From Macrostomum lignano (Eukaryota): DNA of 64,000 nucleotides. The notes beneath the pieces are model-generated. The model did no database searches. It saw only the letters and a program-made list of their open reading frames with translations, and was not told the DNA's origin. The number at the start of each line of letters is the position of its first letter. Positions within the stretch are counted from its first letter, which is position 1. The DNA lies in assembly GCA_002269645.1 (NCBI GenBank), contig NIVC01000250.1, positions 1 through 64,000 on the forward strand, read 5' to 3'. This document shows, one piece after another, positions 1 through 64,000 of the stretch. The position numbers and the translations under genes are program-made.

Positions 1-444
1 AATCTCTATTATATTCTCCTCCAGGTCTGTACGCAGGTGCATTTGCTGATTAAAAGCCATTTAGGTATTGTATTATCAAAGCACCAGTCTAATATATGTC
101 GGTTGTTATGTAATAAAAATGCTTTATCTTACTGCCTGTTCCACCCAGCTGCCTCCAATGCACTGCTTGATGAAGACTATGGAGCCTAGCAGATCTAGAT
201 AACACGATTTCTCGATTTAAAATATCCCATTCTATACATTTATCCCCATGTATCTGCATGTATGCGATCCAGCTAATGTAGCTATTGGGACTTTGTCATT
301 TCCAATCCGCAGTCAGTCAGTCAGACCTTATCAATACTAGCGCTTACCATGAACCCCCATCAGCTTAACCTGCTAGATTATTCTTTGCTTTGGCACTGCG
401 ACCCTGGCTGTTGTCAATTGTTTATTCGCTCAGGTGGACGTCTG

Positions 445-1035
445 TTAGTGTCTGTAAGTGTCTGTCAGTGTGTCTGCTTGTGTCTCTGTCAGTGTCTGTC
501 AGTGTCTGTCAGTGTCTGTCAGTGTCTGTCAGTGTCTGTCAGTGTCTGTCAGTGTCTGTCAGTGTCTGTCAGTGTCTGTCAGTGGGTCTGTCCTAGTGTC
601 TGTCAGTGTCTATCAGAGTCTGTCAGTGTCTGTCAGTGTCTGTCAGTTCCTGTCAGTGTCTGTCCTAGTGCCTGTCTTAGTGTCTGTCAGTGTGTCTGTC
701 CTAGTGTCTGTCCTAGTGTCTGTCAGTGTCTGTCAGTGTCTGTCAGTGTCTGTCAGTGTCTGTCAGTGTCTGTCAGTGTCTGTCAGTGTCTGTCAGTGTC
801 TGTCAGTGTCTGTCAGTGTCTGTCAGTGGGTCTGTCCTAGTGTCTGTCAGTGTCTATCAGAGTCTGTCAGTGTGTGTCAGTGTCTGTCAGTTCCTGTCAG
901 TGTCTGTCCTAGTGCCTGTCTTAGTGTCTGTCAGTGTGTCTGTCCTAGTGTCTGTCCTAGTGTCTGTCAGTGTCTGTCAGTGTGTCTGCTTGTGTGTCTG
1001 TCAGTGTCTGCCAGTGTCTGTCAGTGTCTGTCAGT
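445..1035. repeat. 10-bp tandem repeat (GTGTCTGTCA)n
   Basis: Direct reading. Confidence 0.95.
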
Positions 1036-1509
1036 AGCAGCCCTATGACCGCTTCCCCCAAACACCCAACCAAAACTTTTTTATCAACCTGGCCTAGTAG
1101 ATAGCCTTAACTAAACAGCTAAAGCAATTAGCATTATTCGTATGGAAACTGACTTAAAAAATTCTTTATTTAAGCTTTTCATCTTCATGCAGTTGCTTCT
1201 CCACACCAGAGACCTGTCCGGACCACCCCTGGCGAACACAATCGAGCAGTAAAGTGGACAGCTTGTTATCATTGCTGCCTTTGAAAATATTTGCTCTCTC
1301 CATGAATGCCTACTGCTGCAGAGATGACGATGGAGGGGAGAAGCTGGCAGCCAGCTCTGAGGCGGGCATCGACTGCCGCTTCTTTTGTTAGAGCTGCATC
1401 TGCGTGCAGCTGGAAAATTATGTAAATTTATGGCACCTCACATTTAGGTGCAATAAATTTTAGGCGCGGTACGTCTATTACACCTGTACGGGCACACAGA
1501 TAGACAGAC

Positions 1510-2290
1510 GGACATTAGGACAGACACTAGGACAGACACTAGGACAGACACTAGGACAGACACTATAGGACAGACACTAGGACAGACACTAGGACAGACA
1601 CTAGGACAGACACTAGGACAGACACTATAGGACAGACACTAGGACACACACTAGGACACACACTCGGACAGACACTAGGACAGACACTAGGACAGACACT
1701 ATAGGACAGACACTAGGACAGACACTAGGACAGACACTAGGACAGACACTAGGACAGACACTATAGGACAGACACTAGGACAGACACTATAGGACAGACA
1801 CTAGGACAGACACTAGGACAGACACTAGGACAGACACTAGGACAGACACTATAGGACAGACACTAGGAAAGACACTAGGACAGACACTAGGACAGACACT
1901 AGGACAGACACTAGGACAGAAACTATAGGACAGACACTAGGACAGACACTAGGACAGACACTAGGACAGACACTATAGGACAGACACTAGGAAAGACACT
2001 AGGACAGACACTAGGACAGACACTAGGACAGACACTAGGACAGACACTAGGACAGACACTAGGACAGACACTAGGACAGACACTAGGACAGACACTAGGA
2101 CAGACACTATAGGACAGACACTAGGAAAGACACTAGGACAGACACTAGGACAGACACTAGGACAGACACTAGGACAGACACTATAGGACAGACACTATAG
2201 GACAGACACTATAGGACAGACACTATAGGACAGACACTAGGACAGGCACTAGGACAGACACTAGGACAGGCACTATAGGACAGACACTAC
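1510..2290. repeat. 12/14-bp tandem repeat GGACAGACACTA(TA)
   Basis: Direct reading. Confidence 0.95.
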
Positions 2291-2764
2291 GACACATCGG
2301 CAATCGGCAATCGCACGCAGACATTGGTTCGAACCCCGATTATCCGACTCGAAGCAAAGCGCTCCAAAATGTTTCTCTCCTCGGCACAAGCAGCCCAGCC
2401 GCAAGAGGCAGTCGATGGGCTTGGCGTGACTCAGGTGTTGTCCACTCGCTGCTTCCTTTCTTTTTCTTCCTAGCAAAAAGTGTTTTAAGTAGCCACTGAG
2501 AAACCCCTTGCCGTATGCCACAAGGTCCGCCTTTTCCGGCCAGGGGCTACCTCGGCACGCCATTATTTTTTCTCTCCGTGAAATTTCCAAGAAAATCTTT
2601 TTTGCACTGGAATTTCCTTGGATGGGGCGCTGCTTTTTTAAAAGCTGAATTGCGTGCTACTTGATATTATGGATCTTACGGATTCTAAAAACACCGTCTG
2701 TCAACTACCAACTCTTGAAGTGGCAAAATATACAGAACCTGGCTATGCTTGTGTGCCTCCCAGA

Positions 2765-3135
2765 TCCTCATCAGTTGCTGGGCCAGCCTCTCAGATCCTC
2801 AGTTGCTGGGCCAGCCTCCCAGATCCTCAGTTGCTGGGCCAGCCTCCCAAATCCTCAGTTGCTGGGCCAGCCTCCCAGAGTGTCAGTTGCTGGGCCAGCC
2901 TCCCAGATCCCCAGTTGCTGGGCCAGCCTTCCAGATCCCCAGTTGCTGGGCCAGCCTCCCAGATCCCCAGTTGCTGGGCCAGCCTCCCAGATCCCCAGTT
3001 GCTGTGCCAGCCTCCCAGATCCCAGTTGCTGTGCCAGCCTCCCAGATCCCCAGTTGCTGTGCCAGCCTCCCGGATCCCCAGTTGCTGGGCCAGCATTCCA
3101 GATCCCCAGTTGCTGGGCCAGCCTCCCGGATCCCC
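2765..3135. repeat. 28-bp minisatellite CAGATCCCCAGTTGCTGGGCCAGCCTCC
   Basis: Direct reading. Confidence 0.93.
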
Positions 3136-3694
3136 TCTCTGAATATCTCATTCTGCAGTTTTGTAGCACCTGCCTAAGTCTACAAGTATTTTCAGCTCTA
3201 AATCACGCCTGACTCTCATATAAATAGATTAAATTCCCCATGAAAATTGTTAATAAGACTAATAAAACTCAGCCAGTCTCAACTGTCACCTTGCTGGGGT
3301 TCACTTGCACAATTACTGAAAGCAATAAATAGTTTCAAGTCATAAAACTTACACTTAAAATGGTCATAAACCGCAGACAAGGCCGTCCATTTAGATTCAA
3401 ATTGTTGCATTCACACTGCAGAGACCCCGACACTGCATCATGAAAACCAGGCTCAAAACTATTCATGAGCAGTGTATCTTTTGCCCGTGAGAATCTATCC
3501 AAACCATGAAATGATGCACTATAAAATAACAACTACTTGATTATTTTTCGAAGGACGCAAATTAGATGAAAAACAACTTCGACAATGCGCGAACACAGCC
3601 ATTCATTAGAGATTTCTAAGTGTTAAGGCAAGAAGAGCTTTGTAGGATAACCCACTGAGTTTATCATTATCTAGGATGCTGTGATCACCTTCTA

Positions 3695-4755
3695 TGTGAG
3701 GGAGACAGTGAGTGTAAATGTGAGGGAGACAGTAGGTAACATGTGAGGGAGACAGTGAGTGTAAATGTGAGGGAGACAGTGAGTGCACACGCGAGGGAGA
3801 CGGTAGGCACATGTGAGGGAGACAGTAGGTGTACATGTAAGAGAGACAGTAGGTACACGTGAGGGAGACAGCAGGTACATGTGAGGGAGACAGTAGGTAC
3901 ATGTTAGAGAGACAGTAGGTACATGTGAGGGAGACAGTAGGTACATGTGAGGGAGACAGTAGGTACATGTGAGGGAGACAGTAGGTACATGTGAGGGAGA
4001 CAGTAGGTACATGTGAGGGAGACAGTAGGAACATGTGAGGGAGACGGTAGGTAACATGTGAGGGAGACAGTGAGTGCACACGCGAGGGAGACGGTAGGCA
4101 CATGTGAGGGAGACAGTAGGTGTACATGTAAGGGAGACGGTAGGTACACGTGAGGGAGACAGCAGGTACATGTGAGGGAGACAGTAGGTACATGTGAGGG
4201 AGACAGTAGGTACATGTGAGGGAGACAGTAGGTACATGTGAGGGAGACAGTAGGTACATGTTAGAGAGACAGTAGGTACATGTGAGGGAGACAGTAGGTA
4301 CATGTAAGGGAGACAGTAGGTACATGTGAGGGAGACAGTAGGTACATGTGAGGGAGACAGTAGGAACATGTGAGGGAGACGGTAGGTAACATGTGAGGGA
4401 GACAGTGAGTGCACACGCGAGGGAGACGGTAGGCACATGTGAGGGAGACAGTAGGTGTACATGTAAGGGAGACGGTAGGTACACGTGAGGGAGACAGCAG
4501 GTACATGTGAGGGAGACAGTAGGTACATGTGAGGGAGACAGTAGGTACATGTGAGGGAGACAGTAGGTGTACATGTAAGGGAGACGGTAGGTACACGTGA
4601 GGGAGACAGCAGGTACATGTGAGGGAGACAGTAGGTACATGTGAGGGAGACAGTAGGTACATGTTAGAGAGACAGTAGGTACATGTAAGGGAGACAGTAG
4701 GTACATGTGAGGGAGACAGTAGGTACATGTGAGGGAGACAGTAGGTACATGTGCC
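3695..4755. repeat. 22-bp minisatellite ACATGTGAGGGAGACAGTAGGT
   Basis: Direct reading; the ORFs here show 22-aa periodicity. Confidence 0.95.
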
Positions 4756-5074
4756 AAAATGAGTCACAAAAAAAAGCCACAAAGCAACAGAAATTCTTCA
4801 ACTCTCGTATCGCACTGCAGACCTGGCCCGCCGAGCTCGAACCAACGTGATTGTTGGAGCCAACGCGAACCGGCCTTCGATTGGGCTGGTTGCAGCCGCC
4901 AGCCTCGGCCTGACTGTCGTCTGTTTGTTGCTTTGATTGATTTCTGTTGGAGCAAAAGCGCCTTGTTTATATATGAATACATTTATGTAGTGTACTACTT
5001 AGCACTAGTAGAAATGAGAGAGACTAAACACTTTTTATGTGGCCAGTCTAATAATCTTGTTATAAATGACCGCG

Positions 5075-5300
5075 TCTCTCTACCGAGTGTCTTAATGTAC
5101 ACTGATCTTGGATAGCCAATTAAGTCTCTCTACCCCTGTCCCCAATGTACACTGATCTTGGATAGCCAATTAAGTCTCTCTACCCCTGTCCCCAATGTAC
5201 ACTGATCTTGGATAGTCAACTAAGTCTTTCTACCCCTGTCCCAATGTACACTGATCTTGTATGGCCATGGCTCTCTAGTACCCCTGTGCCCAATGTTCAC
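5075..5300. repeat. About 50-bp tandem repeat (AATGTACACTGATCTTGGATAGCC…CTACCCCTGTCCCC)
   Basis: About 4 copies visible. Confidence 0.85.
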
Positions 5301-5789
5301 AGACATTGATCGCCTGCCCCCTTGCCGAAAATCAGCGCTTTTCATTGAGCCACAAATAGTTCAATAGTGCTACAAGTAGCTGTATTGGCATTTATATATT
5401 CTACGATCTATGGGACCAGTTCTATATGAAAACAAATATGAACAATTCTACCATGCATGTAATTGCCTACCTGTAAGTAACTACCCTTAACTCTACAGCC
5501 AACTTTTACTAATATAATGTTAGTTCCGGGTGTTATTTCTATACACATGATCAATCCGTTATCAAACGTATTGTACTGAACTGTCAGTCTTTCATGTATA
5601 GAGTGAAATAAACGCGACTAATCTATATTGAAATAGATTTTGTAATTGTCATTCGATTTCCTGTAGCACATTGACTTATCGTCTATATGCATTCCGCATA
5701 GTTCATAGTGTTCTTATTTTTACTTCAAGGTACGCTGGTATAGGCATACTTAATATCACGTAAAAGATAGTTTAAAATCGCGGGTTGGT

Positions 5790-6179
5790 CATGGATGAAT
5801 GAATAGAATGGATTGCTATTCTGGCTCTGGCTATTTTCGTTTTTGACTCTTTTGCATCCGGTTCCCCCCCGTGCCTTTTCATTGGTTGATGATTGCCATA
5901 GACAATTTTCGGCCTTCGCCCCTTTCTTTCGATGCACAAGCGCTTTCGCTCGTGTTTTGAAATAAAGGGGGAAGACCTACGAGCGCTCGATATTCTCTGC
6001 AAGTAACTGACATTCTCAGTTCTTTTCGCTTGTGCATCGAAAGAAAGGGGCGAAGGCCGAAAATTGTCTATGGCAATCATCAACCAATGAAAAGGCACGG
6101 GGGGGAACCGGATGCAAAAGAGTCAAAAACGAAAATAGCCAGAGCCAGAATAGCAATCCATTCTATTCATTCATCCATG
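5790..6179. mobile_element. MITE/foldback element, 153-bp terminal inverted repeats, 8-bp TSD (hAT-like)
   Basis: 5790-5942 is the reverse complement of 6027-6179. GGGTTGGT flanks both ends (5782-5789 and 6180-6187). Confidence 0.88.
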
Positions 6180-6689
6180 GGGTTGGTAGACAAAAAAACC
6201 CAGTTTATATACTTCGAAGTAATTAATCGATTATGAAAGCAATGCAAAGTGTCTATGGTCCAACGTTATGCACGTACCTATTTGTGTTTCATCAATTCGA
6301 TTAATACAGAAGTACTAGCTATATTTATATATTTGATTCATCAGGTTGTTTGCTTTGCAATTATTGACTGATATTACATTTTCGTTATTAAAAATGGCAC
6401 CTCTTAACAATACCGAACTGGCCCTGCTTTGGTACACCTTTGTATGCATCGCTGTTGCCTGCGCAATGGCAGCCATGAGCCACCTGCACGCAGTCTTAGG
6501 CGTCACTCACTCCTGGATTTGCCCCGTCAGCCTGGCGGCCGCTGAAACCGAGCTGGTGCGAAAGCTGCGAATTTCGCACAAAAAAACTACGGCAAAGTAC
6601 AATCGACGTTGATCAAAGGCAGCAATTTAATTGGCGCAGTCGGCTGAGATGAATGGTGGCAATTATTAAACAATCGGCAAAAATCAAAG

Positions 6690-7230
6690 GCTAAAATTAT
6701 CTGATAATCGGCAGAGATCAAAGGCGGCAATTATCTGACAATCGGCAGAAATCAAAGGCGGAAATTATCTGACAATCGGCAGAGATCAAAGGCGGCAATT
6801 ATCTGACAATCGGCAGAGATCAAAGGCGGCAATTATCTGACAATAGGCAGAGATCAAAGGCGGCAATTATCTGACAATCGGCAGAGATCAATGGCGGCAG
6901 TTATCTGATAGTCGGCAAAGATCAAAGGCGGCAATTATCTGACAATCGGCAGAGATCAAAGGCGGCAATTATCTGACAATCGGCAGAGATCAAAGGCGGC
7001 AATTATCTGACAATCGGCAGAGATCAAAGGCGGCAATTATCTGACAATCGGCAGAGATCAAAGGCGGCAATTATCTGACAATCGGCAGAGATCAATAGCG
7101 GCAGTTATCTGATAGATAGTCGGCAAAGATCAAAGGCGGCAATTATCAGACAATCGGCAGAGATCTAAGGCGGCAATTATCTAATAGTCGGCAGAGATCA
7201 AAGGCGGCAATTAACTGATAATCGGCAGGC
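6690..7230. repeat. 34-bp minisatellite GGCAGAGATCAAAGGCGGCAATTATCTGACAATC
   Basis: Direct reading. Confidence 0.95.
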
Positions 7231-7796
7231 ATCAAAGTATGCATCAACTTGCACGATCATTAAAAGCATGTTTCCAGCACAGGTATTTTTAACTTTTACC
7301 TTTAGAAAAGTCAAAATGATTATTTGATAAATTGAAATAAAAAATCTCAATAAAAAGTCCAATTTGTTTGTTTGAACTGAGTGTTTGCATAAAATTCAAA
7401 ACAGCAGAAAAAGCGAAGCATTCCAAGACTACTCATATTCCGCGACTCAACTCTCATTAATTTTATTAAACAACAGAAACATAAAGCGGTTACAATTCAC
7501 GACCTCTCTACAATGTAAATTGCCTAGTTTACAAGGTATACTTAGCACGCTCACTAATTTTATAAATACATCAAGCAGTTTTACATAGCAAGTATTCGAG
7601 TTTAGTAACAGGTCATGACTAAATAGAATCAATGCATGCGACTGAACTGTCGGAGAGAAAATAATTGATATGTTTTCCATGACTGATAAGCATTAACAGT
7701 ATTGAATTCTTCCTGACAAAATAAGAAACTTGCAGTCAGACAAAATAGACAGGTATGTAGGCTTGAGAGTGCCTCGGCCTCAGTGTCAGTGCATTA

Positions 7797-7990
<194 letters not shown>

Positions 7991-8384
7991 GGCCGCCACT
8001 GTACACGCACACAGGATGCTTCAGCTGCTCATAAAGCCAACACTCCAGCAAAAGAAGCAGCAAGTCAATAGTATCAAAAAGCAATATTAAACTGTCAATC
8101 GAACAGCAGTTAATTTTTCTTATTGTGATCAAACATGGAAACGGTGCGGCGAATATTTGTAGCCGATGACTCACTCGCTCGGGCGGCCTCTGAAAAGCCA
8201 AACCAGAAAGTTTTGTAAAGCTCGGTTCTACGCAACACAGATACAGAATAGCTAGATGTCACTCGTCTACTCTTTTTCAGTAGAGAAAAGAGCGTTTATT
8301 GCTTAATAGTAATAAAAATAAAAATCAATAAATTCTTCAAGTTTTGACGATTTTGGAGCTGCGACAATCGCTTTTGGATTTCTA

Positions 8385-8600
8385 CAAGCAGGCTCTCTCA
8401 TTGGCTGAGCTAGATTGGGCCTGCCTACCCCCCTTAGGCTGAGTTTTGTCTGTCTGACTTCGACCTCTCTCCTTACTGCTCTCTCATTGGCTGAGCCAGA
8501 TTGGGCCTGTCCCCCTTAGGCTGGGTTTCGTCCGCCTAACTTTGACCTCTCGTCTCCTTACTGCTCTCTCATTGGCTGAGCTGGATTTGGCCTGCCTGCC
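8385..8600. repeat. Three degenerate copies of an 80-90-bp unit (CTCTCTCATTGGCTGAGC.AGATTGGGCCTG…)
   Basis: Direct reading. Confidence 0.75.
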
Positions 8601-8959
8601 GCAAACCCCGAGGAAGGAATTGAAATTTCAGCTGGCACATTAAATTTAAGTGACACTGCGCAGACAAACTACTGAAAAAGTGTAGACGCTGTTCTTTTTC
8701 CCAACTTCAATTACGAGGGACAAAGCGAGTTATTCCAGTATCTGTGGATTTTTATACTCATATTAACAATTTAGCCTGACAGGCAGCAGCAGAAATTACT
8801 TGCTGCAAAAACCCATGACTCATTTGAATTGAGCAACAAAATAAGAAAATAAGAATTTTCTGGTGTAAACTTTGTTGTACAAGTTGTTAAAAACAGGACA
8901 AAAATTCTTGTTTATAATCAAACTGTAAGAAAGAATAGGTTAAACAGGGTAAGTGTTTC

Positions 8960-9195
8960 ATTTATAAGACTGGGAAATGTCACCTGTTAGAGACCGGGAA
9001 ATGTAACTTGTTACAGACTGGGAAATGTAACCTGTTACAGACTGGGAAATGTAACCTGTTACAGACTGGAAAATGTTACCTGTTGCAGACAGGGAAATTT
9101 GATCTGTTAGAGACTGGGAAATGTAACATGTTAGATGCTGGGAAATGTCACCTGTTAGAGACTGCTATATGTCACCTGTTAGAGACTGGGCAATC
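8960..9195. repeat. 24-bp repeat TTACAGACTGGGAAATGTAACCTG
   Basis: Direct reading. Confidence 0.88.
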
Positions 9196-9544
9196 CCTAG
9201 TTTTCCATAACAGGGCAGCTCGCAAATTGTTCTCCATCACCTGCTCACTAAAAGGCAACCAAGAATTACCAAGAAATGTACTTTAATGTTATAAAGTACA
9301 TCTGAAACTATTTAACAAAATAAAAAACAACAAAATTTTGGTGAGCAACAGAAATGCAGCAAATGCTTTATGAAATTCCTAACAAAAATTTCTTCATTGC
9401 CTCTTTGATTGCTCAAAAAGCATGGCGGATCTGAATGCGAGAGCGCTATGGGCTCTGGTTCGGCCTGTAGTGATTAACACGGTTCATTCACAATGTAGTT
9501 CTGTGACAATATCATTAGGCCTTACATTGGAGTGACTACGGATC

Positions 9545-9780
9545 AGTGAAAATATGATTCAGTCACAATATGGTTCAGTCACAATATGATTCAGTCACAA
9601 TATGATTCAGTCACAATATGATTAAGTCACAATATGATTCAGTCACAATATGATTCAGTCATAATATGATTCAGTCACAATATGATTAAGTCACAATATG
9701 ATTCAGTCACAATATGGTTCAGTCACAATATGGTTCAGTCACAATAGGATTCACAGACAATGTGATTCATTCATAATATT
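9545..9780. repeat. 16-bp repeat AGTCACAATATGATTC
   Basis: Direct reading. Confidence 0.92.
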
Positions 9781-10374
9781 ATGAGTCACGAGTCACTGAA
9801 AATAGAAAATAGAAAAAAATTGTCTACCGTGTCACAGTTAGATTGAAAATTTTGATATCATGCTCTATTGAACTACTTGCTGTATTCGAATTTGCGAGTA
9901 GCAAGTAGCGCATATTTTGTTAGAGAGTTAGAAAATGCATCATAAATGATTAGATAAGATAAGAAATAAATGATTAAATGCTCTCTAGCCTTAATTAGTA
10001 TGTGCGGCACAGCCCTGTGGCGTCACACCAATCTATTTTTAGAAAGCTAATTTAAGAGCCGCAGTTTTAGTTAAGCAGTGACCTCTGGCAAGCCAACCAG
10101 GCTGTTTGGCAATGTTTATTACTAAATAATGAAATCAGTTTATAGTATAACGATTTTCAGTATAGTGGATTGTAGTTTTCCAATTTTTTTACCAAGAAAG
10201 CGCTGACAGAGTTGCTGTGGTGAACCGTCTGCGACTGAGCACTGTGAGCAGTGAATTATCCAGATTTTACAGGATTATAGCACAGCTCAAACGTTGCAAT
10301 GCAATTAAGGTAAAAAGTGCGAAATATAATCGAAAATAAAGACATCGAGAGACAGTGACAGGAAAATTAATATG

Positions 10375-11425
10375 GAAGATGAAAGATATGAGAGATGAGG
10401 AAAAGGGGAGATTGAAGATAGGGGAGATGAAGGATATGGGAGATGATAGATGAGAGATGAGAGATAGGGAAGATGATAGATGAGAGATGAGAGATAGGGA
10501 AGATGATAGATGAGAGATGAGAGATAGGGAAGATGATAGATGAGAGATGAGAGATAGGGAAGATGATAGATGAGAGATGAGAGATAGGGAAGATGATAGA
10601 TGAGAGATGAGAGATAGGGGTGATGATAGATGAGAGATGAGAGATAGGGAAGATGATAGATGAGAGATGAGAGATAGGGAAGATTATAGATGAGAGATGA
10701 GAGATAGGGGAGATGAGAGCTAGGAGATGAGAGATAGGATATAAGAGACATATAATTTATGTCTACACTCATAGAGCGAACGTACCCCTATTATCGAACA
10801 CAAAAACAAATGCACCCATTGACCTGATAATGCAGCTAAATTTAACACAGGCAAATCAGTGACGTGCAGACAATTTGAGAGATAGGAGATAAATAGGATG
10901 AGAGATGGGAGATAAATGAGATGAGAGATGAGAGATAGGAGATAAATGAGATGAGAGATGAGGAGATAGGAGATAAATGAGATGAGAGATGAGAGATAGA
11001 AGATAAATGAGATGAGAGATGAGAGATAGAAGATAAATGAGCTATGAGAGATGAGAGATAGGAGATAAATGAGATGAGAGATGAGAGATAGGAGATAGGG
11101 GCGATGAGTGATAGGGGAGATGAGAGAGAAAAAAATGCGAGAGTAGAGATATGAGAGAGTAAAAATATGAGAGAGGTAGATGAGACAGAGATAGATGAAG
11201 AGAGAGCAGACAGAGACCAAGACAGATTAGCAGACGCAATGTTTGGGTTAGCAAAAGCCAGCAGCAACAGCTATTCCAGATTGATGTAATAAGTGTTGCT
11301 ACGCAAATGTCTACACTCATAGAGCGAACGTACCCCTGTTATCGAACACAAAAACAAATGCACCCATTGACCTGATAATGCAGCTAAATTTAACACAGGC
11401 AAATCAGTGACGTGCAGACAATTTG
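10375..11425. repeat. Purine-rich GAGAT arrays with a roughly 118-bp direct duplication (10759-10876 and 11307-11423)
   Basis: ATGTCTACACTCATAGAGCGAACG…GACGTGCAGACAATTT occurs twice around the second array. Confidence 0.88.
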
Positions 11426-11699
11426 CCACAGTCTTAAAAACTTAACTGAGAAAGAGCTCAAAATCCAGAGCACCATATAAGGAAATCCGAAGCTTGAAAT
11501 ACGTAAAGAGTAAAATGCGCAACACCGGGGAATTCGCCCTAGAAACCAGAAAAAAATGGTTCAAAGTACCAATATCGAAGGTTCTATCAAGTCACCGAAT
11601 GAAATCATTAACTCATTGTTTTTCCTTTGCAGACAAGCAAGTTAAAAACCGGGCTTTTCCCGAGAATATTGGAACCGTTTAGCATGGTTTACCGAAATA

Positions 11700-12260
11700 A
11701 GCTAGATGGGGAATCCCTAAAAACAGAGATTTACCTATAAGCTAGTTAGGGAATCCCTAAAAACTGGGATTTTCCCAAAAGCTAGATGAGGAATCCTTAA
11801 ATACTAGGATTTCTCAATTCCAGATAAAAAAACCAAACCTGGGATTTCCCCATAAGCTGGATGGGGAATCTCTAAGAACTGGGATCTACTAATTCTAGAT
11901 GGAAAACCCAAATCTGGGATTTCCCAATAAGCTAGATAGGGAATCCCTAAAAACTGGGATTTCCCAATGAGCTAGATAGGGAATCCCTAAAAACTGGGAT
12001 TTCCCAATGAGCCAGATGGAAAACCCAAATCTGGGATTTCCCAATAAGCTAGATAGGGAATCTCTAAAAAAACTAGGATTTCCCCATAAGCTTGATGGGG
12101 AATCCCTAAAAACTGGGATTTCCCAATTCCATATGAAAAACCAAATCTGGGATTTCCCAAATCTGGAATTTCCCAAATCTGGGATTTCCCCATAAGCTAG
12201 ATAGGGAATCCCTAAAAAAACTGGGACTTCCCTATAAGCTAGATGGGGAATCCAGAACCG
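11700..12260. repeat. Degenerate array of GGGAATCCC/CTGGGATTTCCC units (about 40 bp)
   Basis: Direct reading. Confidence 0.85.
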
Positions 12261-12352
12261 GTGATTTCACTGGAAGCCAGAAGAAAACGAATCTCCCTAC
12301 GCCTACGTGTATTTCCCTAGCAGCGAAGCTAGAAACTTTTAGTTTGTTATTG

Positions 12353-12554
12353 CTAACGGTTTTCCCGTTCATGCAATCCCGACTCACGAGTTTCAGCAGA
12401 GCCGGTCGCCTGCGGCGGCGACAGCACTATCCGGTAGGTGTTGACAGCCGCCAGCAGGCAGGCCAGCAGAATCGGACCGAAAATCGCCCCGTCCAGGCCG
12501 CACCAGTACAGACCTCCGGCCACCGACAGGCCCGTCAGGTAGGGATGGCCAGCA
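12353..12554 (-). CDS. TMEM245: TMEM245 exon 12 (GHPYLTGLSVAGGLYWCGLDGAIFGPILL…; stop TAG at 12355-12353)
   Basis: ggcag|T acceptor in phase 2. GHPYLTGL.VAGG…G..GAI.GP.LL is the TMEM245 C-terminal motif. Not present in the ORF track. Confidence 0.88.
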
Positions 12555-13344
12555 CTGCCAAGGCGAATAAATTAAACAATACTCACTTAAGAAAGTGAGT
12601 TTCGATACATATCGCCAGCTACGATTCAGTAATACTAATTCAAATAATTTATAATCACAACATTGATAATCTTATTTGCTATTTTCGATACATATCGGCA
12701 GCGAATATAAAAATTAAACCACTGCAACTTGTAACTCAATTTCCACAAAAAAGTATTTTCTTCGATACATATCGGCAGCAAATAAAAATTAAACCACTGC
12801 AACTTTAAACTCAATTTCCAAAAGGATAAATGTTTTTTCGATACATATCGGCAGCTAGGGTCTAGTCAATAAAATAAACAGCGAAAACTAAATTTTGGTT
12901 TTCAAAAAAGAATGTACTTTCGATACATATCGGCCGTCAGGACTCAGTAATACAAAACAATAAAATTAACCTATAATTAAGTAAGAAAATTAGTTACGGT
13001 ACATTTCGGTAACTAGGGTTCTGGTAATAAAAATGTAACTTAAGCTCACATTAAGTTCTACAAAGCAGAATAGTTATTTTCCATACATATCGGCAGCTAA
13101 GCGGTAAAAAAATAATCTTTCTATAGCTACATTCAACATAAGGCTTAAAATTTTACAAAATATAAACTGCAGAGCAATATAAAATTGAGAAAAGCCTAAA
13201 ATATTTCCTGCAGATGCACTGCTTGAACGAGAACGAGGAAATTATTTTATTTTTGAAAATGCAGCACGTATTCTGAATTCTCTGCTTTTGCATGCTTTCA
13301 ATTGTTGATAGTGTTTGTAGGAATTGTTTAAATAATAAAATTTG

Positions 13345-14990
13345 AGCCTGAAGGTTGGAAGGCGGTTCACCTGAAGGTTCAGAGGTGGTTTACCTGAAGG
13401 TTGGTAGGCGGTTTACCTGAAGGTTGGGAGGCGGTTTACCTGAAGGTTGGTAGGCGGTTTACCTGAAGGTTGGGAGGCGGTTTACCTGAAGGTTGGTAGG
13501 CGGTTTACCTGAAGGTTGGGAGGCGGTTTACCTGAAGATTGGAAGGCGGTTTACCTGAAGATTGGAAGGCGGTTCACCTGAAGGTTCAGAGGCGGTTTAT
13601 CTGAAGATTGGGAGGCAGTTTACCGGAAGGTTGGGAGGCGGTTTGCCTGAAGATTGGGAGGCGGTTTACCTGAAGGTTGGGAGGCGGTTTACCTGAAGGT
13701 TGGGAGGCGGTTTACCTGAAGGTTGGTAGGCGGTTTACCTGAAGGTTGGGAGGCGGTTTACCTGAAGATTGGAAGGCGGTTTATCTGAAGATCGGAAGGC
13801 GGTTTACCTGAAGATTGGAAGGCGGTTTACCTGAAGATTGGAAGGCGGTTTACCTGAAGGTTGGGAGGCGGTTTACCTGAAGATTGGAAGGCGGTTTACC
13901 TGAAGATTGGAAGGCGGTTTACCTGAAGATTGGAAGGCGGTTTACCTGAAGATTGGAAGGCGGTTCACCTGAAGGTTCAGAGGCGGTTTACCTGAAGATT
14001 GGAAGGCGGTTTACCTGAATGTTGGGAGGCGGTTTGCCTGAAGGTTGGGAGGCGGTTTGCCTGAAGGTTGGGAGGCGGTTCACCTGAAGATTGGGAGGCG
14101 GTTTACCTGAAGATTGGAAGGCGGTTTACCTGAAGATTGGAAGGCGGTTTACCTGAAGATTGGAAGGCGGTTTACCTGAAGATTGGAAGGCGGTTTACCT
14201 GAAGATTGGAAGGCGGTTTACCTGAAGATTGGAAGGCGGTTCACCTGAAGGTTCAGAGGCGGTTTACCTGAAGATTGGAAGGCGGTTTACCTGAATGTTG
14301 GGAGGCGGTTTGCCTGAAGGTTGGGAGGCGGTTTGCCTGAAGGTTGGGAGGAGGTTCACCTGAAGGTTGGGAGGCGGTTCACCTGAAGGTTGGGAGGCGG
14401 TTTACCTGAAGGTTGGGAGGAGGTCCACCTGAAGGTTGGGAGGAGGTTCACCTGAAGGTTGGGAGGCGGTTCACCTGAAGGTTGGGAGGCGGTTCACCTG
14501 AAGGTTGGGAGGCGGTTCACCTGAAGGTTGGGAGGCGGTTTACCTGAAGGTTGGGAGGAGGTCCACCTGAAGGTTGGGAGGAGGTTCACCTGAAGGTTCA
14601 GAGGCAATTTACCTGAAGGTTGGGAGGCGGTTCACCTGAAGGTTCAGAGGCAATTTACCTGAAGGTTGGGTGGCGGTTCACCTGAAGGTTGGGAGGCGGT
14701 TCACCTGAAGGTTGGGAGGCGGTTCACCTGAAGGTTGGGAGGCGGTTTACCTGAAGGTTGGGAGGAGGTCCACCTGAAGGTTGGGAGGAGGTTCACCTGA
14801 AGGTTGGGAGGCGGTTCACCTGAAGGTTGGGAGGCGGTTTACCTGAAGGTTGGGAGGAGGTCCACCTGAAGGTTGGGAGGAGGTTCACCTGAAGGTTCAG
14901 AGGCAATTTACCTGAAGGTTGGGAGGCGGTTCACCTGAAGGTTGGGAGGCGGTTCACCTGAAGGTTGGGAGGCGGTTGACCTGAAGGCTG
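13345..14990. repeat. 23-bp minisatellite TGAAGGTTGGGAGGCGGTTTACC
   Basis: Direct reading. Confidence 0.96.
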
Positions 14991-15137
14991 GAGGGGGATT
15001 TAAAGCCTCACCTAAAGCCTTACAATGGAGGCAGAGCATATAAGCGTCGGGCTAAAGTCCTTAGTTCGATTCCAGGCCGCTGTACACCCCTAAGTAAGAG
15101 GAATGTGCACGGCCGCTTATCTCCTCTTACAACTCAC

Positions 15138-15413
15138 CCTTTAATCTCGCCGTAGATGGTGGGGTCCACCAGATACGAAGGCAGCAGGTGGAGCAGCACA
15201 AAGGCTGCGGCCAGCAGCGGCTGCCCGTGGATCAGCCAAAGCTCCAGGGCGCCAGGCGCGCTGGCCCAGTAGGCGCCAAGAAACGGGATGGCGCCAAAAA
15301 TGGCGGCAAGAACGCTTGGCGCGAACACCAGATTGACAGCGAAGACGGTGTGGGTCAGGCTGGTGTACAGGCCGTAGAAGCAGCTCATCTTCATGCTGGC
15401 CAGGAAGACTCCA
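15138..15413 (-). CDS. TMEM245: TMEM245 exon 11 (GVFLASMKMSCFYGLYTSLTH…VDPTIYGEIKG)
   Basis: cgcag|T acceptor and GG|gtgagt donor. Matches the GVF.AS.KM..FYGLYT.LTH and AI..PFLG.YWA motifs. Confidence 0.92.
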
Positions 15414-15444
15414 CTGCGGTGTGAGAGCAAAGTTGATTTCTTAC

Positions 15445-16130
15445 AGCACCAGTTTAAACTTACCTGAGAACCCTGGATAATAATGGTTACATAAGCACCA
15501 ATTTAAACCTGCCTGAGAACCCTGGATAATAATGGTTACCTAAGCATCAGTTTGAACCTACCTGAGAATTCTGGATAATAATGGTTACCTAAGCATCAGT
15601 TTGAACCTACCTGAGAACCCTGGATAATAATGGTTACCTAAGCACCAGTTTGAACCTACCTGAGAACCCTGTATAATAATGGTTACCTAAGCACCAGTTT
15701 AAACCTACCTGAGAACCCTGGATAAAGATGGATACCTAAGCACCAGTTTAAACCTACCTGAGAACCCCGGATAAAGATGGATACCTAAGCACCAGTTTAA
15801 ACCTACCTGAGAACCCTGGATAAAGATGGATACCTAAGCACCAGTTTAAACCTACCTGAGAACCCTGGATAAAGATGGTTACCTAAGCACCAGTTTAAAC
15901 CTACCTGAGAACCCTGGATAAAGATGGTTACCTAAGCACCAGTTTAAACCTACCTGAGAACCCTGGATAAAAATGGTTACCTAAGCACCAGTTTAAACCT
16001 ACCTGAGAACCCTGGATAAAGATGGTTACCTAAGCACCAGTTTAAACCTACCTGAGTACCCTGGATAAAGATGGTTACCTAAGCACCAGTTTAAACCTAC
16101 CTGAGAACCCTGAATAATAATGGTTACTAT
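15445..16130. repeat. 49-bp minisatellite GCACCAGTTTAAACCTACCTGAGAACCCTGGATAAAGATGGTTACCTAA
   Basis: Direct reading. Confidence 0.95.
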
Positions 16131-16759
16131 TAGTCATAACCCAATCAAGCAGAGAACAAACTATAAAGTACACACAGTACTTTCATACCCTGAAAAGTAG
16201 AAATAAAACATTGATACGTGAGAAAAAGAGAGGAACACAGGAGAGAGAGAGAGAGAAATGAGAATATTGAATAGGAAAAGCTTTGGGAGAATTTTCTCAG
16301 GATCTGAGGATGGGCGCTGTTGACGCAATTCTACCAGCACTCTGCCTTTTATAACAGAAATTCTAACTCTGTGCCTTGGGGTTTGGCCCTCATGGGGTGT
16401 GTGGATCGGACAGGCAGGCAGACACAAGCAGATATATTTGGAAACAAAGTCTATCAGAAAAATCTAACTAGTAAAAAGGCATTGATGATAACAAATGCGA
16501 TTATTTGCGCAATAGGCTCGCCCTAACTATACACTAACTCTATTGGTGAAGACGCAAAATGGTGCATAAATGTTATCGGCGCAATCATTTAGAGATAGAT
16601 TGGCCTAGCATTAATATATAGGCCAATTTGTTTTAAAGAAAGCTATTTTCTAGTTTAAGATATAAGGCTGATATTGCTTGAACGAAGCTGTCAAATGGAA
16701 CTGGCAATTCACCATTTTTTGGCAATAAATTATTTGCATAAAAAATAGAGACACAACAG

Positions 16760-17370
16760 AAATGGAAAAAGAGAGGAGAAAGAGGGGGAGAACGAGGGGG
16801 AGAAAGAGGGGGAGAAACGGGGAGAGAAAGAGGAGGAGAAAGACGGAGAGAAAGAGGGGGAGAAAGAGGGAGAGAAAGAGGGGGAGAAAGAGGGAGAGAA
16901 AGAGGGGGAGAAAAAAGGGGAAGAGGGGTAAAAAGAGGGGGAGAAAGAAGGAAAGAGGGGTAAGAAGAGGGGGAGAAAGAGGGAAAGAGGGGTAAGAAGA
17001 GGGGGAGAAAGAGGGGAAAAGGGGTAAGAAGAGGGGGAGAAAGAGGGGAAAAGGGGTAAGAAGAGGGGGAGAAAGAGGGGAAGAGGGGTAAGAAGAGGGG
17101 GAGAAAGAGGGGAAAAGGGGTAAGAAGAGGGGGAGAAAGAGGGGAAAAGGGGTAAGAAGAGGGGGAGAAAGAGGGGAAGAGGGGTAAGAAGAGGGGGAGA
17201 AAGAGGGGTAAGAAGAGGGGGAGAAAGAGGGGTAAGAAGAGGGGGAGAAAGAGGGGTAAGAAGAGGGGGAGAAAGAGGGGTAAGAAGAGGGGGAGAAAGA
17301 GGGGTAAGAAGAGGGGGAGAAAGAGGGGAAGAAGGGTAAAAAGAGGGGGAGAAAGAAGAAAAAGGAGGCA
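16760..17370. repeat. Purine-rich 24-bp repeat GGGGGAGAAAGAGGGGTAAGAAGA
   Basis: Direct reading. Confidence 0.93.
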
Positions 17371-17373
17371 AAC

Positions 17374-17516
17374 CTGGTCGCATCTTCCAACGCTGAGTAG
17401 AGCGCATTGAAAACGGAATTCGGCCGATTCGAACTCATGGACGAGATGAACTGCACAGGCAGATACATGTCGTTGCTGAAGCACAGCAGCAGGTACAGGG
17501 ATGTCAGAAACACCAG
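17374..17516 (-). CDS. TMEM245: TMEM245 exon 10 (LVFLTSLYLLLCFSNDMYLPV…)
   Basis: ctcag|CTG acceptor and AG|gtttg donor (phase 2). Matches the FLT.L.YLL..S…Y.PV motif. Confidence 0.88.
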
Positions 17517-17719
17517 CTGAGGGGGGGAGCGGATAACTTCGGGAGTGGCGAATCCATGCTTTATCTGTCTACTCTTCGAATTCGTCTCTTCTGTCTGACT
17601 CTCTTGTCCACCCCTGTCACTCTCCCATTTCTCCATACGCCCTCACTCTTCTCTGTCTGCCTGTCAATCTCCTCCGTCTACTACCCTTTCTCTGTGTACT
17701 TCTCACTCTCTAACTCTTT

Positions 17720-17995
17720 TCTGTCTACCTCTCACTCTCCTCTGTCTACCCCCTCCCTCTGTCTACTTCTTACTCTCTTCTATCTCTCTTTTCTGTCTAC
17801 CTCTCACTCTCCTCTGTCTACCTCTCACCCTCCTCTGTCTATCACTCACTCTCCTCTGTCTACCTCTCACTCTCCTCTGTCTACCTCTCACCCTCCTCTG
17901 TCTATCACTCACTCTCCTCTGTCTACCTCTCACTCTCCTCTGTCTACCTCTCACTCTCCTCTGTCTACCTCTCACTCTCCTCTGTTTCACTCTTC
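17720..17995. repeat. 21-bp repeat CTCTGTCTACCTCTCACTCTC
   Basis: Direct reading. Confidence 0.9.
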
Positions 17996-18034
17996 TCCTG
18001 TCTCGCAAACCCTATCCCACTGTCAATGACTCAC

Positions 18035-18157
18035 CGACTGCAGCAGAAAGTTGAGCACGGCGGTGCCCCCGCCAAACAGTATCGACAGAGCTGTGGTGAG
18101 CAGGGTGAGCAGCAGGCTGAGGTTGCCTTTAATCACAATCCATAATGATTCGAGTAC
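18035..18157 (-). CDS. TMEM245: TMEM245 exon 9 (VLESLWIVIKGNLSLLLTLLTTALSILFGGGTAVLNFLLQS)
   Basis: cgcag|GTA acceptor, TCG|gtgagt donor, 123 nt. Conserved ESLW...N…GTA.LNF motif. Confidence 0.9.
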
Positions 18158-18289
18158 CTGCGGGTTCACGGAGAAAACAGGACGTTCTCATGTTGCATAA
18201 ACATTGCTTTTAATAAATGCGGGCCACTTGCAACTGCTTTTCTAACTGGGTGTTTATCGGTAGGTCTGCACCTTTATCTTCTTTTCTAT

Positions 18290-19585
18290 CTTCTTGTCTA
18301 CCCCTCTTCTTCACCTAACTCCTTATCTCCCATTAGACCTTCCACTCTACCCACCTGCTTATCTCCCTCTCTACATACCTAAGCACCTCCCTCTCTACCT
18401 ACCTAAATATCTCTTTCCCTACCCACCTCCTCATCTCACTTTTTACCTACCCAAGTATCTCCCTCTCTGCCAACCTCCTTATTTCAATCTCCATACCTAT
18501 CTAAATATCTCTTTCCCTACCCACCTCCTCATCTCACTTTTTACCTACCCAAGTATCTCCCTCTCTGCCAACCTCCTTATTTCAATCTCCATACCTATCT
18601 AAATATCTCCCTCTCTACCTACCCAAGTATCTCCCTGTCTACCTACCTCCTTATCTCCCTCTCTACCTAACTAAACAAAATCCTCTCCACCTACTTAAAT
18701 ATCTCCCTCTCTACCTACCTAAGTATCTCCCTCTCTACCTACCTAAGTATCTCCCTCTCTACCTATCTAAGTATCTCCCTCTCTACCTACCCAAGTATCT
18801 CCCTCTCTACCTATTTAAGTATCTCCCTCTCTACCTACCTAAGTATCTCCCTCTCTACCTATTTAAGTATCTCCCTCTCTACCTACCTCCTTATCTCCCT
18901 CTCTACCTACCTAAACATAATCCTCTCCACCTACTTAAATATCTCCCTCTCTACCTACCCAAGTATCTCCCTCTCTACCTACCTAAGTATCTCCCTCTCT
19001 ACCTACCTAAGTATCTCCCTCTCTACCTACCTAAGTATCTCCCTCTCTACCTACCTAAGTATCTCCCTCTCTACCTATTTAAGTATCTCCCTCTCTACCT
19101 ACCTAAGTATCTCCCTCTCTACCTACCTAAGTATCTCCCTCTCTACCTACCTAAGTATCTCCCTCTCTACCTATTTAAGTATCTCCCTCTCTACCTACCT
19201 AAGTATCTCCCTCTCTACCTACCTAAGTATCTCCCTCTCTACCTACCTAAGTATCTCCCTCTCTACCTACCTCCTTATCTCCCTCTCTACCTACCTAAAC
19301 ATAATCCTCTCCACCTACTTAAATATCTCACTCTCTACCTACCCAAGTATCTCCCTCTCTACCTACCTAAGTATCTCCCTCTCTACCTACCTAAGTATCT
19401 CCCTCTCTACCTATTTAAGTATCTCCCTCTCTACCTACCTAAGTATCTCACTCTCTACCTACCCAAGTATCTCCCTCTCTACCTACCTAAGTATCTCCCT
19501 CTCTACCTACCTCCTTATCTCCCTCTCTACCTACCTAAACATAATCCTCTCCACCTACTTAAATATCTCACTCTCTACCTACCTC
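18290..19585. repeat. 24-bp minisatellite AAGTATCTCCCTCTCTACCTACCT
   Basis: Direct reading. Confidence 0.94.
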
Positions 19586-19644
19586 CTATACGAATCTATA
19601 TCCCGCATCTCATCTCCTCATTCTGCAAAGCCCGCACTACAAAC

Positions 19645-19953
19645 CGAAGTTAGTATTCCCAGATTCTCCTTGATGAAGCTCATCATCTTATTCGAGTCCA
19701 GCAGCGAGCCCCAGAGCTCCCATACGGCAGTGCCGCTGAACAACAGGACGGAGCTCTGCCGTGACAAGCCGGGCCGCTGGCTGCCAGGAGGATTGCCATC
19801 TGTTGAATCGTTGGCCTCGCCGACTCGCCGCCACACTGGCGACCAGGTGAAATTTTTGGCGGCCAATTTTTCGTACAGCCGATCCCACAGCTGCAGCACC
19901 TGCTCCTCGATCTTGGCTTTGTTGTAGTCGTTTGTCTCGAATACCATGTTGAT
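19645..19953 (-). CDS. TMEM245: TMEM245 exon 8 (…KIEEQVLQLWDRLY…)
   Basis: atcag|ATC acceptor, TCG|gtttgt donor, 309 nt. IE.QVL.LWDRLY is a TMEM245 signature. Confidence 0.9.
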
Positions 19954-20015
19954 CTGATAAGGTTTAGAATTAAATTAGCTTGGTTTGTACTGACTCGGGA
20001 ATAAACTAGAGTGCG

Positions 20016-22200
20016 GTGAGTGGTGGCTGGCGGAGAGGCTCAAGAATCGGAGTGGGGTGGCTGGTGGAGAGGCTCAAGAATCGGAGTGGGGTGGCTGGCG
20101 GAGAGGCTCAAGAATCGGAGTGGGGTGGCTGGCGAAGAGGCTCAAGAATCGGAGTGGGGTGGCTGGCGGAGAGGCTCAAGAATCGGAGTGGGGTGGCTGG
20201 CGGAGAGGCTCAAGAATCGGAGTGGGGTGGCTGGCGAAGAGGCTCAAGAATCGGAGTGGGGTGGCTGGCGGAGAGGCTCAAGAATCGGAGTGGGGTGGCT
20301 GGCGGAGAGGCTCAAGAATCGGAGTGGGGTGGCTGGTGACTGGCGGAGAGGCTCAAGAATCGGAGTGGGGTGGCTGGCGGAGAGGCTCAAGAATCGGAGT
20401 GGGGTGGCTGGCGGAGAGGCTCAAGAATCGGAGTGGGGTGGCTGGTGGAGAGGATCAAGAATCGGAGTGGGTGGCTGGCGGAGAGGCTCAAGAATCGGAG
20501 TGGGGTGGCTGGCGGAGACGCTCAAGAATCGGAGTGGGGTGGCTGGCGGAGAGGCTCAAGAATCGGAGTGGGGTGGCTGGCGGAGAGGCTCAAGAATCGG
20601 AGTGGGGTGGCTGGCGGAGAGGCTCAAGAATCGGAGTGGGGTGGCTGGCGGAGAGGCTCAAGAATCGGAGTGGGGTGGCTGGCGGAGAGGCTCAAGAATC
20701 GGAGTGGGGTGGCTGGCGGAGAGGCTCAAGAATCGGAGTGGGGTGGCTGGCGGAGAGGCTCAAGAATCGGAGTGGGGTGGCTGGCGAAGAGGCTCAAGAA
20801 TCGGAGTGGGGTGGCTGGCGGAGAGGCTCAAGAATCGGAGTGGGGTGGCTGGCGGAGAGGCTCAAGAATCGGAGTGGGGTGGCTGGCGGAGAGGCTCAAG
20901 AATCGGAGTGGGGTGGCTGGTGGAGAGGCTCAAGAATCGGAGTGGGGTGGCTGGCGGAGAGGCTCAAGAATCGGAGTGGGGTGGCTGGCGGAGAGGCTCA
21001 AGAATCGGAGTGGGGTGGCTGGCGGAGAGGCTCAAGAATCGGAGTGGGGTGGCTGGTGGAGAGGCTCAAGAATCGGAGTGGGGTGGCTGGCGGAGAGGCT
21101 CAAGAATCGGAGTGGGGTGGCTGGCGGAGAGGCTCAAGAATCGGAGTGGGGTGGCTGGCGGAGAGGCTCAAGAATCGGAGTGGGGTGGCTGGCGAAGAGG
21201 CTCAAGAATCGGAGTGGGGTGGCTGGCGGAGAGGCTCAAGAATCGGAGTGGGGTGGCTGGCGGAGAGGCTCAAGAATCGGAGTGGGGTGGCTGGCGAAGA
21301 GGCTCAAGAATCGGAGTGGGGTGGCTGGTGGAGAGGATCAAGAATCGGAGTGGGGTGGCTGGCGGAGAGGCTCAAGAATCGGAGTGGGGTGGCTGGCGGA
21401 GACGCTCAAGAATCGGAGTGGGGTGGCTGGCGGAGAGGCTCAAGAATCGGAGTGGGGTGGCTGGCGGAGAGGCTCAAGAATCGGAGTGGGGTGGCTGGTG
21501 GAGAGGCTCAAGAATCGGAGTGGGGTGGCTGGCGGAGAGGCTCAAGAATCGGAGTGGGGTGGCTGGCGGAGAGGCTCAAGAATCGGAGTGGGGTGGCTGG
21601 CGGAGAGGCTCAAGAATCGGAGTGGGGTGGCTGGCGGAGAGGCTCAAGAATCGGAGTGGGGTGGCTGGCGGAGAGGCTCAAGAATCGGAGTGGGGTGGCT
21701 GGCGGAGAGGCTCAAGAATCGGAGTGGGGTGGCTGGCGGAGAGGCTCAAGAATCGGAGTGGGGTGGCTGGCGAAGAGGCTCAAGAATCGGAGTGGGGTGG
21801 CTGGCGGAGAGGCTCAAGAATCGGAGTGGGGTGGCTGGCGGAGAGGCTCAAGAATCGGAGTGGGGTGGCTGGCGGAGAGGCTCAAGAATCGGAGTGGGGT
21901 GGCTGGTGGAGAGGCTCAAGAATCGGAGTGGGGTGGCTGGCGGAGAGGCTCAAGAATCGGAGTGGGGTGGCTGGCGGAGAGGCTCAAGAATCGGAGTGGG
22001 GTGGCTGGCGGAGAGGCTCAAGAATCGGAGTGGGGTGGCTGGTGGAGAGGCTCAAGAATCGGAGTGGGGTGGCTGGCGGAGAGGCTCAAGAATCGGAGTG
22101 GGGTGGCTGGCGGAGAGGCTCAAGAATCGGAGTGGGGTGGCTGGCGGAGAGGCTCAAGAATCGGAGTGGGGTGGCTGGCGGAGAGGCTCAAGAATCGGAG
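20016..22200. repeat. 34-bp G-rich minisatellite GGCTGGCGGAGAGGCTCAAGAATCGGAGTGGGGT (about 2.2 kb)
   Basis: Direct reading; produces stop-free frames with 34-aa periodicity. Confidence 0.97.
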
Positions 22201-22859
22201 ATTTTCAGCCAAACTAGAAAACTTGATGATAAAAATTAAGAAATCAAAGTACGTTTTGGTAAAAGTTTCCAATCTCGAGACAGGGTAATTGACAAGTAAG
22301 CTGCCTATGACGGCAGTTCACTCGTAAGCGTAAAAGTTAAAAGTTAAAGACAGAAAAAACTTTTAAACTGATTAGTCAGTTTAGCATGACATGACATGAA
22401 GGCTGAAGCGAATGTTGGCTCAGGGCACACAGAGACACAAGCGAAGAGTGGCGCACAGTTCCTGTGTGTGTGTGTGTGTGTGCTGGCAAACAGTGAGCAC
22501 AGTTCTCAAGCGAAGGAACTCAGTACACTTTTCCCAAACTGAGCACTGATCAATTGGTTTTTCCGTTCTTCCCTTTCTGTCATGCCTGTCATTTTTTATT
22601 TGCTTTTTACATACTGTCCCTGCATGTTTCTACAGATAGCACAATGGGAGCTGTGGCCCAAATCTCAAGATTCCTAACTGACATTGCTATGATCTTTTTA
22701 AATCTTCGTTATTAGATTAATTAGTGTTTGCAAAATAAATCTCATGGACTTCATGTCATGGATCTCATTTTTATTCCATTTTTTTCTATATTTTAAAGAA
22801 TCACCTTAAAAATTTCAAGGAGGACTATTTTCCGGATCTCTCTTAGACTTTTTAATTAG

Positions 22860-23145
22860 GGATTTCCTTACGGGATTCCCTCTCGAGATACCCCTACGGG
22901 ATTCCCTCTCGAGATACCCCTTCGGGATTCCCCATTGGGATTACCTTTCGGGATTCCCTTTCCGGATTCCCCTTCGAGATTGCCTTTTGGGATTCCTTTT
23001 CAGGATTCCCCTTCGGGATTCCCCTTCGGGATTTCCTTTCGGGATTCCCCTTCAGGATTCACCTTTGGGATTCCCTTTCGGGATTCCCCTTCGGGATTTC
23101 CCTACGGTATTTCCCCGGTATTTCGAGATTCCCCTACGGGATTTT
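22860..23145. repeat. 13-bp repeat TTCGGGATTCCCC
   Basis: Direct reading. Confidence 0.88.
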
Positions 23146-24029
23146 AATTCGGAATTTTTAGCAGCTACATATACTTGTAGTAAATAATAATAAGACACAG
23201 TTTTCTTATAAAACGATTACTCGCAATAAAGTAGCACTCTGAACTAGAAGTACAATAATCATTTAATTATTCAAATAAAAGCATAAGCAGCAAGAATAAA
23301 AATAGAAATAAAAATGTCTTATCGAGACAGACGCAGCGCAAAGATATAGTGTATCATTGTTATAAATATCTTATACTTTATATTACAATGATAAAGCTTG
23401 CGAACCAATTCACAGTATCCTGGCACATGCACAGCGGCATGCTGATAAGTGTGCCTAGTCAACCATGAAATCCAAGTTTAAAAAAAGATACACGATAGGA
23501 ATAAACCCGGAAAATTGCGTTAAAAGACACAAGCTCCTCAGAATTACGCATAGGTGAGATTATTACAAGAGAATATGAGTCCTTCTCGTATAATCAATCA
23601 ACACAGCTCTGGCATTAAATGGAGTTCTTGCATTAAATATTTTGTAAACAATATAAACAATTAAAAGTCAACATAAACAGGCAGATAGGAAGCTGTGTAT
23701 TAAGAAACTTAAACAAGTTAGAAATAAACTTATGCGTTGAAAAATAGTTGTTGCAAAAATTAGGAATTAGAAAAGTGAAACTTGTGTTCTTTTACGGACA
23801 AATAACATCTACTCAGGTAGGAAGCAAGTACACGGATTGAATTAATAAATAGGTTAGAAAAATAAAGTAAGCTGGAAGCCTTCTAGAGAACAATTTTTAC
23901 GAACGTCATCAAAACTGAAAGCGCCGTTGAAGTAATGAGGAACAGCGCACCAAAACTGGGTCTGTTTAGCCATGCAGGCGGGAGATTTTAGAGAGAGCGA
24001 CTACACGGGGTTGAGGGTACAGCTGGGGG

Positions 24030-24345
24030 TAGAGGGGGGTAGAGAGGGGAGATGAGAGGCAGGGAGAGATGAGAGGCAGGGGGAGATGAGAGGCAGGGGG
24101 AGATGAGAGGCAGGGGGAGATGAGAGGCAGGGGGGATGAGAGAGGCAGGGGGAGATGAGAGGCAGGGGGAGATGAGAGAGGCAGGGGGAGATGAGAGGCA
24201 GGGGAGATGAGAGGCAGGGGGAGATGAGAGGCAGGGGGAGATGAGAGGCAGGGGAGATGAGAGGCAGGGGGAGATAAGAGGCAGGGGGAGATGAGAGGCA
24301 GGAGATGAGAGGCAGGGGGAGATGAGAGGCAGGAGATAAGAGGCC
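24030..24345. repeat. 17-bp repeat GGGGGAGATGAGAGGCA directly after the IPMK stop codon
   Basis: Direct reading. Confidence 0.93.
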
Positions 24346-24348
24346 GGA

Positions 24349-24774
24349 TCAGCAGCCGAACTCCTCCGTGAGGCGGTCCCAGTAGGATATGAGGCTGTCC
24401 AGCCCAAACAGAAAGTTGGTGTCCAGACCGCCAACCTCGCCGCCGCAGCGGTGCTTGGCGTGGGCGAAGTCCACCATGCGGACCACCACCCGGCCGACAT
24501 CCGCAGATGTCGCCGCCCCGGCCTCCCCGCTGACGCCCTCGTAGCCGACCAGGATCGAGCTGGCGTAGAAGCGGTAGCTGGTCTGTCTGGCGAACCAGCA
24601 GCGCAGCTGGCGCAGCTGCCTGACGACCTCGGCGGCGACTCTGGCGGCTCGTCGGCGGCAACCGGCGCCCTCGATGAACGGCAGGAGGCCTTTGGTGTAC
24701 ACGCCCGACTCGTTGAGCAATCGGCCGTGCAAAACGCTGTAAAACTTCGCCTTGTCCCGACCGGGAAGGTGCAC
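24349..24774 (-). CDS. IPMK: IPMK last exon
   Basis: cgcag|GTG acceptor. Contains FYASSILVGYEG (SSLL motif) and VRMVDFAHA (IDF motif), then LDTNFLFGLDSL. Stop at 24351-24349. Confidence 0.88.
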   Translation of the reverse strand: MHLPGRDKAKFYSVLHGRLLNESGVYTKGLLPFIEGAGCRRRAARVAAEVVRQLRQLRCWFARQTSYRFYASSILVGYEGVSGEAGAATSADVGRVVVRMVDFAHAKHRCGGEVGGLDTNFLFGLDSLISYWDRLTEEFGC

Positions 24775-24929
24775 CTGCGAGTTGAATGGGATTCAGGTTA
24801 GAGCTGGCTGGCTTCCATGCGACCAAGCTTTTTTAGCTATTAGGTTTGTGTTTATGCAGATACTTCTGTGCGATACGAGCGTACCAGCTTTCATTCTCCA
24901 ATTTTGCTTACTGTCTTAGCTCACACTCA

Positions 24930-25490
24930 CAACTCCTCCCCTTCATCTCACACTCATTCCCTCCATCTCACACTCTCTTCCCTTTATCTCCCAGTCCTTT
25001 ACTTCTTCTCACACTCTCTTCCCTTCATCTCACACTCCTTGCCTCCATCTCACACTCCTTCCCTCCATCTTACACTCTCTTCTTTTCATCTAACACTCCC
25101 TTTATCTCAGACTCCCCTCCCTTCATCTCAAACTCCCTCCTTTATTTGAAGCTCCCTTCCCTTCATCTCACACTCCCTTCCCTTCATCTTACACTTCCTT
25201 CCCTTAATTTCACACTCTCCTCCCTTCATATCACACTTCCACCCTTCATCTCACATTCCATTTCCTCGATCTCAGATTCCCACCCTTCATCTCACACTCC
25301 ATTTCCTTCATCTCACACTTCATTTCCTCCCATCTCACACTCCCTTTCCTCTATCTCACACTCCATTTCCTCGATCTCAGACTCCCACCCTTCATCTCAC
25401 ACTCCCACCCTTCATCTCACACTCTCACCCTCCCATCTCACACTCCATTTCCTCCATCTCACACTACAATCCATTAATCTCAGTCCCTTC
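24930..25490. repeat. CT-rich degenerate repeat (CCCTTCATCTCACACT) filling the IPMK intron
   Basis: Direct reading. Confidence 0.85.
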
Positions 25491-25597
25491 GATTCGTCAC
25501 ACTCTTGTCCTTTCATCAATCGCACCGCCTTTCCCAGCTTAAAAGCCATCAGCCACACAGCTCTAAAACACAGCGAGGTGAGCTATTATGGTCTCAC

Positions 25598-26149
25598 CTT
25601 GAACCCGGTGACAATAAAGCCGACTTTGTCCCTATGCGCGTACATCGCCCTCTGCAGCAGGTGCTTGGACACCGACGCCCCTGGCGGGGTGCTTCTGGCG
25701 CCCATTTTGCAGTCCATGACGCACGGCCGCTTCAATTCGTACAGCACGTCCTCCAAGCCGAGGTAGAACTGGCCAGTGTCGTCAGCTCTGAACAGGCCGT
25801 TGTAGGCGGGCAGGAACTCGCGCAGACTGACGGAATCCTCAGCTGATTTGCAGCCAGCCAGGTGCTTCTCGCTGTACACAGCGGAGTAAAACTGCGCCTC
25901 TTGCGGCCCTTTCGGCGGCTGCTGGACAGGCTTGAAGAGCACGCCGCCTGAGCACACGATGCCGTGGCCGGAGACACACAGCAGGCCGTGACCTCCAACC
26001 TGATGACCATACTCTTGCAGCCCGAGTGGCAGCACCTGCAGCTGGTGCCGCAGGTCTTTGTCCGCCACAACGCTGATCTCGCCATCATCTTCAACAGCAG
26101 CTGCTGGCCACTGACCTCGAAGACCGCGCGAACGGCAGAGGCACAGCAG
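25598..26149 (-). CDS. IPMK: Inositol polyphosphate multikinase, first visible coding exon (5' boundary uncertain; no in-frame ATG)
   Basis: HQVGGHG…KPVQQPPKGPQEAQFY…LEDVLYELKRPCVMDCKMG carries the IP-kinase PxxxDxKxG motif and the IPMK HQV.GH / P.G..E..FY motifs. Donor AAG|gtgaga. Confidence 0.85.
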
Positions 26150-27424
26150 CTTATAGAATGACAGAGGCAGCTTTGCTGATGTCTTGATTCAACTTTCAAT
26201 TCCAGCCCTGGCGTCTCGCTGCCGAGCTGAGGCCTTCGGCTCCAAGTTTAATATCGGAGCAGAAATAGGCGCCCCAGCAACTGCGCACTGGACAGGCACT
26301 TCCTGTTGTCGCTGAGGCCAATTATTATCTGCAGAGCGATTCGCACCAACCGGACATTCCAGCTTTATTGCCAAGCAAAAATAACTTAATTCTACGCGTC
26401 TTCTTCTTCTGCTGTCTGCTTCTTTGATCGAATTGTTGACGGGAAGAAAACTTGTGCTCGTTTTTGTTGCGTTGTTGTTCTTCTTTATCGCAATAATATA
26501 AAGACACAAGGCGCCCGTTGTCAAATATATATATACTAGTAAATATGCGTAGGCTCATGCATATAAACATATATATATATATATCAGTTTCTCTCAGGTG
26601 GAGAATGCACGCTGCTTATCGCTAGTGTCCAATGGATATTTAAGTGCCTTACACTCTCTCTCTCTCACACGCTATTCTCTGGCACACGTCCTACGCCCAG
26701 AGCAAACAGATATTCATGCACGCTAAAGCACTTAAAAACAAGATCCACCACCTACCCACTCAGCCAGCCAGTCAGGCCCCACGCAGCTATTCGCAGCTAG
26801 CCGTTTCCATACGTCACGCCGCGTACAATACAGCGCAGTTGGGTGTATGTACTTTGTTTAAAAATACATACACGGTAACATGTACGTCATTCTGCTCTGT
26901 GTTTCATAAGTGGTTGGGGGTAGAGGGCAGAGGGAGCGCAGTGACCAACTCGCGCCTCTTCAAATCTTTTATTTTACCTTAACTAATTGGCTGCAGCCGC
27001 ACTGTATACCTCTGTCTATGTATTTAAACAGACCTATCTAGTCCACACACAGAGTCTAAAGCGCTGCAATCTCCATGGCGACCCAGTTAGAGGCGAATCT
27101 GTCCCTCTCTCTTTAATGGGTAGGTTTAGACAGAGACAAGCAGCAGTGCTCTTAATAAGAAATATCAAGGGGCGGGTGAGTGTCTACTCTAATTCTTAAT
27201 CAATTTTGTGAATTTTTTGAGTTGTTTAAAAATAGCATCAAAGTTGAAAGATCTCAGACTGACTTGTATGATAACCTAAAAAATAATTAATAACCCAACC
27301 CAACCTAAAAGCTAATAAGCTTGATACAGCGTACTACTGTACTTGTATTGAATAAATGCTGATTTTGAAAAGTTTATAAAGAAACATGGTGTATAACGAA
27401 TACTACACAACATATCGGCTGTAC

Positions 27425-27515
27425 CTTTTTAGATATCCACTCCCTGCCGAACACATAGGCGTTGCCCATCATTGAGTCGAGCAGCTTTTGCAGATTGTCC
27501 GTTTCAGGCAGCAGT
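27425..27515 (-). CDS. TMEM245: TMEM245 exon 7 (LLPETDNLQKLLDSMMGNAYVFGREWISKK)
   Basis: cgcag|A acceptor (phase 2) and AAG|gtaca donor (phase 0). Contains the conserved LPE…N.Y..GREWI motif. Confidence 0.88.
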
Positions 27516-27905
27516 CTGCGACAAAACAGAGAAAAAAATAATTAAAGAATTTGTCGGTAAACAAACTGCTTTGGAAACCCGGGTAACCAGCAGGGAGGGG
27601 GGCGGGCGTCTGAGAAATGGCGTGACGCCTAATTCTAGCAGTGCACTCTTGCGAGTAGAATTTACTCCCTCTGTCGCTCTTTCTCTCTCTGTTACACATT
27701 CAAGTTCCGAACAATAGCACAAAGGTATTACCAGAACAGTCATTTACGGTGAAAAAACACGAAGAAAAATACGCCCATAAATTTTACTTGAAAACGCTAG
27801 TTTTTCTACTGACATAAGTAGAAAACATGGCGTATTATTAGACAAAGAGTAAATTTTGTACAAAAAATCAAGTATACAGTAGAGTTACAATTTAATAGAA
27901 CCTAC

Positions 27906-27982
27906 GTATTCGAGGCTGTAATCACGGTGTTGTTAAGGACGCGACTCGTCATAGTAACCAGCTCAATACTCTCCCTTTGCAC
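27906..27982 (-). CDS. TMEM245: TMEM245 exon 6 (VQRESIELVTMTSRVLNNTV…)
   Basis: ttcag|GTG acceptor and AC|gtagg donor. Matches the TMEM245 V..ES......TS..+N.T motif. Confidence 0.85.
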
Positions 27983-28061
27983 CTGAAATGGTTTAAGTGA
28001 AAAACAACAATATACAAAAAGGAATGATGACTACACACAACACAATAATTTTATTACCAAC

Positions 28062-28166
28062 CTGAATAGCCAGGAAAATGGTGAGAAACACGGACGCGCT
28101 CAGAACCAGCAGAATAACAAAAATGCTGACAATTGCGTCTAGTGAACTGGTTAAAATGTCCGACAT
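28062..28166 (-). CDS. TMEM245: TMEM245 exon 5 (MSDILTSSLDAIVSIFVILLVLSASVFLTIFLAIQ)
   Basis: aacag|ATG acceptor, CAG|gttggt donor, 105 nt, phase 0/0. TM helix resembles TMEM245 D..VS.F.I.LL. Confidence 0.85.
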
Positions 28167-28176
28167 CTGTTAAAAT

Positions 28177-28255
28177 AAAAAAAATAGACAGTCAAGTAAT
28201 TGTCGATGGCCGGTTACCTGTGGAGCATAAGTTAATCCATCGACTCCGGACCGCC
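28177..28255 (-). ncRNA. Y RNA-like gene, copy A (intronic in TMEM245)
   Basis: GGCGGUCCGGAGUCGAUGGAUUAAC…GGCCAUCGACAAUUACUUGACUGUCUA-U8. GGCGGUC pairs with GACUGUC, and GUCGAUGG pairs with CCAUCGAC. TATA-like TAAATAAATAG about 30 nt upstream. Confidence 0.8.
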
Positions 28256-28459
28256 CCAGCCTAACACCTGGTAGCCTCACCCGCTATTTATTTAGCTCCA
28301 TACAGACCCGTCAACTGATGCAACCTTGTGAAATTCAACGATAAAAAGATATACAAATACGCTACTAATCTACTGATAGTAAAAACATGGGACTTTCAGC
28401 AATTATTAAAATATTTTTTATGATGGACCCTAACGAGCATAAAAACGTTACCCATATCT

Positions 28460-28880
28460 GTTAGACACAAATATTACCTGCTAGACAGGAATAATACGTG
28501 TTAGACAAGAAATATACCAGTTAGACAGGAAGTATACCTGTTAGACAGGAAGTTTACCTGTTAGACAGGAAGTATACCTGTTAGACAGGAAGTATACCTG
28601 TTAGACAGGAAGTATACCTGTTAGACAGGAAGTATACCTGCTAGACAGGAAGTATACCTGTTAGACAGGAAGTATACCTGCTAGACAGGAAGTATACCTG
28701 CTAGACAGGAAGTATACCTGTTAGACAGGAAGTATACCTGTTGGACAGGAAGTATACCTGTTAGACAGGAAGTATACCTGTTAGACAGGAAGTATACCTG
28801 CTAGACAGGAAGTATACCTGTTAGACAGGAAGTATACCTGCTAGACAGGAAGTATACCTGCTAGACAGGAATAATACTCT
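28460..28880. repeat. 20-bp repeat CTGTTAGACAGGAAGTATAC
   Basis: Direct reading. Confidence 0.95.
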
Positions 28881-28946
28881 ACATGCAAATCTTTACTTTA
28901 AGTAGTAAAACTAGCAAAAATGTAGTTTTATCAATCCAAACGCTAC

Positions 28947-29095
28947 CTTTCGATCGCCCCGCAGCAGCAGCTTGTAGATGCCCCTGACGGGGAACGGGGC
29001 CAGGGCTTCTCGACGGCTTTCAACTAGTTGCATCGCCTGGCTGTAGGCTGAGCTGGCCCAGCGCTTTGCCAGCTGGCTGCCTCCGATGCTGTCAC
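28947..29095 (-). CDS. TMEM245: TMEM245 exon 4 (…ESRREALAPFPVRGIYKLLLRGDRK)
   Basis: cttag|GT acceptor and AAG|gtagc donor. Phases fit the neighbouring exons; resembles the TMEM245 P.P..G...LL...D.K motif. Confidence 0.8.
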
Positions 29096-29139
29096 CTAAG
29101 GGGAGGGGCGGACCAGTGAACTGTCTTTGAGCTGTGAAA

Positions 29140-29392
29140 GTCTATCCTTGTAGAGGGTAGCAGTCTATCCTTGTAGAGGGTAGCAGTCTATCTATGGAGT
29201 AGAAGTCTATCACTCTATGGGGAAGAAGTCTATCACTCTATGGGGCAGAAGTCTGTCACTCTATGGGGCAGAAGTCTGTCACTCTATGGGGCAGAAGTCT
29301 GTCACTCTATGGGGCAGAAGTCTGTCACTCTATGGAGTAGAAGTCTGTCACTCTATGGAGTAGAAGTCTGTCACTCTATGGGGCAGAAGTCT
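29140..29392. repeat. 23-bp repeat GGGCAGAAGTCTGTCACTCTATG
   Basis: Direct reading. Confidence 0.9.
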
Positions 29393-29433
29393 CAGGCAGA
29401 AATCAAAAAACATTTTCAACTTATAAGTCGCAC

Positions 29434-30015
29434 CTAAAGTCCGCAGAGCCACAAAAGCGGCCACAAAGGGCAGCAGAGACAGGGTCCAGGGCCTTGTCCA
29501 CGCGTACACCAGCGCGTGGCCCCACAGCAGCAGCACAAAGAAAGTCTTGCTGCTCCGCGACTGCTGCTGCTGGCGCCGCTGTTTCTGTCGAATCAGTCGG
29601 TCGGCATTGACGCCGCAGCTCATGGATCGGGAGACTCGGCGCCTCGCCTGCGGCAGCGGCGGCGGCGGCTGCTGCTGCTGGCGAACTGCAGGCGTCGAAG
29701 TGCCACCCGAAGGTGACGCCGCGTCCACATTGTCGTCGTTGCCGCTCGAAACAATCGGCTGAAGATTCTCGTCGGCTATTGCCGTCTCCTCGGTGGAAAG
29801 CTGCTGCTGCTGCTGTTCTTGAGGAGTTTCGTCCGGTAGGTCGACGGGGTCATCGTCGGACTCCGACTCGCCCGTTGCCGCCGATGCCGCCACTGCTGCA
29901 GCGGTTGACGGCGAGTTGTTCGACCCGACCAGGCTCAGCAGGGAGGCGAAATCGTCTGCAGAGTTGAAGGTCAAGTGACGTGCAGTTCTCAGCGATGGAG
30001 GCTGTGAGCTGACAC
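29434..30015 (-). CDS. TMEM245: TMEM245 exon 3 (low-complexity loop, then FFVLLLWGHALVYAWTRPW TM segment); 5' boundary uncertain (30015 or 30024)
   Basis: Open frame with phase-1 acceptor ctcag|GT and donor TTA G|gtgcg. Length 582 fits phase 1 to phase 1. Confidence 0.7.
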
Positions 30016-30129
30016 CTGAGCAAGCTGGCACACGCTCGCACAGAGTGTACAGCGGCGATGACTGTCTCATTTCTGGCCCTCGTAAGGCCGGAGCGGCACG
30101 ACATGTACCTCCTCTGAAACTGCCTCTGT

Positions 30130-31042
30130 AAATGGCGCCCCCCTCTGTAGTTGGCGCCCCCTCTGTAGCTGGCGCCCTCTGAATCCGGCGCCCCCCTCTG
30201 TAGCTGGCGCCCTCTCTGTAGTTGGCGCCCCCCTCTGTATTTGGCGCCCCCTCTGTAACTGGCGCCCCCTGTAGTGGGCACCCCCTTTGTAGTTGGCGCC
30301 TCCTCTGTATCCGGCGACCCCTCTGTAGTTGGCGCCTCCTCTGTAGCTGGCGCCCCCCTCTATAGTTGGCGCCCCCTCTGTAGTTGGCGCCCCCCCTGAA
30401 TCCGGCGCCCCCCTCTGTAGTTGGTGCCCCCTCTGTATTTGGCGCCCCCTCTGTAGTTGGCGCCCCCTCTGTAGTTGGCACCCCCTCTGTAGTTGGCGCC
30501 CCCTCTGTAGTTGGCGCCCCCTTCTGTAGCTGGCGCCCCCTCTGTAGTTGGCGCCCCCCCTCTGTAGCTGGCGCCCCCCTCTGTAGCTGACGCCCCTGAA
30601 TCCGGCGCTCCTCTCTGTAGCTGGCGCCCCCCCTCTGTATTTGGCGCCCCCTCTGTAGTTGGCGCCTCCTCTGTAGCTGGCGCCCCCCTCTGTAGCTGGC
30701 GCCCCCCCCCTCTGTATTTGGCGCCCCCTCTGTAGTTGGCGCCTCCTCTGTAGTTGGCGCCTCCTCTGTAGCTGGCGCCCCCTCTGTAGCTGGCGCCCCC
30801 CTCTGTATTTGGCGCCCCCTCTGTAGTTGGCGCCTCCTCTGTAGCTGGCGCCCCCTCTGTAGTTGGTGCCTCCTCTGTAGCTGGCGCCCCCTCTGTAGTT
30901 GGCGCCCCCCCTCTGTAGTTGGCGCCCCCTCTGTAGCTGGCGCCCCCCTCTGTAGCTGGCGCCCCTCTATAGCTGGCGCCCCCTCTGTAGTTGGCGCCCC
31001 CCTCTGTAGCTGGCGCCCACCTGTATCCGGCGCCCCCCTGTA
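30130..31042. repeat. 17-20-bp repeat GGCGCCCCCTCTGTAGTT
   Basis: Direct reading. Confidence 0.95.
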
Positions 31043-31126
31043 TTTAGGGCTCCATTCTGACAATTCAAATGCATAAGATAGATAAGAAAGGATGAAGGAT
31101 ATAATGAATTTATAAGCTAAGCTCAC

Positions 31127-31352
31127 AGTTCTGACCAGACAGCAGGGAATCTCTGATCTCCACTATGCAGCCGAGGCAGACCAGAGAGATAAAGGAAATA
31201 AACAGCGGCACACTGAATATTCCAGTGATGGAGGACACATAGAACACAACTCCAATCCAGACAGGCAGTGCCAGCAGCTTCAGCAGAAAGCTGGACTCTG
31301 GGGTCCAGTAGAATAACACCAGGGACAAATAGAGAAGGATTCCAAATAGGAT
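31127..31352 (-). CDS. TMEM245: TMEM245 exon 2 (hydrophobic, ILFGILLYLSLVLFYW...)
   Basis: Acceptor tttag|ATC (phase 0) and donor T|gtgagc (phase 1). Transmembrane-like sequence in frame with exon 1. Confidence 0.75.
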
Positions 31353-32824
31353 CTAAAAAATATTTAGAGCATGATTTCCTTTTTATAGAATTAAGAACAA
31401 TACCATTTTATAGTCCTAATTAATATATTTGGTTAAAAATGCATATTTATAATGGTTTAAATTAGAATTTAAAAAGGTTACACTGCAAAAAAATATAAAA
31501 GTAACAATAATATAACCTTAATATCTAAATGATGGAACAAAAAAGTTTTTTAATGAATCTTTCTATGGTAAGAGATCAGGAATGACTATAGTGGTTTAGT
31601 GCAACACTCAATTGCATAAGTAGTCAAGGCTTAATTTAAAGGGGTCATGTTATTTTTTGGCTAAATTGGAATCATGGTTTAAGTCTACTAAAGGAAGTTT
31701 ATAGAATAGTTAGTAATGCCTCTTATTAGTCATGACTATATTTCAAATTAAAGTGCACCAATAATATAAGCATAGCTCTCCTTGTCTTAAACTAACTCAT
31801 GGTATCTAAAAAATCTAGATTGTTTTATATGCTTCAATTTCAAGATGCCTTAGGAATCTTTAGGAATAGGCCTATTCCTTTAAGAGCATAAAGCATATAG
31901 AAAATTTAGAAAATGGTTTTTTATTATTAAAACAATCAATATACTATGCTTAATAGTAAGACTATAACTATTAATTTTATTAGTCCTAATCCCTATTGGA
32001 ATAAATGTTGAAAACCCATGGACATGCACTTTAAAAAAAGAGTCAAACTATTTTACTGCACTTTAGGATTATTAGATTTTCCGTTTTGTCAAAACCAAAA
32101 TTCAGAAAAACAAAGTTTAGTATGACCAATAGTCACTTTTTTGCTTTCAATTTACTGCTTATGCAAAATGAAATACATGTATATGTAGCAGAAATTAGTC
32201 TATTTTTAGCAACTTTTTAGACACTTCCAAAATTTTGACTTCTAAATTTTTTTTGAAATTGAAATTTACTCTTTAATGTATAGGCCCCTTCTACAGAGGT
32301 ATTAGACCCCTTTCCATGTATATGTATTTGCTAGAGCAGCAGCCAGCAGGAAAGGGCAGCATGTGCGCAGGTGCTGCATGCCTGTGTATGCATTGCACTT
32401 TAGAAAAAATTCTAAAGTGCGCCAGATGCTATCTATGGTTTTACAACTTTTCCTATAAGGGTCCTAATACTATTTGATTAAAGTTTTAAAGAAAACAAAA
32501 TCTTCAAATTCAAATTTATTAAACTAAATGTCATCAATCTATTCTACAACTACTAATTAAAATATGCCATTTGTTATATAAAGTAGATAATTCATTGTTA
32601 TTAGGACTGTCTATATATTTAAATAACATAGGCCTAGTTGTATTTATTAAATAAAAAATCTATACTTGCATTAATAATAACATTATTTATTTTATTAGCA
32701 CAAAACACTTACTGATTGATCTAAATTTATGTGCATAAAAAGCTACATTTGACAACACTGAAAAAAACATTAAAAAGTCTTAAATATAGTATTAGTAGAT
32801 TCAAAATATTGCCAAATAACTTAC

Positions 32825-33334
32825 CCATGTAGTAGAGAAAATGCTTATGAATGCTGATAACTTAGTCCAAATTGTTATTAAAAGCTCTAAATGTGTTCGA
32901 ATGGGCACTAAACTAAGAAATAGATATACACATGGAACAACAATTATAGCAACTAGGATCTTTTTCCTGTATGCAAGAATCTTTGCATAAAAGAGGTCCA
33001 AAAGTGAATTAATAGCTGAGAATGGCAAGATAGCAGCTTCTACAAATAAAGGCCTGCTTGATTCTTGCGTCGTTTTTAACCAAATCTTTAGAAGCGATGT
33101 CAACTTTTGCTTTATTGGGTGCAGACATGATCCAACCAACAGTGCCCAAAGAAGAGGCTCAATAAAAGCTTCTAAAATGAAATATACTGCAATGCATGCA
33201 AGCAAAAATATGCCCACAAATGCTAAGGCTATAGTGTTGTAAAATGCCTGTTTAAGAGCTTTGTCATCGCTGGAAGGTAAAAACTTATAGAAGTAGTTCA
33301 ATGGTGAAAAGTCTTCACCAGGCTTGCTAGTCAT
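32825..33334 (-). CDS. TMEM245: TMEM245 exon 1 (ATG at 33334)
   Basis: Translation DKALKQAFYNTIALAFVGIFLLACIAVYFILEAFIEPLLWALLVGSCLHPIK matches the TMEM245 N-terminal motif (KQAFYNT...VYFILEAF..PLLWA....LHP.K). Ends at donor TGG|GTAAGT, phase 0. Confidence 0.92.
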
Positions 33335-34233
33335 ACTAATTATAAAAAACTGTTACCCTTAAAAAAAGATTCGCTAATTAAAACTTATTAACACGCAATA
33401 ATCAATAAAAAAATCGTCGATTGCTTTGACTCAGTATTAGCTAGCTTAGCTTCACTCACAGTCACTTCACTAGTCAGTGGTCACATAAAATATATCTAGA
33501 AGACCGAAAAGTTAAAAATATCAAAAGTTTCGTGGAAAGAGCTACGTTTAAAATGGTGCTAAAGCAACCCTTAGCTTAAACATAATACATTTTGCTGATC
33601 GCAAGATACACTCAGCTTACAAGCTATATATGATGCTTGTGTGTGTCAATTTATTTTTTTTTAATATAAACGTTAGTTTAACACCTCAAATTTTAAAATA
33701 TTCAAGCGCACTACATGTGCCGGTTGATGACCAATAGCTAAATTGGACTTGTGCAATAAACGGAATTAACAGTATAAAAATGAAACATTCCCATACAAAA
33801 TTCATACAAAATCCGACAGAGTATCATGCTGTGCATGTTAAATTAAAAAATGGTAATCTTATTTGCAATTCAGACAGCAATGCAACTACTGCATGCTGAA
33901 TAATTGCAATCATTGAATTATGAAATTTTTTTCTATCTCAGGGTTTTATTTCTATGCATAATAGGGGAATTATTGGCCCCTACAATATTGCATGATCTTT
34001 TATTTTTACGTCACTGCAGTAACGGTCCTAGCTTGACGTGTACATGTACTTATCGGGCTTCAGAGTGCAGAAACTGATCGTGATTGGTGCTCTGGCCTGG
34101 CCCCCACCGTGACCAGATGCATGTCAACAGCTCAAATTAAGTTATTTGTTTTATTTTAATTATCCTTAATAAATATGTAGCAAAATTTAATTAGAAGACA
34201 GCGAGGGACAAGCACGAATGATTTGAAAAGGTA

Positions 34234-36498
34234 GAGGGGGTGAGCCAAAAGTTTCCGGAATTTTTTCTAATACTTTCAGTTAATTTTTGTCCATGGAAAA
34301 GCTTAAAAGCAGCAACCATCTACTATGCTGTTGACCAGCCGAATCATCACTTCTTTAGCTTAGCATTGCTCAGTTTCCCAGGGTCTGATTAAGCTAGCAA
34401 ACGCATTCAATGGAACTGCCAAAAACTGAATGAAGGGCGATCAATTCTGCTCAGCCACTTTCGTGCGGGACGCAATTATAAGCAGCCGAGGCACATCGCA
34501 AGTTGTTGCAGCTGATGGGCCCACATGCACCCTCCAAGTCATCGGTGTACGAGTGGTTCTCTCGCTTTGCTCAAGAGAACTATGAGCTGCAGGACAAGCC
34601 GAGGTCAGGCCGATCCCCTGCTGCTGATGGCGAGCCGTTCTCCAAGCCCTTGAGGACAATTATCCAGACTACAGCGTGCGCAAGTCAGCTGCTACTGGGG
34701 TGTCCTATGCCACGGTCCAGCGGAGCCTGCATGCTGCGGACAAGGTGCCGAAAAAGCCAACTCTTGGTGCCCCATGAGCTGACACCTTCAGCAGCTGAGA
34801 ACCAAGGGTGCATGTGGCGACTTTGAATCTTTGTCAGGCCAGTTCGACAAACTTTCTCAAGTCGATGATCGCTCAAGACGGAGCAGTGGGTCTGCTATAA
34901 GAACCCAAGCATGCACATCAGCCGTCTGGGTCGATGCTTCTGCAGAACCACCCAGCTGCCCAATGCGGAACCCCCACTGCGGCAAGGAGCTGCTCTCTCT
35001 CTGGTTCTGCTCGTCTGGCCCTGTTTTCTGGGAGGTCATCCCGCATGGCATGGCTGTGAACGCGGAGGTGATCTGCAGCGAACTGGAGGAGGTCGGCCGT
35101 TTGCTGCGATCCGTGTGCCCGGGGCACCGCGACAAGGTGCTCCTCCTTGACAATTCGCGGCCTCACAAAGCAAGCAAGACTCACCCAAGCCAAGTTGGCT
35201 AGCCTGGGCTTCAGTGTCTTGCCCCACCCACATACTCGCCGGACCTCTCGCCATGCGACTACCATGTTGAAGAGTTGATTCGGGAGGTGATCAGTCTCCC
35301 GAAAACTCCCACTTCCAGACACCTAAGCCTGGGAACAAAATTAACGTGTTCACTTACTGTGGCGGGCTCTTCTTCTGCGTCCGGCAGGTTCTCCGAGCTC
35401 GTTCCTTGGTTCTCCTTTGTTGCGCGCGTTTGTAGAGTTCGCTTCTTCCAATCTTCTTCTCCGGAGGAATCTTCTTGAAGTCTTCGAAGTCCAAAGTCGG
35501 CCGAGAGTGAGAGCAGAACAGTGAAGTCGACGTCGAAATATTTCCTCGAGTGCGGGATTCAGTACGTTTCTCGAGTGCCAAATCAGTATCAACAGTGCGC
35601 CCTAATAAACTCAAATTCTAACGCGAGGTCCTCCAAAGGGGGCGTCTTCTTCTAGATCTAACGGAATCGGAGTCGTGTGCTCCTATCTGTTAATCTAGGA
35701 CAATCCAAATCAACAATCAATAATCCTCTAAGGGTATCGGAATCGGTCCGCAGATCCTATCCAATCCCTTAGGAAAATGAGAGGCCTCAAATAGTCTCAG
35801 TAAAGTCAACGGATCAGCAACGGCCGGCCGGCAATAAAATCGCTCTCAATAATCAAAATAACGAAGACTTGAACAACGCTTCTCAATTGATACGCTTCTC
35901 TCCCAGAGATATAGCCTCGATTAGTTGCTCTAACTAACCACAAGATCTTTTGAGGCTGCTCCGAGTCTGAGGTTTCAGCTCGGATTTTACGCTTATATTT
36001 ATAGTCGAATTTTTGGTATATATTTAGTAGCGCGACTCATATTTCATCAGATTTTATCTTATTTCATCATATTTCACCATCGTTGCAACTTGTCTCATGC
36101 TTCGTTGTACGTTGTATTCACGGTCTTAAATTAGAGTATGACAGTTTGCAATTTTTATAACATTCAAGTTTTTCGCATTTTTATGTTACTACTTACAGTA
36201 GTTTACTTTGTATCGTATTTGGATATCTCTACAATGTGTTCAGGTCCCTCCAGAGCTTTATGATGGACAGCGGTTCGCCAACAAGCAACATGTGGAGCAG
36301 GAAGTGCAGAAATGGATAGATTCAAGGCCTGCGAACTTCTGGAGGGATCGAGGAGATCGAGGCATTGCCAGCAAGATGGGACAGGGTCAGGGCCTTGATT
36401 ATAGCAACTGCATCACATCGCTGTAAACTGTTTGTTCTCGAGAATATTTGTTACAGTTTTCAATTGTTCAAATTCGGGAAACTTTTGGCTCACCCTAT
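34234..36498 (+). mobile_element. Degenerate Tc1/mariner transposon (mariner-type), split by an LTR
   Basis: TIRs GGGTGAGCCAAAAGTTTCC(G/C)GAATT at about 34237-34262 and 36471-36495 with TA flanks. Frameshifted transposase pieces SVYEWFSRF…D.PRSGR, VPHELT, LLLDNSRPH, YSPDLSPCDYH and FRSLQ…WIDSRP..FW. Confidence 0.9.
35268..36233. mobile_element. Probable solo LTR (966 bp, TG…CA, 4-bp TSD ATGT)
   Basis: Starts TGAAGAG and ends CTCTACA. ATGT lies at 35264-35267 and 36234-36237. Removing the insert restores the mariner codons CAT GTG TTC AGG (H-V-F-R). Confidence 0.8.
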
Positions 36499-36542
36499 AT
36501 AGTTAATCCAAGAAGATTGATTAGTCTATATTGCATTCTTAG

Positions 36543-36637
36543 AAAAAAGTCGGTTGTCGAGTGTATGCCGATGGGGGTAAACCATGGAAGTCTAAATTGC
36601 TTTGAACGGAGTTTAACCTAATCGACTCCGGACCGCC
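36543..36637 (-). ncRNA. Y RNA-like gene, copy B (divergent, possibly degenerate 3' stem)
   Basis: GGCGGUCCGGAGUCGAUUAGGUUAAAC…CCCAUCGGCAUACACUCGACAACCGAC-U6. TATA-like CTTAAATAG at 36664-36672. Confidence 0.65.
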
Positions 36638-37042
36638 TTAGGTGAATTTTGGCGACTGAAATGCTATTTAAGCTTAAACAGGCTTTGATACAATAAAAAT
36701 AATTTTACTATTAAACTGCACGTCATGCTCCTATCATCTACTTTAAGTAGAAATACACATTTTTCATTGCAAATTATGCAGCAAACTTCAGAAAACTATA
36801 AAAACTATAAGTTAGCGAATGATTAATTCGATCTTGCATCTGATTTTCTAAAGGTCAACAATATTTTTTATCATTAATAGAAGAGTAATTACACTTGAAT
36901 TAATCACATGACATATTTTTGTACTTTTATCCAATATAAAGGAAAGACCAATTTTACTTTCACTAAAGAGAAAAATTTAGTTACTGTTGGCACATTATGT
37001 AGAAAGTGACAGAAATAATTAAAATTATTGAAAATTCTGCAT

Positions 37043-37122
37043 AAAAAATTCGGCTGTCAAGTGAGTGTCGATGGGTATAATTCGTTTGAGTAAGTTTGTT
37101 AACCCATCGACTCCGGACCGCC
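37043..37122 (-). ncRNA. Y RNA-like gene, copy C
   Basis: GGCGGUCCGGAGUCGAUGGGUUAACAAACUUACUCAAACGAAUUAUACCCAUCGACACUCACUUGACAGCCGAA-U6. Perfect 10-bp GUCGAUGGGU/ACCCAUCGAC stem. TATA-like box at 37146-37152. Confidence 0.85.
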
Positions 37123-37145
37123 TAGTTGAAATTGCGACTGAACAA

Positions 37146-37237
37146 CTATTTAACCTCTTCAATGCGCATCTCAATGCAATCCGGCAAATTTCTCTCGTAA
37201 ATAATTCACACATACGCTATTAATCTACTCTCAGTAG
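37146..37237 (-). promoter_or_regulatory. Representative external (type-3 Pol III-like) promoter of the Y-like genes: TATA-like TTAAATAG, ATTGCAT-like element, CTACT-N3-AGTAG palindrome
   Basis: The same ordered elements recur upstream of copies A, B, C, E, F, G, H and I while the spacers diverge. Copy D keeps only the proximal part. Confidence 0.7.
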
Positions 37238-37513
37238 AAATGATAAACTATGCCAAGCTAAAAAAATTAACTAAGGAAAGTTAAATTTACAATAGAAAAA
37301 TTTCTTTGAAAGCCTGCTGACTTTTATCTTTGATGAAAATTGTTAATATAAACGAATCTATCTACGAGCTAAATTTCTAATTCTTGGATCATCTAATGTT
37401 TTTGTCTGACTATTTTAACAAATAATCCTTGCAGCGGGCACTTTTTAAAATACTTCTTTTTTAAAGGCCAGAAATTAAACAAAAAATTTTGAAAACTGTT
37501 TAATTTAACCGGC

Positions 37514-37587
37514 AAAAAGCTGGTCAAGTGAGTGCCAATGGGGTATTTTGAGACCAATTCAGTTAACCCATCGACTCCGGACCAGCC
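37514..37587 (-). ncRNA. Y RNA-like gene, copy D (GGCUGGUCCG type)
   Basis: GGCUGGUCCGGAGUCGAUGGGUUAACUGAAUUGGUCUCAAAAUACCCCAUUGGCACUCACUUGACCAGC-U5. First 10 nt equal the vertebrate Y1/Y3/Y4 5' end as I recall it. TATA-like box at 37611-37619. Confidence 0.9.
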
Positions 37588-37676
37588 CAACAGTTGGGGT
37601 GTCCGACTGCCTATTTAAGCCTGAACAATGCTGCAAGCTAAGCCTAATTCTCTGCGCTGTATGCTTTTGTGGTGAA

Positions 37677-39011
37677 GACGGTCTCTGACTGTTTTTACCC
37701 TGGCTGCCTCTCTGGCGGCATTTCTCGGGTTGTGCGCAATCCAATCTCGGGTTGTGCGCAATCCAATCTCGGGTTGTGCGCAATCCAATCTCGGGTTGTG
37801 CGCAATCCAATCTCGGGTTGTGCGCAATCCAATCTCGGGTTGTGCGCAATCCAATCTCGGGTTGTGCGCAATCCAATCTCGGGTTGTGCGCAATCCAATC
37901 TCGGGTTGTGCGCTCTCGCTAGCCCAATTTTCTAAGGGTCCGCCCCGGGGGCTGTGCCTATTCTAAAATTACCCTATTGATTTCATTCCAATCAATTTGG
38001 CCCTCGGCCTTGGGTTAGGGGGTGTACCTGGAGTGAGTTGGAGATCTGGACTGCAGTGTGGCTAGAACGGGACTTGAGCCCCCCGGTCGCACCCGCCCTG
38101 CAGGAAAGACGACCATTCACAAAGGTGTACGGTAGAGCCCAGTCGATGCCAGCCCTGAGGCTGGCCCCGGGTTAGGGTTCAGGTGCTCCTCCCATTCTGC
38201 CATTTCTTTGTGTTTTTATCTGGGCTGGCATCCCAGTGTTTTTGTTCCTTTGTGTTTTACCCGGCCATTAGTTTGCCATTCCAATTCTTGGAGTTATGAG
38301 CTCTGCCCTACCTGCCCGGTCCATCTTTCTTGCCTGCCTTGGTCCATCTGCTGGCTCCTCTGGTTGTCTCCCTGCCTATTGTGTCTCGGCTCTCATCTCT
38401 GACAGTGGATTGGAGTCCTGGGTTGGATGTTCGTCCCGAATCGGGGAAAACCGGCTGAGTCCGGTTTCCTCTTGCCCCTTGTGCCCCTCAGCTCCGCCCC
38501 CTTGGCCTGGCCTCCAATATACATGTAGAGCTGGATAGGTGATACCCTTGTGGCTTGCAGCCCTGTAGGTAGTCGCTATATCCTGCCTGATAGGAGACTC
38601 GCCCTCGGAAACAAGCCTTCCAGACTCACTCCAATATTAAGCCATTTCCGAGACTTCGGGGTTTCCCCGCTCTCGGACCGCTTCTCAGTAGTAACCCAAG
38701 CATTTTTCATTCCAATTCTTTTTTGGCGCACTCCTGGGATTTGTCTGCTGGGTGGTGGCCTGGGTGGACTCGGTCCTTGCACGGTCCCATATGATTCCAC
38801 AAATATTGGGTTGGCGGTGTCTTAGTCCATAAGGCTTGGGTTAGTAGCTCCAATGCTCCATGCTCTCCCCAGAGTCCTGAGCTCTGGTTCCAATAGTGGC
38901 CTCTCGGGCTTAAAGCCCCTGGTAGTATAACCCACAGCAAGATCCATGCGGCAGATCGAGCCCCCTAGGGCTGATCCGCGGGCAGCGCTTCTCCTCCGTT
39001 TTAACAACAAC
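37677..39011. mobile_element. Unclassified dispersed repeat ending in TTTAACAACAAC; contains a 22-bp tandem array
   Basis: 38555-39010 is homologous to 44910-45317. Both copies encode related minus-strand peptides (MES.GTV.GPSPP.PP…RASLLSG). Confidence 0.55.
37724..37912. repeat. 22-bp repeat TCTCGGGTTGTGCGCAATCCAA (about 8.5 perfect copies)
   Basis: Direct reading. Confidence 0.96.
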
Positions 39012-39089
39012 AAAGAGAAAAATTTAGTTACTGTAGGCATATTATGTAGAAAGTGACAGAAATAATTAAAATTAATGAAAATTCTGCAT

Positions 39090-39170
39090 AAAAAATTCGG
39101 CTGTCAAGTGAGTGTCGATGGGGTATAATTCGTTTGAGTAAGTTTGTTAACCCATCGACTCCGGACCGCC
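39090..39170 (-). ncRNA. Y RNA-like gene, copy E (near-identical to C)
   Basis: Same sequence as C with one extra C in the 3' arm. Part of the 36965-37676 / 39012-39730 duplication. Confidence 0.85.
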
Positions 39171-39562
39171 TAGTTGAAATTGCGACTGAACAACTATTTA
39201 ACCTCTTCAATGCGCATCTCAATGCAATCCGGCAAATTTCTCTCGTAAATAATTCACACATACGCTATTAATCTACTCTCAGTAGAAATGATAAACTATG
39301 CCAAGCTAAAAAAATTAACTAATGAAAGTTAAATTTACAATAGAAAAATTTCTTTGAAAGCCTGCTGACTTTTATCTTTGATAAAAATTGTTAATATAAA
39401 CGAATCTATCTACGAGCTAAATTTCTAATTCTTGGATCATCTAATGTTTTTGTCTGACTATTTTAACAAATAATCCTTGCAGCGGGCACTTTTTAAAATA
39501 CTTCCTTTTCTAAAGGCCAGAAATTAAACAAAAAAAATTGAAAACTGTTTAATTTAACCGGC

Positions 39563-39636
39563 AAAAAGCTGGTCAAGTGAGTGCCAATGGGGTATTTTGA
39601 GACCAATTCAGTTAACCCATCGACTCCGGACCAGCC
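39563..39636 (-). ncRNA. Y RNA-like gene, copy F (identical to D)
   Basis: GGCUGGUCCGGAG…CACUUGACCAGC-U5 with TATA-like CTTAAATAG upstream. Confidence 0.9.
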
Positions 39637-40146
39637 CAACAGTTGGGGTGTCCGACTGCCTATTTAAGCCTGAACAATGCTGCATCGAAGTCTAAGCCTA
39701 ATTCTCTGTGCTGTATGCTTCTGTGGTGAAATTCATTGTGCAAACTCAATGAAATTAGAGTAGCACGCATTTCGTCTACTATAAGTAAAAAAATAAAAAT
39801 GTCACTTGAATTTTTTGCGTTGGTGCAATAAAATTCTTTATCTGATTCGCTCGTGATTCGCATTTGCAATTGTTCACTTACTGGTAAGTTTGGCACTTGT
39901 TATAAATTGTTTGCTTTCTGTTTTCTGACTAACCAGCATACCGTAACCGCAGGTTTTACTGCTCGTACTACGCTCGTATTAATAAGCTGCGTATTAATAA
40001 GGGGCCACTGCAAGCGGTACCAATAAGTATTTAAACATTTACTTACAATTTTATGCTTCCGGCACTAATAATTAATTATACGAATCGTAAATATTATTAC
40101 TGATACATGTACGATTAAATGAAATAAAGTACGATTAATAGTTCAT

Positions 40147-40325
40147 TAATACCCATGCTTTAAGGGCGTTAATGGGAAAATCAGAGGGTGCCTCTGAACC
40201 GCCGCCGCCGCCGCCGCCGCCGCCACCTCCGCTGACAAGCGATCAGAACGAATTTGACAACGCTAGACAGCCTGCAAACGGCGCCCTCTGATTTTCCTAT
40301 TAACGCCCTTAAAGCAAGGGTATTA
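40147..40325. mobile_element. Small MITE-like inverted repeat (about 46-bp arms around a GCC run)
   Basis: TAATACCCATGCTTTAAGGGCGTTAATGGGAAAATCAGAGGG is mirrored at 40280-40325 with few mismatches. Confidence 0.65.
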
Positions 40326-40669
40326 CTATTATTGCGCCATAGACATTTGTGTCCTTGACAAAGTGGGACAGAATAATCGGGCGTTAAATGTCATTAACTG
40401 CCCACTAATTTGCATTATAGTAAGTTTGACATAGACAATCGGGCGTTAAATGTCATTGTACCATGACCTTTGTGCCCGCTGGGCACTTATTCTTGCCTTT
40501 TAATGCCATAGACTACATTTAAGCCCGCTTGCAGGAGTCAAACTTACTTTAATGCAAATTAGCGGGCAGTTAATGTACTATTAACTGCCCACTAATTTCG
40601 ATATTTCTTTCCTGCAAGCGGGAGTAGCAGACGAGACCGAGACGCTGCCGGGGATGCAATCTTGCTTAC

Positions 40670-40862
40670 CCGCTGCCAGCAGTTTTTGTACCTCGGCGGC
40701 CTCGTGCCGGACGTCGCCGACTATCTGGTGAGACGACGCGGGGACTGGCCTGGGCCGCGTTTCGTTCTGTGCGCTCCGTGCTCCATTCTGAAGCCCTGGA
40801 TGATGGGCTCAGGGCACGGCTGTTTCAGGCAGTCGTTGAGACTGTCTTGTTGTACAACGCCA
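40670..40862 (+). mobile_element. RTE-like LINE reverse-transcriptase fragment
   Basis: QQFLYLGG…RRRG..AWAAF…RARLFQAVVETVLLYNA resembles the F.YLG…R…AW.AF…LF…V..VLLY region of non-LTR RTs. Frameshifted. Confidence 0.65.
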
Positions 40863-40877
40863 AGACCAACCCTAATA

Positions 40878-41192
40878 CGTACAGTATTAGAATTTGTAGT
40901 AAATTTGCACTTTTTTCTACTCAGTGGCGATAACTGCATGTTTTATACGAGTTAGTAGTATGGGTTTTAGCATAGTGCACTAGCTCTACAGACAGGCTTT
41001 GATGTAATAAAAATAATCTTACCACTAAAATGCACACGTCATGCTCCTATCATCTACTTCAAGTAGAAATAAACATTTTTCATTCCATAGTGCACTATGC
41101 TAAAACCCATACTACTAACTCGTATAAAACATGCAGTTATCGCCACTGAGTAGAAAAAAGTGCAAATTTACTACAAATTCTAATACTGTACG
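40878..41192. repeat. 105-bp perfect inverted repeat enclosing a 105-bp copy of the copy-G upstream promoter
   Basis: 40878-40982 is the reverse complement of 41088-41192. The core 40983-41087 matches 41391-41495. Confidence 0.88.
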
Positions 41193-41253
41193 CACATCTA
41201 CATGTACGTAGAAGACAGTGACCAGGATTTAAAATTAATGAAGATTCTGCATT

Positions 41254-41356
41254 AAAAATTTGGCAGTCAAGTTAGTGCCGATGGCCGTATTTCATGCCTA
41301 TCTATCTATCTATCTATCATGAGTAAGTTTTGTTAAGCCATCGACTCCGGACCGCC
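41254..41356 (-). ncRNA. Y RNA-like gene, copy G (GAUA repeat in loop)
   Basis: GGCGGUCCGGAGUCGAUGGCUUAAC…GGCCAUCGGCACUAACUUGACUGCCAAA-U5. GGCGGUC/GACUGCC lower stem is fully paired. TATA-like box at 41383-41391. Confidence 0.82.
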
Positions 41357-42775
41357 TTGCTTGAGCTTTGGCGTCTGAACTGCTATTTAAGCTCTACAGA
41401 CAGGCTTTGATGCAATGAAAAGAATCTTACCACTAAAATGCACACATCATGCTCCTATCATCTACTTCAAGTAGAAATACACATTTTTCATTCCAGATTT
41501 CGCAGAAAAACTACATTTAGAAACTATACTTGGCGTCTGAATAATTCTGATCAGATGCAATCTGAAATTTATAAAAGTGATGTAACCACGTCTTGGTCGC
41601 GGGATGAATTGGGGAAATTTTTCGAAATGTCCCCGATCCCCTTTGACCGAATGGGCAGAGCTGTCGAGACTGGGCCGGGTCTCCCTGAACTCCCGCTCTG
41701 ATTGCGACCCCTGCTGTCTCTGTTCCGTCTCCCACGCAGCCACACTTGCCTTTCTGGAGCCCCCCTTTTTTGTGCACCTCGCCTGCTCCCGCATTTCTCA
41801 TGCGCCTCAGACCATTTATCATGTATTTCTCGTGTTTTTCCCGTCTTTTTATCATGTTCTTGCACGGTTTTCTTGCGCTGTCCCCTCCTCGTCCCGTGCC
41901 TACTTAGAATATCGCTTGTGCAGATCGTCACCCCATCTCCCTTTAGGATCCCAAATGGTGACGCAAGGCTCCTGACCCCTCCCTCACCCCGATGACTCAT
42001 CACCCACCTCTTGCGCAACCTTTCTCATGCTATTGATCACTTCCCAAGATTTCTCATGTGACAGCCTCCCCTCCTCCGCTTCCATTTTTCTTGTTTTTGA
42101 TTTTTTTGTTCTTCTTTTCGCACCTAATTAGCACCTTTTTTCTCAATGTTTGCTTTTCCATTTTTCTCGATTCTCCCCAATTATCCTCGATTTCCATTTC
42201 CTTTATTCTCGATCTGATTCCCATTGTTCTCAATGTTGCTTGCGCAACACTTCTTCGACCTCCCGCTGGGCTTATTTTCCCATCAATCCCCGTCCGGATT
42301 GCGCATGTTTCCCATTTCTCATGTTGCTATGCCGTTCTTATATTTCTCATAATGACTCATTCTGACGTCATCTTCCCGGCGGCCAATCAGAGTAAGGGAG
42401 TCATGGAAACGACCTTGGAGTATTTAGAGGACTATTTAAGGAAGTGATTTCGGCGTGACAACCTGCAAAGTTTTGGCCTTTGGTCTTCTGCAAGACCTTC
42501 GCCCAGCTTGGCTTCTCGTTCTATCTTTGGACTTGCCGTCGTCAGACGCCGGTCTGAACCCCCCCCATTCGTCTATAGGACGAACCTCTGCCAGCCCGCG
42601 GTCTGATACCGCCTAGATTCCTCAGCTCCCCAAGCGAGCTTATCTACCGGCCCGCGGTCCGATACCGCCCAGCATCCTCAGCATCGCCTGAGCTACATCA
42701 GTGCCTCGTCGCTTCAGCGCATCGCCGCTTCACTACCTGCCTGTCCGCAGCCAACAGCCGCCCTCGGTCACTCCA

Positions 42776-43001
<226 letters not shown>

Positions 43002-44160
43002 CAGCTGCCGTTGAGTTCCTGTACTGATTTTTGCTCTAATTGCCTTTGCTTATCCGGGGTCGGCTTATTTCCCATTGCTTGATTAGAGAGCTGAGCCAAT
43101 TATGTACCTTGCTGTATTTTACTCACTAGTGAAGCCGCCTAATTGCCTGTTAATTTCGCCTAAGGGCCTAATTATAAACAATTACTAAAACAACTCATTT
43201 TTCACACCTTCACCATCATTTCACCCATGGCTTGCTGAGCCTTTCTCCCTGGGTGGCAAAGCATAAGGAAGTTTGGGTAAGCTAATGGCATCTCCCCGTG
43301 CAAAGCCCGCCTGTGTGTGCGTGCTGCGGGTCCGTGTGTGCGTGCAGTAGAGGTAATTAGCGTGTCTTGGCACAGAATGGCAGCAGGAAGGTTGCAACAC
43401 CCTGCTCACGCGTCCCTTCGCCCTGAGCAATCTAAACTATAGCTGGTACATGTTCATCTCGCACTACTCTTAATAATTGAAGCCGCAAGTCCGCCTCGCT
43501 CACAGCCTCAAAGGATCTCCTGCTGAGAAATCCTCCAGATTGATCCCAGAGTTCCCGAGTATGCCCCAAGCAGAGTCCCTGTACTCGGCTGCATGTGTCT
43601 CCCCTGTTAGCCTAAACCCCCTGGTAACCAATCCAGGCGGGGCTCTAGCCTCGAAAGGTCTGGTCGTAAGATCCAGGTGCGCCAGTTCACATAGAGTGGT
43701 GGCAGCCATTCGGTCATGCCATGACCGAGTGACCAACTATTGCACCTTGGCTACAGGTGGGGTCCATGTGGGTCCTTGGCCCTCTGGTCACAAAGCGCTA
43801 CCAAAGCTATCAATCATGTGGGCGGGACAGTCTGGTGCTGGAGGTCCGTCAGGTCATTGCCCGGTCATAGGCAGCCTACGGTCATTGCCCCCTATGGTCA
43901 TACGCCCCCCTTCCCGTGGAGCAGACGGTCATCAAGGGCAGTTACATCAAAAGGCCAACATCATATTTTATTTCTCATAAACTGCTTCATAATTATTACA
44001 GTAAATAATTCTACTGTAACAATTCCACTATAAAGCATAAACTAATTTTACTTTCACTAAAATGAAACAATGCAAATTTAAGTTACTAAAAATCTTTATT
44101 AATGTTAGACAAATTATGTAAACAGTGATAGCAATTTTAAGCTCAATGAAAATTCTGAAT

Positions 44161-44251
44161 AAAAATTTCGGCTGTCAATTTCAAGTGTCGATGGGATGGA
44201 ATTCATGGCTGTGTAAGCTCGTTATAGCTAACCCTTCGACTCCGGACCGCC
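44161..44251 (-). ncRNA. Y RNA-like gene, copy H (shortened promoter spacing)
   Basis: GGCGGUCCGGAGUCGAAGGGUUAGC…UCCCAUCGACACUUGAAAUUGACAGCCGAAA-U5. TATA remnant only about 13 nt upstream. Confidence 0.7.
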
Positions 44252-44568
44252 GAACTGCAACTGCTGTTTAAACTCCTCAATGCGCAGCTCATGCAATCCG
44301 GCCAATTTCTCCAATAAATAATTCTACACATACGCTATTAATTTACTTACAGTAGAAAATGGCAAACTATGCGTAGAACATTTTGAAAGAATGTAACATT
44401 GAAAAAATTAACTAAAAATTGTTTGAAAATCTGCTGGTCAGTGTTGGACTTTTGATCTTGTCAAGGATCAAGTAGTCCTTGTCATTCACCTATTCATGTA
44501 CATTTACATGTTGAATTCTCGTTTCCTAAAGCCCAGAAATATTTGAAAACTTTTGGATTAAAGCCAGC

Positions 44569-44643
44569 AAAAAAGCTGGTCAAGTGAGTGCCAATGGGGT
44601 ATTTTGAGAGCAATTCAGTTAACCCATCGACTCCGGACCAGCC
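44569..44643 (-). ncRNA. Y RNA-like gene, copy I (GGCUGGUCCG type; 1 loop substitution vs D)
   Basis: GGCUGGUCCGGAGUCGAUGGGUUAACUGAAUUGCUCUCAAAAUACCCCAUUGGCACUCACUUGACCAGC-U6. TATA-like box at about 44667-44675. Confidence 0.9.
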
Positions 44644-44843
44644 CGGCAGTTGGGGTGTCCGACTGCCTATTTAAGCCTGAACAATGCTGCAAGCTAAGCC
44701 TAGCTAATTCGCTGCGCTGTACGCTTTTGTGGCGAAATTCATCGTGCGGATTCTATATAAAATTGGAGTAGCGCACATTTCGTCTACTTTAAGTAGGAAA
44801 ATAGAAATGTCGATTGGATTTTTTTCGTTTGTGCAATAAAATT

Positions 44844-45317
44844 GAGAAGTCACAGCTTACGGGGGGCATTTCGACTGCACTTTAACTCTCTGGATAGCGA
44901 AAAAGCCTTGAGGCTTGCAGCCCTATAGGAGGCCTAGCCAGTTCCACTCCTGATAGGAGACTCGACCTTGGTAAATTAAGCTGCCCAGACTCGCTCCAAT
45001 CTAAAGCATTCTTTTCGTAGACTTCAGGTTTTCCCGCTCTCGGACCGCTTTCCACTCGGAATTTTTGGCGCACACTCGGGACTTTGTCGCTGGTGGGTGG
45101 CTTGGGTGGACTCGGTCCTAGCACCGTCCCTGATTCCAACTATGGGTTGGCGATGTCTTACTCCATAGGCTTGGGTTAGTAGCATCCAATAAGGCACTCT
45201 CTCCAGGCCTTGAGTCCTGGACCCAATCTGGGCTGCTCGGGCTAAATGCCCCTGGTAGATAGGCCCTGTAAGCTAGCGGTAGAGCACTTCTCTGGGCTCA
45301 TTGTTTAACAACAACAA
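44844..45317. mobile_element. Second, diverged copy of the same unclassified repeat
   Basis: Shares GCTTGCAGCCCT…CCTGATAGGAGACTCG…CTCTCGGACCGCTT…GGGTGGACTCGGTCCT…GGCTTGGGTTAGTAGC…TTTAACAACAAC with 38555-39010. Confidence 0.55.
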
Positions 45318-45329
45318 TGCTCGATAGCT

Positions 45330-46440
45330 TGGCTATGCGACCGCAACGGGCGGACTCCAGAAGCGCCCAGCTCATAGCCTAGAAAGTTAACCTCATCCTT
45401 GCATGGTGCCAGGTGCACTTGACTGTGTTGATGGTCACGTTATGCGTCATCAAAACTTGTAGCACTTTGATCGGTGCTAATTGTCATGCTCTTCCCATGA
45501 TGCCGCGTGCGCCAAAATGTTGCCAATAGCGTGCACTGCGCTCTTGATGCCATTGAGGATCCGAGGCCGAAGCACATCCTTCGATATCGAGATATGGCCT
45601 CGCTCTGTCACTATACAAAGCTGTCAGATTTCTGCAGTTCTCGGTCAGCTCCAGCTGCATGACAAATTCAGGTTCTAACTTGACCTTTTCTGTATGATGC
45701 TCTTGTTTGAGACTCTCAGATCATTGCAGATCCGTATCGAGTCATTTGCCTTTTTGGCACCACGACTAGCTAGGTTTGACACCCAGTTTGAGGCGTCGGT
45801 CTCCTGGATGATGCCTTGCTGCAGCAGATGTTGATCCTCTTTTTGAACCGAATCTCTTAGGCTGGGCGGCACTGTGCGCAACGGTTGAGCTGTCGGTTGC
45901 ACCGCGGGGTTGACTTGCGGCCTGTGCTGAAATCCTGTGATGTGTCCGAGTTCCTGGGTAAACTGGTCAAACCGGCTTGGGAGCCATTCAGTCAGGACTC
46001 TCGTGCCGACTGTCTGCACTCGCTCACCGTCAGCGACGATCCGCAGTCTCAGCTGATCCATGAGGTCGCACCCCAGTATGTCGGATCCTGTCGTGACCAC
46101 GCTTATGTTGACGCAAGGCAACCGGCCCCTTGTCCTTGAGCTGCACCGAGGTCAGGATTCACGAAGCATGCAGATTTTGCTGCCGTTGAAAGCGACCAGC
46201 TTCCATAGATGTCTACAGGGACACGTTGGTCAGAATTCTGTTATATCTTGGTGATGATAGAGACTCGCGAACCGGAGTCAAAGAGCAGCTTGACAGGTTG
46301 GTCCGCCACAATGCACCTGCACCACTGATCGAGCCGCAGTTGTCGCAGCTCCGGCCGTCAGTTTCCCCCGCTCCGCTGTTCTTGGCCTTGCTGAACTGCT
46401 GGACTCCAAATGAGCTGCTTGGGTCTGCGTGGCTACCTCC
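45330..46440 (-). mobile_element. Degenerate Ty3/Gypsy pol fragment (aspartic protease + RT)
   Basis: VADQPVKLLFDSGSRVSII (protease D-S-G motif) at about 46250-46310. PTAQPLRTVPPSLRDSVQKE…LLQQGIIQETDASNWVS…KKANDSIRICND is the Gypsy RT start. Stops and frameshifts present. Confidence 0.82.
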
Positions 46441-49400
46441 TTCGATGGCTTGGGCCTGAGGTAGTCCAGTGTCCAGTCGCTCGCTCCACAGTCAGCTCAA
46501 GGACCACTAGGAACACTCGGGTCTAATTATAGTCCTTGGGTCAGCTCCGACCCCATTAGGTGTTGTTTGAGAAGGGTACGCAATAAAAATCTATCACACA
46601 GAACTTCATCATGTACGGCCTCCAAAATGCCGCTTGTTTTAACTTAAACATTAAAATTGCCATAGTGAATATTCATGTACACCCCTGGCCAGCATGAGCC
46701 ACCATGAGCGAGTGCAGGTTGTATTTAAGCTTGACAATGTCATCCTAACATGTACATGTACATAGCAAGAACATCTTGGTATATAGCAAGAAGTCTGGTA
46801 TATAGCCGTCTCTGATTAGATGTGTAGTTAAAATGTACAGGTTGCGACCAAATAGTGTAGTAGTCGACGCGAGGCCAGTAGAATTTAAGACGCGAGGCCA
46901 GTACATGTAACCTAGCTGCTAAAAGCTGTGCGCAGACCTCGAATACCGGTACACGCACTACACTACTGCACCCCGGAGGGTCAAACGCATTTTTTCTATT
47001 GTGTTTAATAATGATACGCTCGTAATTACCAGCTGTGACTTCAAGCCCCATCCGAGGTCATTCATGTGAGGCTGTACTGTAGTTTTGGAATTTGTTGGCA
47101 TTATATTGGTGCATTGCCGTTCAAAAAGCGACAGGGGCTCTTCATGGGATACATGCATGTAGTCCACTCATAATTTCTGTGTACAGCGTGTACGTACATG
47201 CGTGGATGCATTATATAACATGTACCCTTTTTTTAGCTTGAAGGCGATCTGCTGTTTCAGCAGTTGTCAAATTTGGGGCCACAGAGCTTTCGACCAATTT
47301 TCATCTTCCTGCAGTGGCTCCAGACCCCAACGAAATTTTTTTAAACAGTTCTAAAGCGGTTAGTTATCAAAGTTGAAGTACTGCTGCTGTGTAAGGCTTT
47401 TCAAAGTCCTTCCGGCGGATTCTGCGAATACATTAGACCATATTACAGACGTAGAAAACCATCGCATTACATTGGGTGCAGTGATGAGATGAATACTGGA
47501 GACCTGTGTTATATGTACATGAAGGCTCTGCGCAGGCATGTAGCTAAAAAGCAAAATGTCGAGGCAGGTTAATTGCGAAGCATGCAGCCATAATAATTTA
47601 TTCAGTGTTTAAGATAATAAATACATTTATATCTTTACATAAGTTTATATCTTGTGCAATCAGAAAGGCACGATTTTATTCATGAGCTTTTGATTTTGAT
47701 TTTGACGCGCTCAATGTCCCTCGTTTCTAATCATTTTAAAATATCTTCTTTTATATTTTCGCGCTGAACTTATGGGGGCTATATTTGTAGTTTTAACTTC
47801 TGAACTATTTGCATGCAGGAGGCCTATGCAGATGCATAAGAATTTACGCCTAGATATTAGTTTGTGAAAATTGCGACAAGAGGGGTATTAAAACTTAAAA
47901 TATTATTTTAATTTTTAAGCCAGTTCAAGGCACTAATTCAAAAAGGTAAAACTTGCTAGAGATCGAGCTAGAGATCGAAACTAAAATTTACTTGTTTCTG
48001 ACAGATTTTATAGTCATTGCTTTAATGTTATCTGCATTATATATAAAAAATAAGAAATAAATAGCGCCTGAATCTATCCTACTTCGTTTTTGCTAAGAGC
48101 TATTTGAATCATTTGACTAAAACCGCGCGTCAAAGTATTCTACGTTTGATCTAAAACGCAAATGGGAAGAAGCTACAGAGTAAGTAAAAAAAGATTAAAC
48201 ACATGCTACTTACGCAAAAACTATGTTTGCTTATCGTTTTTTAATTTTAATCTGTAAACTTTCCATCTTTGTAAACCAATATTTATGCAGAGTTTAGACT
48301 AGCTAGAGGGATTATTTATTTAGAAGACATAAGGCTAAGAGCCTAAGGCTGGGTAGGCTTAGCTCCTAGAGCTTGAACTTAAATCTCTCTATCTTAGATT
48401 TGTATTTGTAGTAGGAAGTTCTAAACTTTGAATTATTTAAATCATTTTTCCTACAAGTGCTAATTTGGCCATTCAATATGTTTAACTCAGCTATGTTGAG
48501 CTATTATTGATTTAGATTAAATAACTTTCTCTTTGCTTTCGCCTTACTATAGGATAGGCCCTAATTAGTATTACTTAGCATGCATATGAAATCAGCCTAT
48601 GTTTTAATTTATTTTAGATAATATTTAGTTGCTTTTTTAAATGAAAAAATGTCATCATATCTAACTTATTTTCACATTCTCAAATCTGTTAGGCTTATAT
48701 GGTACTGTACCTAGGAAACATAGACAGACTATACATAGGAAAAAGTGACCCCTTCATTATATTTTCAAGTTTATGCAAGCAAAACATATTTACTCATTAT
48801 TTATATGCCAGACATTATTGGAAGAGGTTGCAACAATAAAAGACCTTTTTTGCATTGCAACACAAGGAACCTTTCTTGCATTAGGCCCTATAGACATGCC
48901 CAATCTCAAAATTTCACCTATCTATTGCAACTTAGTTTTGTCCAGATTTGTGACTTAGTTCCCCCAATTGCAACTGAATTTTCACTTTATATGACTTTTC
49001 TTGCCTTTTTCTCTTTTTTCTCTTTCTCTTTTTCTCCTCTTTCCCCTCTCTCTTTTTTCTCTCTGTGACAGGCCTTTTGGCTCTGTCTTTCTAAACTTCT
49101 AACTATTAGTGTTTATTAAATATCCTACGAGCTGCCACCAAAGTTGTTACAGGCCTTTCACCTCTTACTTTATCAATTTTAATCCCACCGATTTGCCAAC
49201 TACAGTTATCCTGATTATACTTGCTTTTACTCCCTAACTATTTCTTAGAATTTCATTTAAATATTTCTGGGTAGCGTTCTTAGTAGCGTTTCTGGTAGCT
49301 TATGGCTTGCTTTCTGGTAGCGTTCTAGTAGCTTATGGCCTGAGCGGTCTAGTACTGGTATATGTATTAGTGTATAGTCCTAATCGGGCGTTCACCAAGA

Positions 49401-51207
49401 CTAGAGGGTCACGGCGCCTCTCTTAGTATATCTCCAGGAATTAGTCCCAATTCCCTTCTCTTAGCAAATTTCTTAGAATCGTTTCACAGGTTTTGCAAAT
49501 GAAGAAGTCGCTATTTAGCTCAAAGACTTTGAAATGGTTTAGATTGAACTGCTTATTCTGTTCGCAATTATTTGCTCACGGGTAAAAGACAGTTAGAGTA
49601 TATTTGTCGCGAAACCACTCCTATATATAGTGATTTTCCCCACATACGATTAAAACAAAAAATAATTCTCCAATTTATTTCGCGCATTAAAACAAACTAT
49701 TATTTGGCGTTCGCGTAGATTCAGTTTCTAAGAAAGATTCGAATATACAGTTATTACATTGAAAGAACATTCGAGTATACTATGATAAAGGCATAGCACT
49801 AGTACATCTCCTTTCTTTTCCTTTTCTCTTCCTCTCCTCTCTTTCCTCCCCAAATTTTTTGTTTTTTACATTTTCAATTTTGTGACCTTACCTTGGCCGG
49901 TGGCTATTTCACCCATCCAGTTTGGATGGGTTGGACAGGTGTTGGACATGTATGTTGCATTATAACATTTTGGTCTTTTGTATGCTAACAACTATACCAT
50001 ATACTAGCTCTATGGTGCAATTTTCTGGTGGATTGTTCTGTATACTGGATATTTTATTTTATGCCAACCCCTTTTTCATGTCTATTGTATACTAGAATTT
50101 TCTAGTATAGACCTATATGTAAGATTCAAGAGTAGGGCTTTATTTTTAATTAATTTTAAATTTTAAATTTAATTTTAATGGTATTTAAAAGCTTATGAAA
50201 GCTACTAAAGAAGTAGCATATGTATGTTGCTTTTTAACAATTATTTCTAGAGGTCTAAGAATAATAAAAAGGGGTAGGTGAGGGTATATTTTTTTATCTT
50301 AAGATAAAAAAGGCATTGTTTGCCTTTTAGCTTTAAATAAATAGTGCTTAATAACTAGTCTAAAATTTTAAGTATAATGTTAGAAGATTTTTTAAAGTAG
50401 TCAGTACTTTGTCTTAGATATTCAATAAAAAAATTTTTTTAAAATCCCTATTATATAGCCAAAGGTTTTAATGCAGATAGTTATTTACACCTATAAGAAT
50501 CAAAACTATACTTTAAATTAATATATAAATTAATAAATAATAGTGTACCAAAGCTTAGTTAATGTTTATAAGAAAGAAAGAAAACAGGCTTTAAAATACT
50601 TCTTTGTATTTTATATGTATATAATAAAAATATTTTAAGAATTATTTAGTATCATTTTCAATTTTGACCACAATTTGCTAAGCCTAAGAAAGAAAAAAAT
50701 GTTTTTTTGTTTAGAAATATATTGATATCTTGCTTATACCAATATATTGGCACTCATATCTTGGCAGTTTATAACTATAATAAATTTATTATCTTACTTA
50801 AATTTTTTTTATATTCCTAAGTTTTTTACTATTTGTTCTTATTGTATCAGTAGAAGTATATAGAAGAAATATAAGGACAACTGAATTCAACTTTTTACCT
50901 GTATTAGGAAAAGTAAAGATTAGAATTTCACCCAATTTTTCTTACACCTAATACAAAAGGCATAAAGATTGTGTACTATGCATTATATAACATTTATTTA
51001 AATGATTTTTTCGTTATATAGTTATTAGTTTATAGTTATAGTTATAAGAAATTTTCTTAGCATGCATAAAAATTTCAAAATAAAGCCTATTATCAGTTTG
51101 TTCATTAAGGAAATCTCAAATTCTATCTATTATAACAGTGCTTAACACCTTGGTCTCATTTAGCCAAATTGTGACTTGTGCAACTTTGACTCACTCCATT
51201 TGCACAG

Positions 51208-53355
51208 ATCTCCAAGATAATTGACAAGCGCAAGAAGCAAGGCCGAGTTGAATACAGGATCCGCTGGACTGGTTTCAAATCCAGTCAGGACACCTGGGAG
51301 CCGGCCACAGAGATCATGCCTGTTGCTTACCGATTGGTCAGAGATTTTCATAACCGATCAAAGAATTCAAATAATTCGGCTTCGAATGCCAGTTCACCGA
51401 GCTCTTCAAAGGAGCAGCAACCAATTGACCAGGGCTCTCCGAAAAAGCAGCAGACTCAGCCGAGGCTGCCGAAGCTCATGGCCCTGAAACAGCTGCAGCA
51501 GTCGCAGCCCGAACCGCCGCAGGCTCAGAAATTGCCGCAGAAGCAGCAGACAGCTGCTAAACTGATGCGAAAGAAAGGCGGCAAACAGCAACCGCAACGG
51601 GCTCGCGTGCTGGCTTTGCCAAAGAGAAAAGCCAAGAAAAGGCTGCAGAAATTGCAGCCAAAGCAGCAGAAGCAGCAAGCCAAGAAAAATAACCAGCAAA
51701 AATCTGCAGATGACGCTTCAACAGTTTCTGCTTCTAATCCGTCTTCAGCCGCGTCTGCATCCTCTTCTTCGTCGTCTGCTTCGTCCGCCGCATCGTCCGC
51801 TGCTTCTTCAACCGTATCGCCTAATTCGCAGCCTTCGCAGCCGCCTCAGCCGTTGCCACCGTCGCATCAGTCGCAGTCGCCGCCGCTGCCAATTCCGTCT
51901 CAGATGCAGCAGCAGCAGTCAGAGCTAGCGGCTCTGCCATCAGCATCTATTGATTGGAATTTGAAATACGGATTAGAAGGCGGCAGCGCTCCGGTCACGC
52001 CTCGACACTTGTCTCCTTCGTCTCCTTCGACAGCTCCTGTAGCTTTGATTGCATCCGCTGTCGATTCTCCTTCGGCTCTGCTAGCTCCGGCCTCGTCTCC
52101 GCCTCTGGCGCCTTCGCCGCGGCCTGAACAACAGCAGCAGCAGCAGCAACAGTCGCAGCCTTCGCTGCCGCAGACGCCGACATCGTCGTCTAGCGATCTT
52201 CGCCGCTACCACGCCGGAGTTATCGACGCTATTGATAGCATCCGTCGGTTGAAGCGCAAGGTACTACTAGATCGAGTAGTGCAAGCAGTGTGCAAGAAGC
52301 TCCGAGTCGGTGCTGGACTAGCGGAAGCGGTCATCGAGGATATGGTTAGAATTGGCCGCTTAAAAAAGGTCCGCTGTTCAACTGACAACTCGCTGACTCT
52401 GTACTTGCCTAATCAGAAGCCGCGCTCAGTTGCTGTGTCCACTGTGTCAGCCAAAGCTAAACCGAAGTCCCAGCAGCAGCAGCAGCTGCAAGCAAAGAAA
52501 ACAACTCATATTCGCAACAATTATCATGAGTTATTTGTTAAACAGCCGGCCCACAGTCCGGGTGTGTTTGAAATCTGGCTAGTTGGGCCCAGCAATGGCA
52601 CTGGACAGCCTGGCTGCTGCTTCACAGTCCGTCTGATGCAGGAGCTGTGCCGGGCGCTGCAGCAGGCGCTAAACAATCCAGCTTGCAGGCTGGTCCGTCT
52701 GGCTAACACAGATCCCCGCTGCTTTAGTAGGGGAGTCGATCTCAGCTCAATGCTAGCAGCCAAGCCCGGTCAGGAGGCTTCTCTAGCTGTCAATCAGCTC
52801 ACTGACGAATTGCAACGCTTAGTGTCGGCTATGGTTGAATTTCCCAAGTTATTGGTTGCCACGGTTACAGGAGCTTGCGTAGGCTTAGGCGCGGCCCTGC
52901 TGCCGCTGTGCGATTTTGTCTACGCTAGCGATAGCGCCTATTTTTATTTGCCCTACGCCAAGCTCAAGCAGCCGTGCGAGGCTGGCGTGTCCTACACTCT
53001 GCGACAGGCGTTGGGCAAGCCGACCGCCTCTGAGATGCTGCTTGCCGGACGGAAGCTCACAGCTAACGAGGCGTGCACTCGGGGCCTGGTGTCTAGCGTG
53101 ATCTTTGCTGACACATTTCAACAGGAAGCCGCCGTCCGTTGCGCCAGCATCGGCGCCAGCGTCGGTGCCGAGAATGTGCGCCAGACTAAAGCGCTGATGC
53201 ATTCGACTAGCAGGTCGTCTGTTATCCAGGCCTGCCAGGCCGAGTGCCTGGCCTTGCGCTCCTATTGGCTGAGAGATGACGCCAGGCAGCTGATGCGCGA
53301 ATTTCTTGGCGAAGATCGCGACTTGCTAGAGCGCGCGGAGGCGTCGGTCTTGTGA
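51208..53355 (+). CDS. CDYL: CDYL-like protein: chromodomain + winged-helix-like segment + crotonase/enoyl-CoA hydratase-like domain (large exon; upstream exon not identified)
   Basis: From acceptor cacag|ATC the frame reads ISKIIDKRKKQGRVEYRIRWTGFKSSQDTWEP (chromodomain) and runs into ORF 51316-53355. The C-terminus has FSRGVDL…FPKLLVATVTGACVGLGAALLPLCDFVYASDSAYF…ASEMLLAGRKLTANEA..GLV (crotonase fold). Chromo + crotonase is the CDY family architecture. Confidence 0.88.
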   Translation: MSKIIDKRKKQGRVEYRIRWTGFKSSQDTWEPATEIMPVAYRLVRDFHNRSKNSNNSASNASSPSSSKEQQPIDQGSPKKQQTQPRLPKLMALKQLQQSQPEPPQAQKLPQKQQTAAKLMRKKGGKQQPQRARVLALPKRKAKKRLQKLQPKQQKQQAKKNNQQKSADDASTVSASNPSSAASASSSSSSASSAASSAASSTVSPNSQPSQPPQPLPPSHQSQSPPLPIPSQMQQQQSELAALPSASIDWNLKYGLEGGSAPVTPRHLSPSSPSTAPVALIASAVDSPSALLAPASSPPLAPSPRPEQQQQQQQQSQPSLPQTPTSSSSDLRRYHAGVIDAIDSIRRLKRKVLLDRVVQAVCKKLRVGAGLAEAVIEDMVRIGRLKKVRCSTDNSLTLYLPNQKPRSVAVSTVSAKAKPKSQQQQQLQAKKTTHIRNNYHELFVKQPAHSPGVFEIWLVGPSNGTGQPGCCFTVRLMQELCRALQQALNNPACRLVRLANTDPRCFSRGVDLSSMLAAKPGQEASLAVNQLTDELQRLVSAMVEFPKLLVATVTGACVGLGAALLPLCDFVYASDSAYFYLPYAKLKQPCEAGVSYTLRQALGKPTASEMLLAGRKLTANEACTRGLVSSVIFADTFQQEAAVRCASIGASVGAENVRQTKALMHSTSRSSVIQACQAECLALRSYWLRDDARQLMREFLGEDRDLLERAEASVL

Positions 53356-54259
53356 CACGACCGGCTTGACCAGCTGACCAGATTGGCTATGCATTTTTTG
53401 AAGAGCAGAATTACAACAGCAGGGCTGCCATCTTGCCTTTCATCGCCAATTCTAATCTGTCGGCAAACACTAGGGCCAGAAGAAAGAACTAGAGGAGAAG
53501 AGAGATGAGATAGCAAAAGGAGAGAGAAGAAGAGAAGAAGGTGGTTGACTCTGCAGAGACATAAAATTGGATTAACTTTCAAAATAGTGCAATTTTTTTT
53601 TCAAAAGAAAGCAATTTTTATTGGAAAATAAGGATTATTATTATGTAATGCCATCAATGCCTATCAATAGCAACTCAAGACAGCTAAAATTAGTAATTTC
53701 AAATTTGTCTTTCCGTCTGTCTCCTTGCATGCGCTGGTATTGAAGTATTTAGTTTTTTGTGCTTGTACTTGTACTTGGTGAATATAGAGATTAATATTGG
53801 CTACTGACTACTGACAGCATCAGTAGGCATGCTTTTCCAAGGGTTATATTCTTTTAATCTTAAATTTCTGAATCGTTTTGTTCAAATCGCATTCCAATGC
53901 TTCGATTTGGGTAAAATTTCGATTACTAAATCGCGTAAAATCATATAACTGCCTGTTACTTTATGCGCTGGTTTCTTATCAGGGAATTATTATGTGCTTA
54001 TCCGATTAATTTTGTCGTTTGTGTAATAATTGTGTTGCAAGGCACTGCTTTGCCGTCGTGTGCGTTAGGTTTTTATTTTTGTCTGTTTTGCTATTTTTTG
54101 TGTTTTTGTCCGCTGTGAGTGTTGCAAGTGTGCTGTTAACACGATTTGCTTAAAACTTCCCCTGATATGTTAGCTATGGGATGTCATGTATAAAGCGCTT
54201 TAATTGCCCCCTTTATCCGGTCTTTGTTTGTGTCAGATTAAATTGACTCAGACTAAAAT

Positions 54260-55700
54260 TTCCCTGAGATTCTCCCTACAATCTCCCTGAGAATTGTCCT
54301 ACAGTCTACCTGAGAATCGCCCTACAGTCTACCTGAGAATTGCCCTACAATCTCCCTGAGAATTGCCCTACAATCTCCCTGAGAATTGCCCTACAGTCTT
54401 CCTGAGAATCGCCCTGCAATCTCCCTGAGAATCGCCCTACAATCTACCTGAGAATCGCCCTACAATCTCCCTGAGAATCACCCTACAGTCTCCCTGAGAA
54501 TCACCCTGCAATCTCCCTGAGAATCGCCCTACAGTCTCCCTGAGAATCGCCCTGCAATCTCCCTGAGAATCGCCCTACAGTCTCCCTGAGAATCGCCCTA
54601 CAGTCTCCTTGAGAATCGCCCTACAATCGCCCTGAGAATCGCCCTACAATCTACCTGAGAATCGCCCTAAAATCTCCCTGAGAATCGCCCTAAAATCTCC
54701 CTGAGAATCTCCCTACAATCTCCCTGATAATCGCCCTAAAATCTCCCTGAGAATCTCCCTACAATCTACCTGAGAATCGCCCTACAATCTCCCTGAGAAT
54801 CACCCTACAATCTACCTGAGAATCGCCCTACAATCTCCCTGAGAATCGCCCTGAAATCTACCTGAGAATCGACCTACAATCTCCATGAGAATCGCCCTAC
54901 AATCTCCCTGAGAATCGCCCTACAATCTCCCTGAGAATCGCCCTACAATCTCCCTGAGAATCGCCCTACAATCTCCCTGAGAATCGCCCTACAATCTACC
55001 TGAGAATCGCCCTACAATCTCCCTGAGAATCGCCCTACAATCTCCCTGAGAATCGCCCTAAAATCTCCCTGAGAATCTCCCTACAATCTACCGGAGAATC
55101 GCCCTACAATCTCCCTGAGAATCGCCCTACAATCTCCCTGAGAATCGCCCTACAATCTCCTTGAGAATCGCCCTACAATCTCCCTGAGAATCGCCCTACA
55201 ATCTACCTGAGAATCGCCCTACAATATCCCTGAGAATCGCCCTACAATCTCCCTGAGAATTGCACTACAATCTATCTGAGAATCGCCCTACAGTCTCCTT
55301 GAGAATCGCCCTACAATCTCCCTGAGAATCGCCCTGAAATCTACCTGAGAATCGACCTACAATCTCCATGAGAATCGCCCTACAATCTCCCTGAGAATCG
55401 CCCTAAAATCTCCCTGAGAATCGCCCTACAATCTCCCTGAGAATCGCCCTAAAATCTCCCTGAGAATCGCCCTACAATCTCCCTGAGAATCGCCCTACAA
55501 TCTCCCTGAGAATCGCCCTACAATCTACCTGAGAATCGCCCTACAATCTACCTGAGAATCGCCCTACAATCTACCTGAGAATCGCCCTACAATCTCCCTG
55601 AGAATCGCCCTACAATCTACCTGAGAATCGCCCTACAATCTCCCTGAGAATCGCCCTACAATCTACCTGAGAATCGCCCTACAATCTACCTGAGAATCGC
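54260..55700. repeat. 23-bp minisatellite CTGAGAATCGCCCTACAATCTCC
   Basis: Direct reading. Confidence 0.96.
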
Positions 55701-56727
55701 TTTTTAGTCTCTGATAATCACTTTCATCACTTTCATAAGACTTTTATTTATAAATGGCCACTATTTTATAAATTAATTTCAAACCCAGCAGCATATCTGT
55801 GTTATCAACACTTATCTACTTAGTAAGTAGTATTAGTTATATAATTGCGCCTCCCGTCAAACTTGCTATTTTTGTTGTAATTATTTATTAAATTTGTATT
55901 TCCTTATTAATTTTTTTGCTTACTATAAGTAACAGAAGCTTTATTAAAGAATATTTTTGTTAGTTTGATTAATAAGATTTGAATATAATAAGGCAATAAA
56001 GTAGAGCTGATTTAATAATGTACTCTAAACAGACTTCAATCACGTAACTTCTATCAAAATTGACAAACAAAACAGAACAAACACTTACAAATCAACATCT
56101 AATTTGTCCGCTCATTTATAATAGCCAAGGAAGAATAAATGTTTATTAATAAGTAAACTCGGTCCCGTGAATTTTGTCTTTCTAAATCCTCTTAACTGCG
56201 CGATAACGGTCTCTTCTGTGCGTGCTTTGACAGCCGATCTGTCTCTCACTCTTTCTCTCAGTGTACTAATAACAGTAGTATAAATTAGCTACGTAAGTCT
56301 CCGGATTACTGTACACGTTTAAACTCAATTGCTATCTATAAATCATAGTCTTCATAAATAAATATTTTGTACAGCTTTGTGAAGTGACATTTTTTCTTGT
56401 CCCAATTCTGATTTTATCAGGCTTTAACCATTTTTTTAGTTCATTTTATTAACATTTCACTGCGTTTGCTTGTCGATAATTAATTACAAATTTAATTATG
56501 CCCCATAGTTATAGAAATATTATTTTAAGCTTGGCACGCACTGCTCTGTTGTACATATAAGCCGTGTTAGCGCGTTTGAAAAATTTGCAAATAAATCAAT
56601 TTCATCTATTTGTCGATCAGCGCGTGTAATAAATTTATTTTAGGCGGTACGGTTAAACGTTCAGGAACAGATTTAAAGTTTTAACGTTTTTGAGATTACA
56701 TTTTTTCGAGGCTTGATGTACGCACTG

Positions 56728-57110
56728 ACCAGTTCCCCAATGTACACAGGCCATATCGATCCAGTTCCCCAATGTACACAGGCCATATTGATCCAGTTCC
56801 CCAATGTACACAGGCCATATTGATCCAGTTCCCCAATGTACACAGGCCATATCGATCCAGTTCCCCAATGTACACAGGCCATATCGATCCAGTTCCCCAA
56901 TGTACACAGGCCATATCGATCCAGTTCCCCAATGTACACAGGCCATATCGATCTAGTTCCCCAATGTACACAGGCCATATCGATCCAGTTCCCCAATGTA
57001 CACAGGCCATATCGATCTAGTTCCCCAATGTACACAGGCCATATCGATCCAGTTCCCCAATGTACACAGGCCATATCGATCCAGTTCCCCAATGTACACA
57101 GGCCATATAT
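56728..57110. repeat. 32-bp minisatellite CCAGTTCCCCAATGTACACAGGCCATATCGAT
   Basis: Direct reading. Confidence 0.95.
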
Positions 57111-57729
57111 TGAGCCATCACCCATGAATGACAGTTAGCCTCACTCAGTCAATTAGTGAATTTTAGTCACAAAGTAGTACCGCTCAATCGATGGGAAACA
57201 TGAATTTGTAAAGAATTATATATTAATTAATTCATTGTATATATAATTATATAGAATCAATACGCAAAGGGAGCATACAATGCTTAGTGAAAACTTTACA
57301 AAAAAGTGTTTATTGATTAACAAGCAGGTATGTGTCCGGCATACAACACAGGTGTCAAGGGCGTGAGTGAATTTAAAAACAGCGAGTTTCAGGGGACGGA
57401 CAGTTCATTAAATCAAACCAGTTGAGTTAATTCAACCTGATAAACGAAAACATATACGATAAACAATGACTGGCAGTTTTTATACAATAAAATCGGACAA
57501 TTGCAGGACAAATCATAACGAAATCAGTAGCAATGTGGACGGTAGCATAAATATATGAGCAAAAATTAGCTAATTATGAAAACAAACCAAAGTTGTTTTC
57601 TACTGGAGAGAATTTATTTAATTTCAGATAAAAAATTTTGTATAGGTAGGAACAGGCGAATGAAAATATTTTTGCAACTAATTAAATTAAATCTATTTTT
57701 AATATACAAACAAACAGTTAAGATTTAGT

Positions 57730-58175
57730 GTAAATGGGGGTAGAGGTTGGATAAGATTAAGTGTACATAGGGGATAGGGGGTTGGTTAAGATCGAGTGTA
57801 CATAGGGGGTAGGGGGATTGGTTAAGATCGAGTGTACATAAGGGGTAGGGGTTGGTTAAGATCGAGTGTACGTAGGGGGTAGGGGGGGGGGTTGGTTAAG
57901 ATTGAGTGTACATAGGGGGTAGGGGGGTTGGTTAAGATCGAGTGTACATAGGGGTAGGGGGATTGGTTAAGATCGAGTGTACATAAGGGGTAGGGGTTGG
58001 TTAAGATCGAGTGTACGTAGGGGGTAGGGGGGGGTTGGTTAAGATTGAGTGTACATAGGGGGTAGGGGGGTTGGTTAAGATTGAGTGTACATAGGGGGTA
58101 GGGGGGTTGGTTAAGATTGAGTGTACATAGGGGGTAGGGGTTGGTTAAGATCGAGTGTACATAGGGGGTAGGGGT
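57730..58175. repeat. About 35-bp G-rich repeat GGTTGGTTAAGATCGAGTGTACATAGGGGTAGGG
   Basis: Direct reading. Confidence 0.93.
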
Positions 58176-58893
58176 TCATATTGATATGTTTTAATTGCTC
58201 AAGACAAAATTCTCCTATTAGTTGAACCAGACCAAGACCAAGAGTTCCCGTGGTCCCATGGAATGGTAAATGATCCTTCAAAATTATCCAAATGCTTTAT
58301 AAAGGCAGTTTAGAATGGCTTTGCAAAAGAGTGTATAAAAATAATAGAAAATGTAAGCCTAAATAAATTTCAGCTCGATTAGGAAATGTTGGGCGGAATT
58401 GCATCGCAGTTTCACCGAAACAAGCGCTATAAAATTTAGCAAACTGAACTACTACTAAAAGTAACCAAGCGAAAAGGTTTCTAAAAAATAATTAACCAAC
58501 TGTGGAATGTGTTGCTGTTCCAGATAAATAATTGGCAGATAAATTTCAAGTAACTACATGTAGTTAAAATGAAACGCAACTACTAATGTAAGAATACAAT
58601 TAGTAAACAGTTTAATCAAGCTTTAATCAAGCTTCTAATAAAAACTAATAATTTATATTACTAAGCACAGCTTGGACCAGCAAGGAAGTATATATATAAA
58701 TTAACATTGTCAACGGGTATAAAGTTACACCTACACTAAAATTCAGGCAGAAAACGCGTCAACTTCTACTTATAGTACAGTACTACAGTAGATAATCATG
58801 AGCGGGAAAAATGAAGTAAATTGAATCCTGGACAATTAAAATTCGAAGTCACTTTTATAAAATTATAAAAGATATTTTCAATATTTCCGACGG

Positions 58894-59133
58894 CTAAGGC
58901 TTCCGATCCATGAGCACCCGACCTTCGCGGTCCTTGATCCTAACTCGGCCAGAAGCGTACCTGGTCTCCTGTCTGCCGTCGGGATAAATTGTCTTCTTAG
59001 TACCGTCCGGGTACTCCCGACTGCGGTACTGCGGAGTGTGCACCTCCTTCTGACCGTTGCGGAAGTAGATCTCCTTCAGGGGCGTCGGTCCGTTCACCAG
59101 GCGCAGCCGGGTGCCGTCAGGGAAAGCCGACAC
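58894..59133 (-). CDS. CENPJ: CENPJ last exon (TCP domain end)
   Basis: FPDGT…[51 protein letters not shown] closely follows the CPAP C-terminus. Stop TAG. Confidence 0.93.
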
Positions 59134-59169
59134 CTGCGGCAGGTAGAGGAGGTCGTAAATCTCATTATT

Positions 59170-59725
59170 TGTCATTGCCCCAGTCTCTCCGCTCCATCAC
59201 TGTCCCAGTCTCCCCGCTCCATCACTTTTAAAGTCGCCCCGCACGATCACTGTCCCAGTCTCTCAGCTCCATCACTGTCCCAGTCTCTCAGCGACATCAC
59301 TGTCCCAGTCTCTCAGCGACATCACTGTCCCAGTCTCTCAGCGACATCACTGTCCCAGTCTCTCAGCTCCATCACTTTCCCAGTCTCTCAGCTACATCAT
59401 TGTCCCAGTCTCTTAGCTCTACCACTGTCCCAGTCTCTTAGCTCCACCACTGTCCCAGTATCAGCTACATCACTGTCCCAGTATCAGCTACATCACTGTC
59501 CCAGTCTCTCAGCTCCATTACTGTCCCAGTCTCTGGACTCCATCACTGTCCCAGTCTCTCAGCTAAATCACTGTCCCAGTCTCTCAGCTACATCACTGTC
59601 CCAGTCTCTCAGCTACATACATCACTGTCCCAGTCTTTCAGCTCCATTACTGTCCCAGTCTCTGGACTCCATTACTGTCCCAGTCTCTCAGCTACATACA
59701 GCACTGTCTTAGCCTCTCCGCTCCA
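59170..59725. repeat. About 25-27-bp repeat CATCACTGTCCCAGTCTCTCAGCT in a CENPJ intron
   Basis: Direct reading. Confidence 0.9.
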
Positions 59726-59752
59726 TCTTCACTACCCGCAACCGCAGCTCAC

Positions 59753-60079
59753 CTCCTCCGTAGCGTCGGCGCTGACAGACTTGACCACCCCATCGGGAAA
59801 CTGAATCTCTCTGGAGCCATCAGGCATCACGGTCTCGGACTGGCCGTTGGCGAACACTAACAACTGCCTGCCGTCGCTGTAATTAGTATGTACGGTGCCC
59901 GTGTCGGCGTATCGGTACACAACTCGACTGTCGCTGTCGGGGACGCCGCTATCGCCGCCAGAGTAGGCAGTCTTGACGTCGCCATTGAAATAATTGGTGG
60001 TCACGGTGGAGCCATCGGCTGAGATCAATTTCACGGTGCCGTTGGGAAAGTTCACACGGCGGCGACCGTCGGGGAACAC
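59753..60079 (-). CDS. CENPJ: CENPJ exon: TCP10-C/G-box repeats
   Basis: VFPDGRRRVNFPNGTVK…YFNGDVK…YRYADTGTVHTNYSDG…FANGQSE..MPDGSREIQFPDG. AG/GT boundaries are in phase 0. Confidence 0.92.
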
Positions 60080-60179
60080 CTGGAATTATTGATTTAGGGA
60101 TCGATTAAGGATTAACTGTGCTACCCGGAAGTAGAATCCTGCATTAAAACTCGACTAAGAATCTTTCACTTATTCTCAC

Positions 60180-60332
60180 CAAGAAGAATCGCCCTCAAAC
60201 CCCACACTGAGAATCGCCCTCAAACCCCACACTGAGAATCGCCCTCAAACCCCACACTGAGAATCGCCCGCAAAACCCCACACTGAGAATCGCCCGCAAA
60301 ACCCCACACTGAGAATCGCCCGCAAAACCCCA
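60180..60332. repeat. 25-bp repeat CCCCACACTGAGAATCGCCC(T/G)CAAA; resumes at 62407-62455 after the LINE
   Basis: Direct reading. Confidence 0.92.
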
Positions 60333-62406
60333 TTCTGCCTTTGACAATGTCCTTTTTCGCTCCTTCAGAAACTCTCTTTCCCGCAGGAATGTGAGACACA
60401 GCATTGTTCGCTGGATTTATTTTATGATCCGCAATAGGTTTGCGACATCTACGCTTATGGGCGTTACCTACACCCGAGCGGTGATGAAAGGCGGCCCGCA
60501 AGGTGGCGTGCTAACTCCACTTCTTTGGAATCTCGTCATGGACGAACTTCTAACCGCAGACATTCCCAGCAGTATCACCAGGGCGGGCTACGCTGATGAC
60601 GTTGCCGCGGTCGTCAGCGGACCTGACCCCGCCACTCTGCGCAACCTGATGCAACAATTCGCCGACAAGGCGGCTGACTGGGCCACGCAACATGGCCTAA
60701 AAATCAGCGTCACGAAGACTGTCGCTGTCGTTTTCACCAAGCGCCGTGCGTGGGAGATGAAAAACCTCACTGTCTATGGCAGAAACATCCCCTTCAAGAA
60801 GGAGGTCAAATACCTCGGTGTGACGCTAACGCATGACCTGCGCTGGACGAAGCACCTTGATAACGTCATCGGTCGGGCAAAACGCTGCTTTGCCCAGCTG
60901 CGCAGAGCCATCGGGCCGACTTGGGGCCTCTCGCCTAGAACGGTCCGTTGGATTTATACCGGCATCATCCGGCCCAGTATCACATACGCGAGTCTCATCT
61001 GGACTAGCGTGCTGGAGCAGAAGACCGCCCGTCAGCGCCTACACCAGCTGCAGGGCAGCATTTGTCGTGCCATCACAGGTGCGTACCCGTCTACCCCTTA
61101 CGAGGGGCTGAACACTATCCTTAATCTCCCTCCGCTTCACCTATTTATTAGGGCGGAGGCTATGAAGTCCGCCTCCCGACTTATCAGAGATAAAACGTTA
61201 AATAACGTACCCTCTGGCTTTATGCCTATGAAAACCTTAATCCCGCATATGGACTTTGTCCGCCGCGACCTCAACAACATCCACATGGACCTGGGCAATG
61301 TGGACAGTCGACTCCCCGCCCTCAACATCAGGAGGGGCTTCCAGACCGCCATCCCTGGCCGAGACAGCATTCCGCTGGATGTCGGCGTGAACCGGCGCAG
61401 CCAGGGCATTCACTGCTTCACCGACGGCTCGCTGTTCAACGGCCGCGCTGGAGCGGGTATTGCCATTTTCCACGAGGGTAAGATGCTTCTCCAGGAAGGT
61501 CTGCACCTCGGTGAGAACACCTCAGTTTTCCAAGCTGAAATTTGCGCCATTGAGCAGTGTGCCCAGAAACTGCTTCAGGCGAACATTAATAACTCTAATA
61601 TTAATTTCTACACTGATAGCCAAGCTGCTATTAAGGCCTTAACCACTGAGAATATCTCCGCTGCTACAGTATCTCAATGCCACCGCAGTGTGCAATCTCT
61701 CTCAGTCCTTAACAGGATTAGAATTATCTGGACACCCGGTCACAGCAACATCCTGGGCAACGAGCTCGCGGACTCTCTCGCCAAGGAGGGCAGCAACCCA
61801 GACGGCAAGCACCGTCTGATGAGGCTACCCACTCCAAGGTCGCAAGTCACCCGCCATATCCACAGGTGGCTCCATCAGCAGCACCAGCTCCACTGGAACA
61901 GCTGCACCGAGTACAGGCAGAGCCGCTCTGCCATGCCTAACCTGAACAGGAAAGTCTCTGATTACCTGATTTCGCTTAACAGAACCGACCTCAGGGAGAT
62001 GTGCATGGTCCTAACCGGCCATGGTTTCTTCCAGAGACATATCTCGTTGCAAACCGGTTGCCCTCCCACCTGTCCCTTCTGTGGCATAGGAGAGGAGACC
62101 GCGGAGCATCACGTCACCTTCTGCCCTTACTTCAACAAGGCGCGGCACAAATACATCGGCCACCCCCAGCGGATGGACGAGCTGACCACCCCGGACAATA
62201 TCCGTGACCTTCGCGCCTTCGTCCGTGACTCCGGCCGGATGAGGGTCGCTGATGTCTCCACTGTGAACCTGCCGACTACTGGCGGGGACCGGGTGCACCC
62301 CCAAGGTTAATCCTTGTGCTCTTTTACGTTGGGGTTGCGATAGGGGCCTCGCGGCCTATTCGCGGCGCCTGCGCCCCCCGTCAGTAGTAAGTAAGTAAGT
62401 AAGTAA
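60333..62406 (+). mobile_element. 5'-truncated non-LTR retrotransposon with RT, RNase H and CCHC motif (LOA/R1/I-like group), antisense in a CENPJ intron
   Basis: Uninterrupted frame SAFDNV…[14 protein letters not shown]…GYADD…KYLGV…CFTDGS…SVFQAEI…FYTDSQAA…WTPGHS.I.GNE.AD…CPFCG…ETAEH…CP. (TAAG)n tail at about 62385-62406. Candidate TSD AACCCCA. Confidence 0.95.
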
Positions 62407-62468
62407 CCCCACACTGAGAATCGCCCCCAACCCCAAACTGAGAACCGCCACACTCAGAGGTCACAAAC

Positions 62469-63095
62469 CTGCTCAATCCGACCATTTGGGTGCCGAGACT
62501 CAGTCAACGGCATTTCTTCATCCTCGCGAACTTCCTGTTGCTGAAGCTGAAGCTGCGGTTGCTGCTGCTGCTGCTGCTGTCGTTGCGTCAACATTGGTGG
62601 AGGAGGAGGAGGCGGCGGCGGTGGCGGCTGAGGCGCCTGAGGCTGCTGTTGAGGCGGCGGTGATGGCGCCGTCGGTGGAAGCGCCTGAACTGGCGCTGGC
62701 GCGGCCTTCAACGCCTTGAGCTGCAGGCGCTCCTTCTCCAGATTCTGCACCCGCTGACGCAGTTCGGCTTTCTCAGCCTCCAAGCTCTCGGCCCGATCTC
62801 TCAGGCGAGCCAAATTGGCGGACCAGCGCGCCTCCTTCTGCGCGCATTCGTCTCGCAGTGCGGCCAACTCCTGGCGCAGGCGTTCGGACTCTTCGCGGCC
62901 CTCGCGCCCGGCGCCAGCCTTCAAAGCTTTGGCGTAGTCGTCCAGCAGGCGGCGCTCTTTGCGCAGCTTGCGCTGTTCGGCCTCGCGCTCGCGCTGCGTC
63001 GCCTCGGCTGCGGACCGGCGCTCCTCATCCAGCTTGCGGCGCTCCGCCGCCAGGCCGGCCCGCTCCGACTCCAGCTCGCGTTTCAGCTTGGACAG
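62469..63095 (-). CDS. CENPJ: CENPJ exon: coiled coil, Pro/Gln linker and start of TCP domain
   Basis: cccag|CTG acceptor. Reads RKLRKERRLLDDYAKA…ECAQKEARWSANLARLRDR…HPNGRIEQ. Donor CAG|gtttg, 627 nt. Confidence 0.88.
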
Positions 63096-63096
63096 C

Positions 63097-63545
63097 TGGG
63101 GGTTTATGGTCTGCGGGTTGGGGTTTATGGCTAGTGAATTGGGAAGTTTATGGTCTGCGGGTTGGGGTTTATGGCTAGTGAATTGGGAAGTTTATGGTCT
63201 GCGGGTTGGGGTTTATGGCTAGTGAATTTGGGGGTTTATGGTCTGCGGGTTGGGGTTTATGGCTAGTGAATTGGGAGTTTATGGTCTGCGGGTTGGGGTT
63301 TATGGCTAGTGAATTGGGGTTTATGGTCTGCGGGTTGGGTTTTATGGCTAGTGAATTGGGGGGTTTATGGTCTGCGGGTTGGGGTTTATGGCTAGTGAAT
63401 TGGGAGTTTATGGTCGGCGGGTTGGGGTTATGGCTAGTGAATTGGGGAGTTTATGGTCTGCGGGTTGGGGTTTATGGCTAGTGAATTGGAGTTCATGGTT
63501 AGTAAACTTGGGGTTTGTGGTTAGTAAATTGGGGGTTAGGGGGTT
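63097..63545. repeat. About 43-bp repeat GGGTTTATGGTCTGCGGGTTGGGGTTTATGGCTAGTGAATTGG filling a CENPJ intron
   Basis: Direct reading. Confidence 0.93.
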
Positions 63546-63569
63546 TATGATTAGTAAACTCATTCTAAC

Positions 63570-63802
63570 CTGAAATCGTTCAATTTCGGCCTCCAGCTCG
63601 CGCAGTTTCTCTCGCAGCACCGAGGTGGCCACAATGCTGTCCTGAGCAGCCGCGGTTGCCTGTTTGGCAGTTTTTGCCTGAGGAAAAATCATCAGACTGG
63701 CCGCTTCGGCGGCTGCGGCAGCGGCGGCGGCACTGGCGGCTGTCACGGCGTTGGTGGATGACGCGGGCGGCACCGGCGGCTGCTGGAAGAGCTGGCCGCC
63801 TC
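63570..63802 (-). CDS. CENPJ: CENPJ/SAS-4 exon (…SVLREKLRELEAEIERFQ); 5' boundary uncertain
   Basis: VLREKLRELEAEIERF matches the start of the CPAP coiled coil (LREK+.ELE.EIE+F). Donor CAG|gttag. Confidence 0.75.
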
Positions 63803-64000
63803 CTGGCAATAGGGATTGGTGGCAGCGGTGGGATCAAAAGACTCACTGGGCTCAAGAGTGGGTCTGCTACAGCAGGAGAGCTGCGGGCACCCTAACGCAA
63901 CGCCTTCAGCGAAATCGTCCCGCCAATAGCGCTGAGACAATTCTGCCCATACACACGCTCTCACAGGGTGTACAGCTGCCCTGACATTCTAATCATCGGG

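Follow-up and report, generated by a model that had tools for sequence, protein, structure and literature searches.

Introduction

Vertebrate Y RNA genes lie in intergenic clusters. Mirtrons and tailed mirtrons are structured small-RNA precursors with an end at a splice site or a few nucleotides from it. The MIR SINE in an intron of mouse Polr3e is a Pol III-bound element that lies antisense to its host and acts on elongation as a roadblock, without splice-signal overlap, and such a Pol III unit inside a Pol II gene can reportedly interfere with Pol II. Ro60 is said to bind Y-like motifs within Pol II transcripts (Alu).

The features that define sbRNAs and Y RNAs, as given in Kowalski et al. 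2015 (PMC4450293), are a lower stem, a bulged C, an upper stem with a UG-CA motif and an oligo-U end, and the loop motif described there is UUA(U/C)C. Two C. elegans studies (PMC2527325, PMC1474057) describe sbRNA loci that carry a motif of their own upstream and end in an oligo-T run, and report that small-RNA loci in introns, where they bear upstream motifs, do not depend on their hosts for expression; one of them (PMC1474057) proposes that transcription of host and guest can interfere with each other. Intronic, independently promoted small-RNA genes are already well known in C. elegans. In flatworms, a 2009 homology survey did not find Y RNAs in Schistosoma (PMC2770079), and our literature search found no publication linking Macrostomum with Y RNAs.

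Here we describe a Y/sbRNA-like gene copy of Macrostomum lignano (copy A), located within the 64-kb stretch of DNA that was analysed (the window), whose 3' end abuts a splice acceptor of a TMEM245-like gene.

A Y/sbRNA-like gene family in the window

Rfam searches at gathering thresholds returned six matches to RF01656, the family of nematode sbRNAs, which are recognised homologs of Y RNAs; these matches lie at 37050-44645 on the minus strand and do not include copy A. A covariance model derived from copies in the window found nine members, without exception on the minus strand; eight are clustered at 36544-44649 and the ninth is copy A at 28262-28179. The eight-gene cluster adjoins exon 1 of the TMEM245-like gene on its upstream side and lies on the same strand. 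A mariner-type transposase fragment (34831-35202, plus strand) is found between the cluster and this exon.

The RNAalifold consensus of seven copies contains 18 pairs, three of them with compensatory changes. All seven aligned copies, including copy A, start the loop with UUAAC, which has one mismatch to the published motif, and the paralogs carry terminator runs of T5-T6 at the aligned position. Judged from sequence and predicted structure, this is clearly a structurally intact Y RNA/sbRNA-like family in a free-living flatworm. Its newness lies at the level of the phylum, and the family's range is thereby extended to flatworms.

The vertebrate Y_RNA model (RF00019) was tried as a direct classifier and rejected, since it gave only sub-threshold matches and only in one subtype: three window copies, all of the GGCUGGUCC subtype, matched weakly (27 bits, E 0.04), and none of the window copies reached the gathering score of 38.

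Two subtypes, GGCGGUCC and GGCUGGUCC, are distinguished in the cluster (36544-44649). The GGCGGUCC subtype has a PSE-like block upstream, while the GGCUGGUCC subtype has another conserved upstream region together with the weak RF00019 matches. Segments 37044-37593 and 39091-39642 form a tandem duplication of ~2.05 kb, each with one gene of each subtype. The copy at 41254-41363 (minus strand) carries a (GATA)n microsatellite in its loop, which brings it to ~100 nt, and both of its stems are intact.

Identity and predicted fold of copy A

Copy A (28179-28262, minus strand) is supported by Rfam, a leave-one-out family model, the minimum free energy (MFE) fold and the consensus pairs. At relaxed thresholds, in a 1.2-kb search, RF01656 matched positions 28258-28185 with 30.4 bits (E 6e-4), below the gathering score of 38, and RF00019 gave no match at E<=10. 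The leave-one-out model, made from six other window copies, scored copy A at 60.5 bits (E ~1e-13 over 64 kb), higher than the cluster copies at 36544-36644 and 44162-44258 (~38 bits each).

In isolation, copy A folds with an MFE of -23.3 kcal/mol into the canonical stems of the family, and its ends are paired in both the MFE and the centroid structures. The lower stem has 8 bp (28256-28249 with 28193-28186), three of them G-U pairs, and is followed by an unpaired, bulged C at 28248 and by two further pairs (28247-28246 with 28196-28195). The upper stem, GUCGAUGG/CCAUCGAC, also has 8 bp (28244-28237 with 28209-28202) and closes the loop that starts with UUAAC (28236-28210). Of the upper stem usual in the family, about 9 bp with UG-CA at its centre (A/GUG-CAC/U), eight of the nine pairs are formed and the top pair is broken (A-G); this is the sole loss among the consensus pairs, 17 of 18 being kept. 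The 3' internal loop, CAAUUAC, is unlike that of all paralogs (CACUCAC/CACUAAC). The single deviation of copy A from the features given in PMC4450293 is in the loop motif, where UUAAC, which the aligned copies have in common, replaces UUA(U/C)C. Model scores and predicted fold together indicate that copy A is a genuine Y/sbRNA-like gene copy, a likeness beyond chance.

These features allow a comparison with the nematode sbRNAs (RF01656, ceN72-3_ceN74-2; C. elegans CeN72/CeN74). Both have paired ends with a single bulged C in the lower stem (GGUC-C-GG / ..UUGAC) and an oligo-U end; in both, the upper stem is one of 9 bp that contains UG-CA, and the loop opens with UUA-C. They differ in that the host here is a flatworm, that the loop start is UUAAC here and UUA(U/C)C there, and that copy A is sub-gathering in RF01656. 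Vertebrate Y RNAs (RF00019) share the GGCUGGUCCG...ACUUGAC(C/U)AG lower stem with its bulged C, which is the vertebrate Ro60 site, as well as the oligo-U tail (La site), the clustering of paralogs and, here putatively, Pol III genes with external promoters; unlike them, the window copies stay below RF00019 gathering, and Ro60 binding is only putative here.

Upstream region and origin of copy A

Three promoter-like blocks precede copy A on the minus strand. The PSE-like block TTTTTACTATCAGTAGATTAGTAGCGTATTTGT (28353-28385) is shared with the GGCGGUCC-subtype copies, being identical at 27 of 33 positions to those of the copies ending at 37125, 39173 and 44258, whereas the adjacent spacers are only 33-46% identical. 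Between this block and the TATA-like box is a TTGCAT block (28318-28323, alignment columns 101-106), conserved across all six aligned upstream regions, one of which reads TTGTAT. The TATA-like box CTAAATAAATAG (28284-28295; TTAAATAG in the paralogs), placed by the alignment of the upstream regions, lies ~28 nt before the lower stem, and the spacing from this box to the stem is 23-28 nt across all copies. In copy A the box contains a 4-nt duplication, and 6 nt are inserted upstream of it. A scan of 28000-28500 for bacterial-type promoters and terminators gave nothing relevant.

Compared with the paralogs, copy A is identical at 24 of 25 positions in the 5' arm and at 19-20 of 24 in the 3' arm, but only at ~15-25% in the loop. 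The conservation of blocks and stems against diverged spacers and loop suggests purifying selection on the promoter and the stems. Homology with the paralogs starts ~115-135 nt upstream of copy A and stops at the T run; since it spans the promoter blocks and ends at this run, it points to a duplicate of promoter-plus-gene DNA. From these alignments, copy A is best described as an old, constrained DNA-level paralog.

Three other origins were considered and rejected. A retro-copy or retro-pseudogene of a Y RNA does not fit, because the promoter-like blocks are within the homology and the copy ends in a T run with no A tail. A SINE or tRNA-derived element does not fit either, as there are no tRNA genes in the window and the promoter-like blocks are external rather than internal. 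The acceptor CAG could have been homologous to the ..GCAGAAT.. that follows the paralog terminators; the downstream flanks, however, do not align convincingly past the T run.

The Y unit would be a self-contained element of ~220 bp, with PSE-like block, TTGCAT, TATA-like box, stem-loop and oligo-T terminator. Its layout resembles that of nematode sbRNA genes and of other external-promoter (type-3-like) Pol III genes. Nematode sbRNA genes are likewise multicopy and carry their own upstream promoter, with an A/T-rich box nearest the gene, which the promoter-like blocks here resemble in layout; some of the nematode genes are intronic and independently expressed. In sequence, the upstream blocks of M. 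lignano (AGTAGATTAATAGCGTATG, TTGCAT, TTAAATAG) differ from the nematode UM3. From this layout we infer that copy A is most likely transcribed independently by Pol III.

It is also conceivable, though unlikely, that Pol III transcription of copy A has ceased and that the copy persists only as intron sequence, a dead relic whose T run and 3' arm have been co-opted as ordinary splice signals. Among the well-formed copies it has the lowest score (30.4 bits, sub-gathering in Rfam), and it shows three G-U pairs, one broken pair, an altered internal loop and indels in and beside the TATA-like box, at a distance of 8 kb from the cluster. These indels also count against our preferred reading, as copy A could be recently dead. 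However, conserved promoter and stem blocks next to saturated spacers and loop are unlike neutral decay, and the leave-one-out model ranks copy A above the copies at 36544-36644 and 44162-44258.

The TMEM245-like host gene

A tblastn search with relatives from the protein database placed exons of the host gene on the minus strand at 33334-~32810, ~31340-31150, ~29545-29421, ~29103-28947, 28166-28062, 27982-27905 and ~27481-27401. The C-terminal exons (18187-18026, 15502-15137 and 12571-12356) match Pfam AI-2E_transport (E 2e-6) and are 56% identical to a Limulus 'transmembrane protein 245-like', which justifies the TMEM245 label. Searches of the protein database revealed no M. lignano TMEM245 protein, neither the read-through ORF of exon 5 nor the ORF of exon 1 gave a match in exact look-ups, and a metagenome scan with the exon-1 peptide was also negative. 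The numbering of intron 4 and exon 5 follows our homology-based exon model.

Exon 4 (28947-29103, minus strand, 5' boundary approximate), ending in ...LVESRREALAPFPVRGIYKLLLRGDRK, was located by reading and by tblastn with the relatives P0001, P0004 and P0002. It closes on a full codon (…GDRK, AAG at 28949-28947) and is followed by GTAGCG. From sequence reading together with repeat and alignment data, intron 4 spans 780 nt (28167-28946, minus strand). In the direction of the gene it consists of the donor AAG|GTAGCG, 75 nt of unique sequence, a minisatellite (28871-28454; 418 nt, 20-nt unit), ~55 nt of AT-rich sequence, the Y unit (28398-28177, ~220 nt) and ATTTTAACAG. The first-pass annotation had placed a sense-oriented Y-like element in this intron, and both the family models and direct reading agree.

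The minisatellite holds ~21 copies of the 20-nt unit GTATACTTCCTGTCTAACAG (28454-28871, sense strand). With GT at its beginning and AACAG at its end, every unit looks like a mini-intron. The unit is also similar to the 3' end of the Y gene together with the acceptor (TACTTgaCTGTCTA...AACAG), a likeness that may be due to chance or to derivation.

Exon 5 (28062-28166, minus strand) comprises 105 nt, or 35 codons, in phase 0/0 and encodes MSDILTSSLDAIVSIFVILLVLSASVFLTIFLAIQ, with one hydrophobic helix. It starts at the ATG at 28166, after TTTTATTTTAACAG, and ends with …AIQ at 28062, followed by GTTGGT, whose GT (28061-28060) is the donor. An acceptor farther upstream in this frame is excluded by a TAA that lies in frame 6 nt before 28166. 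The distance from PVRG to the Q|V junction is 50 residues both here and in the Pediculus protein (P0002), and the orthologous exon of contig L001 (11370-11474) also has 105 nt and the same phases, at 37% identity. The boundaries, length and phase originally proposed for exon 5 were thus upheld by reading, tblastn homology and the L001 exon.

Overlap of copy A with the exon 5 acceptor

The acceptor AG of exon 5 lies at 28167-28168 (minus strand), in the context TTTTATTTTAACAG|ATG, as read directly and with a boundary supported by orthologs. Upstream of it is the T8 run (28177-28184, minus strand; alignment columns 104-112), which occupies the terminator position of copy A and is the main block of the pyrimidine tract. 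Only ATTTTAAC is found between T8 and the AG, so that the 3' end of copy A is about 9-10 nt from the acceptor, and the Y gene occupies positions -11 to -95 relative to exon 5. T8 supplies eight of the 12 T's of the tract. As the first-pass annotation had noted, the run therefore sits ~10 nt before the AG and makes up most of the tract. It is the longest terminator run of the family, and the 64 kb contain three runs of at least eight T's on this strand. The abutment of a small-RNA gene to an acceptor is unusually tight.

The last AG before the acceptor, at 28219-28218, lies within the Y loop, leaving an AG-free zone at 28217-28169. Under the scanning picture of 3' splice-site choice, known from mammalian and yeast splicing and carried over here to a flatworm, the branch point is expected in the end of the Y loop or in the 3' arm, so that the branch point of the exon 5 acceptor likely falls inside the Y gene. 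A distal branch point upstream of the Y unit was considered unlikely, given the many AG dinucleotides between there and the acceptor. Together with the position of T8 in the tract, the AG-free zone within the Y gene makes it a sound structural inference, already drawn in the first-pass annotation, that the same bases would serve both roles.

The choice of a particular branch point is another matter. In TTGAC (28191-28195, minus strand), a candidate taken from the motif list and the fold pairing, the A is 28192, at 25 nt from the final base of the intron; this is the only yUnAy match with an A between -11 and -61. However, a yUnAy with its A at -18 to -40 turns up in 34% of 60-nt windows taken arbitrarily from this strand, and in 46% when a composition model is used, so the match is no better than chance and identifies nothing alone. 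The earlier proposal of CTTGAC as the branch site is thus correct in the position and distance of the A, but its choice of A28192 does not stand out from this chance rate.

In the loop of copy A, the sequence CACAG|GTAACC (28222-28211, minus strand) resembles two splice sites at once, a 3' one that follows UUAUGCUCCACAG and a 5' one (CAG|GUAAC). No other AG lies between the one in this sequence and the real acceptor.

In the isolated fold, A28192 is paired in the Y lower stem, the Ro-binding stem of vertebrate Y RNAs, and folding would therefore mask this candidate branch point. Folded within 221 nt of pre-mRNA, the region gains no stability over shuffled sequences (z = +0.6), and the upper stem alone survives in the centroid, from which the Y lower stem is absent. 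The idea that the Y stem closes over its own branch point hence agrees with the isolated copy and fails to find agreement in the pre-mRNA context.

These observations bear on a functional overlap, in which Y folding, Ro60/La or the Pol III machinery would mask the branch point and the tract and so tune the inclusion of exon 5. The pairing of the candidate A28192 in the lower stem fits such a role, as do a T8 that is the longest T run of the family and rare in the window, the 0/0 phase of exon 5, conserved promoter blocks that would plausibly bring Pol III factors onto the intron, and the reported precedents of MIR in mouse Polr3e and of Ro60 on Y-like motifs in Alu. The length of T8 relative to the paralog terminators could hint at selection for a dual role rather than mere tolerance. 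Nevertheless, on skipping, a conserved AI-2E-type transporter would lose one TM helix and have its topology scrambled, L001 keeps the size of the exon, the Y fold is not favoured in the pre-mRNA context, the yUnAy match is at chance level and the case is a single locus. We regard regulation of this kind as very unlikely. Least probable of all would be an active Pol III Y gene that acts as a splicing gate, its Pol III factors or its Y fold with Ro60 hiding the only usable branch point and pyrimidine tract of exon 5.

The loss of one TM helix on skipping and the 105-nt size kept in a distant relative favour a constitutive exon, and exon 5 is most likely spliced constitutively.

The short distance to the acceptor is also what an intron-derived RNA would show. 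By this route the excised intron would be debranched and trimmed by exonucleases down to a protein-protected stem, comparable to an intronic snoRNA or a tailed mirtron, and the 10-nt spacing would be explained. The sense orientation and an RNA 3' end 9-10 nt from the intron end are in keeping with it, and one C. elegans study reports that promoter-less intronic ncRNAs track host expression (PMC1474057). Yet such a route has no need of the promoter-like blocks and terminator that copy A has kept, a branch point in the 3' arm would put the lariat branch inside the RNA, and ~690 nt would have to be trimmed at the 5' side, through the minisatellite. This origin is highly improbable, slightly more so than regulation of exon 5 through the overlap.

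Comparison with other intronic small-RNA systems

Copy A resembles the C. elegans UM1-UM3 intronic loci in having its own upstream motif and in lying in sense orientation in the intron of a protein-coding gene (PMC1474057). Unlike here, that literature deals with expression correlation and not with bases shared by branch point, pyrimidine tract and terminator, and among the passages on sbRNAs that were searched, none gave a ~10-nt spacing between an sbRNA end and an acceptor. The MIR of Polr3e is like copy A a Pol III-type element in a Pol II gene, and differs in its antisense orientation and in having no splice-signal overlap. Mirtrons are promoterless and dependent on splicing, whereas copy A has promoter-like blocks and a terminator.

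TMEM245 orthologs in related contigs

TMEM245 orthologs were found in two AT-rich eukaryote contigs from metagenome/Logan assemblies, L001 (10001-12115) and L005 (4001-5480). The introns of these orthologs are very short (54-62 nt). The L001 intron at the identical position to intron 4 has 58 nt, compared with 780 nt in M. lignano, and the L005 intron before the homologous exon has 54 nt. Searches with the Y model gave no match in the L001 and L005 contigs or in the Pediculus locus, and a metagenome scan with a gapped DNA pattern of the Y family was also negative. Short introns lacking the Y unit in the relatives, against 780 nt here, suggest that the unit is a lineage-specific addition.

In the simplest history, duplication would have placed the unit in a probably short intron, with only the final ~10 nt (ATTTTAACAG) left between it and exon 5. 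The previous branch point would have been displaced and replaced by one within the insert, the Y 3' arm and terminator now providing the branch-point region of exon 5 and the greater part of its pyrimidine tract.

Other features of the window

The window has ~45% GC and is unusually rich in minisatellites. Two of them, at 29191-29392 (23-nt unit) and 30123-31042 (18-nt unit), lie in or beside the linker region of the TMEM245-like gene, and the 18-nt array keeps a 592-aa ORF open (29348-31126). An inositol polyphosphate kinase gene (Pfam IPK, ~26188-24350, minus strand) is contained in a ~7-kb intron of the TMEM245-like gene, on the same strand, flanked by the exons at ~27400 and ~19970.

On the plus strand, an ORF at 51316-53355 encodes a chromodomain and an enoyl-CoA hydratase domain (CDYL-like) and is 100% identical to the M. 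lignano entry BOX15_Mlig028982g1 of NCBI, whose record belongs to assembly GCA_002269645.1, scaffold NIVC01000118.1. A retroelement ORF with reverse transcriptase and RNase H is found at 60391-62310 (plus strand).

Discussion

The explanation that we consider probable is that copy A is a diverged but intact Y/sbRNA paralog that landed in an intron of the TMEM245-like gene, with its own Pol III transcription, an overlap that is tolerated and an exon 5 that is constitutive. The overlap would be a tolerated structural consequence of the landing place. It counts against this explanation that a random insertion landing at most 10 nt from an acceptor is somewhat improbable. Still, the landing place of the duplicated unit explains the overlap adequately, and we see the locus as a single-locus curiosity.

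Copy A is a naturally occurring example of a Pol III-type gene whose 3' arm and terminator would double as splice signals of a Pol II exon. Were the splicing gate true, the activity of the Y gene would set the balance between the full-length transporter and an in-frame isoform without one TM helix. The model M. lignano lends itself to RNAi and transgenesis, and, if copy A is active, the locus would offer a compact test bed for the interplay of Pol III with Pol II and of RNA folding with splicing.

Follow-up and report, generated by a model that had tools for sequence, protein, structure and literature searches.

The window, the whole stretch of 64,000 nucleotides analysed here, comes from Macrostomum lignano, a free-living flatworm used as a model of regeneration and of the germline. 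Source species and gene identity were established through an exact protein match (PAA87064.1 / PAA90280.1) together with a locus of 100% identity. On the plus strand we find a gene whose first exon contributes a short coding part (48162..48179), which encodes MGRSYR and is directly followed by a GTAAGT donor at 48180. An intron of 3,028 nt (48180..51207, plus strand, GTAAGT to CACAG) leads to exon 2 (51208..53355, plus strand), a single ORF of 2,148 nt comprising 715 residues and the stop codon; an in-frame stop is located at 51187, upstream of the intron acceptor. MGRSYR joined to the translation of exon 2 gives the NCBI product P0122/PAA87064.1 (721 aa), whose gene carries no annotation beyond "hypothetical / chromo domain-containing protein".

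Exon 2 encodes the remainder of a chromodomain, a low-complexity linker, a winged-helix (WH)-like domain and a crotonase domain. Since the chromo, WH-like and crotonase parts share one uninterrupted frame, they form a single polypeptide under any gene model, and since all three are carried by one exon, the architecture requires no splicing assumption. The gene is present in two genomic copies: locus L001 is 100% identical across exon 2, and exon 2 of L002 differs by 2 nt in 2,148, so few differences that the comparison is without power as a selection test. On the minus strand, an ORF of 60 aa (52206-52388) overlaps the WH-like segment; it was rejected as a shadow of the long plus-strand ORF.

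Both ends of the protein are readily assigned. The chromodomain (51208..51357, plus strand, with the contribution of exon 1) scores 42.7 bits against Pfam Chromo (E 5e-11, cut-off 25.1). In an alignment of hemichordate and vertebrate chromodomains, its positions Y5, W26 and F29 (721-aa numbering) align with the aromatic cage of CDYL/CDYL2, the first cage tyrosine being contributed by exon 1. The C-terminal domain (52621..53307, plus strand, exon residues 472-700) is a CDY/CDYL-type domain with the crotonase / enoyl-CoA hydratase-isomerase fold, scoring 109.9 bits against Pfam ECH_1. Its best relatives among PDB sequences are CDY2 (2FW2, 124.5 bits), CDY1 (2FBM, 120.7), ECI2 (2F6Q, 113.7) and CDYL (2GTR, 112.9), the score of ECI2 being close to those of CDY/CDYL. 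In the protein database, the best relatives of this domain are hemichordate and vertebrate CDYL/CDYL2, with 36-46% identity. The 721-aa flatworm protein is a member of the CDYL family, and with a chromodomain present and a crotonase domain nearest to the CDY2, CDY1 and CDYL structures, the designation "CDYL-like" of the original prediction holds.

Between these two domains extends a long hinge. Its first part, linker 1 (51358..52197, plus strand), is of low complexity and rich in S, P, Q, A and K, as seen in the translation and the hydrophobicity profile; a basic run in it, KRKAKKRLQK, is likely a nuclear localisation signal. Linker 2 (52417..52620, plus strand) is basic and Q-rich and passes into the N-terminal lead-in of the crotonase domain. 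In between, hydrophobic content rises to 0.33-0.48 over ~80 residues, compared with 0.00-0.29 in the surrounding linker. In the 721-aa protein, this island covers residues ~331-410. A 55-residue peptide within it, YHAGVIDAIDSIRRLKRKVLLDRVVQAVCKKLRVGAGLAEAVIEDMVRIGRLKKV, is encoded at exactly 52207-52371 on the plus strand. The beta-hairpin predicted to follow the peptide ends at 52407, so the range proposed originally (52207-52410) brackets the whole unit; coordinates and hydrophobicity agree with the claim that an ordered segment lies inside a low-complexity linker. From the Pfam SAMD1_WH match, hhalign, the shuffle control, AlphaFold secondary structure and pI, we delimit a WH-like domain of 73 aa (LRRYHAG...LYLPNQ, 52198..52416, plus strand). 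With 16 K+R vs 7 D+E it has a pI of 10.4, the pI of the SAMD1 WH being 10.8.

The original prediction compared this segment with the winged helix of SAMD1. That class of domains (Pfam PF21524, InterPro IPR048589) comprises the SAMD1 WH, the WH1 of KAT6A, KAT6B and Enok, and the ZMYND11 WH. When the isolated segment was scanned against Pfam, SAMD1_WH was the top match, with 18.0, 19.0 and 19.2 bits at three choices of boundaries. The E-values (0.0033-0.0014, against 24,736 Pfam families) are significant, yet borderline, and the score stays under the curated gathering threshold of the family (19.2 vs 24.5 bits). In the context of the full-length protein, the match amounts to only 8.5 bits (E 3.1). 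As yardsticks, SAMD1 scores 101 bits, KAT6A 98.6 and ZMYND11, the most distant accepted member, 37.3. The segment matches model positions 3-54 of 63, ZMYND11 positions 3-52. The sole other Pfam match of the isolated segment was Ribosomal_S25 (E 0.15-0.16), and no WH family of Pfam besides SAMD1_WH appeared even at E 0.1.

Aligned by hhalign to a profile of the three solved members (SAMD1, KAT6A and ZMYND11, PDB-verified sequences), the segment reached a probability of 80.5% and P 1.3e-5 over 60 gapless columns. Its score was 30.7 (z ~10); 300 shuffles scored 9.9 +/- 2.0, none of them above 16.3, and the reversed sequence scored 8.1. The alignment without gaps to the WH of SAMD1, as originally proposed, also stands with the PDB-verified 6LUI sequence, with 13/55 identities and 28 positives. 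Its BLOSUM62 sum is 50 vs -45 +/- 16 for shuffles (z = 6), near the value of 55 obtained for the accepted pair SAMD1-ZMYND11; here, as with hhalign, the shuffles control for composition only and do not preserve helical periodicity. The same gapless register was chosen independently by hhalign over 57-60 columns. Direct sequence searches with the segment yielded no relatives: phmmer found no match at E <= 10 among PDB sequences, exhaustive phmmer with the 84-aa segment, run on 1.84 billion representative proteins, retrieved only the flatworm protein itself, and a word-indexed search gave no matches.

The register allows us to trace which family residues are kept and which are lost. The basic patch RRLKRK at the C-terminus of helix 1 (52243..52260, plus strand, placed by the gapless register with SAMD1 / KAT6A) aligns with RSRKAR of SAMD1 and KKQKQR of KAT6A. 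Its first Arg falls on SAMD1 R43 / KAT6A K21, its Leu replaces SAMD1 R45 / KAT6A Q23, and its first Lys falls on SAMD1 K46 / KAT6A K24, so that the key CpG-contact lysine is kept. Basic residues are kept at the positions of both SAMD1 R43 and R48, and a Gln stands at that of KAT6A N34. The roles of such residues in DNA contact by the SAMD1 and KAT6A WH have been described (PMC8115922, PMC9881136), K24A in KAT6A resulting in a 32-fold loss (PMC8115922, PMC9881136). On the other side, the flatworm segment has other residues in place of H32, G33 and G59, which do not vary among the three solved members. Its helix 1 is not followed by the 'RP' found in SAMD1 and KAT6A only, nor its helix 2 by 'HG'. 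In the wing, SAMD1 Y87 and K88 are replaced as well, and the wing is seemingly about two residues longer.

Single-sequence AlphaFold models of the 84-aa segment and of the trimmed 73-aa domain both show the order H-H-H-E-E, helix 1 passing to helix 2 without an intervening strand; one of the two has an additional short third strand after the hairpin. This recalls the atypical topology of the SAMD1 WH, in which a strand between helices 1 and 2 is likewise missing (PMC8115922). On the plus strand, predicted helix 1 extends to about 52251, helix 2 spans 52258-52299, helix 3 52312-52356, strand 1 52366-52377 and strand 2 52393-52404. Both models have low confidence values (pLDDT 61-62, pTM 0.35-0.42); their element boundaries match the alignment. 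Foldseek of these low-confidence models against the PDB gave no match with E < 1, and SAMD1, KAT6A and ZMYND11 were absent from the best 50 matches listed for either of the two models, whose quality is too poor to make this a negative finding. The list for the 84-aa model was noise; that for the 73-aa model leaned loosely towards WH folds, with Fur/DtxR, histone H5, LOTUS and Cdt1 among the matches listed, all non-significant. The WH reading of the original prediction is partly supported: the top Pfam family, hhalign and the excess over shuffles agree with it, while the score below the Pfam cut-off, the lack of a significant Foldseek match, the low-confidence models and the lost family residues leave it short of established.

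Taken together, sub-threshold sequence similarity in one species suggests that the segment is probably WH-like. With moderate confidence, we favour the view that the hinge of M. lignano CDYL has gained a basic ordered domain of ~70 residues, most likely a highly diverged SAMD1-like WH related to those of SAMD1, KAT6A/B (WH1) and ZMYND11.

Somewhat unlikely, in our judgement, is descent from another source, the segment being a folded helix-turn-helix/WH-like or three-helix module from some other WH family, or a lineage-specific invention, that serves protein-protein docking, such as partner recruitment or self-association, instead of DNA reading. Such an origin would fit the Pfam score beneath threshold, the scatter of weak Foldseek neighbours over many WH families rather than SAMD1/KAT6A, the second weak match to Ribosomal_S25 and the want of an orthologue that would anchor the family assignment. 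A role in docking would also have a precedent within the family, as the SAMD1 WH contributes to KDM1A association as well (PMC8115922). However, SAMD1_WH is the sole Pfam family at E < 0.01, the hhalign score lies far above shuffles in one gapless register over all three helices, and the DNA-contact lysine and basic cluster are located exactly where the family has them. The strong net positive charge, moreover, suits nucleic-acid binding.

We regard it as improbable that there is no independent domain at all, and that a fast-evolving linker with amphipathic helices, and with RRLKRK as a nuclear localisation signal, resembles SAMD1 by chance, aided by a helical composition rich in Arg, Lys and Leu. 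The low AlphaFold confidence (pLDDT about 61), the missing homologue among 1.84 billion representatives, the fall of SAMD1_WH to E 3.1 in full-length context and the loss of helical periodicity in the shuffles are all compatible with this explanation. Nevertheless, the hydrophobic content of the segment is typical of a folded core and equals that of the crotonase domain, the five-element secondary structure with its hairpin is consistent in both models, and neither the profile E-values nor an hhalign z of about 10 speak for coincidence; a stronger run resembling a localisation signal, KRKAKKRLQK, is already present upstream. Highly improbable, finally, is a locus not functional as read, that is, a decaying duplicate or mis-modelled gene whose three-domain protein is never made: the exact protein is confined to the NCBI genome assembly, being absent from read-assembly collections, and duplications and repeats abound in the genome, but the 2,148-nt ORF is intact in two copies 2 nt apart, the intron has canonical splice sites (GTAAGT ... 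CAG), one exon carries all three domains, and the protein keeps both its chromodomain cage and the residues of its crotonase core.

A diverged SAMD1-like WH in the hinge, our preferred reading, would share with the known members a similar length, the predicted order alpha1-alpha2-alpha3-beta1-beta2, gapless alignment across three helices, the lysine at the CpG-contact position, a basic C-terminus of helix 1 and a high pI. The setting differs. The flatworm domain lies in the middle of the protein, whereas theirs are N-terminal, and its partners are a chromodomain and a crotonase domain instead of SAM, PHD/MYST or PHD-Bromo-PWWP-MYND. The Polycomb-like proteins PHF1, MTF2 and PHF19 join a Tudor domain to an unmethylated-CpG-reading WH in their extended homology region, a similar concept that is an analogy only (PMC8115922); their WH belongs to another subclass, with the W1 loop in the major groove, and no sequence relation to the flatworm segment was detected.

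Are there other CDYL proteins of this kind? According to precomputed Pfam assignments, none of ~190 retrieved CDYL or ECI2-like proteins has a WH-like domain, and a scan at E <= 10 detected none in four CDYLs, two from hemichordates and two from vertebrates. In the first homologue search, made with WH and ECH, Q-rich proteins probably took up candidate slots; when the search was repeated with the ECH domain alone, it returned almost exclusively vertebrate CDYL/CDYL2 and ECI2-like proteins. As no spiralian or flatworm CDYL was among the proteins retrieved by either search, the survey of invertebrate orthologues proposed with the original prediction comes down to the two hemichordates, both of which are devoid of a WH-like domain. 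The statement that vertebrate CDYL consists of chromo and crotonase-like domains only proved correct: the vertebrate CDYLs show just Chromo and ECH, and so do those of hemichordates. Literature searches on the SAMD1 WH with CDYL, on SAMD1-like domains and on flatworm CDYL found no description of a chromo-WH-crotonase architecture, in agreement with the original prediction, which knew of no described protein of this kind.

In such a protein, the chromodomain would dock on methylated histone tails, while the crotonase domain would oligomerise and bind CoA esters, as in CDYL. A single co-repressor polypeptide could in this way bind nucleosomes plus DNA in a multivalent manner. The putative WH may possibly prefer CpG or unmethylated CpG; the full-length ZMYND11 WH illustrates that a member of the family can bind DNA poorly. 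According to a published report, M. lignano has kept both DNMT1 and DNMT3 and its 5mC level is low (PMC11292947), which would provide a methylation-sensitive reader with a substrate. That the insert is a working methylation-sensitive CpG-reading WH, and that the protein integrates histone lysine methylation, CpG methylation state and acyl-CoA / histone crotonylation through its chromodomain, WH and crotonase domain, respectively, we consider unlikely.

To our knowledge, SAMD1-like WHs, recently recognised as readers of unmethylated CpG, occur in three protein contexts (SAMD1, KAT6A/B-Enok and ZMYND11). If our preferred assignment is true, the flatworm protein would provide a fourth, independent one, in which the WH shares a polypeptide with a reader of methyl-lysine and a module of the crotonyl-CoA hydratase type, and the class would be movable between proteins by domain shuffling. 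It would also represent a natural experiment in combining histone-mark and DNA-sequence reading within one co-repressor, and a handle on chromatin targeting in M. lignano. Should the domain not read DNA, we are left with a lineage-specific insert in a fast-evolving linker, of local interest only.

Apart from the insert, the flatworm protein follows the plan of CDYL, CDYL2 and CDY. It shares with them the N-terminal chromodomain with its signature DKRK..G..EY..RW..(Y/F)....DTWEP and aromatic cage, the long hinge and the C-terminal crotonase fold; it differs in that its hinge holds an ordered basic WH-like domain and is far longer and Q/S/P-rich. In the crotonase domain, the 'PCEAG' loop has its Glu in common with ECI2-like and hemichordate proteins; in the aligned vertebrate CDYL/CDYL2 sequences, Asp or Ala takes its place.

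The CDYL-like gene consists of two coding parts. A short first exon contributes six codons (ATG GGA AGA AGC TAC AGA; 48162-48179, plus strand), is followed by the donor GTAAGT and is joined at the acceptor CACAG, ending at 51207, to a single ORF of 715 codons (51208-53355, plus strand). This second exon starts with a chromodomain (Pfam, 42.7 bits), whose first aromatic-cage tyrosine is encoded by exon 1, and ends with an enoyl-CoA hydratase/isomerase fold (ECH_1, 109.9 bits). Since chromodomain, crotonase domain and the ordered segment in the linker share one ORF, they belong to one polypeptide, independently of the gene model.

Assignment to the CDYL family was borne out by both terminal domains. 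The best database relatives of the crotonase domain are hemichordate and vertebrate CDYL/CDYL2 proteins (36-46% identity), and its best solved relatives are CDY2 (2FW2, 124.5 bits), CDY1 (2FBM) and CDYL (2GTR), with the peroxisomal isomerase ECI2 scoring near these structures. The chromodomain can be aligned to CDYL chromodomains, with the cage residues Y, W and F retained. A loop of the crotonase domain (52960-52980, plus strand) reads QPCEAG and carries Glu, where the aligned vertebrate CDYL and CDYL2 have Asp or Ala; at the same site, the sequence is TPEGG in hemichordate CDYL2 and SPEGC in an ACBP-ECI2-like protein.

The linker peptide singled out in the original prediction is encoded exactly at 52207-52371 (plus strand), and a predicted hairpin following it ends at 52407. 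Its description as an ordered segment within low-complexity sequence agrees with the hydrophobic content, which is 0.33-0.48 over approximately residues 331-410 (numbering of the 721-aa protein), compared with 0.00-0.29 in the S/P/Q/A/K-rich linker around it. AlphaFold, run twice in single-sequence mode (84 and 73 aa), gave both times, at low confidence, the order helix-helix-helix-strand-strand (mean pLDDT 62 and 61, pTM 0.42 and 0.35, respectively). The domain is basic, having 16 K+R versus 7 D+E and a pI of 10.4, compared with 10.8 for the SAMD1 winged helix. A 60-aa TTG-initiated ORF antisense to it (52206-52388, minus strand) was judged to be a mere shadow of the long plus-strand ORF. Upstream in the linker, at about 51880-52110 (plus strand, residues about 231-300: SASIDWNLKYGLEGGSAPVTPRHL...APVALIASAVDSPSALLAP), lies a further island in which hydrophobicity (0.24-0.29) and sequence complexity are raised less strongly; none of the matches in the Pfam scan covers it.

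What is this segment related to? At three boundary choices, the top Pfam match of the isolated segment was SAMD1_WH (PF21524; 18.0, 19.0 and 19.2 bits, E 0.0033-0.0014), the sole other family being Ribosomal_S25 (E 0.15-0.16). The match spans model positions 3-54 of 63, nearly the same as in ZMYND11 (3-52). On the same scale SAMD1 scores 101 bits, KAT6A 98.6 and ZMYND11 37.3; the best score of the segment does not reach the curated cut-off of 24.5 bits, and in the context of the full-length protein the score falls to 8.5 bits. Aligned by hhalign to a family profile built from the PDB-verified sequences 6LUI, 7Y43 and 9LOA, the segment matched over 60 gapless columns with a probability of 80.5% (P 1.3e-5). 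In a local run the segment scored 30.7, compared with 9.9 +/- 2.0 (maximum 16.3) for 300 composition-preserving shuffles, a control that overstates the significance because shuffling breaks helical periodicity; the reversed segment scored 8.1. Pairwise comparison in this gapless register gave identities of 13/55 to SAMD1 (BLOSUM62 sum 50) and 12/55 to KAT6A (sum 42), values to be read beside those for SAMD1 and ZMYND11 (11/54, sum 55). An HMM made from the three solved sequences ranked the window protein first among 629 natural sequences, weakly, with 9.2 bits versus 3.0 for the next.

Residues known to contact CpG DNA are R43, R45 and K46 in SAMD1 and K21, Q23, K24 and Q25 in KAT6A, where K24A causes a 32-fold loss of affinity (PMC8115922, PMC9881136). 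The gapless register places R-R-L-K-R-K of the segment opposite R-S-R-K-A-R of SAMD1 and K-K-Q-K-Q-R of KAT6A, so that the key contact lysine is retained, as is the basic character of the first position. Gln occupies the position of KAT6A N34. Other family features differ: Leu stands at the position of SAMD1 R45/KAT6A Q23, RP after helix 1 and HG after helix 2 are missing, Y87 and K88 of the SAMD1 wing are replaced, and the wing is apparently two residues longer. In ZMYND11, Q28, the equivalent of this Leu, restricts DNA binding, and Q28R raises affinity more than five-fold. DNA binding by the segment should not be assumed. In Foldseek comparisons with the PDB, neither low-confidence model had a match below E 1; the list for the 73-aa model includes several winged-helix proteins above that value (Fur/DtxR-type regulators, histone H5, LOTUS domains, Cdt1), and no SAMD1-like family member occurs among the 50 matches listed. 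The models being poor, we regard this outcome as uninformative rather than negative.

Taken together, the results are best read as a lineage-specific CDYL variant whose inserted basic three-helix-plus-hairpin domain probably represents a strongly diverged winged helix of the SAMD1-like class. The proposed SAMD1/KAT6-type domain is partly supported, by the top Pfam match and the gapless profile alignment, but not by the curated PF21524 threshold, and we therefore term it SAMD1-like by remote similarity, not an established member. We consider its membership in the SAMD1-like class fairly likely; the whole statement, a lineage-specific CDYL variant whose SAMD1-like domain also contacts DNA, has in our view only slightly better than even chances. 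CpG-specific, methylation-sensitive binding is speculative and rather unlikely. PMC11292947, citing Wasik et al. 2015, describes M. lignano as retaining DNMT1 and DNMT3 with low 5mC, so a methylation-sensitive CpG reader would not be meaningless there.

The architecture had been put forward as unfamiliar from described proteins, and our literature search likewise found no paper joining a SAMD1-type winged helix with CDYL; the term SAMD1-like turned up in just two papers, where it covers SAMD1, KAT6A/B and ZMYND11. In precomputed Pfam annotation, PF21524 occurs in 0 of roughly 190 retrieved CDYL-family or ECI2-like proteins, and a scan at E <= 10 left no trace of it in two hemichordate and two vertebrate CDYLs. 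Among invertebrate CDYLs its absence thus holds for the two hemichordates; spiralian CDYLs were absent from the matches of the word-indexed search. A phmmer search with the segment against all retrieved proteins matched M. lignano proteins alone, and an exhaustive search of 1.84 billion representatives found no relative, returning solely P0121, an M. lignano protein. The cluster of P0121 comprises PAA90280.1 and PAA87064.1, both from M. lignano; the names given to them are "hypothetical protein" or "Chromo domain-containing protein".

PAA87064.1 is the spliced product of the window gene, whose exon 2 is matched with 100% identity by the locus on NIVC01000250.1. Assembly GCA_002269645.1 contains a second copy on NIVC01000118.1, and public precomputed annotation of both lists Chromo, ECH_1 and ECH_2 only. 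Over the 2,148 nt of exon 2 the copies differ by 2 nt, and in protein sequence by a single Asn/Asp exchange within the crotonase domain. As called, the genes span 5,194 nt and, for the shorter second copy, 4,439 nt, meaning that the introns differ by about 755 nt. The two may represent alleles or the outcome of a very recent duplication. The observed/expected CpG ratio is 0.95 in exon 2 and 0.68 in the window.

Minisatellites crowd the window from 440 to 63499 (e.g. 13347-14991, 20022-22200, 54253-55700), the last of these, with period 23, lying some 900 bp beyond the 3' end of the CDYL-like gene. Tandem Repeats Finder reported 41 rows with a score of at least 300, representing about 30 distinct arrays, mostly with periods of 10-50 bp and with copy numbers up to 64-72; several generate long spurious ORFs. 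In a 639-aa ORF (60391-62310, plus strand), RNase H follows a C-terminal portion of reverse transcriptase (RVT_1, model positions 108-205). This ORF resembles part of a retrotransposon pol and is apparently 5'-truncated or frame-shifted upstream. An ORF fragment at 25586-26068 (minus strand) aligns with the beginning of Pfam IPK (inositol polyphosphate kinase domain; model positions 1-59, 41.4 bits) and probably represents a single exon of a gene of the IPK/IP6K type. Two further minus-strand ORFs may be exons of one gene: a hydrophobic, membrane-protein-like ORF of 177 aa (32801-33334) with no Pfam match, and one of 592 aa (29348-31126), the N-terminal part of which is a translated 18-bp minisatellite and the C-terminal part unique, including a hydrophobic stretch.
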